Below, in pieces: positions 1-64,000 of a DNA stretch of 64,000 nucleotides; positions within the stretch are counted from its first letter, which is position 1, and every line of letters starts with the position of its first letter. Source of the stretch: Mobula hypostoma (Eukaryota); contig NC_086097.1 in assembly GCF_963921235.1 (NCBI RefSeq), forward strand, positions 60,576,001 through 60,640,000, read 5' to 3'. The notes under the pieces were generated by a model that did not search any database, had not been told where the DNA came from, and saw only the letters and a program-made list of their open reading frames with translations. The translations under genes and the position numbers were made by a program.

Positions 1-640
1 CCGCCTGTCTTCCTTGTCTTTCCACGGCTTCTGGAAGGATCACCAGGATCCTGAAGAAATAACAGATTAATACCATCCACAAACCCGTAAGAAAGCTCAA
101 ATCACAATTTCTGTAGATCAAACATAACCTGGGACTCAGGAAGGTTGGTGTTTACAGGATACCCTGTGATTACCGAGCTGTGTATATTGGCAAGATGGGA
201 TGCACAGTGGAAACTCTCATCAAGGGGTACAGAAGGTGTATCTGTTTGGGTACCCGGAGCAATCGGCAGCGGCAGAACATTGCATTCGCAGTGGCAATAA
301 TATTGACTTCAATGGCGAAAAAACTATTGTGCCATGCCAATGGCTTTCGGGACTTCCTGGTGAAGGAAGCCAAGAAATAAAACCAAAGGAAAAGAATTTT
401 AATAAAGATGAAGTAAGAACTAAGTAAGAAATGGAATTCGGTTGTAAAAAAAGGTGGGACAATAGAAACTTGATGGTTGTGGACTAACCAGTCAAGAGGG
501 ACAGATGATGGGGTAGATATACTACTGGACTAGACATACTAAGGCATCATCTGTAATGAAGATGATGGAGTTTGTCATGGAATCGTCAGCTGAAATTGAT
601 ACCTATACCCAAATGGAAGCCTGACAAGTATTCATTAATC
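1..640 (+). mobile_element. Penelope-like retroelement 3' remnant (GIY-YIG endonuclease plus pLTR)
   Basis: Frameshifted translation gives GVYRIPC..AVYIGK (GIY-YIG), then SAAAEHCI..IDF, LVKEA and NFNKDE, typical of the PLE C-terminus. A degenerate hammerhead-like motif lies at ~551-590. Confidence 0.75.
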
Positions 641-1560
641 AGCTCCTCTGTTTTACTGAGATTGAGTGAGAAGTTGTTGTGGCGCCACTCAATTAGATTT
701 TCAATCTTCCTCCTGTATGCTGATTCATTACCACTTTCGATCTGGACAACGAAGTGGAGTTGTCAGCAAACTTAAATATGACATTTTAATTACCACATAA
801 TGATAGGTATAAAGTTAAAAAAAACATGTGGATAAGCACACAGATTTATGATGCATCTGGTGGGCTGATGATGTGGATGTGTTGTTGCCAATCTGTACTA
901 ACAGGGGTTTGTCAGTGAGGTAATCAAGGATCCAGCTGCACAGAGGTACCAAGGCCCGGTTCTTGGTGCTTCGTGATGAGTTTTGAGGTCATGGTCGCAT
1001 TGAATGTTGAGCTGTGTTAATAATGAATGCCCTGATGTCTGCATCTTCACTGTCTAGATGTTCCAGAGCTAAGTGAAGAGCCAATGAAGTGGCAGCTGTG
1101 GTTGACCTGTTGTGAAAGTAGGCAAATTGGATTGGATACAGGTCACTCCTCAGGCAGGAGATGATATGCTTCATGACCAACTTGTCAAAGCACTTCATCA
1201 CAGTGGATGCAAGTGCTGCTGGACAGAAGTTATTGAGGCAGGTTATCATGTTCTTCTTGAGAAGCGATATGATTGAAGCCTGCTTGAAGCAGATGGATAG
1301 CTCTGACTGCCGACATGAGAGTTTGATGGTATATGTAAACACTCCTCCTGGCTGATTAGTGCGAGTTTTCAGTACTCGGCCAGATACACCATCTGGATCA
1401 GGTGTTCTCCCTGGACTCACCCCCCTGTAGGATGCTCTCACGCCAGCCTCAGAGACTGAAATCACAGAGTTGATGCGGGCTGTGGGGATTTGTGAAGCTA
1501 CCTCCATATTCTGATGGTCAAAGTGCTCATAAAATGAGATGAATTCATCTGGGAGGTACA
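640..1560 (-). mobile_element. Rex1/Babar-like LINE RT fragment
   Basis: ORF 989-1561 contains CFKQASII..CLNNFCPAALASTVMKCFDKLV..IQFAYFHNRST, the same motifs as the other Rex1-like copies here. Confidence 0.85.
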
Positions 1561-1574
1561 ATCTGCAGAACTAA

Positions 1575-1770
1575 GTTCAAATCCCACCACAACAGCTGTG
1601 AAGCTAAAATTAAGTTCATTAAGTAACCTGATAACCATGAGCGAATGAAATCCTACAAAGCCTCAGTGAGTGCACCCTAGAGATGGAAATTTGCCTCTGG
1701 ATCTGGCCTGTGTTACTCAGGATCTCCAATAATACATTTTAAGTATTGACCTGGTAAGTCACTGTGAATT
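1575..1770 (+). mobile_element. Old retroposon head remnant (related to 45960-46260)
   Basis: Contains the B-box-like GTTCAAATCCCACCAC..CAGCTG, similar to GAAATCCCATCATGGCAGCTGG near 46030. Confidence 0.4.
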
Positions 1771-1797
1771 ATGTTAGTATACTTGAAAACCTGAAGG

Positions 1798-1932
1798 AGT
1801 CCTGCTGAAGGGTCTCAGTCAGAAACGTCGACAGTACTCTTTTCCCTAGATGCTGTCTGGCCTGATGAGTTCCTCCAGCATTTTGTGCATGTTGCTTGAA
1901 TTTCCAGCATCGTCAGATTTTCTCTTGTTTGT
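1798..1932 (+). mobile_element. Penelope-type pLTR fragment with decayed minimal hammerhead
   Basis: AGTC CTGCTGA AGGGTCTCAGTCA GAAA CGTC GAC, followed by the same downstream sequence as the copies at 37.1, 41.5, 44.9 and 52.2 kb. Confidence 0.75.
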
Positions 1933-1984
1933 AACACATTAATGTTATCTGTCTAGTGTCTCAAGGGGATCCGATTCTCAGAAG

Positions 1985-2310
1985 TATATTGTCCAATTGA
2001 CCATGGAGATGGTTAAAACATGAGAGCATAGTTTTAGGGTGAGAAGTAGGAGATTCAAAGGAAGTTTAGGGGTAAATTATTTTTAGGCACTGTGGTTCAT
2101 ATCTGGTACTCACTACCAGAGGTGGTGGTTGAATCAGGTGCGATTGCAATATTTAATTGTAAATTAGATAGGCACTTAAGTAGGCAAAACATAGAACAAT
2201 ACATTCCTAATGTGGGCAAATGGGATCAGTGTAGATGGGGCAAACATTTGGCACAGATTTTGTTAGCCAAAGGCCATTTCTGTTTTGCTCAGCTCCATGA
2301 TTCCATAGCC
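1985..2310 (+). mobile_element. CR1 LINE 3' end fragment
   Basis: Decayed CR1 ORF2 C-terminus (HSFRVRSRRFKG..WYSLPEVVVE..KLDRHL) followed by the 3' UTR. Confidence 0.75.
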
Positions 2311-2535
2311 TTTGGATACTTGAAAGAAACCTGTGTCTTGAGGGACTCTTCAGTCATTTGATTTTCCCTTAACACTGTGCAAGTCCTGAAGTGGGAAATG
2401 TTCAAAATCTGCCCCAACAATCAAAGCATAAGTATCGAATGTGCCATGTACACTTTTAAAAGAATCTCAAAACTCACAGGGAATAGTAACTCAAGTGAAC
2501 CGTTGGATGTAGTATGAATTATTCAAATCCCTCAC

Positions 2536-2863
2536 TGTAACGATGAACTCAAGCTAGCGAATCTAGGTGCAGAGTAACTGGGGATTGAGTATAAACACTG
2601 ACATGAGTTTAGTCATAGAAGAATCAATGAAGATACACAGGTCACTCGGAATGAACGTCATTATGGAAAGGCTAGGTCAAGACTGAGCAACGAGTGCTCA
2701 GCACCCAAAACTTAAATAGTGCAATAAACAGCACGATAAAACTTCAGGGAGCAATTAACAGGTAAGACAAGCCACAATCAGGTAAATTAATGATATTCAG
2801 GTGAAGTAGTGTGTAAACTCTGGACCCGTGGGGGCCTTCCACTGATCCAAAGGATTCATGACA
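2536..2863 (-). repeat. 3' LTR of the sushi-like Gypsy element
   Basis: TGTAA...TGACA termini on the + strand; aligns with 11447-11640 plus ~12497-12661; minus-strand TATTTAAG at 2718-2711. Confidence 0.85.
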
Positions 2864-3254
2864 GGGCACCCCTCCTATTGCTGGCTCCTGATGGTCCAAG
2901 GCAATCAGAATAGTAGTGAAAATCTGTAATCAATTCAAGGTCCAAGCTGTCCCGAGAAGGAACCCAGTACCAGTGGGAGTCACAGATGATTGAATAAATC
3001 CAGACCTCAGTTCCTCCTGAATGTAACCCTCATTAGCTTTTCTCTCAGAGAGAGACAAAGAATAAAGTCTTTCCCTGAGAGGACAAGTGCAAGTTAGCAA
3101 ATTGATAACACAATCATAATCCAAATGATGTGGGAGCATGGTGGCCCTATTTTTACTAAGTACCTCCAGCAAGTCAAAATAATCAGAGAGCACTCGAGAT
3201 AATTCAGGTGAAATAAGATTTGGCTTGGAGGAATCTGGAGAGGATTCAGGAAAA

Positions 3255-3515
3255 TTAGGAAGTGACTCGAAAGATCTTACAGGCAACTCAGAAGATCTTG
3301 CAAGTAACTCGGCAAGCAGCTCAGGAGATCTTGCAGGCAACTCAGAAGATCTTATAGGGAACCTGGGAGCTCTTGCAGGGAACTCGGGAGATCTTCCAGG
3401 CAACTCAACTCGGGGATTTTCAAGCGACTTGGAAGATCTAGCAAGCAACCTAGGAGATCTTGTAGGTAACTTGGGAGTTGTTGGAAACAACTTGGAAAGT
3501 CCTGAAGGCAACTCG
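3255..3515. repeat. Degenerate 21-bp minisatellite inside the Gypsy pol linker
   Basis: Unit ~GGAGATCTTGCAGGCAACTCG; reads as ELPARSP-like heptads in the minus ORF 2930-3511. Confidence 0.85.
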
Positions 3516-3889
3516 TGAGGTGAGCAATAGGTCAGACATGAAGTTGACTAACCTTGAATGGTGCCAGTGGACTAATAGATTAGAGGGTGCGTAAAGGCAG
3601 CCAAGGAATGACAAGGATGAGTGGAACCTCAGGGGAGTGAATAAGATGAAATTGAATAGATTCGACAAGCTGGCCAATAGTAAGTTTGAGAGGAGAGGTA
3701 AGAAAACAAATTTGTCTTAGTCCCAATGGTTTCCCATATAGAGCCATGGTGAAGAGTGGCTGATCTAGATGCTAAAAGTGAACTTTAAGTCATCTGACCA
3801 GCTCAAGATCTAGGAAATTGCCACAGCACAGGAGTCAGTGAAAGCTCCAAGGCTGTTCTGATGTTCCTTCCAAGAGAAAAGAGAAGGTA

Positions 3890-4065
3890 ACACCACTGCG
3901 GATACGATAGGGTCTTTTAAGAGACTTTTGGATAGGTACATGGAGCTTAGAAAAATAGAGGGCTATGGATACGCCTAGTAATTTCTAAGGTAAGGACATG
4001 TTCAGCACAACTTTGTGCGCCGAAGGGCCTGTATTGTGCTATAGGTTGTCAATTTTTCTATGTTT
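3890..4065 (+). mobile_element. CR1 3' terminal fragment
   Basis: GATACGATAGGGTCTTTTAAGAGAC..GGGCCTGTATTGTGCT..TTTCTATGTTTC, matching the CR1 ends near 37.6 and 39.0 kb. Confidence 0.85.
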
Positions 4066-4235
4066 CACTCCAGAAATAGCAGAGCCGGGAGAAAAAATAG
4101 AGACCATCACAGTCCTCCACTTCCTGGATGGTTTTGGGAGTTTTCCTGATAATTTGGGGAAAGAAGAGCAATAGTGGCAAGCCCCTCTGCAATAAACACA
4201 GCACTTCTCTCCTCTTCGTCTCTCCCACTCAGATG

Positions 4236-7200
4236 GATGTCCACATCTGCGCCAGGTGCGCCGAGCTGCAGCTCCTAATGGACCGCGTTAGGGAACTGGA
4301 GCTGCAGCTCGATGACCTTCGTCTGGTCAGGGAGAGTGAGGAGGTGATAGAGAGGAGTTACAAGCAGCTGGTCACACCGGGGCCACGGGAGGCAGACAAG
4401 TGGGTCACGGTTAGCAAGGGGAAGGGGAAGGGTCAGGTAATAGAGAGTACCCCGGTGGCTGCGCCCCTTGACAATAATTACTCCTGTTTGGGTACTGTTG
4501 GGGGGGTGGGACAGCTTACCTGGGGGAAGCAACAGTGACCGTGCCTCTGGCACAGAGTCTGGCCCTGTAGCTCAGAAGGGTAGAGGAAGGAAGAGGAGGG
4601 CAGTAGTAATAGGGGACTCGATAGTTAGGGGGTCAGATAGGCGATTCTGTGGACACAGTCAGAAGACTCGGATGGTAGTTTGCCTCCCTGGTGCCAGGGT
4701 CTGGGATGCTTCGGATAAATGATGTTGAAAATTTAAGCAAATCCGCTGATAGAAAGGTTGTGAGTGGTGGTAAAAATCTTCTGAGGTGTATATATTTCAA
4801 TGCTAGGAGTATTTCAGGGAAGGCGGATGAGTTGAGGACGTGGATTGACACGTGGAATTATGACGTTATAGCAATTAGTGAAACTTGGCTGCAGGAGGGG
4901 CAGGACTGGCAGCTTAATATTCCAGGGTTCCGATGTTTCAGATGTGATGAAGGCAGAGGAATGAAAGGTGGGGGAGTAGCATTGCTTGTTAGGGAAAATA
5001 TTACAGCAGTGCTCAGGCAGGACAGATTAGAGGGCTTGTCTACTGAGTCCTTATGGGTGGAGCTGAGAAACAGGAAAGGTATGGCCACATTAGTGGGATT
5101 GTATTACAGACCACCCAATAGTCAACGAGACTTGGAAGAGAAAATCTGCAGAGAGATAGCAGGCAACTGCAGGAAACATAAAGTTGTGGTGGGAGGGGAT
5201 TTTAATTTTCCAGACATTGATTGGGACTCCCATACTGTTAGGGGTCTAGATGGTTTAGAGTTTGTAAAATGAGTTCAGGAAAGTTTTCTAAATCAATATA
5301 TAGAGGGACCAACTAGAGGGGATGCAATATTGGATCTCCTGTTAGGAAACGAATTAGGGCAAGTGACAGAAGTCCATGTAGGGGAGCACTTTGGTTCCAG
5401 TGATCATTACACCATTAGTTTCAATTTGATCATGGACAAGGATAGATCTGGTCCTAGGGTTGAGGTTCTGAACTGGAAGAAGGCCAAATTTGAAGAAATG
5501 AGAAAGGATCTAAAAAGCGTGGATTGGGACAGGTTTTTCTCTGGCAAAGATGTGATTGGTAGGTGGGAATCCTTCAAAGGGGAAATTTTGAGAGTGCAGA
5601 GTTTGTATGTTCCTGTCAGGATTAAAGGCAAATTGAATAGGAATAAGGAACCTTGATTCTCAAGGGATATTGCAACTCTGATAAAGAAGAAGAGGGAGTT
5701 GTATGAAATGTATAGGAAACAGGGGGTAAATCAGGTGCTTGAGGAGTATAAGAAGTGCAAGAAAATACTTAAGAAAGAAATCAGGAGGGCTAAAAGAAGA
5801 CATGAGGTTGCCTTGGCAGTCAAAGTGAAGGATAATTCAAAGAGCTTTTACAAGTATATTAAGAGCAAAAGGATTGTAAGGGATAAAATTGGTCGTCTTG
5901 AAGATCAGAGTGGTCGGCTTTGTGCGGAACCAAAGGAAATGGGGGAGATCTTAAATAGGTTTTTTGCGTCTGTATTTACTAAGGAAGCTGGCATGAAATC
6001 TATGGAATTGAGGGAATCAAGTAGTGAGACCATGGAAACTGTACAGATTGAAAAGGAGGAGGTGCTTGCTGTCTTGAGGAAAATTAAAGTGGATAAATCC
6101 CCGGGACCTGACAGAGTGTTCCCTCGGACCTTGAAGGAGACTAGTGTTGAAATTGCGGGGGCCCTGGCAGAAATATTTAAAATGTCGCTGTCTATGGGTG
6201 AAGTGCCGGAGGATTGGAGAGTGGCTCATGTTGCTCCGTTGTTTAAAAAAGGATCGAAAAGTAATCCAGGAAATTATAGGCCGGTGAGTTTAAAGTCAGT
6301 AGTAGGTAAGTTATTGGAGGGAGTACTAAGAGACAGAATCTACAAGCATTTGGATAGACAGGGGCTTATTAGAGAGAGTCAACATGGCTTTGTGCGTGGT
6401 AGGTCATGTTTGACCAATCTGTTGGAGTTTTTCGAGGAGGTTACCAGGAAAGTGGATGAAGGGAAGGCAGTGGATATTGTCTACATGGACTTCAGTAAGG
6501 CCTTTGACAAGGTCCCGTATGGGAGGTTAGTTAGGAAAATTCAGTCGCTAGGTATACATGGAGAGGTGGTAAATTGGATTAGACATTGGCTCGATGGAAG
6601 AAGCCAGAGAGTGGTGGTAGAGAATTGCTTCTCTGAGTGGAGGCCTGTGACTAGTGGTGTGCCACAGGGATCAGTGCTGGGTCCATTGTTATTTGTCATC
6701 TATATCAATGATCTGGATGATAATGTGGTAAATTGGATCAGCAAGTTTGCTGATGATACAAAGATTGGAGGTGTAGTAGACAGTGAGGAAGGTTTTCAGA
6801 GCCTGCAGAGGGACTTGGACCAGCTGGAAAAATGGGCTGAAAAATGGCAGATGGAGTTCAATACTGACAAGTGTGAGGTATTGCATGTTGGAAGGACAAA
6901 CCAAGGTAGAACATACAGGGTTAATGGTAAGGCACTGAGGAGTGCAGTGGAACAGAGGGATCTGGGAATACAGATACAAAATTTCCTAAAAGTGTCGTCA
7001 CAGTTAGATAGGGTCGTAAAGAGAGCTTTTGGTACATTGGCCTTTATTAATCGAAGTATTGAGTATAAGAACTGGAATGTTATGATGAGGTTGTATAAGG
7101 CATTGGTGAGGCCGAATCTGGAGTATTGTGTTCAGTTTTGGTCACCAGATTACAGGAAGGATATAAATAAGGTTGAAAGAGTGCAGAGAAGGTTTACAAG

Positions 7201-7668
7201 GATGTTGCCGGGACTTGAGAAACTCAGTTACAGAGAAAGGTTGAATAGGTTAGGACTTTATTCCCTAGAGCGTAGAAGAATGAGGGGAGATTTGATAGAG
7301 GTATATAAAATTATGATGGGTATAGATAGAGTGAATGCAAGCAGGCTTTTTCCACTGAGGCAAGGGGAGAAAAAAACCAGAGGACATGGGTTAAGGGTGA
7401 GGGGGGAAAAGTTTAAAGGGAACATTAGGGGGGGCTTCTTCACACAGAAGGTGGTGGGAGTATGGAATGAGCTGCCAGACAAGGTGGTAAATGCGGGTTC
7501 TTTTTTAATTTAAGAAGAAATTGGACAGATACATGGATGGGAGGTGTATGGAGGGATATGGTCCGTGTGCAGGTCAGTGGGACTAGGCAGAAAATGATTC
7601 GGCACAGCCAACAAGGGCCAAAGGGCCTGTTTCTGTGCTGTAGTTTCTATGGTTCTATGGTTCTATGG
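4236..7668 (+). mobile_element. Near full-length, relatively young CR1 LINE
   Basis: ORF1 remnant (ICARCAELQ zinc/zipper region; esterase-like GDSIVRG) with an internal deletion at ~4715, then ORF2 and a (TTCTATGG)n tail. Confidence 0.95.
4691..7513 (+). pseudogene. CR1 ORF2 (APE endonuclease + reverse transcriptase), interrupted
   Basis: ORFs 4691-5272, 5330-5656 and 5699-7513 share one frame broken by two TGA stops. Motifs: YFNARS, ISETWL, GDFN, SDH, GVPQGSVLGP, FADDTK. Confidence 0.95.
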
Positions 7669-10600
7669 CAGGGAGATTTGCGAAGGCTACTGGGGAGACT
7701 TTAAACTAGAATGGTTGGGGGATGGGAATCAAATTGAAGAGACTAGGAGAGAGGAGGTTAGTTCCGAAATAGAGAAAGCTAGTAGACAGTGTGTGAGGGA
7801 GGATAGGCAGGGGACAGAGATGAGGAGCACTCAGACCGAAGATGTACGGGAGAAGGAAGAAAAAGATAACAAAGTTGTTTGCTCCATTAGGGATAAACAG
7901 AGAGTAAGAGGTAGAGAGTTTCTTAAATGCATTTATTTTAATGCTAGGAGCATTGTAAGAAAGGTGGATGAGTTTAGAGCATGGATTGATACCTGGAAAT
8001 ATGATGTTGTAGCTATTAGTGAAACATGGTTGCAGGAGGGGTGTGATTGGCAATTAAATATTCCTGGATTTCATTGTTTCAGGTGTGATCGAATCGGAGA
8101 GGCATGGGAGAGGGTGTTGCATTTCTTGTCAGAGAAAATATAACAGCGGTGTTTTGGCAGGATAGATTAGAGGACTCATCTTGGGAGGCTATTTGGGTGG
8201 AATTGAGGAATGGGAAAGGTGTAGTGTCGCTTATAGGGGGGTATTATAGACCACCCAATGGGGAGCGAGAATTGGAGGAGCAAATTTGTAAGGAGATAGC
8301 AAATTTGCAGTAAGCCCAAGGTTGTGATTGTGGGAGATTTTAATTTTCCACACATTGACTGGGAAGCCCATTCAGTAAAAGGGCTGGATGGTAAAATGTG
8401 TGCAAGGTAATTTTTTGCAGCAATACATAGAGGTACCAACTAAAGAAAGAACAGTGTTGGATCTCCTATTAGGGAATGAGATAGGGCAGGTGACGGAGGT
8501 ATGTGTTGGGGCACACTTTGGGTCCAGTGATCACAATTCCATTAGTTTCAATATAATTATAGAGAAGGATAGGACTGGACCCAGGGTTGAGATTTTTGAT
8601 CGGAGAAAGGATAACTTTGAGGAGATGTGAAAGGATTTAGAAGGAGTGGATTGCGACAATTTGTTTTATGGGAAGGATGTAGTAGAGAAATGGAGGTCAT
8701 TTAAAGGTGAAATTTTGAGGGTACAGGATCTTCATGTTCCTGTTAGGTTGAAAGGAAAGGATAAAAGTTTGAGAGAGCCATGGTTTTCAAGGGATATTGG
8801 AAACTTGGTTCGGAAAAAGAGAGGGATCTACAAAAAATATAGGCAGTTTGGAGTAAATGAGGTGGTCGAGGAATATAAAGAATGTAAAAAGAATCTTAAG
8901 AAAGAAATTAGAAAAGCTAAAAGAAGATATAAGGCTGCTTTGGCAAGTAAGGTGAAAATAAATCCAAAGGGTTTCTACAGATATATTAATAGCAAAAGGA
9001 TAGTGAGTGATAAAATTGGTCCATTACAGAATCAGAGTGGACGGCTATGAGCGGAGCCAAAGGAGATGGGGGAGATTTTGAACAATTTCTTTTCTTTGGT
9101 ATTCACTAAGGAGAAGGATATTGAATTGTGTTATGTAAGGGAAATGAGAAGGGTAGCTATGGAAAGTATGGTTATTAAAGAAGAGGAAGTACTGGTGTTT
9201 TTAAGGAATATAAAAGTGGATAGGTCTCTGGGTCTGGACAGGATATTCCCTAGGACTTTGAGGGAAGTGAGTGTGGAAATAGCAGGGGCTCTGACAGAAA
9301 TATTTCAAATGTCATTAGAAATGGGGATGTTGCCGGAGGATTGGGGTATTGCTCATGTTGTTCTATTGTTTAAAAAGGGTTCTAAGAGTAAACCTAGAAA
9401 TTATCGGCCTGTGAGTTTGATGTCAGTGGTGGGTAAATTGATGGAAAGTATTCTTAGAGATGGTATAAATAATTATCTGGATGGACAGGGTCTGATTAGG
9501 AACAGTCAACATGGATTTGTGCATGGTAGGTCATGTTTGTTAAATCTTATTGAATTTTTGGTGAGGTTACTAGGAAAGTTGACGAGGGTAAAGTGGTTGA
9601 TGTTGTCTGTATGGACTTCAGTAAGACCTTTGACAAGGTTCCACATGGAAGGTTAGTTAGGAAGGTTCAATCGTTAGGTATTAATATCGAAGTTGTGAAA
9701 TGGATTCAGCAGTGTCTGGATGGGAGACACCAGAGAGTGGTTGTGGATAACTATTTGTCAGATTGGAGGCCGGTGACTCGTTGTGTGCCTCAGGGATCTG
9801 TACTGGGTCCAATGTTTTTGGTCATATATATTAATGATCTGGATGATGGGGTGGTAAATTGGATTAGTAAGTATGCAGATGATACTAAGATAGGTGGAGT
9901 TGTGGATAATGAAGTAGGTTTTCAAAGCTTGCAGAGAGATTTAGACCACTTAGAAGTGTGGGCTGAAAGATGGCAGATGGAGTTTAATGCTGATAGATGT
10001 GAGGTGCTACATTTTGGTAGGACCAATCAAAATAGTACATACATGGCAAATGGTAGGGCATTGAAGAATGCAGTAGAACAGAGAGATCTGGGAATAATGG
10101 TGCATAGTTCCCTGAAGGTGGAATCTCATGTGGATAGGGTGGTGAAGAAAGCTTTTGGTATGCTGGCCTTTATAAATCAGAGCATTGAGTATAGGAGTTG
10201 GGATGTAATGTTGAAATTGTACAAGGCATTGGTAAGGCCAAATTTGGAGTATTGTATACAGTTTTGGTCACCCAATTATAGGAAAGATGTCAACAAAATT
10301 GATAGACTACAGACGAGATTTACTAGAATGTTACCTAGGTTTCATCTCCTAAGTTACAGAGAAAGGTTGAACAAGTTGGGTCTTTATTCTTTGGAGTGTA
10401 GAAGGTTGAGGGGGGACTTGATAGAGGTATTTAAAATTATGAGGGGGATAGATAGAGTTGACGTGGATAGGCTTTTTCCATTGAGAGTGGGGGGAGATTC
10501 AAACAAGAGGACATGAGTTGAGAGTTAAAGGGCAAACGTTTAGGGGTAACATGAGGGGGAACTTCTTTACTCAGAGAGTGGTAGCTGTGTGGAACGAGCT

Positions 10601-10800
10601 TCCAACAGAAGTGGTTGAGGCAAGTTCAATATTGTCATTTAAATTTAAGCTTGATAGATATATGGACAGGAAAGGAATGGAGGGTTATGGGCTGAGTGCG
10701 GGTCGCTGGGACTAGGTGGGAGTAAGAGTTTGGCATGGACTAGAAGGGCCAAGATGGCCTGATTCCATGCTGTAATTGTGATATGTGTATATGGTTATAT
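7668..10800 (+). mobile_element. Second CR1 LINE (end of ORF1 plus frameshifted ORF2)
   Basis: EN and RT motifs spread over ORFs 7649-10715 (YADDTK), ending in an ATATGGTT-like tail; same subfamily as 59001-60589. Confidence 0.95.
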
Positions 10801-11446
10801 GATTCCATCTATTTGCATTGGCTCCTCAGAGGTCTGGGTAGAGTCCTTGAACATGGGGTTGAAGGAGACGTCAATGGACGTGAAAGAATGTTCACCACGT
10901 CTTTCTCACCTCCTCATAGATAGTCAGTTATCAATCCAGTTTACCAGACCTATAAGAATCTCCAGAGCTGGCCATTAAAACACCTCATGGTTGTTACAAA
11001 GGACCTGATGAAATATGGTGGTCTGTGCATCTATGTTCGAACCACTCTCTGCAGCCAAAGTGCAGAATTATATAGGGCAGTCCACTATAGACCTGACGCC
11101 ATAACGTAGATCAAGGAACCTGTTGGCTGTCAGCCGATCTCCGGTGGGGTAATTGAATAGCCTTCTCATTCTTCTAGTAAAGATATCTGCATTGAAGCAG
11201 GTAAGCGAATCCTTCTGCCTTGGAGCCATTGACCAATAGAGGTTCCTGTCCAAAAGGAGTAAGATAATGTCTGCCACTTTACTTCAATTTCAAGGTAAGT
11301 CTCACACACCAGGCTATTACAACTTCCGCAGTAAGGTTGGTATCTCCTGGAGCATGGGTCCATGTCTCCCAGCAGCTTTTCCTTGACAGGCCAATGCTGT
11401 ATGCAGCTGTTCACACTCTGTTGGGTCCATGTCAGCTCGGTCTTGC

Positions 11447-12661
11447 TGTAATAATCAACTTAGGCTAGAGAACCCAGGCATGGAGTAACTGGGGACTTGA
11501 GTAGAAAACACTAACAGGAGTTTGTTCATAGAAGATTCAACAAAGATACACAGGTCACTCAGAAAGAATGTCAGTATGGAAAGGCTAATTCAAGACTGAG
11601 AAACAAGCACTCAGCACACATGACTTATATAGTAGAAGATCATACAAGAAACCATCAGTTCAATAGTTCAATTGTTCCATTTAATATCAGAGAATACATA
11701 CAATATACAACCTGAAATTCTCACTCCCTGCAGACATCCTCAAAACAGAGGAAAAACCCCAAAGAATGAATGACAGGGAAAAAAAATCTAAGAACACAGA
11801 AGATCCCTCCCTCCCATGTACAAGCGGCAGCATACAGAATCAGCCCTCCTCCCTCCCCCCACCCCCGCTTATTTTAGCATAACACATCAGCATTCCCATC
11901 ACCCACCAGCAACAGCAAAGCCCCCTAAAGGTGACCATAACCTACAGTACAAAAATTGACTGTTGGAAGAGATAGATATCGCTCCTTCCACAGTGAAAGG
12001 GGAGACAAGCAGTCGCTGTTTCGATGTTACAGTCAGTCTGAAGCGTTGCTTTTATTTTGCATTCCCTGACTCGAGAATCAGCAGCAAACTCTCACTCATC
12101 ATCCAAAGAGAGAGAGGGAGTGAGTGATCACCGATTCCGGTGGCCCCTGAAAGCCGCTCTTGCTGTTTTTGATGTTCCAGATCCCACTATGCTTCAGTTT
12201 CCGACACTAGTGAGAATTTGTGTCCACAGGGTCACACAAAGCCGCACCCTGAAGGCACCCAATTTCAGACCGAACCTGGAAGTATCAAAAACGTGGCCGA
12301 TTGGCAAGCTCCAAGAATAGAAACCCGCCACCATGCAGAACTGCAGTTTGAGTGCCACTGTAGATCTAAGACCCTGACAGGACCCCAGCCACACTGAAAA
12401 AGAAAATAGAGACATTAGAAGTGGAAGAATGTAACTGTTTCACTGATGGGCTGAGAGAAGTCAATCTCGGCTCCATCTTTAGTTTCACTCCAGTTACCAA
12501 TAATCAGCATGAAAAATCTTCAGGGAGCAAATAACAGGTAAAACAAGTATGATTAGGTAAATTAATGATATTCAGGTGAAGTAGTGCGCTGAGGTCTTGG
12601 GTTGTTGTGGTGGGAGCGGGGGCGGCGGGGGGTCTCCTTCTGTTCCAAAGTGCTCATGACG
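11447..12661 (-). repeat. 5' LTR of the sushi-like Gypsy element (interrupted)
   Basis: Homologous to 2536-2863; split by the ~11657-12495 insertion; ends TGACG and is followed by the TSD CTCAC. Confidence 0.8.
11657..12495 (-). mobile_element. ORF-less non-autonomous retroposon, copy A
   Basis: Both ends are shared with copies at 24040, 28157 and 51333 (CATTTAATATCAGAGAAT... and GAAAA..GAGACATTA..CTGTTT..CCATCTT). Confidence 0.7.
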
Positions 12662-13544
12662 CTCACCTTCTTCATTTAGTATAGTACTGCTTTTTTATCA
12701 CCTCTATTTTGGCATGATATGCTCATGTGTATATTTGTTAGTGTATAATTAATATGCCCATTTCTAAATGAGTGTTCTGAATTTGGTTTGAGGAGCAAAT
12801 TATGTCAATGTAATTCAGCTTTACTTTTCAATTTTTCTTTGGAGACTATAGCAATATATTCACTATAGTAAATCCATATTGGCTTTGAGAATGGGCTGAA
12901 ATTTGAGAAAGTGAAGGTCAAGATTTGGATTTTGTGTTTGCTGCTTTATGCTGCTGACCTGTGATGCAGAAATGGTTGTCTGGCATTCCACACAATGCAA
13001 CCAGTAATAGCTTTAGGAGAGCCGGGAGAGATCACTTTTGCAAAGCAGAAAGAATGTCATAATAACAGGTGTGAAGCGATGCATTTCAATGAAACTGCTG
13101 AAGACGCCTGGTTCATGGTGGCATTGTCAAATGAGCTTTTTGTCTAATGCAATTAAAACTCCTCCTGCAGGGTGCAAGTGCTTTCATTAACGTTGTGTGG
13201 GTCTCTGATATGAAGAAGTGGAAATGTGAGCAGTGAATAATAAGTATCAAAAATACTGACATCACAAACCATGACATGGTGGCATCTGATGAGGCAGGGA
13301 AATTATAATAAGGGCATTCTGCTTAACAGTAGAGATATAAATACATTAAAAGCCTTGAACATATGTTGTAAAATTATTTTTTTCATCTAAATTTGAAATT
13401 TTCTATTTATGGTATTGTGTTGGATAAATAATATGATACCAATTGTGGTGTGCAGTAGGAGGGAAGGGAGGTTAAATTTTAAGCTGCTGAAATCAGGAAT
13501 GAGGAACATGCTACATGGTTAACCCACACCTATTGATTCTAATG

Positions 13545-13870
13545 CAGAGAACTTGGCATTGTCACTTTGTCCTCTTCTCATTGTTACCATCAGGAATGAG
13601 ATGCAGAATTCTGATTCAGGAACGGTTTCCTCCACTCTGTCATCTGATTTCTGACTGGGCATTGAATCCATAAATACTATCTCGCTATTTTTTTTTTAAT
13701 TTCTGTTTTTGCACTTCTTACTTCAATTTATCTATTTAATATACATATATATACTTACCGTAATCCAGTCTTTGTTCCATATTTATCATGTATTGCATTG
13801 TACTATTGACACAAAGTTAACAAATTTCATGACATATGCTGGCGATATGAAACCTGATTCTGATTCTGAT
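13545..13870 (+). mobile_element. Rex1-like LINE 3' end
   Basis: TTCTCATTGTTACCATCAGG..TTCAGGAAC, then a 3' UTR ending AAACCTGATTCTGATTCTGA as at 58219-58405. Confidence 0.8.
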
Positions 13871-15145
13871 ACATGTCAAATCTGTTGGAATTCTTTGAAG
13901 AAATAACAAGCAGGATAGACAAAGGAAAAATGGTTGATGTTGTGCACTTAGATATTGAGAAGGCCTTAGAAAAAGTTTGTTACATGAAGCTGCTTAACGA
14001 GATACTACCTAGGATAAAGCAGTAGCTGATTGGCAGGAGGAAAAGAGTGGGAGTAAATGAAGCCTTTTCCGGTTGGCCGCCAGTCTTCTACAGGGGTTTG
14101 TGTTGGAACTGTTTCTTTTTATGTTATAAGTCAATGACTTGAACGACAGAATTGATGGCTTTGTTGCGAAGTTGCACATGATACAAAGGTAGATAGAGGG
14201 GCAGATAGTTTTGAGAAAGTAGAAAGGCTACAGAAGGACTTGGATTAGGAGAATGGGTCAAGAAATGGTAGATGGAATACCGTGTCAGGATATATATGGT
14301 CATGCACTTTGGCAGACGAAATAAACTGGGACAGAAAATGCAAAAATACGAGGCACAAAGGGACTTGGGTGTCTTCGTGCAGTGTTCCCTAAAGTTTAAT
14401 TTGTAGGTTGAATAAGTGGTGAGGAAGGCAAATGTGATGAGAGCATTCATTTCAAGAGGACTACAATATAAAAACAAGGATGTGGTATTGAAACTTTATA
14501 AAACTCTGGAGTATTGTGAGTAGGTTTGGGCCCCTTATTTTAGAAAGGATGTGCTGACGCTGGAGAGCGTTCAAAGGAAGTTCACAAAGATGATTCCAGA
14601 ATTTAACCGTTTGTCATATGAAAGGCATTTGATAGCTTTAGGCCTGTATTTACTGGAATTCAAAAGAATGAGGGTGACCTAAATGAAACCTATCAAATGT
14701 TGAAAGGCCTCAATAGAGTGAAGGAGGAGAGGATGTTTCCTATGGAGGAAGAGCGTAGGACCAGAGGACACAACCTCAGATTAGAGGGGTATCCTTTTAG
14801 AACAAAGATGAGGAAGAATTTCTTATAGGGAGCTCGGGAGATCTTGCAGGCATCTTGACAGCCAACTCAGGAGATCTTGCAAGTGACTCAGGAGGAATTT
14901 CTTTAGCCAGAGAGTGGTGAATCCTTGGAATTCGTTACCACAGGTGGCTATGGAGGCCAACTCTTTATGTACAGTATATTTAAAGCAGAGGGTGATAGAT
15001 TCTTGATTGGTCAGGGTGTGAAGGGAAATGGGTAGAAAGCAGAAGAGTGGGGCTGAGAGGGAAAATAGGTCAGCCATGATGAAATGGTGGAGCAAACTTG
15101 ATGCACCAAATGGCCTAATTCTGCAGATATATTTTATGCTCTTAT
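13871..15145 (+). mobile_element. Decayed CR1 RT/3' fragment
   Basis: Degenerate EFFEEITSRIDKG, NDLND, KG..RGLQYK and RGHNLRLEG, followed by a CR1 3' UTR. Confidence 0.85.
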
Positions 15146-15239
15146 TTGTGTAATTATTGCATTGGGCCTGATTTTATATTCAATACATTAGCTTTATCTG
15201 CCAGCTAATATCCTGAGCAGAAATAACCATTTCATTTTG

Positions 15240-16110
15240 GCCCAATATACTAAAAGTCACTTTACATCTTAAAAAAAGGAAGATAATTTTGGTTTGCTGC
15301 TCTTAAGAGCATATTGTACTGTTTTTGTTTTAATGAGGCACATTGTTAAACACTTTCTTGAAATTCAAATACAATTTACCTGCTGGTTCCTAGCAGTCCA
15401 ATCCAGTCAAGGCATCTTGAAAAGGTACTCCAATAAATTTTTCAGATGTGATTTCCCTTTCACCAAGTCATGTATCTATGACTAGATTACAATTCTCCAG
15501 ATGTGGCTCTATTACTGTCTTAATAATTGATCCTTACATTGAGGATATTAGACTAATGGTCTGTAGTTATCAACATTTTTCCTCCTTTTTAAATTTTGGT
15601 GTCATTTTCTCAATTTTCCAATCCTCATGCTCTTCTTTAGAATGTAAAGTTTTTCTTTGAAGATTATAACTGATTCATTTACTTTCTCAGTATCTTTTAC
15701 TTTTAAGACCGTAGGATGCAAGCTATCTGTGCAAGCAGACTTTAGACTTTATCCCCATTAGTTTGACCAATACCAATTCTCTAGTGTTGGTGAAGACAAT
15801 AAGTTCATCTCCAGCATTATTTGTATAAATGTAATGCCCCTAGTATATTTTACTATATAGACTGATGTAAAACATCTGTTCAGCTATTCTGCCATTTTTT
15901 TTACTCCATAGTCTTTTACCAAACTATTTCAAAGAATCCAAATTTTCACTTGGACTTGGCTGTTCATTTACACATGCTAAATAAACTTTTAAAATCTGTT
16001 TTTATATTCCACAGTGGTTTGTCTTAATTTATTTTCTTTTTTTTTTGTTTTATTTTACTTGATTCTGAATTCATTCGGTCTTCAAAACTACTGCAGACTT
16101 TTGCCTGCTT
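15240..16110 (-). mobile_element. Highly decayed CR1-like LINE fragment
   Basis: The reverse strand resembles CR1 ORF2 (CATGACTTGGTGAAAGGGAAATCACATCTG; AGATGTTTTACATCAGTC). Confidence 0.5.
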
Positions 16111-16139
16111 ATGTTTTTCTTCCTTTATAAAACTACTTT

Positions 16140-19100
16140 TGTTGTGTACTTAATATTTCGGTAATATTTGGGCAATATTGTAAATATGTTGTTTGATTAA
16201 GCATTCTTTGTTGTTTACATAATTGATAGCAGGTCATTTGTAAAAGTACATAAATAGCCAATGTCATCACACCGCTACGTGATATGTATGCACTCACTTA
16301 AAGAGAAGAAGCTCGACTCACTTCTTGGGCTCCTATATCTTCTGATTAATGTTTGGCAGTTACAAAACACAACAGTGGAGGTGAGGCAATCTTACAACAA
16401 AAGCGAGATGACTACCTACCTGTTAAATTCTAGTGAGACATCTGAGTTTAAAAAAAATGCAGCAAGAAATGGTTGAATTTTTTAAAAAAAATGCGGTATG
16501 ATTTTTTTCTTCAGAGCAGCACTTTATTTTGCAAAAGAAATGACGATTGAGTAACATAAGAGCGAGAGAATGGAAGAATTCACGGGGTCATAAACAGTGA
16601 TTACCAAGTAATAACAATCATTAAAAAAAAATAGAAATGGCTGGCTACATCAGAAAGAATGATGTGTTTGATTACACAAAAGTTAACTGGAATATGTATA
16701 CTGAACGAATTGAACAACATGTCTACTGAATGGTCTGAGCAAATAGCTCCATTCAAAGGAAAGGTAATAGCCAATGAGAAATGTGTACCAATTTTGCTGA
16801 GTACATTGGATGATAAAGTATATATCTGCTAAGAAATTTAACTTCTCCAACTAAACCAGCTGAAATTAGCTTAATAGATATTATGGAAATAATGCAGGAG
16901 CATTTAGAACCAATATTATTGTTGATTGCCGAATGCTTTCAGTTTCATAAGCAGAATCAAAAGGAAGGAGAGTCCAGTTCAATGTAAGTGGATAAATTGA
17001 AGAAATGGTCTGAGTATTGTCAGTTTGGTAATGGGCTTAATGCATTGAAAGATTGTTCAGCTTGTGGAATCAGAACAGCTTCAAGCTGAAGCACAGCATC
17101 CATTTAAATAAGCGGCTGAAATAGCTGCAACAATGGAAATAACAGATAGAGATGGAGTCCTTTCTAGCCAAAAAAAAAAGTATCCTTGTGTCAGGAGATC
17201 CATACAAATGCAGTTTTAAAGATGAAACTTGCAGAAAATGCAAAAAAGTAGGACACATATAAAGAGTATCTCAGGCAGACAAGACTAAATGGACTGCACA
17301 GGTTAGAGAAAATGATAAAAAGTAAAGTTACGGTTTCAAAAAGAGCACTAATCTGCATGCTGTGAATGAAAAATCTGATAGTGTTGGGAGGGACACAGGA
17401 CAGATAGCCTTGAGACTTGCAATGTAAAAGCTAACAAGAGAGAAGCAATATGCTTATACCAGAAATAAACAGCTAATTAATTAAAATGGAATTGGATACT
17501 AGCTTGGATGTTTCAGTCATTCCAAAGTATGAGTTTGATAGCATTTCAAAGATACTAAATTAAGGCGTGCAAATATTCAGCTAAGAACTTGTACTGGAGA
17601 AATGATTAACTCCTGTGGGAAGAACAATCCTCACCATGAAATACAACCAACCAACCATGTTGGGTTGTTTGTGGTGAAAACAGGAGGGCCAATGCTATAA
17701 GTGTGTGATTGGCTGAGACAACTAAACTTGACTGGAGATCTGGCCACCACTTGCATGCCACATCTCTGGCAATAAAGCCAACTGAAAGCGAATTAAGAAG
17801 GGTCCTGGATGATGCTATAATAGTGTTCAAGTATGTCATTGGGAAACCAAAATATATCAAAGGTGAAATAATGTTGAATGAAAATGCACACCCAGGTTTT
17901 GCAAAGCCTGTCCGGTTCCTTAAATCGTCCGTAGTAATGTAGCCAGTGAGCTAGGTTGCACGGAGGCTGAAGGAATCCTTTCCAAATTTGATTGGAGCCC
18001 ATGGGTAATGTCAGTAGTCCCAGTGGCCAAGAATAATGGGTCTGTAAGGAGCTGTAGTGATTTTAAGGTCACCATCAACTCAGTACTGAGAGTAGATCAA
18101 TGCTTTCTGGCCAGGATAGAGGATATCTTCAGAATTTTTTTTCTGGAGGAAAACACTTCAGCAACGTGGACATTGATATGACCTATCTACAGATGGAGAT
18201 GGAAAAAGAGTTCAAAGTGTTTCTTACCATAAGCATTACAAAGGGCCTTATCGCTATAATAGGCTTACTTTTGGAGTAGCATCTCCACTCTGGCAGAAAG
18301 CCGTGGACCAGGTGTTGCAAGGCTGTCAAGACACTCAATTCTACCTGGATGACATCATTGTTACCAGTAAAGGTGAAAAGGAAGTCTCCAAAATCTCAAG
18401 ACAGTGTTAAAAAAATAGAAGATTCTGGGCTCAGAAAACATGAAACAAGTGTGAATTCTTTAAAACAAGCATCTCTTACTGTGGTCACAACATTGATGCC
18501 CAAGAATTGCACAACTGTGCTGAGAAAATTCAAGCAGTGGTAGATGATCCAAGGCCAAAAGGTGTGTCACAGTTGCAATCCTTTTTAGGATTTGTCAATT
18601 ACTATAGCAGGTTTTTGCGAAACCTTGCTACTGTACTTCACCCCTTGAACTCACTCCTACAGGTTGGGAAGCAATAGCAGTGTGAGGTAGCTTTCAAAGA
18701 GGTAAGGGGAACAGTGATATCAGATACTCTATTTGCACATTATGATCCGCATCGTCCAGTGAAGCTTGTCTGTGATGCCTCGCCTTATGATAGGTGTAGT
18801 CATGTCACATGTTGTGAGAGAAGGAAATGAATGCCTTATAGTCATGGCATCACGTTCCATTACCAATGCAGAGAAAAATGAAGCACAAATTGACAGAGAG
18901 GGCATGAGTCTGGTTTAGGGTGTAAAACATTTCGACCAGTACTTGTATGGGAGAGGTTTGCGCTCGCTACTGATCATCAAACACTAGTGACCATTTTCAA
19001 TCGGCAGAAGGGTGTTTCACTAACAGCAGCAGAATGAATGCAGAGATGGACACAATTACAAGATTGAATTCAAAAGGATGACTAATTATGGAAATACTGA

Positions 19101-19605
19101 TGGGTTGCCCTGTTTACACTTGGAAAAGAAAATATCTGAAAAATGTTTAAAAGCGGACACTCCTTTTGACGTATTCTCTCTAACGCAAATTGAGATCTCC
19201 CTACTACAACAGAGATGGTCCAAAAGGAAACAAGAAAAGAGCCCATACATTCCCAGGTCTACATAGCCACCTAAAATGGCTGGAATTGCAGCAAAAATTC
19301 CACTTCCACAATTTTTACCAGCACTGGGATGAAGTTGCTCCTGACAGAGCTTGCCTTGTGTGGGGATTGAGAGTTGTTGAACCATCTAAGCTAAAAGTTA
19401 ATCTGTTGCAGGAGCTATATGCTGGTCATCTAGGCATGGTTAAAATTAAAGTGATGGCTCAAAGTTTTGTCTGGTGGACTGCGATAGATCAGCAGATTGG
19501 CCAGCTTGCCATGCAACGTTTGGGATGCCAACACATCCAGAAGATGCCAAGAGCAGCATCTTTCCATCCCTTGGAATGGCATGCATTGCCGTGGCAGGGG
19601 ATTAA
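16140..19605 (+). mobile_element. Decayed Gypsy LTR retrotransposon (5' LTR, gag, pol), 3'-truncated
   Basis: LTR 16140-16374 with TGTTG...CAACA ends. Gag starts MAGY at ~16637. Protease MELDT, RT YLDDII (~18341), RNase H CDASPY and TDH, and integrase zinc region HLGMVKIKVMAQSFVWW are recognisable. Confidence 0.9.
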
Positions 19606-19609
19606 TATA

Positions 19610-21240
19610 TGCTAATTATTCTCCATATTTGAACAGGTTTACAACAGTGTTGTTATTAGCAAATTTGAATATGGCATTGGAGTTATGCTTAGCCATACAG
19701 TCGTAAGTGTAAAATGAGTAGAGCAGGGGGCGAAGCACACAGCTTGTGGTGCATCTGTGCTGATGGAGATCATGGAGAAGATGCTGTTGCCAATCCAAAC
19801 TGACTGGGTTGTACAAGTGAGGAAATCCAGGATCTAATTGTACAAGGAGGTATTAAGGCCAAGTTCTTGGAGCTTTTTGATTAGTTTTGAGGGATGATGG
19901 TATTGAATATTAAACTGTCACTGATAAAGAGCATACTGCTGTATGCACCTTTGCTGTCCAAATATTCCAGAGTTGAGTGAAGAGCCAATGAGATGGTATT
20001 TGCTGTGGACCTGTTGCTCTGGTAGGCAAAATGGAGCAGATTTAAGTCACTTCTCAGGCAGTAGTTCATATGGTTCATCACCAACCTCTCAAAACACTTC
20101 ATCACTCTTGATGTAAGTTCTACTGGGTGATAGTCTTTGAGGCAGGTCACCACGCTGTTCTTGGGTACCAGTATAACTGAAGCCTGCTTGAAGCAGATTG
20201 GTAACCTCACACTGCCGAAACAAGAGGTTAAAGAGCTCAGTGAACACACCAGCCAGTTGATCAGCACAGGTCTTTAGTACGTGGCCAGGTACCTCGTCTG
20301 GACCCAAGAGTTTTTGTGGTTTCACCGTCGTGATGGCAGCTTGTATGTTGGCTTCAGAGATTGAAATCGTGAGATCATCAGGAAAAATGGGAGTTCATGT
20401 TGGTTCCTCCATGTTTTAATGGTCAAAGTAATCATACAAGGCATTGAGCTCATCTAGAAGCAAAGCCCAACTGTCTCCAATGTTGCTTCTTTTAATTTTA
20501 AGAGGTGATAGTATTCAACCCTTGCTACAACTGTTGAGAATTCTTCATTGATTCAAGTTTGATCCAGAATTTACACTCTGCCAGTGAGATCGTCTCTGGA
20601 CCTCTTGTAACTTACTTAGTCACAGGACCTGAATGCATCTGATCTGGCTCTCAGCAGATTTTGGATCTCATGGTTCATCCACGGCTTCCGATTGGGGAAG
20701 ACTTAGAATGATTTTGTGAGGACACACTTATCAACAGCTGTTTTAATAAAATCTGTTACAACTATTATGTATTCATTCATATCCCTAAATGAGTGCTTGG
20801 ACACGGCCCAGTCCACTGACTTGAAGCAATCCCATAGCCGCTCTTCTGCCTCCCACGGCCACCTCTTTATTGTTCTAATTTCTGAACTTTGCTTTTTAGC
20901 TCCTGCGTATACGCAGGTAGGAGTACTACAGCCAAATGATCTGATTTACTAAAATGCTATCCAGGCAAGGAATGGTAGGCATTCCTTATCTTAGTATAAC
21001 AGTGGTCTTGTATATTGGGACCTCTGGTTCTACAGCTAAGAGTATATGCTGATGGTAGTTGGGCAGGGTGTCTTCAAAGAAGCCTGGTTAAAATCTCTGA
21101 CTATGATTTGAAATGCATTGTGATGGACTGTTTCTTGTTTGAAGACAGCTTCATGCAGTATCACAATTATAGTCATCTGCTGGTGGAATGCAAACTGCAG
21201 TCAGGAATATGAAGAAGAAATCTCAAGGTAAGTAGAACAG
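19610..21240 (-). mobile_element. Rex1/Babar-like LINE (EN-RT), decayed
   Basis: ORFs 19881-20267 and 20089-20325 give GPDEVPGHVLKTCADQLAGVFT and [22 protein letters not shown]. The element continues at 22579-22830. Confidence 0.88.
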
Positions 21241-21245
21241 ATAGC

Positions 21246-22419
21246 TACCCTGTAATGGGTTAAAAGAACCAGCAGAAATGGAACACACCTGGAGTCTGTT
21301 TTTGCAGTTTACTAACGCTATTTTTATTAGTAACTACGCAATATAGTAATATAAAAATAGATAGATCGAACAGGTTAGCAGAGTTTATGCATATATAGGT
21401 GTTGAAATATAAAACCCAAACTTCTTCAGACTTAGGTGGTAATGGATACAGTCTTACAATGGTAGGTAAATGAAGTCAGTTCAGTTCGTGATATTGAGTT
21501 GAGTAGAACTGAGGAGAGATCTTTGAAATCCGAAGGCGAATGTTGTGAGAAGGCAAATATGTCGATATTCCACAGATTCCATGATAGCAATACAAAATAA
21601 CAATAGTAGTAGGTTTTATCTCCGAAGTTGTTCCACTCCACACACGAAATATCACTGTCAGTGATATTCAACGAATATCCTTTCAACACAAGTGGTACCG
21701 CACCCGAATTCAGCTATGGGTCATTCCAAAGTGGTGGCCACAGGATACTCCAACAGAATCCACGTATGGATATCACCAACAGTAGCTTATCACAAAGGGG
21801 ACCCTCTTCAAGGGAACCACCACCCAGGCAGGGGTCAACATACCAGTAGATTCCACAAGGTTACATCAAACACACATGATAGCCGCTTATCCAGTTCCAC
21901 GACATACGAAATAACTCCAACAGTGATTTGCCACAGCGTTACCTTTCTTCAGTGAACTACCACACCCAGACAAAGGGTAAATACACAAGTGGTATTCACA
22001 AATGTTTTTACCCTCACCAGAGACCCACTCTTGTGGATTAACTAAGTGACAATCACACTTTCATACTCGAATGGAAACAAGCTCACCCTCACGGGCTACT
22101 TAGACAGAGAGAGTCCAAACAGTCATCTCTTTGTCAATAGGTTTCTTCTGTTTCAAACCTGTCCCTCCTCTTTCCTCTTCCTGCAAACTTGTTCTAGTTG
22201 CAGAAAACTTGTGAGAGTCATTTATCAATACACAGGATCGATCTCAACTCACCCCTTTTGGGCTACTGAAAGTTTAAACCAGCAACCGACTCACTGTCTT
22301 CCACTAACCAAATCCAACTTGACTCTAACTGTGTGTGTCTGTGAGTCCTTGTATATTCAAAACAAGCTGCAGAGAAACCATAACATTGATTGCCCATCAA
22401 ATAACTCCACCCCTCTCTC

Positions 22420-22495
<76 letters not shown>

Positions 22496-22578
22496 TCAGT
22501 GTCCAAAAGTCAGTCTCATTCTCCCGGCGTTTTAAATTGACAGTCCACAGAAAGTATGAACCCTAGGGGTAGATAACA
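21246..22578 (-). mobile_element. Long (~1.3 kb) LTR, same family as 54498-54852
   Basis: Both ends match the reverse complement of 54498-54852 (AAGAACCAGCAGAAATG..GGAGTC; GACAGTCCACAG..ATAACA). It contains internal degenerate repeats and a (CT)n tract. Confidence 0.7.
22412..22495. repeat. (CT)n microsatellite
   Basis: Direct inspection. Confidence 0.95.
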
Positions 22579-22830
22579 GGAACAACAATGAGAATTTATC
22601 ATAAGAACCCACTTCCTCATTTTGCCTTTCTCACTCAGCAGTTCGATCCATTCTGTAAATTGAGAAGCCTTTGGGTGTGATGGCTGTATCTGGCCTGGAG
22701 AAAGACATATTTCAATGAAGCATACAATACAGCAGTCTTTTAGCTCTCTTTGATACAGCAGTCTTGACCTCAGGTCCTCAGTGTTGTTCTCCTGCGACTG
22801 CACATTTCCCAATAATCCGGAGGCCCAGTC
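22579..22830 (-). mobile_element. Rex1-like endonuclease N-terminal fragment
   Basis: LLGNVQSQENNTEDLRSRLLYQRELKDCCIVCFIE in ORF 22516-22956. Confidence 0.75.
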
Positions 22831-24039
22831 AGCAGTGGGAACAGAGCACCTCGAAGAAAGTAACAGTACAGAAGGGACAAGCAGTGCGGCCATGTCAGGG
22901 TGGCCATTGTTGGGAGTGGCCACCAGTGAGAGTGGGAGCATCAGGCTTTGACTCAAGAGGCTTTAACGAGAAGAGGCTGAGGTCAAAGACCACAGGTTAG
23001 AAGACTTGGTCTTTGTTGTCCATTGTACAGTGCGGGCAGGATGGCAGATATGACAGTGGATTGCTCCTCCTGGATGTGAGAATTCATGGAACCTTTTAAT
23101 CTCCCTGATGACTACACCTGTGGGAAGTGTAGTTAACTTCAGTTCATGAAAGACCACATTAAGGAGCTGGAGCTGGAGTTCGATGAACTTAGGATCATCC
23201 AGGAGGCTGAGTAATTGATAGATTTGATTTTTGAACAGGTGGTTACACCCAGACTGCAGAATTTGGGGAGTAGATGGGTAAACACCGAGATAGATAAAGG
23301 ACGTCAGTGTAGGGTCTTCCTGTGGTCATTCCCCTCAGCAACAGGTATGCCCCTTTGGATACTACTGAGGGGGAATGACCTATCTGGGCAAGGCAGCAGC
23401 AGCCAGACCAATAACATTGTGGTCGGCTCTGAGCCTCAAAAGGGTAGGGTGAAGTCAGATGGACCAATAGTCATAGGGGACCTGATAGTTAGGGGGATAG
23501 GTAGGAGATTCTGCGGCAGCAAAAGAGATACCAGGATAGTGTGTTGTCTCCCGGGTGCTAGGGTCCAGGATGTCTCTGAGCAGTTGCTGAATATTTCTGA
23601 AGGGGAGGGCGAGCAGGCGGATGTCGTGATGTATGTTGGTACCAATGTCATAGGCGGGGGAGAGTCCTGCGCAGTAAGTTTAGGAAGTTAGGGAAGAGGT
23701 TGAAAAGCAAGACCTCCAAGGTGGTAATCTCTGGATTTCACCTGGTGCCATGAGCTGGGGAAGGTCAGAACAGGAAACTCGTGTAGATGAATGAGTGGCT
23801 GAGGAGATGGTGCAGGGGGCAGAGGTTCAATTTCTTGGATAATTGGAAACTTTTCTGGTGACGGAGTGACCTGTACAAGTGGGATGATGTTGCACCTGAA
23901 CTGCAGGGGAACCAATATCCTGGGAGAGAAGTTTGCTAATGTTACTGGGGAGGGTTTAAACTAGATTTGAAGCAGGGTAGGAACCAAGTGAAGAGGTAGA
24001 GGATGAGGAGGTTGGCACACAAATAGGCAGAGCTTGTAG

Positions 24040-24477
24040 TGTTTCAATAGGTACATTTAATGTCAGAGAAATGTATACAATATACACTTTGAAATTCTTT
24101 TACTTCACAAACATCCCCAAAAAACAGAGGAGTGCCCCAAAGAATGAATGGCAGTTAGAACCCCAAAACCCCCTCCAACTCCCCCCGCTCATGCATAAGC
24201 AGCAGTAATGCCCCACCCCACCGCAAAAAAGCATCAGTGCCATCCACCAAGCACTCAAACATGCAGCAAGCTTCAGTAAAGACACAGACTTGCAATACCC
24301 CAACGACTACTCATTCACCTGGTAATCAACATACCACAGGCGCTCTCTCTCTCTCTCTCTCTCTCTCCTCTCTTTTCTCTCTCTCTCTCTCTCTTTTCTC
24401 CCTCTCTTCTCTCTCTCTCTCTTTTCCCTCTCTCTCTTTTCTCTCTCTCGCTCTCTCTCTCTCTTTTCCCTCTCTCT

Positions 24478-24516
<39 letters not shown>

Positions 24517-25055
24517 CTCTCTCTTTCTCTCTCTCCCTCTCCCTCCCTAATAAGGGAAAAAGAGGTGACCCCGTCTCACAGTGAGAGGGGAGACATAATA
24601 AACAACTACTGATTAACGATGTTAAGAGTCTGTTGCATCGCTTTTTCCGATCTCAGCGCCCAGAGAGTCAGCCCCAGAAAGGCTCAGTTCAATGGACACA
24701 ACCCAATGCAGCTAACCTGCTGCTCGATGTTCCGTATTCTCCTGTGACATCTCAGTCAGGAGCACTGGCCTAAAATCAGCACGTCTCTTGAGCCAAGAAA
24801 ATCCGGCTCCCTGAAGGTGTGCTAGTCTTCCAGGATGCGCCCTTGTGTTATGAAAATGCAGCAGGACGTCAGGCCCTAAGAGCTGGTCCCGTTCCCGCAA
24901 AGAACCGGAGTCAGAGCATAACTCCAGGTAAGGGTCTTCAAAAGAACCTTGAAAAGGGAAAAAAAGAGATATCAAAGATGGAAATAGAGCTGTTTCCGAA
25001 GATGCAAGTAAAGGAGTCGCTGTTTAGCGCCAATTTGAATTTGCTTCGCCCCTAT
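24040..25055 (-). mobile_element. ORF-less non-autonomous retroposon, copy B
   Basis: Shares termini with copies A, C and D; contains an expanded CT tract. Confidence 0.7.
24343..24548. repeat. Compound (CT)n/TTTT polypyrimidine microsatellite
   Basis: Direct inspection. Confidence 0.95.
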
Positions 25056-27479
25056 GAGCTTGTCAGGAAGGATAAACAGCTGATTGAACAAAGATGCACT
25101 CAGACAGATGGTTTGAGATGTGTCTATTTTAATTCAAGGAGTATCATAAACAAGGCATGGATCAATCCATGGAACTATGATGTTGTGGCCATTACAGAGA
25201 CTTGGATGTCACAGGGCAAGAATGGCCTCTGAATTTGCTGGGCTTTAGATGTTTCAAAAGCGACAAAAAGGGAGGCAAAAAAGGTGGGGAGTGACATTGC
25301 TAATCAGGGATAGTATCACGGGCGCAAAAAAGGAGGAAGTCACGGAGGGATTGTCTACTAAGTCTTTGTGGGTGGAAGTCAGAAACAAGAAGAGGGCAAT
25401 AACTCCACTGGATGTTTTTTATAGACCCCCCCCCCCCCCGCAATAGTAACAGAGATATCGAGGAGCAGATGGGTGCCAGAATGGTGCAATAATAATAGGG
25501 TTGTTGTAATGGGAGATTTTAAGTTTCCTTTTATTGACTGGCATCTCCTCAGAGCAAGGGATTTAGATAGGGTAGAGTTTGTTATGTGTGTTCAGGAAGG
25601 TTTCCCCATGCAATATGTAAATAAGCCAACTAGAGGAGAGGCTGGTATTGGGAAATGAACTTGGTCAGATGTCAGTTCTCTCAGTGAAAGAACATTTTGG
25701 AGGTAGTTATCACAACTCTCTCTCCTTTACCATAGCACTGGAGAGGGATTGGAGCAAATAATCTGGAAACACATTTAATTGGGGTAGGGAGAAATATGAT
25801 GCTATTAGGCAGGAACTTAGGAACATAAATTGGGAACAGAAATTCAAGGAACATTTGCATGGCATTCTGCATAGGTATGTTCCATTGAAGCAGGGAAAGA
25901 ATGGTAGGGTTAAAGATCCACGGTGTACAAAGAATGTAGAAAATTTAGTAAAGAAGAACAAATGCATACAAAATGTTCAAGAAACTAGGTACTGTTAAAG
26001 CTCTAGAAAATTACAAGAGTGCCAGGAAGGAGCTCAAGAATGAAATTAGGAGAGCTAGAAGGGACCCTAAGAAAGCTTGGTAAGCAGGATTAAGGAAAAC
26101 CCAAAGGCATTCTACAAGTATGTGAAATGCAAGAGGATGAGCTGTGTGAGAATAGGACCAATCAGGTGCAATAGTGCAAAGGTCAGTTGTAGATGGTTTG
26201 TGTTGCGCAGGGAGTCTGGAGACCAGTAGTGTTCCGCAGAGATCTGTTCTGGGACCCCTCCTCTTTGTGATTTTTATAAATGACCTTGATGAAGAAAACG
26301 AAGGATGATTTAGTAAGTTTGTTGATGACACAAAAATCGGGCGTGTTGTGGATAGTCTGAAGGGTTGTCAGAGATTACAGTAGGACATCAATAGGATACA
26401 GAATTGCGCTGAGAAGTGGCAGATGGAGTTCAACCAAGCTAAGCGTGAAGTGGTTAATTTTGGTAGGTCAATTTTGAAGACAGTATATAATATTACTAGT
26501 AAGACTCTTGGCAGTGTGGAGGATCAGTGAGGTCTTGGGGTCTGTGTCCATAGGACACTCAAAGCTGCTGCGCAGGTTGACAGAGTTGTTAAGAAGGCAT
26601 ATGATATGATGGCATTCATTAACCATAGGACTGAGTTCAAGAGCTGTGAGTTAAGCTATAAAAGACCTTAGGAGATCCCACTTGGAGTACTGTGTTCAGT
26701 TCACCTCACTAAAGGAAGAATGTGGATACTATAGAGAGAGTGCAAAGGAGTCTCACAAGAATGTTGCCTGGATTGGAGAGAATGCCTTATGAGAATAGGT
26801 TGAGTGAACATGGCCTTTTGGCCTTGGAATGACAGAGGATGAGAGGTGACTTGGTAGAGGTGTATAAGATGATGAGAAGTATTGATCATGTGGCTAACCA
26901 GAGGCTGCTTCCCAAGGCTGAAGTGGCTAACACAAGGGTGCACAGTTTTCAGCTGCTTGGAAATAGGTTCAAGGGGAATGTCAGAGGTAAGTTATTTACA
27001 CAGAAAATGGTAGGTGTGCGGAATGCACTGCCAGTCAAGGTGGTAGAGGTGGATACAATGGGGTCTTTTAAGAGACTCTAAGGTAGATACATGGAGCTTT
27101 GAAAAATAGAGGGCTACGCGGTAGGGTTATTCTAGGCAGTTTCTAGTTTAGGTTACATGGTCGGCACAACATCGCGGGCCAAAAGGCCTGTAAAGAGGTG
27201 AAAATGTCTATGTTTCTATATGCTGGGTAGCAGAAGCCGCATGCCTCTGCATTTCAGCCTGGTTTGAGACCCCTCCCCGTCTTGCTCTTAGATATGGTGA
27301 TGAACCTTCGTTCTCTTAATTGTGCCGTGCCTGTCTGATCTGAGGAGTCCTTCGGACGATCACGAGTTCTGAAGATCATTCAGTTGATTTAAAAGTCCAT
27401 TTGTTAATAACAAGTTACCTGCTGCAGATTGCAGTGAGTAAAGTTCAAAGGAGGTATATTTAAAAGAATTTTTGGAACA

Positions 27480-29270
27480 ATTCTCTGCAGCCCAAAGAAC
27501 ATCACCAATGATTACCACTCTAGCCAATTTCATTCCCATTCCTTTGTAATTAACTTTATTGAAATTAAGCTCATGTTTCTTCCATCGAACAGAATACAAC
27601 ATTCACGCACTATCCACTACTTTGCATGAGATCTTATGTTCTGAGATCTTTTATTAATGCCCAATTACCAGTTCCTTGGATGGCTCCATAACGTATTGCT
27701 CTTGGAAACTATCCTGAATACCCTAAATGAATTTGTTCCAATAACCATCCTTTCAATTTGACTAGCTCAATTTTCATGAAGGTTAAAATTTCCATAAATG
27801 ATGAACTGCTCATTTATTGGTTGAGTTCTGGCTTTGCCCACAGCTTTGCTGCTATTTCTGGCTTTATGTATTGCTCTTATCAATGTTTCCTTTCCAGTAC
27901 TGTTCTTACCTCCACCCTAAAGTAATTGGAAGCTTTGAGCCCGGACTATCTTTCACAACTTTACTTATTCATCTTTTATTAACCTCAACACTGTATGCTC
28001 CTTGCTGTCTTCTTTGCAGGTCAAATATCTCTGAGTATTAAGTATTCAGTTCTGCCCTCCTTAGAACAATGTCTTCCTCATGGTTATCAGATGGTTATCA
28101 TACCTATTTATCTCTTTGTATGCCATTGATATGTTGACCTAATTACGAATGCTTTGTTCAATAGTTCCATTTACTATCAGAGAATGTATATGATATAGAA
28201 CCTGAAATTCTTGTTCGTCGCAGACATCCACGAAGATAGAAGAGTGCCTGAAAGAATGAGTGACAGTAAAGACATTAGAGCCTTGAAACCCTCCCTATTC
28301 CCACCAACATACAAGCAGTCGCAAAGCTCCCTCTCAATCCTCTCCCTCCTCCACTTACTGCAGCACACTGCATCAGCTCCCTCCACCCACCAAGCAAGCA
28401 ATAGAACAGCCCCTGAGAAAGACCCTGATTTGCAGTACAAGAAAAAGTAATTGTTCACCCGACAATTCAACATACCACTGCACTCTCTCTCTAATAACGG
28501 GCAGAGAGGTGTCAATCAGCAAGAGAGACACAAGCAAAACAACTCACTAATTTACGGTGTTAAAGTCTATCGTGTCGCTTTTTCTCTGAGCTCACTGACT
28601 TGATAATTGGCAACAAACTCTTCCCCACCAACGAGAGAAAGTGAGACAGCACATGATTCTCCGCGAGAGCCCCTGACAGTTGATCGTGATTCCTGATATT
28701 CCATTTTCTCTCACGACGCTTCAGTCAGTGGAACCAGCATAGAATTGGCTCATGCCCAGGGCCACAAAGCCTCAGAGCCCCGAAGTTGAGCTCATCTCCT
28801 TCGCTGCCTCCTTGGAATATCGAGAAATGGCTGGTCAGTCAGTGTGCCCCAAGAGTGGGAACCAACATTGTAAAAGGTTTGGCTGCAGCTCTAGGACAGT
28901 GTCTTCAACAGAATCCCATCCACCTTGAAAAGGAAGAGGAGTCACATTAAATGTAGAAATTAAGCTGCTTCCACAGAATTCAAACGAGTAGCTGTCTGGT
29001 GCTATCGTAGCTTCAGTAGTTCCCTCTAAACTGCTTTGTGCATTATAATACTGAGCTTTTATTCTTTTTATTGTTTTTAATCATCTTATTATTATTTGTC
29101 CACTGATTTTCAGCTTCCTGGTTCCCCGTGTTTTGATTTGTTTTACAGTCCACTATGCCTTCTTTCACTTTTATTCTCTTTCTCTTACTCTTGTCATCGA
29201 CCCAGGTTCCCAACAGCTTCCTGTTCGGTTTTAACTCTGTTCTGGCCTAGAGTATTCCCCACTGAGGACA
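27480..29270 (-). mobile_element. Old CR1-like LINE fragment (EN region), interrupted by copy C
   Basis: The reverse strand resembles CR1 EN (ORF 27360-27602: LNFNKVNYKGMGMKLARV). Confidence 0.5.
28157..29010 (-). mobile_element. ORF-less non-autonomous retroposon, copy C
   Basis: Shares termini and internal blocks with copies A, B and D. Confidence 0.7.
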
Positions 29271-29279
29271 TTGGTCTCT

Positions 29280-29435
29280 GAGTTTCTTTTTGCACTACTT
29301 ATTTTTACTGAATGATTTAATAAACATATAGATACTTACTGTAATTCTGTTTTTTTTCTCTATATTTATTTATCATGTATTTCACTATATTGTTGCTGTA
29401 AAGTTAACAAATTTCACGCCATTTGCCGGTGATAT
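29280..29435 (+). mobile_element. Rex1-like 3' UTR fragment
   Basis: TTGCACTAC..AAGTTAACAAATTTCACG..GCCGGTGATA, as at 13.8 and 58.36 kb. Confidence 0.7.
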
Positions 29436-29946
29436 TCACATTTCACAGCCTGCACACGCTGCTGGCTGTTTAAATTTATATCACCTACAAACTTGCACAA
29501 TATTCACTGATACTTATCTAACTGCCTTGCAGGAAACATTCCAACAGCTAAGTCAACAGCTTTACAAAAGCAATTATCAGCATTCTTCTTTAGAATACCA
29601 AAGCATCTCAGCCCAGGGTGCATGATCTTGGCTGTAGGACTTGTTACTAAATTTTCTGCTGCCAAGGCTTTGGGCAAAGTCTGTACACAAAATAAAAGAT
29701 GGGGTCATCTTCAACTTCTTCCTCTTTCCAGTATCCTTTCCAGACTCAAGAACTGCATTTGGTTCAAGCATACACCTCTTACTCTCTAACCTCTCCCCTA
29801 ACCATAACCTTGTCCTTTCGGTATTTGGCTGTGTGAGTGAGGAATGGCAAAATTGTTAGAAAAATGAGAAGAAGGTGAATGCACACTGTCACTGATGATT
29901 AATCCATTACCAGCATCTCTGATACTGAAAGTGTGTTATCCTAGAG

Positions 29947-31903
29947 CAGGGATTCTCAACCGGTGTTCCGCGAGAGATTGTGATGAAAAGAAACCTCGTT
30001 TTTTGAACTTTGCGCGACATGCAATGCTAGCACTCTCAGTGGTGGTCAGTAACCGAAGTAACCGAGCAGCCCCGTTAGCAATCTGATTGAGAGTCTGTCA
30101 GCCCATTATGGCAGTGCACAGTAGGACCAGGTTTATTTAGTTGAGTCCAGTCTCAGTTTTTAACGTGAGATAGGGGAGGCTGTTGATAATTGGTGAGCGC
30201 TGTATTGCCTGGAGGGGAGGACGGTAGGCTGATGAGGAGCATGAAGTGTATTTTCTGAGCACTGAATGGACTCACCCAACTTGGGCTGTGATGTCAGCCT
30301 CTCTCTCCCTAATTACCTCAACCAATTTCCCTTTATGCGCTGCAGACTGACTTATGGGAGCAAACAAACTCTGCTGGTGTACTGAAAAAATTGGAAGGAA
30401 ATTTTCATTCCAAAGAAGGGTTTTTTAATGCCTCTTGACTTAGCAGAGCTTATTATCCAGAAAAGAAAAAGTCACACAGTTGGTGAGAACCTAATAATGC
30501 CAGTGGGTAAAATGAAATTGTAGTGGGTAAAATGCGAGGACAAAATGCCGTACAAGAAATTGAAAAGGTTTCACTCTAGAACAATATGATGCTGAAGAGG
30601 TTTTGTGTGATAAACTGAAAAACAACAGCTTCTCTATCCAGGTTGATGAGTCAACTGATTACACCAATAAATGTCATGTTGTAACATTTGTAAGATATAT
30701 AAATGATGGCGAAATCCAGAAAAACTTTTCCTATTGCAAAGAGCTACCCAAGACAAGCAAAGACCAAGATATATTTAATATGTTGTCTTCATATCTGGAA
30801 ACAAAAGGTCTGCCTTGGAGGAACTGTGTCAACATCTGTACTGATGGTGCCCCATCAATAGCTGGCTCCATGAGAGGTTTTGTTTCTCTTGTAAAAAAAA
30901 AGAAAATCTTGATGTTGTCACAACACACAACTTTCTTCATAGAGAGGTGCTGATGTCAAAAACTCTTGGAGATGAAACAAAAAATATTCTAGAAGATGCT
31001 ACAAAAATTGGTTAATTTTATTAAACAAAAACCTGTTCACTCAAAAATGTTTTTAAAAAACTGTGTGAAAACCTGAACAAAGAGCACGCACCAGTCTCAT
31101 GCTATGTTCCGAAACCTGGTGGCTTAGCAGAGGAAGATTTCTCAACAGGGTGTTTGAGCTGAAAGGTGAATTACAGGAGTACATTCAAGAAGATAGTAGG
31201 CCAGATTTTGCAGAGTGCTTTGAAGATGAAGAATGGCTGCAGAAACTAGCCTAATTAGCAGACATTTTTTTATCATATGAGCCAGTTGAATAAGTCTCTG
31301 CAAGGCCCTGGAGAAAATGTTTTGACTTCAAGTGAAAAGATTTTTTGATTTAAAATTAAATTGAATATTTGGAAAAATCATGTTGCAAAAGAAAATCTTG
31401 AAATGTTTCCTCTGCTGCTTGAACTTAGGAGTGAGGAAGGATATCAGAAAATCTCACGTCTTACTGAAAACCACCCGGAAGAACGACAGGCAAAATTGAA
31501 CAGTAATTTTCCTCCTTTTCAACACAAGTGTGCGACCGGGTGAGGGATCCTTTCTCTGAAACTTCTGGTCAGCTTGAGAAGTTGACTTTGAGAGAAAAGG
31601 AAGAACATTGTGAGCTGCAGTCTGATCAAGTACTGAAGATGAGATTTATTGACCTGCCTCTGGACAAGTTCTGGATTTCTGTGAAAGAAGATTATGCTGC
31701 TATTCATAAGAATGCAATGAATATTTTGCTGCAGTTTTCAACTTCTTACATGTGTGAGCAAGATTTTTCTTGTTTAACAAGCACCAAGAGCAAGGATAGA
31801 AATCATATAATTTCAATTGAAGGTTAAATCCGTATGTTTGCCTTATGAGTTTTTAAAATTATGAAAGTGTTCCTCCAGGGCAAAAAATGGTTGAAAAAAG
31901 CTG
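29947..31903 (+). mobile_element. hAT DNA transposon (Charlie/Buster type), internally deleted, decayed transposase
   Basis: TIRs CAGGGATTCTCAACC / GGTTGAAAAAAGCTG and an 8-bp near-TSD TCCTAGAG / TTCTGGAG. Transposase motifs: FSIQVDESTD, ICTDGAPS, WLSRG, LLQFSTSYMCEQDFS. Confidence 0.9.
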
Positions 31904-32568
31904 TTCTGGAGGTTGGTCTAACAGTGGGATCTACACATGGAGAGAAACTGGACCAGGCCACCAACCAGACAAGTGGCAGAGATTAGGTCAACTCTCACGT
32001 AAACTGTGAATATGGATGAATCTATAGTATATTTATTGCCAACCTTTATTCACCTTCAGAGTTCAGCAATGGTCATGCATTTTTTTTTCTTGAATTCAAG
32101 TGGATAAGTTCAATACTCCATTCACAAAGAAAGACAGACAATAATGTGTTAAATGGGAAATTAACTTGTCATAAATTGCACGATGTTGATTCAATGATAT
32201 GGAAGGAATGACTGCATTAGGTTTAGTTGCATCTGATTACTTCTAAAGCTTCTCACAGCTGAAAATGTAAAATATACAGATCCCCAAACAAAAAAAAAGC
32301 AGTTGCCAAATTTCCCTTCTTTATCACAATTCATATAAACTATGCTCCATCACTCAAGAACCTCACAACATTATGGCAGCATTAATTTGCAACCATACAT
32401 TTTAATACACTACATTATTCAAACCATTAACTGATGTGACAAACAAAGACACCTTCTTAGTGAAAGGATACAAAAGGAAACACATCAGACATTTATTCAT
32501 GGTTTACCATTTCTATTGCAATTGACAATATTAAAATTCACAGTAGGTCTGAAAAACTTGCAAAATTT

Positions 32569-32571
<3 letters not shown>

Positions 32572-32645
<74 letters not shown>
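32572..32645. repeat. (AT)n(AC)n compound microsatellite
   Basis: Direct inspection. Confidence 0.95.
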
Positions 32646-32646
<1 letters not shown>

Positions 32647-33129
32647 TTTTTTACAAGTAACATTCATATAATCTACATGCCAAGAGGAAAAACACTAACA
32701 TGCAAACTAAAATCATGGAATGTTGAAGATGAGCTCAAAAAATCTTATAAGGCAAATACAACAAACAAAGAGCTTCATTGTTACAAAAGTAAATGTAATC
32801 ACGTCATATATTAAGTACAATATAAGACATTAGTCCTAGAAATCTTGAACTCCTTTGATGGATGCCATATGGTCCAGCATATGGACAGACATGTACATAA
32901 AAGAGAATAGACCACTTGACCCGTCACATATTTGCCAACATGATAGCAATTAATAATAATCCTATCTGTCTGCACAATGTCAATATCCCTATTCTCTACC
33001 TGTTATGTGTCTATACAAATGCTGCTGTCATTTACAGCTTCCCTGTCAACATGTTTTTGGCACCTACCACATTCTGAGTTAAAAAGAAAGTTGCTTCTTA
33101 AGTCTCCTTAAAAATATATTTATTTATTT

Positions 33130-33340
33130 TTACTTATTGGCCTACAGCGTGGACAAAACCCTTCCAAACCTTCAATCCACACCACCCAGCAATTCTCCAA
33201 TTTAATCCCAGCCTAATCACACACCAATTTACACTAAGCAATTAACCTATCAGATGGTGCATCTTTGGACTGTGGGAAGAAACTCGGGTACCTGGAGAAA
33301 ATTCTCGAGTTCACGGACAGAATTCAAAAGAACTCCTTAC
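33130..33340 (-). mobile_element. V-SINE (HE1-like) fragment
   Basis: The reverse complement contains the V-domain-like TTCCCACAGTCCAAAGATG..GGTTAATTG; same family as 40420-40670. Confidence 0.65.
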
Positions 33341-33341
33341 A

Positions 33342-36300
33342 GGCATTTGATTGGACAGCAGCGAAGATGCAGTTGAAGCTTTCCTGTACAGGTCCACAGT
33401 GGAGCTGGAAAAAGCAGCCAGATTTCAGTGGGTGTCTTTGATTGGACAGCAGCACAGGGGCAGCAGAAATGTTCCCGCACATGTCTGGAACAGAGCTTGA
33501 TAAACCCAGTCTCTACCATCTAGCAGAGCCATCACCAGAGTGGTTTGGGTCAGAGTGGTAAGGGTTTGGCTCAACAGGCTTTGGAGAGAACAGGCGGAGG
33601 TGAGGTAATAAGGTAAGTTTATTTCTTATTTAACTCTAGAAAAAATAGGGGTATGTCTGCAGCACCAGAATTCTGTTCCAGGTGTCAGATGTAGGATTTC
33701 CAGGAGACTTCCAGTGTCCCCATGCCCACATCTGCACGAGGTGCATTGAGATGCAACTCCGTAGAAACTGTGTTAAGGAACTGGAGCTGTTGCTTGATGG
33801 TCTTTGGCTTGATAGGGAAATTGAGGAGATGATAGACAGAAGATACAGGGAGGTAGTCACCCCAAGGCTACAGGAAATAAATAGACTGTCAAGAGAGGGA
33901 GGGAAAAACACTAGATAGTGGAGAGCACCCCTGTGGCTGTCTCTGTCAACAATAAGTACTCCATTTTGAGTACTGTTGAGGGGGGACCTGCCTGGGAGAA
34001 GTAACAGCGACCGTGCCTCTGGGACTGAGACTGGCAATGTGGCTCAGAAGGGTAGGGAACTGAAGACAATGACAGCAGTAATACAGGAGTCTATAGTTAG
34101 GGGAACAGATAGGCAATTCTGTGGATGCGAAAAAGAAATATGGATGGTAGATTGCCTCCCAAGAGCCAGCATCTGCGATGTTTCTGAATGCATCCATAAC
34201 ATCCTGAAAAGGGAGGGTGAGCAGCCAGAAGTCATGGTATATATTGGTACCAATGACATAGATAGAAAAATGGAGGAGGTACTGAAAACAGAATACAGGG
34301 AGTTAGGAAGGAAGCTGAGAAGCAGGACGCCAAGGGTAGCAATCTCAGGATTGCTGTCTGTGCCATGCGACAGTGAAGATGGGAATAGAATGATGTGGCA
34401 GATAAATGTGTGGCTGAAGAATTGGAGCATGGGGCAGGAATTCAGATTTCTGGATTATTGGGACCTCTTCTGGGGCAGGTGTGACCTGTACAAAAGGGAT
34501 GTGTTCACTTGAATTTGACGGGGACCAATATCATTGTGGGCAGGTTTTATAGAGCTGTTGGGAGTGCTTTAAACTAATAAGGCAGGGGGATGGAAACTAG
34601 TATGATAGAGCTGAGGATGAGCCAGCAGGTTTACAAGTGGATGATGGATGTAATATGAAGGTAAGGAACGACAAGCCAATGACTGGTACAAATCATTGAG
34701 TTAAAGTGTATCACAGAGGCAAACTTCAAAAGGGTGAAGAATGCAGGACTGAAGGTACTATATTTAAATGCATGTAGTATTCAGAATAAGGTGGATGAAC
34801 ACATTACACAATTTGATATTGTAGGCATCACTAAGTTGTAGCTGAAAGAAGGTCATAGCAGGGAACTTAACATCAAAGGATATACTTTGTATCAAAAGGA
34901 CAGACAGGAAGGTATAGGCAGTTGATGGCTCTATTGGTAAGAGATAGAATTACATCTTTAGAAAGAGAAGAGATGTTGAATCTTTGTGGGTGGAGTTAAG
35001 AAACTACAAGAGTTTTAAAAAACACATTATGGAAATCATATATAGGCCTACAGATAGTAGCCAAGATGTGGGGTTGAGATTGCTAAGGGAGCTGGAAATT
35101 CATACTGCAATTTGAGAGGGAAAAGCATGTCAGCTGTATCAGTATTGAAATGGAATACAAGGAATTACAGAGGCATGAGAGAGGAGCTTGCCCAGCTGAA
35201 TTGGAGGGGGATACTGGTAGGGTTGCCGACGGAGCGGAGGTGGCTGAAGTTTCTGACAACAGTTCACAAGGCGCAGGATTGATATGTCCCACAGAAGAAG
35301 CAGTACTCAAATCATAGGTCCAGGCAACTGTGGCTGACAAAGAACATTAAGGATTGCATAAAAGCCAAGGAAGGAGCATATGATGTAGCAAAATGAGTGG
35401 GAAGTTGGATGATGGGAAGCTTTTAAAATCCAACAAAAGGCAACTAAAAAACTATAAGAAGGGAAAAGATGAAAAATGAGGGCACACTAGCCAATAATAT
35501 AAAGCAGGATACTGTAAGTTTTTTTCAGTTATATAAGAATTAAAAGGAAGATGATAGTTAATATTGGACCACTAAAAATGATGCCAGTGAGGCAGTAATC
35601 GGGAACAAAGAAATGGCAGATGAACCTAATAAGAACTTTGCATCACTCTTCATTCTGGAAGACACTAGCAGAGTGTCAGATGTCCATGAGTGTCAGGGAG
35701 CAGGAGTGAGTGCCATTGGAATTACGAAAGGAAAAAAAATGCCAGGCAAACTGAAAGGTCTTAAGGTGGGTAAGTCACCTGGACCAGATAGACTATATCA
35801 CAGAGTTCTGAAGGAGGTTGCTGAAGAGATAGAAGATGCATTGGTTATGATCTTTCAACTATCACTTGACTCTGGCATGGTTCTGGACGACTGGAAAATT
35901 GCAAATGTTACTCCACCCTTTAATAAGGGAAGAAGGCAAAGGAAAGGAAATTACAGGGCCAGTTAGCCTAACCTCGGTGGTTGGGAAAGTGTTGGAGTTC
36001 ATCATTAAGGATGAACTTTTGGAGTACTTGGAGACTAGTGGTAAAATAAGTCAAGGTCAGCATGGTTTCTGTGAAGGGAAGTCTTGCCTGACAAATCTGT
36101 TAGGTCTGAAGGCAAATGCATTGTTGGCATTCATTTCAAGAGGAATAGAATACAAAAACAAGAGATAATGCTGAGGCTTTATAAGACACTAGTCAGGCCC
36201 CACTAGGAGTGTCATCAACAGCTTCAGACATAGCCTCAAAGTTGAGGGGCAACCCTTTAGAACAGATATAAAAAGGAACTTTTTTAGAAAGAGAGTAGTG

Positions 36301-36537
36301 AAATGCTGTGAAATGTGGAATGTTCTGTCACAGACAGCTATGGAGGCTAAGACGGTGGGTATATTTAAAGCAAAAATTGACAGTATCCTGATTGGTCAGA
36401 GCATCAAAAGTTATGTCGAGAAAGCAGATGTATGGGGTTGAGTGTGATCTAGGATCAGCCATGATGGATTGGTGGAGGAGACTTGATGGGTTGAATGGCC
36501 TAATTCTCCTCCTATGTTTTATAGCGTTATGGTCTTC
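33342..36537 (+). mobile_element. Full-span decayed CR1 LINE with large RT deletions
   Basis: 5' UTR, ORF1 (HICTRCIEMQ; ESIVRG; YIGTNDI), EN and RT remnants (GKSPGPD; QHGFCEGKSCLTNL), and a 3' tail. Confidence 0.88.
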
Positions 36538-36609
36538 TGGCAGTGGCGAAAAATGACCTGTACTTTCAAGCATTGTGATAACCACTACACTACTGTGCTG
36601 TGTATAAAG

Positions 36610-36962
36610 TTCGAAGTTCAAAGTAAATTTATTATCAAACTATGTAAATGTCACCATTTACAACTCTGAGATTAATTTCCTTGAGATAATCACAACAAAT
36701 TTAAGAAACATAATAGATGCAATGAAAGACTGCACCCAACAGGGTGGATATAAACCAACGTACAAAAAACCCTAAAAAACTGTGTAAATTCAAAAAGAAA
36801 GAGAAACAATAAAGAAATAATCATCATAATAAATAAACAGTAAATATTGAGAACATGAGATGAAGGGTCCTTGAAAGTGAGTCCAGATCAGTGAGAATGT
36901 TTCAGTGATGGGTGAGTGAAGTTGAGTGAAGTTATCACCTCAGATTGAAGACCCTGGTGGTT
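36610..36962 (-). mobile_element. Rex1-like LINE 3' UTR
   Basis: The minus strand ends GATAATAAATTTACTTTGAACTTCGAAC. Confidence 0.65.
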
Positions 36963-37113
36963 GACAGATAATAATAATAATAATAACACTAATGTTGCAG
37001 CTATATAGGGCTCTGGTTTGACCCTACTTGGAGTACTGTGATCAGTTCCGATTGCCTCACTACAGGAAGGACGTGGAAACCATAGAAAGGGTGCAGAAGA
37101 GATTTACAAGGAT

Positions 37114-37327
37114 CACACATAAAAGTTGCTGGTGAACGCAGCAGGCCAGGCGGCATCTCTAGGAAGAGGTACAGTCGACGTTTCGGACCGAGACCCTTCG
37201 TCAGGACTAACTGAAAGAAGCACTAGTCAGAAATTTGAAAGTGGGAGGGGCAGGAGAGATCCGAAATGATAGGAGAAGACAGGAGGTTGAGGTTTGGATC
37301 CAAGAGCTGGACAGTTGATTGGCAAAA
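37114..37327 (-). mobile_element. Penelope-type pLTR fragment
   Basis: Matches the copies at 41.5, 41.9 and 52.2 kb and contains a hammerhead motif. Confidence 0.85.
37173..37208 (-). ncRNA. Minimal type I hammerhead ribozyme motif
   Basis: The minus strand reads AGUC CUGACGA AGGGUCUCGGUCC GAAA CGUC GACU: intact core, stem I AGUC/GACU, palindromic ACGU helix III. Confidence 0.75.
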
Positions 37328-37775
37328 TTGATCACGTGGATAGTCAGAGGCTTTTCCCCAGGGCTGAAATGGCTGGCACGAGAGGGCATAGTTTTAAGGT
37401 GCCTGGAAGTAGGTACAGAGAGATGTCAGGGGTAAGTTTTTTATGCTGAGAGTGGTGGGTGCGTGGAATGGGCTGCCAGTTGTGGTGGTGGAGATGGAAA
37501 CGATAGGGTTTTTTGAGAGACTCCTGGATGGATACATGGAGCTCAGAAAAGTAGAGGGCTATGGGTATGCCTAGGTAGTTCTAAGGTAAGGACATGTTCA
37601 GCACAGCTTTGTGGGCTGAAGGGCCTGTATTGTGCTGTAGGTTTTCTATATTTCTATGTTTCTAATAATAATAATAATAATAATACTGTTTTGATCCCAA
37701 GTGCGAATTTCTTTAGTTACAGCAACAACATTTAAAAACACACTTAACAGTGCACAGACTTAACTAGTAATAAAA

Positions 37776-38022
37776 GTAAAAAAAAGTAAAGGTACATTGT
37801 ATCTGGAGTTTCTCCGGTTAGAGGACGATTTCGTGGAGAACCACGTATGAGGCATGTTACAGCAGTGGTTTTCCATTGCCATCTGCTGGGTGAGTTTCCA
37901 AAGAGATCACCAGCTCGTAACCCAGCACGGATGGAAAGCTTGCAGGGGAGCCGGCTGGATTCGAACTCGGGACCTTTCGTCCCGAAGCCTGGTGCTGAAG
38001 CCACTACGCCACCAGCCGGGTC
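37776..38022 (-). mobile_element. tRNA-derived SINE with RTE-like 3' end
   Basis: A box TGGCGTAGTGG (38011-38001), B box GTTCGAATCC (37966-37957), 3' GGCAATGGAAAACCACTG and ACCTTTAC tail, and a 10-bp TSD AGTAATAAAA. Confidence 0.8.
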
Positions 38023-38478
38023 AGTAATAAAATACAAAATAATAACAATACACAATTTTACTTCACCAATGTGCAATAATAATGGAAATAATAAAGCAGA
38101 AACTATTGTACTATGATGTGTGTTCTCCTGTCGCACAGAGATGAACTGTTGTACATGCTTTTTGCATTTAGTAGGCCAGAGTTTCTGTCACAATCCTTGT
38201 GACAGTAGAGCTGAATGAGCGTGTTCGAAAGGGTGCTCTGCTGCTTATTCAGTAGGTCGTGGAGAGGATATGCCCGATTGTCCATAATGGATAACAGTTT
38301 GTTCAGTGACCTCCTCTCCACCACTAACCGGGTTGTAGCCAAGGATGGATCCAGCCTTTTTGATGAGCTATTTAGTTTGTTTTCATCACCAGCACCAATG
38401 CTGCTCCCCTGACATAAATCCGCAAAGAAGACTGCACTTGATACAACAGACTGGTTAAAGATCTCCAACATCCTGCTG

Positions 38479-39015
38479 TGCTCAGAAGAGCACCCGACTG
38501 TGCTCAGTTCTGGTCACCTCACTACAGGAAGGATGTGGAAACCATAGAAAGGGTGCAGAGGAGATTTACAAGGATGTTGCCTGGATTGGGGAGCATGCCT
38601 TATGAGAATAGGCTGAATAAACTTTGCCTTTTCTCCTTGGAGCATCGGAGGATGAGAGGTGACCTGATAAAGGTGCATAAGATGATGAGAGGCGTTGATC
38701 GTGCCAGTAGTCAGAGGCTTTTTCCCAGGGCTGAAATGGCTAACATGACAGTGCACAATTTTAAGGTCCTTGGAAGTAGATGCAGAGGAGATGCCAGGGG
38801 TAAGTTTTTTTATGCAGAGAATGGTGAGTGCATGGAATGGGCTGCCGGCGATGGTGGTGGAAGCGGATACGATAGGTTCTTTTAAGAGACTCCTGGATAG
38901 GTACGTGGTGCTTAGAAAAATAGAGGGCTATGGGTAACCCTAAAGTAAGGACATGTTCAGCATAGCATTGTGGACCTAAGGGCTTGTATTGTGCTGTAGT
39001 TTTTCTATGTTTTCT
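38479..39015 (+). mobile_element. CR1 3' fragment
   Basis: CAQFWSPHYRKDVETIERVQRRFTRMLPG; TSD ATCCTGCTG at 38470-38478 and 39016-39024. Confidence 0.92.
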
Positions 39016-40419
39016 ATCCTGCTGCACACATTGAAGGATCTCAGCTTCCTTAGAAAACAGAGTCTGCTCTATCCTCTTCTTGTAAACAGCCTTGTTGTTG
39101 GCTTGAGATGGTTGCAACATGATTTGCCAGTTTTTATACTCAACGCCCTGAGCATCTGTTGTTTAGTAATTTTGCAGTTTTTACCTTTGACAATGCATTT
39201 TCTGAAGTCCTGATTATTCAACAGTTAAAGGCTAAGTGCCAGTGAATTCATTCAGAATTCTTGACTTTTGCCATCAAGATCCAGCCAAGTAGGTTTACTA
39301 AAGAACAACTTTAAGTACAGTATGACTCAAATCGCCAAACAACTTAAAATAAGGTTCAGTCTGTTGATACATTAAACTCTAAATTAAAGTGCAGGTTCAC
39401 ATGTAAATTTGGATGTAAATGTAGTTTTAAATGAGAATATGTATGTACATATAGCTCTTTGCTCTGTAGACAGTTTAGATACTCCAATAAATGAACCGGT
39501 GGGCAAGAATTATAAAACCAGAGCTTATCTGGGAACAGAGAAATAGCCAACAATAGAACAAGGTGGTGGAAAACAACACTCCTGCCCCACTGTAATATTG
39601 ATGTTGAAGATTCAGTCGGGGTTGAGATTTACAATGATTGCTATAGTGTACACCTCTCATTTTTATGCTAATTTAGAGAGGCAGCTGGAAAGACTTCAGG
39701 TGGATGGACACATTGAGAATATTCCACTGAAAGCTTTATTTTTATTGAAGAAGTGAAAATGCATAGAAACAGTAGGATTTTCAATAAGCTGCTTTTGTTA
39801 TCTTTGGAGTCTTTAGCAATCTTTGTACTAATCCCACAAGTAGAAATTTGAAATTCATCTGAGTGCATGCCTGGGCTGTAAGATGAACAGCTGTAATGGA
39901 AGAGTGACAAGATGTGGCAGCTACTAGTTCTGTCAGAAATTGAACACTTGTGCCAGCTGACTACAGAGTGAGCTGCTGCTCCTCAGATTATAATGCAAAT
40001 TGAGACTATGAAATATCCAGGCAATGGACTGAAATGAGAAACAGTTTGTGGTAATTGCAGCCTTTGCAGTTTTCCATAACTAAAATGTTTATTCACATCC
40101 TCAATTGCAATAACGATGTGCCTAATACTACATATCAATAATAAAAATGCAATAACATTCTAAGCTGCATATCAAACTCACTGATAAAGGTGCTCAGCTA
40201 CATAATCTCTCAACCCTGTAAATAACTGATTGTGATGCTCTGTTTATTTTTTAAGGGACCGAAGTCTTCTTGGTGAATTATGCTCGGAAAAAACAGGCAA
40301 TTCTGATATTAATAGTCTTAATTCTGGAAGCTACTGCCAGCATGAAGAACTCTCCTGCAAACAGTTGACCAATGCAGCAATACAGTTTGTTGTATTTTAT
40401 TTATGTCATTTTTTATTTT

Positions 40420-40670
40420 GAGATTCAGTGCAGAACAGGTTCTTCTGGACCAACAAGCAGCACCACCTAGCAGCCGACTTATTTAACTCTGGCCTAACTA
40501 CAGGGCAATTTACAATGACCGATTAACCTACTAACCGGTACACCTTTGAACTGTGGGATGACACCAGAAACACTGGGAGAACATATTAACTCCTTATAAA
40601 CAGCATTAAAATTGAACTCCAAACTCCAACATCACAAGCTGTGATAGTGTCACACTACTGTGGTGCCCTA
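40420..40670 (-). mobile_element. V-SINE (HE1-like), decayed
   Basis: CAATTTACAATGACCGATTAACCTACTAACC..TTTGAACTGTGGGA, homologous to 33130-33340. Confidence 0.6.
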
Positions 40671-41099
40671 AATTCTTGCAATCAATAACTCATCTTTGCC
40701 TTGCAAGTTCATTCCTGACTTCTTTTAGTACCAATGACTTTATAATTATGCCGGGATTTGGTTTGCAATACCGAAAGTACAATGTAGTGCTTGCAGAATT
40801 TATAAATGAACACAAAGTCTGAACCTGCTGACAAAATAATAGCAAGGCCGATGACGTGTGGTGCTGTAAAGCTGGTAAATTGTAGAGCATCTGCAAGTGG
40901 TAAGTCAGTCATGCTTTATGGTTAAATTTACATAAGGCACAATTCTTTGCCCCGGTTACATATCCCAAACTTTAACCCGCCATTTTCTTTTAATCAGGAA
41001 CTTGCTCCACTTGATCTTGAACTACCCATTAAACTTGATTTTGAAAGGTAGCTATTGACATTATAACCATTTGCAACCAGTCGATATTTACCAAATAAA

Positions 41100-41455
41100 T
41101 GCCAGAGGCCACTTTATTAGGTACACGGGTATACTTGTTTGTGAATGCAAATACCTATTCAGCTAATCATGTGGCAGCAATTCAATGTGTAAAAACATGC
41201 AGACATGGTCAAGAGGTCCATTTGTTGTTCAGACCAAACATCAGAATGGAGAAATACTGTGATCCAAGTGATTTTGACAGGAGAATGCTTGTTTGTGCCA
41301 AATGGGGTGGTTTGACTTATTCAGAAAACACTGATCTACTAGGATTCTCACACACAACAGTCTCTAAAGTTTACAGAGAATAGTTAAAAAAAACAAACAA
41401 AAAGACATCCAGTGAGTGACAGTTCTGTGAGCAAAAATGGCTTGTTAACGAGAGA
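41100..41455 (+). mobile_element. Tc1-like DNA transposon 5' fragment
   Basis: GGCCACTTTATTAGGTACAC end region and a paired-like HTH: CDPSDFDRRMLVCAKWGGLTYSENTDLLGFSHTTVSKVYRE. Confidence 0.8.
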
Positions 41456-41518
41456 GCAACACACATCAAAGTCGCTGGTGAACGCAGCAGGCCAGGCAGC
41501 ATCTCTAGGAAGAGGTAC

Positions 41519-41554
41519 AGTCGATGTTTCAGGCTGAGACCCTTCGTCAGGACT
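41519..41554 (-). ncRNA. Minimal hammerhead ribozyme motif
   Basis: AGUC CUGACGA AGGGUCUCAGCCU GAAA CAUC GACU; the helix III palindrome is broken by a CpG-type change. Confidence 0.65.
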
Positions 41555-41907
41555 AACTGAAGGAAGAGTTAGTAAGAGATTTGAAAGTGGGAGGGGGAGG
41601 GGGAGATCCAAAATGATAGGAGAAGACAGGAGGGAGAGGGATGGAGAGAGTCTGAGTCAAAATGTGGTCGAAAAGTTGAAGAGCTGAAGAAATTACAGAT
41701 GGGGAGCAGTGAGAGATGGTTTCACTGAACTCCCGTGGAAGAGAGGATTTAAACTTCTTTGGTATAGGCATCACCGGAAGAGATTTCGCAGTAGTGAATT
41801 TAAAAACGCAAACAACAGGAATTCTGCAGATGCTGGAAATTCAAGCAACGCACATCAAAGTTGCTGGTGAACGCAGCAGGCCAGGCAGCACCTCTAGGAA
41901 GAGGTAC

Positions 41908-41943
41908 GGTTGACGTTTCAGGCCGAGACCCTTCGTCAGGACT
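41908..41943 (-). ncRNA. Minimal hammerhead ribozyme motif
   Basis: AGUC CUGACGA AGGGUCUCGGCCU GAAA CGUC AACC; core intact, stem I weakened. Confidence 0.65.
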
Positions 41944-44807
41944 AACTGAAGGAAGAATTAGTAAGAGATTTGAAAGTGGGAGGGGGAGGGGGAGATCCAA
42001 AATGATAGGAGAAGACAGGAGGGGGAGGGATGGAGTGAGTCTGAGTCAAAATCCTGTCTTCTCCTATCATTTTGGATCTCCCCCTCCCCCTCCCACATTC
42101 AAATCTCTTAAGTATTGATTAAAGAAGGTAATACGATTGTTACTGAAATAAAGAAGGATGAGTTACTGACTCGGTCATTTGCTGCAATTCATAATCAAGA
42201 TAATTTAAGTGAAGAGGCTAAACAATGTAGGGGTAAGGTTCTAAATAAATATTCTGATGAGTTTGAAACCAGCTGAGTAATGATAGTATTAGTGATGTAG
42301 AGTTTTCTTTGTGTGAATTTAAGAAAGCTATTAATAGTACAGATGACTCCAGGAAGGGATGATATGTGTTATTGTATATTTAAACATACTGTATGGCCGG
42401 CAACTCTCTTAAGATAATATGAAGATTTTTAAATCATATTTGGAATTTAGGCCATCTTCCCTCCTCATGGAAAATGGCGGTAGTAGTGCCTATTCTAAAA
42501 CCTGGAAAAAAAATCCCGTTGGATCCTTCTAGTTATAGAACAATATCACTAATGTCCCGTTAGTGCTAACTTATGGGATGTATGGTAATAGAGCAGTTGA
42601 TTTATACTTTGGAAAAAAAGAGGTGATACAGCATTTTATCAGAGCGGATTTCAGAAGGATAGAATGACATTGGATTCAGTTTGGAAGATGATATTAGGAA
42701 AGCACGGGTAAATAAAGAAGTTGTAATAGAAGTATTTTTGATATAGTAAAAGTATATATGTTAAGGAGGGAGGGTATTTTAATTAAATTATGGAAATTAG
42801 GAGTGAGCAGAAGACTATATAATTTTTTGCTGAGTTTTTTATTTGGACAGTCTATGCAAGTAAGCGGGGGAAGGTATGCAGGTAAAGGTATATTCAGGCT
42901 TCTGTGAGATAGAAAATAGGACTCCACAAGGCACTATTTGTTCCCCTTTGTCGTTTAATATTATGATTAATGATGATTTCTCTGAGATTGCTATTGGGGT
43001 GGGTAAATCACTTTTTGCAGATGATGGAACTTTATGGATCAGAGGAAAAACATCCAATTTTACTGTATATAGGATGCAATTAGCAATTAATAAATTCGAA
43101 CAGTGGCCAGATAAATGAGATTCTAAGCTTTCAGTAGCTAAAATGCAAGTTATATATTTTACAAAGAGGATCAATAGACATGCACTTGATTTGAAATTAT
43201 ATAGTCAAACTCTTGAAGAAGAGACAGTGGTAAGATTTCTTGGCATGTGGCTGGATAATAAACTGACATGGAAGCATCATATCAGTAAGATAACTGACAA
43301 ATGTAAAGGGGCATTAAATATCCTTAAGTGTCTATGTGGGTATTCTTGGAGTGCTACTCGAAAATCTCTGTTACACATATATATTTGTTTAATTAAATCG
43401 GTACTGTACTATGGCTGTGTAGCTTATGGATCAGTGTCGTCTTCAAATTTAAAATGTTTGGATGTGATACAAGCACAGGCTTTAGGACTGTGTTGTGGTG
43501 CAGTAAGGTCATCTCCTGTTTCAGCTTTATTGGTTGAAATGGGATAATTACCCTTACAGTTGCAGAGGGTGAAGTTGTTGTTAACATACTGGGTTAACTT
43601 GAGGGGGCAGTGTGTTGGAAGACTTGGGAGCATCACAAGAAGAGTGTTTTTAGTTTTGGGTGGCTGGGTTCTCATCACGCTAGGATTATGGGTTTGTTGG
43701 ATTATTTACTTTGTCCCATTGTAGCTTTTTTGGTAACACCGCCGTGTTTTTTTCCCAATGGCTTTAATTCATTTTAGGTTGCATGTTTTAATGAAATCCA
43801 AGGACCCTGATATGCCTGAGTGTCTGTTGTTTCACCAGTATGTTGAGAAAAGATATTGCGATATGTTAACCATTTTTACTGATGGATCAAAAGATAATTT
43901 AACAGGGAATGTTGATGTGGCTGATTTTGTGCCTGAATTACAGGTACTAATAAAGAAACGTCTTACTAACTATTTATCAGTGTACACTGCAGAACTGGTT
44001 GCCATCATTCTAAGCTTACAGTGCGTGGAGGAAACCTATCCTTGCAAAGTTCTAATTTGTTCAGAACCTTTTCCTTTTTGAATAGTCTTAAAACAGGTCA
44101 TTCTAACAGTAGGTCAGATTTACTGCTAGAAGCTCTTCAAACTTTATTTCACATTCAAAATATTGGTCGACATTACTGCTTCGTATGGGTGCCCGCACAC
44201 AGAGGTGTTGAGGGAAATGAACTGGCTGATCGTTTGGCCAAAAAAGCTGTTAAAAGTTCACCTGTGGATATAGGCCTTCAATTTAGCAAATCAGAAGCTA
44301 AGGGGTCGGCGGGGCTGAGAATTAGGGGATTATGGCAGGACCTGTGGGATTCTGGGCACAAGGGGAGACCTCTTTACTGAATACACAAAACTGTTGGGTT
44401 GATGGGAGAAGGGGGTAAAACGAGAACGGAAGAAATTATATTGACTCAATTTAGAATTGGGAATACTAAGCTTAATTATTCCTTGTATCTTGCTGGAAAA
44501 CATCACTCTGGGGCATGTAGGTTTTGTCATCATTATGAAACAGTTGAACATATTCTTTTACAATGTGAAGCATTTAAGGTTGAAAGAGAGAAAATGCAGG
44601 CTGCATTGCTAGCTTTGTGAGTTGATGATCTTCATTTAAAAACTACTAAGTTATGGAAGTGACTTTAATTTAATTCACAATCTTGTCTTTTGTTATTTAA
44701 AATCTATAAGGCTTTAGGGTAATTTAGTTTTCAGTTGATAAAGAACTAATAGGAGTTCTATTTCTCAGCTCTCTACATCGCACTCTAGTCCAGTTGGTGG
44801 TGGTAAT

Positions 44808-45033
44808 TTAAACGCAAACAACAGGAATTCTGCAGATGCCGGAAATTCAAGCAACATACATCAAAGTTGCTGGTGAACGCAGCAGGCCAAGCAGCATCTG
44901 TAGGAAGAGGTGCAGTCGACGTTTCAGGCCGATCCAGTTAGTCCTGACGAAGCGTCTCGGCCTGAAACGTCGACTGCACCTCTTCCTACAGATGCTGCTT
45001 GGCCTGCTGCGTTCACCAGCAACTTTGATGTAT
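44808..45033. mobile_element. Inverted pLTR pair (Penelope-type) with 15-bp TSD
   Basis: 81-bp perfect arms 44852-44932 / 44957-45037; TSD GTTGGTGGTGGTAAT at 44793-44807 and 45034-45048. Confidence 0.9.
44940..44975 (+). ncRNA. Minimal hammerhead ribozyme motif
   Basis: AGUC CUGACGA AGCGUCUCGGCCU GAAA CGUC GACU; one substitution in stem II. Confidence 0.7.
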
Positions 45034-45254
45034 GTTGGTGGTGGTAATGCTCCTTTAAATTAGACTACCAACTGCCATTAAAGGTCAGAAGAGGACGGTC
45101 CCTTAATCTGCTTCGGCAATTATTGGGTCAATCTGGGGTGCCGAAATTGTCGCATATTCTGGCACCTGCAGTCAGGATGGTTAAGTCATGTAGGCCCTTG
45201 GTAAACTTTCAAATTAAAACTGGTTTGGGAGGCAGGATCTGATCCCTGTTATGG

Positions 45255-45331
45255 CTCCATTACAATAGGTGATTGTAATGCACCTTCCTAATAGGTGTGA
45301 GCTGCCATTAGCATAAAAGAAGAAGAAGAAG
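45255..45331 (+). mobile_element. Second I-clade 3' terminal fragment
   Basis: CAATAGGTGATTGTAATGCACC..CTGCCATT..(AAG)n tail, similar to 44785-45095. Confidence 0.5.
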
Positions 45332-45959
45332 TCGAGTCTCCTCCCTGAGACTGGAAGCAACAACAAGCAGGATGCGTTAAAGAATGTCACTGTCCTGGAG
45401 CGTGCAGGTACAAGCACACGTGTTCATTCTGCGTGTTAGCCTATCCTGTGCACCCAATAAGCATAGTATCAGCACTGGCAGGCAGGGTTATTGAGAATTA
45501 CAGGGCTACTGGGGTGGGGGGAGGGAGAAAGAAAGAAATTACTTGTGGCAGACCTGCTCTGTCATACTGGGCCATGCAACAGGTCGATTCTAGGAATATG
45601 CTGGAAGAGTGGAGAGTAAGATAAACACTTAAAGCCAACCTCAAGAAAAAATAAATTAAGTTATTGTTCTAAATTTAATGTTGATTTAAACTGCACTTTC
45701 AGTTAATTAATTCAGAACTTGGCCATTATTTTTCAGATATTGCCCTACATTCACATGTCTGAGTCCATGTTTGTAACTGTGAAGCCATTTTACTTAATCA
45801 TGGCAAATGTTTCCCCAGAGCAGATCTGATACTGGTGGACAACAGCTGGTGGTTGGCAGGGGACATCGATGCATTGAACTTATTCCTTCAGAACAATGTA
45901 CTTTATTTTATTCAGCCTCATTTCAGTTAATTGTGTATGATAGTCAGATAACAATGAAA

Positions 45960-46900
45960 ATTAAAGGGGTAGAGAAGTATTACTAGACTAGTAATCAAAG
46001 AATCAGACTAATGATCCAGAAATGATTTGAAATCCCATCATGGCAGCTGGAGCATTTAATTACTGTTAATTAAATAAAAACCTTGGAATAAGCAGCTAGT
46101 ATCAGTGAGTGTGATTAAACTTACTTGGTTTACTGATATCCTTTAGGAAAAGAAACCTACAGTTTGCTCTAAGTGCAACTCCAGATCAAGTCCAACTGGT
46201 TGATTCTTAATTGCTCTCAAGCACCTGAGTAAACCACTCACTTTTATCAAATTGGTGTAAATATCCATAATAAGCATGAAATTCGATCAGTTAGCTGGGT
46301 TAAACCTATGGAGCAAATGCCACGATGAGACAGCTAGCTTGATTAATCTTACAAAGCCACCTCCAGAATATCAGGGCTTGGGTCAAAACTTGAAGGATAG
46401 TTCAGAGTAGTCAAATAATTGAGTATGGTCACATTCAAGGAATCAAATTCTTTAGCCAATATCCAGTCACTCTCCATCATAATCCTTGGATATATCCTGT
46501 CACCTTTACAGCAGTGCTGCCAGTGATGAAAGTGACTCTGTGGGTCACCAACTTTTGCTATCAAGTCTCAAGGCATCGGGTCACAGTTGAACAAAGAAAT
46601 CTCCAAGTCGACTTTTTTAACGTCCATCAACAAAGGTGGCTTATTGGCGGCAACACCGCTGAGCTGGCTGTGACTTAGAGGACTCAGCCTTTTTTCCAAA
46701 AGAGGATGGTTGTAAATCAGCCATATTGAATCTGTTGCCAGTAGCAAGGCAACCAACGTGATTAACTAACCTCTTCAACATTTTACTCTCAAATTTGTCA
46801 CAGATACATATGGCTGTGTCTGTATTGCTAGGAGAGGTCACTACACATTTCCACTCCACCTCCCCACCACATCATGCAATTTGGCATTGTTTCAATGTTA
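45960..46900 (+). mobile_element. Old LINE 5' region (tRNA-like head plus decayed APE endonuclease)
   Basis: Head TACTAGACTAGTAATC..GAAATCCCATCATGGCAGCTGG, then degenerate EN blocks (GTCACATTCAAGGAATCA; TTTAACGTCCATCAACAAAGGTGGCT; ATTGCTAGGAGAGGTCACTAC). Family recalled from memory only. Confidence 0.5.
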
Positions 46901-47954
46901 ACTGAGTTCAATTTGGGCATCTTAATACTGGCATCTGTGAACTGAAGTAGAGGGATCAGTGTAGTATTATTGGCATGGGTGAGAAAACAGGTTATGGGGA
47001 TATATTGTGAAGGAATGGAACAAAAGCTATTGTTATTTTGAAAAACCAATGTACGTTTGTATATGGCTTGGGAGCTTCCGATATTGCAAGGGTTATTCTA
47101 GGAGATGGGATAACATTTGATGGGCTGAATGGCTTCTATTTTATCATTAAAGAAAGCAAGGTATAAGAAATCACAGCAGACAATTCTCAGCTTATTTGAT
47201 TCAATCCTCATAATTTTAAGGTAGGAATGAATGTACTGAATACATCATAGACATTGGTCGGAATGAAGTCCCAGTTTAATATGGAAAATTGCCCTGCAGA
47301 ACAATTCATATCCCCAGCCAAGCAACAAAGCTCAGTGCTGGATTAGCTCAGACTTAGTTGGAATGAATGCAGCCTCGCAAATCGTTGTTACCATGTGGCC
47401 CCAACTATCTGCTCAGTAGTTAAATGCCAATACGCTGTTGGCTTCTAAATAAAGTTCTAGTTCACCTGGAATGATGCAGTTGTGGTAGAAAGCCAAAACT
47501 CTTAAAAAGTTCTCACAGCAAACCCTATGTGTTAAAAGGGTCTTTTGCATCATAACTCAATCACAGGAGAGTAGTCGGAGCAGGACAGGCCCAGGCAACA
47601 AAAGAGTTGAACTTTTTTTGTCATCAGGCTAATCGACATCACCGACTTAACCAGAACAGTCAGAGCTGCCAAATACTTACAGACATAGAAATTCACTGCT
47701 GCTCAGTAGTTGAAATGGTAGATTGTATATTGCTTTGAAATTCATTCCTCCAAGGTCAGTGTTATTATGTAGTCCTACTGAGCAGGAATGGGGCTGAATT
47801 TTAAATGTTTTTGAGCTGCATTTACACATGCTGAAGTAGTAGAAATTCCCCAGCACAATGATGGCACAGTGAATGCTTAGCCGTTCATTGCAATAAAGGG
47901 AAATGCAATGTGGCACATTTTGTATATTTTTGATACTTTAAGATACTTAGTTGC

Positions 47955-50778
47955 ATAGAACGTAGAACATAGAATAGTACAGCACAGCACAGGCCCTTCA
48001 GCCCACAATGTTGTGCCGACCCTCAAACCCTGCCTCCCATATAACCCCCCACCTTAAATTCCTCCATATACCTGTCTAGTAGTCTCTTAAACTTCACGAG
48101 CGTATCTGCTTCCACTACTGACTCAGGCAGTGCATTCCACACACCAACCACTCTCTGAGTAAAAAACCTTCTTCTAATATCCCCCTTGAACTTCCCACCC
48201 CTTACCTTAAAGTCATGTCCTCTTGTATTCAGTAGTGGTGCCCTCGGAAAGAGGCGCTGGCTATCCACTCTATCTATTCCTCTTAATATCTTGTACACCT
48301 CTGTCATGTCTCCTCTCATCTTCCTTCTCTACAAAGAGTAAAGCCCCAGCTCCCTTAATCTCTGATCATAATGCATACTCTCTAAACCAGGCAGCATCCT
48401 GGTAAATCTCCACTGTACCCTTTCCAATGCTTCCACATCCTTCCTATAGTGAGGCAACCAGAATTGGACACAGTACTCCAAGTGTGGCCTAATCAGACTT
48501 TTACAGAGCTGCATCATTACCTTGCGACTCTTAAACTCTATCCCTCGACTTATGAAAGCTAACACCCCATAAGCTTTCTTAACTACCCCATCTATCTGTG
48601 AGGCAACTTTCAGGGATCTGTGGACATGTTTACCCCCAGATCCCTCTGTTCCTCCACACTACCCAGTATCCTGCCATTTACTTTGTACTCTGCCTTGGAG
48701 TTCGTCCTTCCAAAGTGTACCACCTCACACTTCTCTGGGTTGAACGCCATCTGCCACTTCTCAGCCCACTTCTGCAACCTATCAATATCTCTCTGCAATC
48801 TTCGACAATCCTCTACACTATCTACAGCACCACTAACCTTTGTGTCGTCTGCAAACTTAACAACCCACCCTTCTACCCCCACATCCAGTTCGTTAATAAA
48901 AATCATGAAAAGTAGAGATCCCAGAACAGATCCTTGTGGGACACCACTCGTCACAACCCTCCAATCTGAATGTACTCTCTCCACCATGACCTTCTGCCTT
49001 TTGCAGGCAAGCCAATTCTGAATCCACATGGCCAAACTTCCCTGGATCCCATGCATTCTGACTTTCTGAATAAGCCTACCGTGTGGAACCTTGTCAAATG
49101 ACTTACTAAAATCCATGAAGATCACATGCACTGCACTACCCTCATCCATATGCCTGGTCACCTCCTCAAACAACTCTATCAGGCTTGTTAGACACGATCT
49201 GCCCATGACAAAGCCATGCTGACTGTCCCTGATCATACCATGATTCTCTAAATGCCCATAGATCCTATCTCTAAGAATCTTTTCCAACAGCTTTCCCACC
49301 ACAGACATAAGGCTCACTGGTCTATAATTACCCGCACTATCCCTACTACCTTTTTTGAACAAGGGGACAACATTCGCCTCCCTCCAATCCTCCAGTACCA
49401 TTCCCGTGGACAACGAGGACATAAAGATCCTAGCCAGAGGGTCGGCAAGCTCTTCCCTCGCATTGTGGAGCAGCCTGGGGAATATTCTATCAGGCCCCGG
49501 GGACTTATTCATTCTAATATATTTTAATAACTCCACCAACACCTCCTCTCCCTTAATATCAACATGCTCCAGAACACTAACCTCACTCATATTGTCCTCA
49601 CCGTCATCAAGTTCCCTCTCACTGGTGAATACCGAAGAGAAGTACTCATTGAGGACCTCGCTCACTTCCACAGCCTCCAAGCACATCTTCCCACCTTTAT
49701 CTCTAATCAGTCCTACCTTCACTCCTGTCATCCTTTTGTTCTTCACATAATTGAAGAATGCCTTGGGGTTTTCCTTTACTCTACTCACCAAGACCTTCTC
49801 ATGCCCCCTTCTTGGTCTTCTCAGCCCCTTCTTAAGCTCCTTTCTTGCTACCCCCTATTGCTCAATAGACCCATCTGATCCTTGCTTCTTAAACCTCATG
49901 TATGCTGCCTTCTTCCACCTGACTAGAGTTTCCACCTCAATTGTCACCCATGGTCCCTTCACCCTACCATTCTTTATCTTCCTCACCGGGACAAATTTAT
50001 CCCTAACATCCTGCAAGAGATTCCTAAACATCGACCACATGTCCATAGTACATTTCCCTGCAAAAACATCATCCCAATTCACACCCACAAATTCTTGCCT
50101 TATAGCCTCATAATTTACCCTTCCCCAATTAAAAATTTTCCTGTCCTCTCTGATTCTATCCTTTTCCATGATTATGCTAAAGGCCAGGGAATGGTAGTCA
50201 CTATCCCCCAGATGCTCACCCACTGCGAGATCTGTGACCTGACCTGGTTCGTTACCAAATACTAAATCTAGTATGACATTCCCTCTAGTCAGCCTGTCAA
50301 CGTACTGTGACAGGAATCCCTGCTGGACACACTTAACAAACTCTGCCCCATCTAAACCCTTGGAACTAACCAGGTGCCAATCAATATTAGGGAAGTTAAA
50401 GTCAACCATGATAACAACCTTGTTATTTTTGCACCTTTCCAAAAGCTGACTTCCAATCTGCTCCTCAGTATCTCTGCTACTACCAGGGGACCTATAGAAT
50501 ACCCCCAGTAGAGTAACTGCTCCCTTCCTGTTCCTGACTTCCACACATACTGACTCAAAGGAGGATCCTGCTACATTACCCACCCTTTCTGTAGCTGTAA
50601 TAGTATCCCTGACCAGTAATGCCAGCCCCCTCCCCTTTCTCCCCTCTCTCTATCCCTTTTAAAGCACTGAAATCCAGGAATATTGACAATCCATTCCTGC
50701 CCTGGTGCCAGCCAAGTCTCTGTAATGGCCACTACATCATAATTCCATGTATGTATCCAAGCTCTCAGTTCATCACCT
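47955..50778 (-). mobile_element. CR1 LINE ORF2 (EN+RT), 5'-truncated, frameshifted
   Basis: ORFs 49855-50583, 48610-49791 (FADDTK), 48329-48565 and 48023-48319; (TTCTATG)n tail. Confidence 0.95.
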
Positions 50779-51332
50779 TATAGTTAATCTTATGTTTATT
50801 AATATTCACTCTTAGTTTTCAGTGATTTTGAATCATTCTGAATCTTCCAATATGTCACAAAAACTTTGACACTGAGTAATAACATTAAGGCATTGTATCC
50901 AACTACCAAGATGTATTGCATCAACTTCCTTGAGGTACTGAAGTATTGTTGGTAAATCAAACACTGCAGCTTAAGGACTTTTATATTTGAAAACGCCAAA
51001 TTGTTGAAGGTTACACCATCTGTAACTGAATGGGAGGATGTTGTTTTTTATATGCAGAAGCCATGGTACCAGGTTTAAAGATATTCGCAGGTACTTGGAA
51101 GAAGATAGATTGTTTCTCTTATCTCCTGTTGACCATAGGCAAACAGGGATTGTAATCTACACCTGGTCCCTTCCTGGTTTTAGTTAACTCCTGTGCTCCA
51201 ACAGCAGTGTGAATAAATCTCTAATGAATACTTGTATTGAAACATGTGTAGCTTCAGAAGGTACAACGGTTCCAGTCAACTTATTCTGAATATTTGGATG
51301 AGACCTAGTTTTGGGGCATCCTTGAGACCCTA

Positions 51333-52075
51333 GTTCAAATGGATCCATTTATTATCAGAAAGTATTCATGGTATCCAAACTGCAAGTACATGCCCTCGCA
51401 GACGTCCATGAAAAACAGAAGAACCCCCCAAAAGAACAAACAACAGAAAATGTTAGAACCCCCAAAGCCCCCTCTCCCCTTCCCAGTGTAAGCAGCAGCA
51501 AGCATCAATGCATCAACCTCCCCGTCCCCCACAGCCCACTTCAGCAAAAAGCACGTGTCCATCACCCACCAAGTGACAGTGAAGCACCCAAAGGGAGACC
51601 ATGATCTGCAGTCAACAAAAACTATTTTAGTTGACTGAAAACTGAAAACAGTTTACGAACAAGGCACATAGAGATATAATTCATTTTCAAAGCAAAGGAG
51701 GAGACTGGCAAACGCAGTTATGATTTAACAGAGTGCCGCCTTGCTTTTCCAAACATCCGCCGCAGTGAAATCCTGATAATCCGTTTCCCATGGTGCCTCA
51801 GTTGGCAACATCAGTCTAGAATCGGTCAACCACAAATCCCTCAGGACTGCACACCAGAGAGTATCAGAAAACAGTTGGCAAACAAGCTCCAGGATGGGTA
51901 ACTGATCCATCTTTAAAAAAAAATGCATTTTGAATGTCACTTGCAGATTGGGACTGCAACAGAACCCCAACCACCTTGAAAAGGAAATGAAGAGACATTA
52001 AAGTGAGGAATTAAGCTGTTTTTCGCAGATGAGTTTGAAGAGGCAGCCACTTGATGCCATCTTAATTCTGTCCAG
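51333..52075 (-). mobile_element. ORF-less non-autonomous retroposon, copy D
   Basis: Shares termini with copies A-C; the minus-strand 5' region contains AAGATGGC (~52063-52056). Confidence 0.7.
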
Positions 52076-52197
52076 TTAGAGTATGCACTAGTTAAACAGA
52101 AACACGAGGAAATCTGCAGATGCTGGAATTTCAAGCAACACACATCAAAGTTGCTGTTGAATGCAGCAGGCCAGGCAGCATCTCTAGGAAGAGGTAC

Positions 52198-52233
52198 AGT
52201 CGACGTTTCAGGCCAAGACCCTTCATCAGGACT
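52198..52233 (-). ncRNA. Minimal hammerhead ribozyme motif
   Basis: AGUC CUGAUGA AGGGUCUUGGCCU GAAA CGUC GACU; core and stems intact. Confidence 0.75.
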
Positions 52234-52313
52234 AACTGAAAGAAGAGCTAGTAGGAGCTTTTTTACTGAAAGAAGAGCTAGTAAGAGCTTTTTTACTAGC
52301 TCTTCTTTCAGTT

Positions 52314-52349
52314 AGTCCTGACGAAGGGTCTCGGCTCGAAACGTCGACT
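52314..52349 (+). ncRNA. Minimal hammerhead ribozyme motif
   Basis: AGUC CUGACGA AGGGUCUCGGCUC GAAA CGUC GACU. Confidence 0.75.
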
Positions 52350-52691
52350 GTACCTCTTCCTAGAGATGCTGCTTGGCCTGCTGCGTACACCAGCAACTTT
52401 TATGTGTGTTACTAGTTAAACAGATTTTATTTCTTCTAATATTTTCCCACACGGCTAATTGTAAATAATGGATAGATGGAGGATATAAAAATGTAAATAA
52501 AAGCACAGCCTCATTTTCTTCAGATAATTAAATTTTAATAGAATTATTTCTCTAACTTGGCCGTCCTACATATAAATATATTCTACTGGAGACACATGTT
52601 GACATAAATTAAGGGCAATGAATGATTGCAAAATATAAACTCTGCATAGTTATTCAGTTTAAAATTGTGTTATAAAATGTAAATTGTGAAA

Positions 52692-53400
52692 TTCAAGTGA
52701 TTCAAAGTATGTTTATTATCAAAGTATGTATGTAGTACACAACTCCAAGATTTGTCTTCCCCAGAGACAGCCACAAAACAAAAAACTATAGAACCCGTTC
52801 AAAGAAAAAAAACTTCCCCTCCAGATATAAAAAAACCAAATTGTGCAAACGACAACAAAAAAAAAGTGAAAACACAGGATATAAAACGCATAATCAAAAG
52901 ACATATTTCAGTTCAGCTCAGTATTCAGTATCTGCAGGCCACCACGATTCAAAATCGACCAAACTAGCAACAAAAAAAGTGAATAGAAACTGGAACACAT
53001 CATAAATATGAATTAGAGTCCACAATCTACAATCGATTAAACCTTGCTCTGGCACTATCCCCCGACAGCATCAAAGGGAGAGAGATCACTGAACACAGAT
53101 GCCTTCCTTCAAAAGCAGTGAGCGTAAGGGAGCGAGAGACTGTCACACGCAGACACCCTCCTCTGGCAGCAGAGAGTGCTGAATGGTTGCTTACCTTCTG
53201 CACTCGCGTTGATGATTTCGGTCATCTTCAGCTCTATAATCAGTGAAAAATAGAGTCGATCGAGGACTTTATTCCAAGCCTCATGATACCCTCTCAGAGA
53301 CAGCCAAGCACTAGTTCACCTAATTGGCCCTATCAGAATGTAGATAACAGGCTCTAACAGTAGCAGAACCAACATGAGGTAAAAGTGACGATGTAAAAAC
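52692..53400 (-). mobile_element. ORF-less retroposon with Rex1-like 3' tail (related subfamily, copy E)
   Basis: TTCAAAGTATGTTTATTATCAAAGTATGTA..ACAACTCCAAGATT matches the Rex1-like 3' end at 36615. Confidence 0.55.
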
Positions 53401-53409
53401 ATCTCCCAA

Positions 53410-54150
53410 ATCATCTAAAACTTTTATGTTATAATACCTACTGAAATTTCAAACTCCTCTTCACACAACCTCCCATTGTCGCAGAACACATCTTCCACAG
53501 TTCAGAAAGCTCATCAAAGAATCTGCTTTCTAAGGTGGCTGAAGAGAGCTGGTCGATATACACTAATTCTCGCAACTTTCTACAGATGAGTAGTCAAAAA
53601 CATCCTAACATGCTGCGCCACAATGTGATACAGAAATTATAGTGCGGCAGACAGGAAGGCTCTATGATATGTAGTTAAAACAGCCCAAACACCTTCACCA
53701 GCTTACCTGCCATCAAGGACAAGGTGCCAGAAAAAGGCCAATAATATCATGAAGGATCCCATCCCTGCTTGCTTCTGGACTGTTTGTCCCACTCTCATCA
53801 GGGAAAAGGTTACGCAACATCCACACCAGAACTATGAAAATCAAAAATAGTTATTTCCCCTAACCCATCTGGGTGATCAACAGCTCCATCCATTAATCCA
53901 CATCACCACCACAAACACATCAATCACAACACCTTATGTACATACGGTTAGTCTCTGTATATAACAGTTACTTGTGCATTGTGTTTTATAGGATTGTTTT
54001 TATATTTATATTCATTGTGCATTTTTGTTTTTTCTGAATTGTGTTGTTAAGCTTCAGCTCTGGACTGACAATCATTTTGTTCTCCTTTGCACTCAAATAC
54101 TGAAGAATAAAAATTTAAAAAAATTTTGAACATTGAATATTGAATATTGA
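53410..54150 (+). mobile_element. Decayed Rex1-like 3' fragment
   Basis: Degenerate RT C-terminus (ATCATGAAGGATCCC..CCCACTCTCATCAGGG), then a 3' UTR with AATAAA. Confidence 0.7.
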
Positions 54151-54497
54151 AACGATGATTAAATGACCAGAAAGAATAATTGAACTTACATGTAGATGAG
54201 AAGCATTTTTTATTTGCAGTTTCACAATATTTTTGCTTGATGTAAAGAGACAATGAATTGAAAGGACTTTGTCTAAGATGTTATCATTGTTGTTGGTAAA
54301 ATCTCAGATAGTGATAGAAAAGCACACAGGAGTGAGCTCAATCAGCAGATTGAGTGGTGTCACAAGAACAACCTTGCATTCTGCGTCAGCATGACGAGGA
54401 ATTGATTGTGGACTTGAGGAAGTGGAAGTTGGGAGGATGCACACCAGTCCTCATTGAAGGGTCACCTGTGGAAAGGATGAGCAGTTTTAATTTGCTG

Positions 54498-54852
54498 TGT
54501 TATGTACTCCTGGGTTTCCTTTTTGCTGTGGACTGTCATTTTAAGGCACAAGAAAGAATTGAGACTAACTTTTGGATCTCTCTCCATCACTACTCAACTA
54601 AATACCACAAACTGAACTGAACTTTTCTCATCATCGTAAGACTATCTATTTACCCCTAGACGCAAAGAAGCTTGGTTTTCATATATTTCCACACTTATAT
54701 ATATATAATTATTGCTAACCTGTTTGATATATCTGCATTTATATTACTGTATTGCGCACTTACTAATAAATACCATTAGTTAATAGCAATACTGGACTCC
54801 AAAGTGCTTTACATTTCTGCTGGTTCTTTAACCTGTCACGGGGTATGTGACA
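54498..54852 (+). mobile_element. Solo LTR (Gypsy-type) with 4-bp TSD
   Basis: TGTTA...TGACA termini, GCTG on both sides, and AATAAA at ~54764. Confidence 0.85.
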
Positions 54853-54884
54853 GCTGGATGTTAACATCATGGAGGGTTTGTCCT

Positions 54885-57800
54885 GGATGAGTATGCTGCA
54901 GTTGTTACCGACTTCATTCAAACCTGTGTGGATGAGTGTGTGCCCACAAGGACTTACTGTACATTCCCAAACCAAAAGCCGTGAATGAACCAGGAGGTAC
55001 GTCATCTGCTGAAGACTGGATCTGTGGCATTCAAGTCTGGCGACCCAGACCTGTACCAGAAAATCAGATATGATTTGTGAAGGGCTATTTCAAGGGCGAA
55101 GAGACAATTTTGAATGAAGTTGGAGGCGATATCAGATGCACGACAACTCTGGCAGGGTCAGCAAGACATTACTTCCTACAAACAAAACCCAATAGCATGA
55201 ATGACAGCGATGCTTCACTACAAGATGAACTCAATGCCTTCTGTGCATGGTTTGAAAGGGAGAACCCAACTACAGCTGTGGAGATCCCTGCTGTACCTGA
55301 TGACCCTGTGATCTCCGTATCAGAGGCCAATGTTAGACTATCTTTAAAGAGAGTAAATCACAAGGTGGAAGGTCCCAATGGAGTACCTGGTAAGGCACTG
55401 AAAACCTGTGCCAACAAACTAGTGGGAATATTCAAGGACACTTTCAAACTCTCACTGCTATGGGTGGAAATTCCCACTTGCTTTAAAAAGGCAACAATTA
55501 TATCAGTGCCTAAGAAGAATAATGTGAGCTGCCTTAATGACTATCACTCGGTAGCACTCACATCGACAGTGATGAAATGCTTTGAGAGGTTGGTCATAAC
55601 TAGACTGAACTCTGCCTCAGCAAGGACCTGGACCTATTGCAATTTGCCTATCGCCACAATAGGTCAATGGCAGACGTAATCTCAATGGCTCTCCACACGG
55701 CTTTGGAGCACCTGGACAACACAAACACCTATGCCAGGATGCTGTTCATCGGCTATAGCTCAGCAATTAATACCATCATTCCCACAATCCTGATTGAGAA
55801 TTTGCAGAACCTGGGCCTCTGTACTTCCCTCTGTAATTGGATCCTCGACTTCCTAACTGGAAGACCACAATCTGTGCAGATTCATAACAGCATATCTTCC
55901 TCGCTAACGATCAACACTGGAGCACCTCAGGGTTGTGTGCTTAGCCCACTACTCTACTCTCTGTATACACATGAATGTGTGGCTAGGCATAGCTCAAATA
56001 CCAACTATAAATTTACTGACGATACAACCATTTATGCTAGAATCTCAGGTGGTGACAAGAGGGCGTAAAGGAGTGAGATATGCCAACTAATGGAGTGATA
56101 CCACAGCAACAATCTAGCACTCAACATCAGTAAGACGGAAGAGCTGACTGTGAATTTCAGGAAGGGTAAGACAAAGGAACACATACTAATCCTCATAGAG
56201 AGATCAGAAGTGGAGTGAGTGAGCAGCTTCAAATTCCTGGGTGTCAAGATCTCTGAGGATCTAACCTGGTCCCAACATATCGATGTAGTCATAAAGAAGG
56301 CAAGACAGCAGCTATACTTTATTAGGAGTTTGAAGAGATTTGATATATCAACAAATACATTCAAAAACTTCTATAATTGTACAGTGGAGAGCATTCTGAC
56401 AGGCTGCATCACTGTCTGGTATGGAGAGGCTACTGCACAGGACCGAAAGAAGCTGCAGAAGATTGTAAATCTAGTCAGCTCCATCTTGGGTACTAGCCTA
56501 CAAAGTACCCAGGACATCTTTAGGGAGCAGTGACTCAGAAAGGCAGCGTCCATTATTAAGGACCTCCAGCACCCAGGGCATGCTCTTTTCTCACTGTTAC
56601 CATCAGGTAGGAGGTACAGAAGCCTGAAGGCACACACCCAGAGATTCCGGAACAGCTTCTTCCCCTCTGCCATCCGATTCCAAAATGGACATTGAATCCT
56701 TGGACACTAGCTCACTTTTTTTTTAAATATACAGTTGTTCCTATGTGCTTCAAGGCTGCCACCATCGTCCCCGTGCTGAAGAAGTCTTCAGTATCCTGCC
56801 TCAACGACTACCGGCCCGTTGCACTCACACCCATCATCATGAAATGTTTTGAGAGGCTCGTCATGAGGCACACCAAGACCCTGCTGCCCCCCTCACTGGA
56901 CCCCCTGCAGCTTGTGTACCGTTCCAACCGTTCAACAGACGACGCCGTTGCCATCACGCTCCACCTGGGCAAAAAAGACACGTACGTTCGAACGCTGTTC
57001 ATAGACTTCAGTTCAGCATTCAACACAATCATTCCTCAGAAATTGATTGGAAAGCTGAGCCTACTGGGCCTGAACACCTCCCTCTGCCACTGGATCCTAG
57101 ACTTCCTGACTGGGAGACCTCAGTCAGTCCGGATTGGAAGCAACATCTCCAACACCATCATACTGAGCACGGGACCCCCCAGGGCTGTGTGCTCAGTCCA
57201 CTGCTGTTCACTTTGCTGATCCACGACTGTGCTGCAACACACAGCTCGACCACATCATCAAGTTCGCCGATGACACGACCGTGGTGGGTCTCATCAGCAA
57301 GAACGATGAGTCAGCATACAGAGAGGAGGTGCAGCGGTTAATGGACTGGTGCAGAGCCAACAACCTGTATTTGAATGTGAACAAAACAAAAGAGATGGTT
57401 GTTGACTTCAGGAGTTTATGGAGCGACCACTCTTCGCTAAACATCGATGACTCTACCGTAGAGATCGTTAAGAGCACCAAATTTCTTGGTGTTCACCTGG
57501 TGGAGAATCTCACCTGGTCCCTCAACACCAGCTCCATAGCAAAGAAAGCACAGCAGAGCCTCTACTTTCTGCGAAGGCTGAGAAAAGTCCATTTTCCACA
57601 CCTCATCCTCACCACATTCTACAGAGGTTGTATTGAGAACATCCTAAGCAGCTGCATCACGACCTGGTTCAGAAATTGCACTGTCTCGGATTGCAAGACC
57701 CTGCAGCGGATAGTGAGGTCAGCTGAGAAGATCATCGGAGTCTCTCTTCCCACCATTACAGACATTTATACCACAAGCTGCATCCGTAAAGCAAACAACA

Positions 57801-58405
57801 TTATGAAGGACCCCACGCACCCCTCATACAAACTCTTCTCTTTCCTGCCATGTGGCAAAAGGCACCGAAGCATTTGGGCTCTCAAGACCAGACTATGTAA
57901 CAGTTTCTTCCCTCAAGCCATCAGACTCCTCAATACCCAGAGACTTGACTGACACCAACCTACTGCCCTCTACTGTGCCTACTGTCTTGATTATTATTTA
58001 TTGTAATGCCTGCACTGTTTTGTGCCCTTTATGCAGTCCTGGGTAGGTCTGTAGTCTAGTGTAGTTTTTGTATTGTTTTTCGTAGTTCAGTGTACTTTTT
58101 GTATTGTTTCATGTAGCACCATGGTCCTGAAAAACATCGTCTCATTTTTACTGTGTACTGTACCAGCAGTTATGGTCAAAATGACAATAAAAAGTGACTT
58201 GACTTGACTTGATACAGTATTTCTGTTCTTGCACAATTTTTAAATCTACGTAATATATGTAATTGATGTACTTGTTTATTTATTATTTTTATTTTATTTA
58301 TAATTTTTTTTCTCTGCTAGATTATGTATTGCATCGAACTGCTGCTGCTAAGTTAACAAATTTCATGTCACCTGCCGGTGATAATGAATCTGATTCTGAT
58401 TCTGA
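54885..58405 (+). mobile_element. Rex1/Babar-like LINE (RT), with its 3' UTR interrupted by another Rex1
   Basis: ORFs 55077-55679, 55637-56068 ([25 protein letters not shown]) and 56219-56533. The 3' UTR resumes at 58219 and ends (TCTGAT)n. Confidence 0.9.
56736..58211 (+). mobile_element. Rex1/Babar-like LINE, 5'-truncated
   Basis: ORFs 56692-57219 and 57281-57952 with KFADDTT, a (GACTT)n tail, and TSD ATACAGT at 56729-56735 and 58212-58218. Confidence 0.92.
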
Positions 58406-58464
58406 TTGATGTAACCATCAAGAAGGCATGCCAGTAGCTCCACTTCATTAGGATTTTGAGGAAA

Positions 58465-61405
58465 TGAATTGAATTGAATGGACTTTATTGCTTACATCCT
58501 TCATATATATGAGGAGTAAAAATCTTCATGCTATATCTCTGTCTAAATGTGCAATGTACAATTTATAGTAATTTATAATAAATAGTATGTACGGAAAACA
58601 GGACAGTCAATATAACATAGAAATACAATTGTATCAGCATGAATTAATCAGTCTGATGGCCTAGTAAAAGATGGCCTGTCCTGTAGCCTGTTGGACCTGG
58701 CTTTTATGCTGCGGTACTCTTTCCCGGATAGTAGCAGCTGGAACCGTTTGTGGTTGGGGTGACACGGGCCCCCAATGATCCTTCAGGCCATTTTTGCACA
58801 CCCGTCCTTGTAAATTTCCTGAATAGTGGGAAGTTCACATCTACAGATGCGTTGGGCTGTCCGAACCACTCTCTGCAGAGTCCTGCGATTGAGAGAAGTG
58901 CAGTTCCCATGCCAGACAATGATGCAGCCAGTTAGGATGCTCCTAATTGTGTATCTGTAGAAAGGATGTGCGGGCCCATACCAAACTTCTTCAACAGTCT
59001 ATTACCATATGACCATATAACAATTACAGCACAGAAACAGGCCATCTCGGCACTCTAGTCCGTGCTGAATGCTTATTCTCACCTAATCCCAACAACCTGC
59101 ACTCAGTCCATAACCCTCTATTCCTTTCCTGTCCATATAGCTATCCAATTTTACTTTAAATGACAATATCGAGCCTGCCTCCACCACTTCTACTGGAGGC
59201 TCGTTCCACACAGCTACCGCTCTCTGAGTAAAGAAGTTCCCCCTCGTGTTACCTCTAAACTTTTGCCCCCTAACTCTCAACTGATGTCCTCTTGTTTGAA
59301 TCTCCCCTACTCTCAATGGAAAAAGCCTATCCACGTCAACTCTATCTATCCCCTTCATAATTTTAAATACCTCTATCAAGTCCCCCGCAACCTTCTACGC
59401 TCCAAAAAATAAAGACCCAACTTGTTCAACCTTTCTCTGTAACTTAGGTGCTGAAACCCAGGTAACGTTCTAGTAAATCTTCTCTGTACTCTCTCTATTT
59501 TGTTGACATCTTTCCTATAATTCGGTGACCGGAACTGTACACAATACTCCAAATTTGTCCTTACCAATGCCTTGTACAATTTTAGCATTACATCCCAACT
59601 CCTATACTCAATGCTCTGATTTCTAAAGGCCAGCATATGAAAAGCTTTCTGCACCACCCTATCCATATGAGATTCCACCTTCAGGGAACTATGCACCATT
59701 ATTCCTAGATCCCTCTGTTCTACTGCATTCTTCAATGCCCTACTATTTACCATGTATGTCCTATTTTGATGAGTCCTACCAAAATGTAGCACCTCACACT
59801 TATCAGCATTAAACTCCATCTGCCATCTTTCAGCCCACTCTTCTAACTGGCCTAAAACTATCTGCAAGCTTTGAAAGCCTACTGCATTATCCACAACACC
59901 ACCTATCTTAGTATCATCTGCATACTTACTAATCCAATTTACCACCCCATCATCCAGATCATTAATGTATATGACAAACAACATTGGACCCAATACAGAT
60001 CCCTGAGGCACAACGCTAGTCACCAGCCTCCAACCTAACAAACAGCTATCCACCACTAATCTCTGGCATCTTCCATCCAGCCACTGTTGAATCCATTTTA
60101 CTACTTCAATATTAATACCTAACGATTGAACCTTCCTAACTAACCTTCCATGTGGAACCTTGTCAAAGGCCTTACTGAAGTCCATATAGACAACATCCAA
60201 CGCTTTACCCTCATCAACTTTCCTAGTAACCTCTTCAAAAAATTCAATAAGATTTGTCAAACATGACCTTCCACGCACAAATCCATGTTGACTGTTCCTA
60301 ATCAGACCCTGTCTATCCAGATAATTATATATACCATCTCTAAGAATACTTTCCATTAATTTACCCACCACTGACGTCAAACTTACAGGCCAATAATTGC
60401 TAGGTTTACCTTTAGAGCCCCTTTTTTAAACAATGGAACAACACGAGCAATACGCCAGTCCTCCGGCACCATCCCCGTTTCTAATGACATCTGCAATATT
60501 TCTGTCAGAACCCCTACTATTTCTATACTAGCTTCCCTCAAGGTCCTAGGGAATATCCTGTCAGGACCCGGAAACTTACCCACTTTTTTACAGTCTGAGG
60601 TGAAGGAGACACTGTTGTGCTTTTTCACCACACAGCCGGTATTTATAGACCACGTGAGATCCTCGGTGTTGTGTATGCTGAGGAACTTAAAGCTGTTTAC
60701 CCTCTCAACCCCAGCTTTATTAATGTCATTAGGGGTAGCCTGTCTCCATTCCTCCTGTAGTCCACAACCAACTCCTTTGCTTTTGAGACATTGAGAGAGA
60801 GGTTGTTTTCTTGACGCAACTGTGTCAGGGTGATGATTTCCTCTCTGTAGGCTGCATCATTACTATTTGAGATTAGACCAATCGGTGTAGTATCGACAGC
60901 AAATATAATCAGCAGATTGGAGCTGTGTGTAGTAACACAGGCATGGGTATACAAAAAGTAAATGAGGGGGCTTACGACCCAGCCCTGAGGGACACATGTG
61001 TTAAGGATCAGAGGTGCAGAGGTGAGGGAGCCCACTCTTACCACCTGTTGGCGATCTGACAGGAAGTCCAGGATTCAGCTACACAAGGCAGGGTGAAGAC
61101 CGAGGTCTCTGAGCTTCTTGTCGAGACTGGAGGTAATTATGGTGTTAAATGCTGAACTGCAGTCCAATGACAGCATTCACACATAAGCATCCCTCTTCTA
61201 CAGATGTGTGAGGGCAGTGTGTAGAGCTGTGGGTATTACATGATCTGTCGATCAGTTGCGTCGGTACATGAATTGTAGGGGGTCCAGTGTGGGTGGCAGC
61301 ATGCTGCAGATGTAGCCCTTGACCAGCCTCTCAAAGCTTATTACTGAGATGAGTGCGACAGGACGCCAGTCGTTCAGACATGTTATCTTGGTCTTTTTAG
61401 GTACA
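58465..61405 (-). mobile_element. Rex1-like LINE interrupted by a CR1
   Basis: ORF 60697-61044 (VPQGWVVSPLIYFLYTH..FAVDTT), the 3' part at 58465-59000, and a (CAATT)n tail. Confidence 0.85.
59001..60589 (-). mobile_element. CR1 LINE RT/3' part
   Basis: ORF 59376-60380 (YADDTK); TSD ACAGTCT at 58994-59000 and 60590-60596. Confidence 0.95.
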
Positions 61406-62318
61406 GGAGGCAGTTTGGTATGAGAGTGTTCAGACTCATTTCATCACAGCCTAGTGGGAGGATCAGAAGAAGCTGCAGATCAGCCAGTTCCATCGCAGGT
61501 TCAACCCTCCCCAGCACTGAGGAAATCTGTAAGAAACAATGCCTCAAGAAGGTGGCACTCTCGCCCTCTTCTCATTATCACCAGCAGGGAGGGAGTATAG
61601 GAGTTGATGACCTACACTCAATGATTCAGAAGCAGCTTCTTTCGTTCTGCCGTCAGGCAGTTCACTACCCATAAATGCTACCTTATGATTCTTTATTTCA
61701 ACACTATTTATTCTGAAATTCATTTTATTTTAAATTGTATTCCTTTGCACTGTATTGCTGCTGCAAAACAACACATTTCACATCATAATAGAGTTAATAA
61801 ACCTGTTCTGGATTAACTCTTACTTGTATAGGTCCTTCCTTATTCTACACCTGAGTTGCCTATTAGTTGTGTTCAATACTTTGGATTCTGAAATCTTCAC
61901 ATATGAATGAAATCTCTAAAACAAATGTTCATAGCGTAGCGATTTTATAATTAGAGCGCTGTGCAAGAGGGGGCTGTTTTATGCAATAAACAGCATATTA
62001 TATAATAATGGGTTGCATAGAAAATGTAAAGGGTGAACTTATTTTACTATAGTAATTATAGAGCTCAGGTGTGCAGGTACTGTTTATCCAATTGTTAATG
62101 AAGATTTCAAGCAATGCTTGTGGTGATATCACGTGCAATGATGTGCCAGTACATGATTGGACAGAGCACTGAGCATGGGCGGGATTGCCAGATTGTTCCA
62201 GCACGTGGCTGGGTTAAGACATGTTTGTTTACTACTGTAAATAAAAGTTCCCTAATTCTTCCAGAATATGATTCTTTACTGTTAACCTACAGTACGTTTA
62301 AACAGAAGTAACATAACA

Positions 62319-62333
62319 TGGTGTCAGAAGTGG
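62319..62333 (+). promoter_or_regulatory. tRNA primer-binding site (tRNA-Leu-like)
   Basis: TGGTGTCAGAAGTGG lies directly after the LTR and is complementary to a ...CCACTTCTGACA-CCA tRNA 3' end. Confidence 0.75.
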
Positions 62334-63029
62334 TTCTGGAGGAATAATAAGGGAGTGTCGAGAATTGAAGATAATCAAAAAAAAGTTCAAACTGTAAATG
62401 GCAAAATGGATGGTTTACAACCCCCAACAAAACTTCAGCTGACTGGCAATGTTGCTGAGAATTGGAGGATATTCAAGCAACAGTTTGAATTGTACTTATC
62501 AGCCATCGATTATGAAGAAAAATGGGAAAAAAACAAAGTTGCGCTTTTGCTCCATGTAATCGGGAATGACGCGATAGAGATATATCATAATTTTGTCTTT
62601 GAAGATGGAGATAATTTCAATTTAAAGTCGATAATGGACAGATTTGAACTATTTTGTATACCTAAGTGTAATTTAATGTATGAGTGATATAAATTCTTCA
62701 CATGTGCGCAGAGAGCTGCTGAAACAATTGATCAGTATGTTACTGAGTTAAGAAAGCATAGTAGAACATGTGAGTTTGGATTGCTCACAGACTCTCTCAT
62801 TAAAGATAGACTTGTTTGTGGCATTTGAAATATTGCTCTGTGAGAAAGGCTGTTGAGAGAGCAAGATTTAAATTTTGAAAAAGCTTTGGGACTTTGAAAA
62901 GCTTCTAGGACCATGACGTTGCAGGCTGAAGAGCTTTTTGTCAAGAACTGCAATGTAAACACTGTAAAACAGTGCGAATACATCAAGAAATATAATAATA
63001 CGTTGACAAAACCGACAGAGACCAAGATG

Positions 63030-63570
63030 GCATTGAGATGTCTCTACTTCCTGAGGAGACTGAGGTCCTTTAACATCTGCCGGACGATGCTGAGTATGTT
63101 CTATGAGTCTGTGGTGGCCAGTGCTGTTGTGTGCTGGGGCAGCAGGCTGAGGGTAGCAGACACCAACAGAATCAATAAACTCATTCGTAAGGCCAGTGAT
63201 GTTGTGGGGATGGAACTGGACTCTCTGACGGTGGTGTCTGAAAAGAGGATGCTGTCCAAGTTGCATGCCATCTTGGACAATGTCCCCCATCCACTACATA
63301 ATGTACTGGTTGGGCACAGGAGTACATTCAGCCAGAGACTCATTCCACTGAGATGCAACACACAGCGTCATAGGAAGTCATTCCTGCCTGTGGCCATCAA
63401 ACTTTACAACTCCTCCCTTGGAGGGTCAGACAGCCTGAGCCAATAGGCTGGTCCTGGACTTATTTCCTGGCATAATTTACATATTACTATTTAATTATTT
63501 ATGATGCAAATGTAACGAAAACTAATTTCCCCTGGGATCAATAAAGTATGACTATGACTACTATGACTAT
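63030..63570 (+). mobile_element. Rex1-like LINE 3' fragment inserted in gag
   Basis: LYFLRRLRSFNICRTMLSMFYESVVAS..SFLPVAIKLYN, then GGGATCAATAAAG and a (TATGAC)n tail. Confidence 0.9.
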
Positions 63571-64000
63571 GAAGAAAAAAGTCATGTGATCGCTGTGCGC
63601 AGGAACCTTGTCCAAATCAATGCCCGCATATGGCAAAATTCGCCAAGGCTGCGGTAAGATTAATCACTGTTCTAAAAGTAGAAAGAAGGAAAATAAACTG
63701 AAACAAGTAAATGCTGTGCTTGAAGATGAACGTGAGGAATTTTATATAGATGTGCTTTGTGAAAATAAGCAAAGTAAGAATGACTGGACTATTCCATTGC
63801 AAGTGAATCAAAACAATATTCTGTTTAAACTTGGTACTGGAGCACAAGTAAATGTTCTTGCAGAATCTGAGTTTAATGCTTTAAAGCGAAGATCGAAGTT
63901 ACATCAGACAAATATAAAAGTGACTGGGTATTCAGGTGCAGACGTTCCAGTTAAAGGAACATGCGTGGCAAAGGTATCACACAAAAATATAGTGCATACG

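Follow-up and report, generated by a model that had tools for sequence, protein, structure and literature searches.

Positions 41455–42110 of the window (the whole 64,000-nucleotide stretch of Mobula hypostoma NC_086097.1 analysed here) hold a tandem insertion built from parts of a Penelope-like element (PLE) on the minus strand. A 209-nt direct repeat (41455–41663 versus 41844–42052, 95% identity) recurs at a spacing of 389 bp, as a preliminary description of this DNA had reported, and it is followed by a 59-nt inverted arm (42052–42110) which is 98% complementary to both pLTR copies. Numbering is taken from the predicted hammerhead cut, +1 being 41911 in the upstream unit and 41522 in the downstream one. 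The features are as follows.

42053–42110, plus strand: inverted 5′ arm, pLTR about −109 to −51 on the opposite strand
42037–42052, minus strand: 16 nt of PLE ORF (+249 to +264) before the first joint, read as the start of a second copying round
42033–42037, minus strand: joint 1, ORF +264 to pLTR −125, with 3-nt microhomology
41844–42036, minus strand: upstream pLTR, −125 to +68
41908–41943, minus strand: hammerhead copy 1 (minimal type I), with cleavage predicted between 41912 and 41911
41809–41844, minus strand: ‘tail’ delimited by the family's two usual 3′ ends, at about +67 and +103, which are the likely internal RT start sites (PMC11167929)
41749–41802, minus strand: leader and ORF start (+110 to +163), whole in 109 of 112 anchored mini-sites
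41648–41771, minus strand: first 41 codons of the PLE ORF from the first ATG (+141), ending at +264
41644–41648, minus strand: joint 2, ORF +264 to pLTR −125, breakpoints identical to joint 1, with 3-nt microhomology
41455–41647, minus strand: downstream pLTR, −125 to +68, the first-copied end of the insertion
41519–41554, minus strand: hammerhead copy 2 (minimal type I), with cleavage predicted between 41523 and 41522

The array comprises only about 1.5 units, that is 1.04 units upstream of the last joint plus the pLTR ending at +68. The insertion path runs from +68 back through one full unit, continues for about 14–16 nt of a second round and then enters the inverted arm, which is likely a fold-back of the cDNA end. 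A 16-mer previously presented as the fusion does occur twice (41648–41663 and 42037–42052), but it is not itself the joint: it is uninterrupted ORF (H-I-L-T-Q-T, +249 to +264), found in long copies too, and the true joint lies at its edge, at 41648/41644 and 42037/42033. The 389-bp array is absent from the Tandem Repeats Finder list for the window, Rfam gave no match in the window at the gathering score, and no target-site duplication was seen at 41455–42110. In the 3′ flank (41176–41455, minus strand) lies a repeat, presumably ‘Tc1-like’, which is 73% like the flank of another mini-site, L096, the insertion being at nearly the same AT-rich spot. The inverted arm is adjoined by a 5′-truncated fragment on the plus strand (42111–44380), which we take to be LINE-like, with RT and RNase H-like motifs; the remainder of the arm was not found beyond this fragment.

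Longer copies of the family are organised as pLTR–ORF–pLTR, with 3.0–3.7 kb from hammerhead to hammerhead in 13 of the 16 copies examined. At locus L067, an open frame of 1043 aa contains DKGG, RT motifs and YIGET; its Pfam matches to RVT_1 (E 0.0025) and GIY-YIG (E 0.001) are both below the curated cut-offs; a PDB search with the parent ORF gave no match. The parent is an EN+ PLE of 3.5 kb, with a single ORF that combines RT with GIY-YIG at its C terminus between pLTRs, and with insertions showing the partial tandem, the inverted 5′ arm and a 30–40 nt tail. The linker CKRNKCYTC upstream of GIY-YIG is a CX2-5CxxC motif, which characterizes the RT-EN linker of Neptune and Nematis in PMC8557442. 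Neptune is likely the parent clade on the basis of this motif, common to Nematis, and Poseidon was rejected on the same motif. The open frame beginning at 41771 (MPIPKK...LFDH) matches the start region of the parent ORF, which bears out the earlier proposal about the extra sequence of the unit.

The resemblance to Neptune and Nematis, as far as the excerpts of PMC8557442 and PMC3846280 describe them, extends to pLTRs in direct and inverted order, a 30–40 nt tail, frequent 5′ truncation, target-site duplications at part of the direct-only mini-sites, though none at this locus, and an ORF with RT, CX2-5CxxC linker and C-terminal GIY-YIG. Unlike the insertions described there, the mini-unit lacks about 3.1 kb of the 3.5-kb monomer, its own joint is repeated within the insertion, and hundreds of different joints exist in the genome.

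The hammerhead announced for each repeat was recovered at both places; its core pattern has 6 matches in the 64-kb window and none in 100 shuffles. In its family form, the motif combines a helix I of 4 bp with an additional base ahead of helix II and the palindrome ACGU; it shows the core, helices I and II and the palindromic helix III of a minimal type I hammerhead that could pair as a dimer. It does not differ from the PLE pLTR hammerheads in the excerpts of PMC4209133, which share the CUGANGA...GAAA core, the extra base before helix II, the short helix I and the palindromic ACGU without loop 3, whereas each copy at the locus lacks one helix. Copy 1 has kept the core and ACGU, with two of its four helix I pairs broken; copy 2 has an intact helix I and a broken palindrome (ACAU). 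Both hammerheads are now damaged, in line with the decay that had been supposed for this copy. Short hammerhead folds are no better than those of shuffled sequences, so that folding energy is evidence neither way, and folding of the 389-nt monomer gave a z of −1.8 and no rod-like structure. Just upstream of the hammerhead (41540–41574, minus strand, and at the same place in the family), TACTAAC, presumably a branch point, a pyrimidine run and an AG resemble a 3′ splice site. The Drosophila Penelope intron ends at helix I, according to excerpts of PMC4209133.

To date the tandem, its two pLTRs were compared with 14 other copies from their subfamily. They carry 6 and 5 private changes and share none over 192 nt; unrelated copies of the subfamily show a mean of 6.1 changes from its consensus. 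Since no derived change is shared, the tandem dates from the insertion and not from a later DNA duplication. The template was thus copied for more than one round, the joint being carried by it or re-made at insertion, as had been anticipated, and both pLTR copies had intact hammerheads at that time. A local DNA duplication, the alternative raised in the preliminary description, is largely refuted here. A DNA route would combine an internal deletion in a partial-tandem PLE insertion with a subsequent local tandem duplication; microhomology-mediated internal PLE deletions are indeed reported in PMC3846280, and the long arrays L250 and L253, with their near-identical units, may have grown as DNA. 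This route is nevertheless highly improbable for the study locus. Besides the missing shared change and the near-average divergence of each pLTR, the 5′ end lies 16 nt into the ORF before the second joint, which unequal crossing-over between pLTRs cannot make, and deletions would leave native upstream sequence, present at only 2 of 230 mini-sites.

These mini-sites were collected from the 3.48-Gb genome. Anchor pairs that meet only across a large deletion gave 26, 180, 87 and 78 matches, and reversed controls none. The mapped set was drawn from among the matches listed, 80 of the 180-match pair lying outside it. Once poor alignments and joints beyond +440 or −400 had been dropped, 330 loci yielded 230 insertion sites, a lower bound in this anchor-selected sample. 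The at least 230 mapped mini-sites carry 200 distinct joints, of which 179 occur at one site each, and their units range from 134 to 561 nt. Among the best 40 matches to the ORF start, 12 were mapped as mini-sites, the study locus included. An inverted 5′ arm is found at 98 of the 230, target-site duplications at 62 of 132 direct-only sites (7 in the control), and two hammerhead motifs at 83, both intact at 34. Two pairs, L266/L267 and L277/L278, have common flanks and are thus duplications rather than independent insertions.

Where sites have a joint in common, they are often found on a single contig, separated by 9 kb to 7 Mb and set in unrelated flanks (L263/L264, L265/L266, L275/L276, L283/L284, L203/L205, L123/L124, L133/L134 and L156/L157); one RNA may have been used twice nearby, or these may be a local parent and its offspring. 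In the inverted insertion at L096 (1273–2040), which has a duplication of about 15 nt, the two arms share one joint but differ at 5 of 9 subfamily markers, through either two templates or later conversion.

The units have sharp limits. With the anchor at +110 (112 sites), only 3 left breaks fall in +124 to +162, against 40 in +163 to +201. The leader and ORF-start stretch (+110 to +163), in which the family form has a predicted hairpin around the AUG, is likely a protein-binding signal. On the other side (right anchor +20), re-entry coincides with the base of helix I (−33 to −31) at 16 of 60 sites, where 1.7 are expected. Re-entry breaks or loses the hammerhead at 12 of the 60, compared with 31.3 under uniform re-entry, and 9 of these 12 re-enter just after the cut. 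Helix I is a likely marker of many RNA 5′ ends, or of RT stops, at −32; the hammerhead cut may supply a minority of the 5′ ends. There are two clusters of 3′ ends, +65 to 72 and +100 to 108, and these tail ends are likely internal RT start sites. Two internal RT starts, and a need for RNA downstream of them, were found for one PLE, Anolis Poseidon PAc (PMC11167929), which likewise shows two 3′ ends 35–40 nt apart downstream of the hammerhead, and a further downstream stretch that is always kept, as in the mini-sites. Its mapped protein-binding limit lies at ORF +172. It belongs to a different clade, its AUG lies in the hammerhead and not 141 nt after the cut as here, and end-to-end multi-round copying is not reported for it in the main text of the same paper.

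The genome-wide view also bears on the idea, put forward in the preliminary description, that the two hammerheads cleave to release the 389-nt unit of a retrozyme family. The unit does measure 389 nt from cut to cut (41911–41523); such a family, however, is not supported, given the spread of unit lengths, the predominance of single-site joints and the position of the joint 125 nt upstream of the cut, which implies that the hammerhead did not make it. The genome search that had been suggested found the +264/−125 joint at four sites besides the study locus (L007, L063, L064 and L065). At strongly linked subfamily markers, L064 matches the study locus and the other three differ from it. As L007, L063 and L065 are on another subfamily haplotype, this joint must have originated two or more times; the study locus and L064 may be siblings. 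No longer array with the joint was found (8 matches at 5 sites, 2 mismatches allowed). Retrozymes are recognised by at least two consecutive tandem units, each with a complete hammerhead, and by a multi-copy family sharing one unit, whereas the locus has about 1.5 units with neither hammerhead intact, and 230 sites carry 200 joints. Compared with a retrozyme unit (about 150–400 nt, non-coding, GC <45%), the one here has 389 nt, no intact protein and 41 ORF codons.

A small retrozyme lineage can still be conceived: transcripts of a genomic mini-element with this joint would be cleaved by both hammerheads, and the resulting 389-nt monomer, once circularised (or else a multimer), would be put back into the genome by PLE protein. 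The five sites with one joint, L064 sharing the haplotype as well, would suit such a lineage, as would the near pairs with common joints, the 34 sites still holding two intact hammerheads, and the retention of hammerheads above uniform expectation; the subfamily hammerhead being intact, the two copies could also have paired as a dimer at insertion, judging from sequence. It appears distinctly unlikely, because 179 of the 200 joints are single, three of the four sharers belong to another subfamily, no longer array repeats the joint, the hammerhead is unnecessary for insertion in vitro (PMC11167929), and the first origin of hundreds of joints is left unexplained. A further point against it is an array of 151-nt units at L261/L330 (G000:C36:22144325-22145158), with 7 mapped joints and without hammerhead, in which the tail is preserved and so is the stretch from +110 to +163. 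Young arrays with hammerheads were also observed (L250, L253, L259, L264 and L269; 214–280 nt units, 3–5 joints), and these are the best candidates in the genome for true retrozymes.

The reading that we favour, with a probability of about 0.5, is that the locus is a decayed 1.5-round insertion of a PLE core (−125 to +264), made by RT jumping on a short linear RNA. From the anatomy, the parent element, the origin at insertion and a population with site-specific joints and sharp limits, all observed, we infer four copying steps. The PLE protein would recognise a short RNA by its signal at +110 to +163, bind it there and nick the target DNA; the RT would start internally at about +68 and run to the RNA 5′ end at −125; it would then clamp onto the 3′ end (+264) through 1–3 matching bases and go on copying, displacing its own first cDNA; at −125, a second jump to the same end would allow 16 nt to be copied before a fold-back gave the inverted arm. 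The hammerhead would be a passenger in this insertion.

One line of evidence is the behaviour of the sites at their own re-entry points. At 53 sites the copy returns to this point: 35 of them run through the joint once more, 19 end no more than 3 nt from it, and one site counts in both groups. These 19 ends (18 without L232, excluded from the stop test as a secondary deletion) compare with 37 over the adjoining 35 nt to either side (p 2.5e-7), and with a mean of 3.2 and a maximum of 13 in the shifted control; without L232 and the sites at −34 to −30, the figures are 14 versus 31 (p 3e-5). Many of these stops have clean target-site duplications. Together with the continuation into native sequence upstream of the re-entry point at only 2 of 230 sites, they indicate that the template ended, or was joined, at this point. 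All these tests are post hoc, the sample having been selected by anchors and the 5′ ends assigned from alignments, and the study locus itself does not stop at its own re-entry point.

The second possibility left by this result, a joined template, corresponds to a covalent circle: an RNA fragment from −125 to +264 would have been ligated end to end, without involvement of the hammerhead in the joint, and the RT would have rolled 1.5 times around it. Circular templates have been proposed for PLE tandems in the excerpts of PMC4209133, and the scarcity of native upstream sequence is equally accommodated. A further indication is the fidelity of the joints, since 26 of 31 direct multi-joint sites repeat the same one (21 exactly, 5 with 1–2 point changes judged by eye), with up to 7 joints in one array, and smaller units go with more rounds (Spearman −0.39). 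Such fidelity exceeds what independent jumps need, and it also fits a parent array. A seamless circle, in turn, gives no reason for 5′ stops at the joint (19 versus about 3–5 expected), although RT stalling at a covalent joint would likewise stop there. Nor does it account for microhomology, which averages 1.13 nt (0.81 ± 0.08 by chance), or for the G that precedes 57 of 191 joints (33 expected), an excess for which a cap-templated C is a speculative cause. It offers no reason either for the really different joints held by 5 of the 31 multi-joint sites: L304, for example, has two joints with the same ends, one with and one without an A-rich insert, and the two of L257 have a common left end and different re-entries. 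The covalent circle is on balance rather unlikely.

Some further features of the joints bear on linear jumping. In eleven hand-picked untemplated inserts, 32 of 42 bases are A, a count omitting three insert types (a templated one, an alignment artefact and L019). By analogy with the end-to-end template jumping described for the R2 RT in the excerpts of PMC8857657, PLE joints may arise in the same way. Against this, the microhomology excess is small, 76 of 191 joints having none at all, a shared source is possible for L064 on account of its common joint and haplotype, and the near pairs with unrelated flanks also fit parent and offspring. Template jumping and strand displacement by a PLE RT found no demonstration in the PLE literature compared. 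Back-splicing was rejected as the origin of the joints, none of the 103 tested fitting GT..AG. The circle, the spread from parent arrays and the jump may coexist.

Somewhat short of even odds, a more general proposal can be made: PLE RT would routinely copy short linear cores in a pseudo-rolling-circle manner, with the RNA held through its +110 to +163 stretch, jumping from a 5′ end, perhaps capped, to the 3′ end, and would thereby spawn hundreds of independent proto-retrozymes per genome without circular RNA. If so, this jump could also give rise to the partial tandems of pLTRs in full-length PLEs, the birth of ribozyme tandem repeats such as retrozymes would be explained, and nature would have provided, in this genome, a deletion scan of the cis-signals of PLEs. 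Any array holding two intact hammerheads would supply retrozymes with raw material; the study locus has lost both.

In the context of what is published, the insertion behaves as PLE partial tandems do, only with a shortened unit, and the locus is a variant of known PLE behaviour, now decayed debris. Deleted or nonautonomous PLEs are reported in excerpts of PMC3846280 and PMC8557442. Among the latter, nonautonomous Chlamys elements such as MRC1 are likewise short PLE derivatives with pLTRs in head-to-tail multimers, but they form stable families, whereas the joints of the mini-sites are mostly one-off. The derivation of retrozymes from PLE pLTRs is in print, in PMC7229834 and bioRxiv 10.64898/2026.07.22.740005. 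The animal non-LTR retrozymes of these two sources have a similar few-hundred-nt non-coding tandem unit, with a type I hammerhead in each, and the same pLTR origin, and they are presumably moved by PLE protein. The locus differs from them by its 1.5 units, its damaged minimal PLE-type hammerheads, its 41 ORF codons and the lack of a family unit, and it is known here from DNA alone; contigs of relatives from four runs of uncertain kind, not on record as RNA, carried no usable start, end or joint signal. The preprint's proposal is that retrozymes are born when an inserted pLTR is amplified locally; the tandem studied here formed at insertion instead. The literature search, with supplements and most subscription papers outside its scope, found no joint map and no linear end-to-end model for PLEs.

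The origin of PLE tandem and inverted ends, and of retrozymes from PLEs, is called open in PMC8557442, PMC11167929 and 10.64898/2026.07.22.740005. The value of the present population lies in its statistics, which make this mechanism testable. It predicts that units have a downstream limit near +163, that 5′ ends accumulate where helix I begins at its base, and that copying stops at the re-entry point of the site itself. These predictions could be tested in the existing in vitro PLE system and would separate a linear jump from a covalent circle.

Other pLTR insertions are present in the window. A separate palindromic one of the same family, with a 15-nt target-site duplication, occupies 44800–45050, and further fragments lie at 52094–52413 (palindromic with a duplicated centre), 37107–37327 (solo) and 1798–1931 (older, at 80%).
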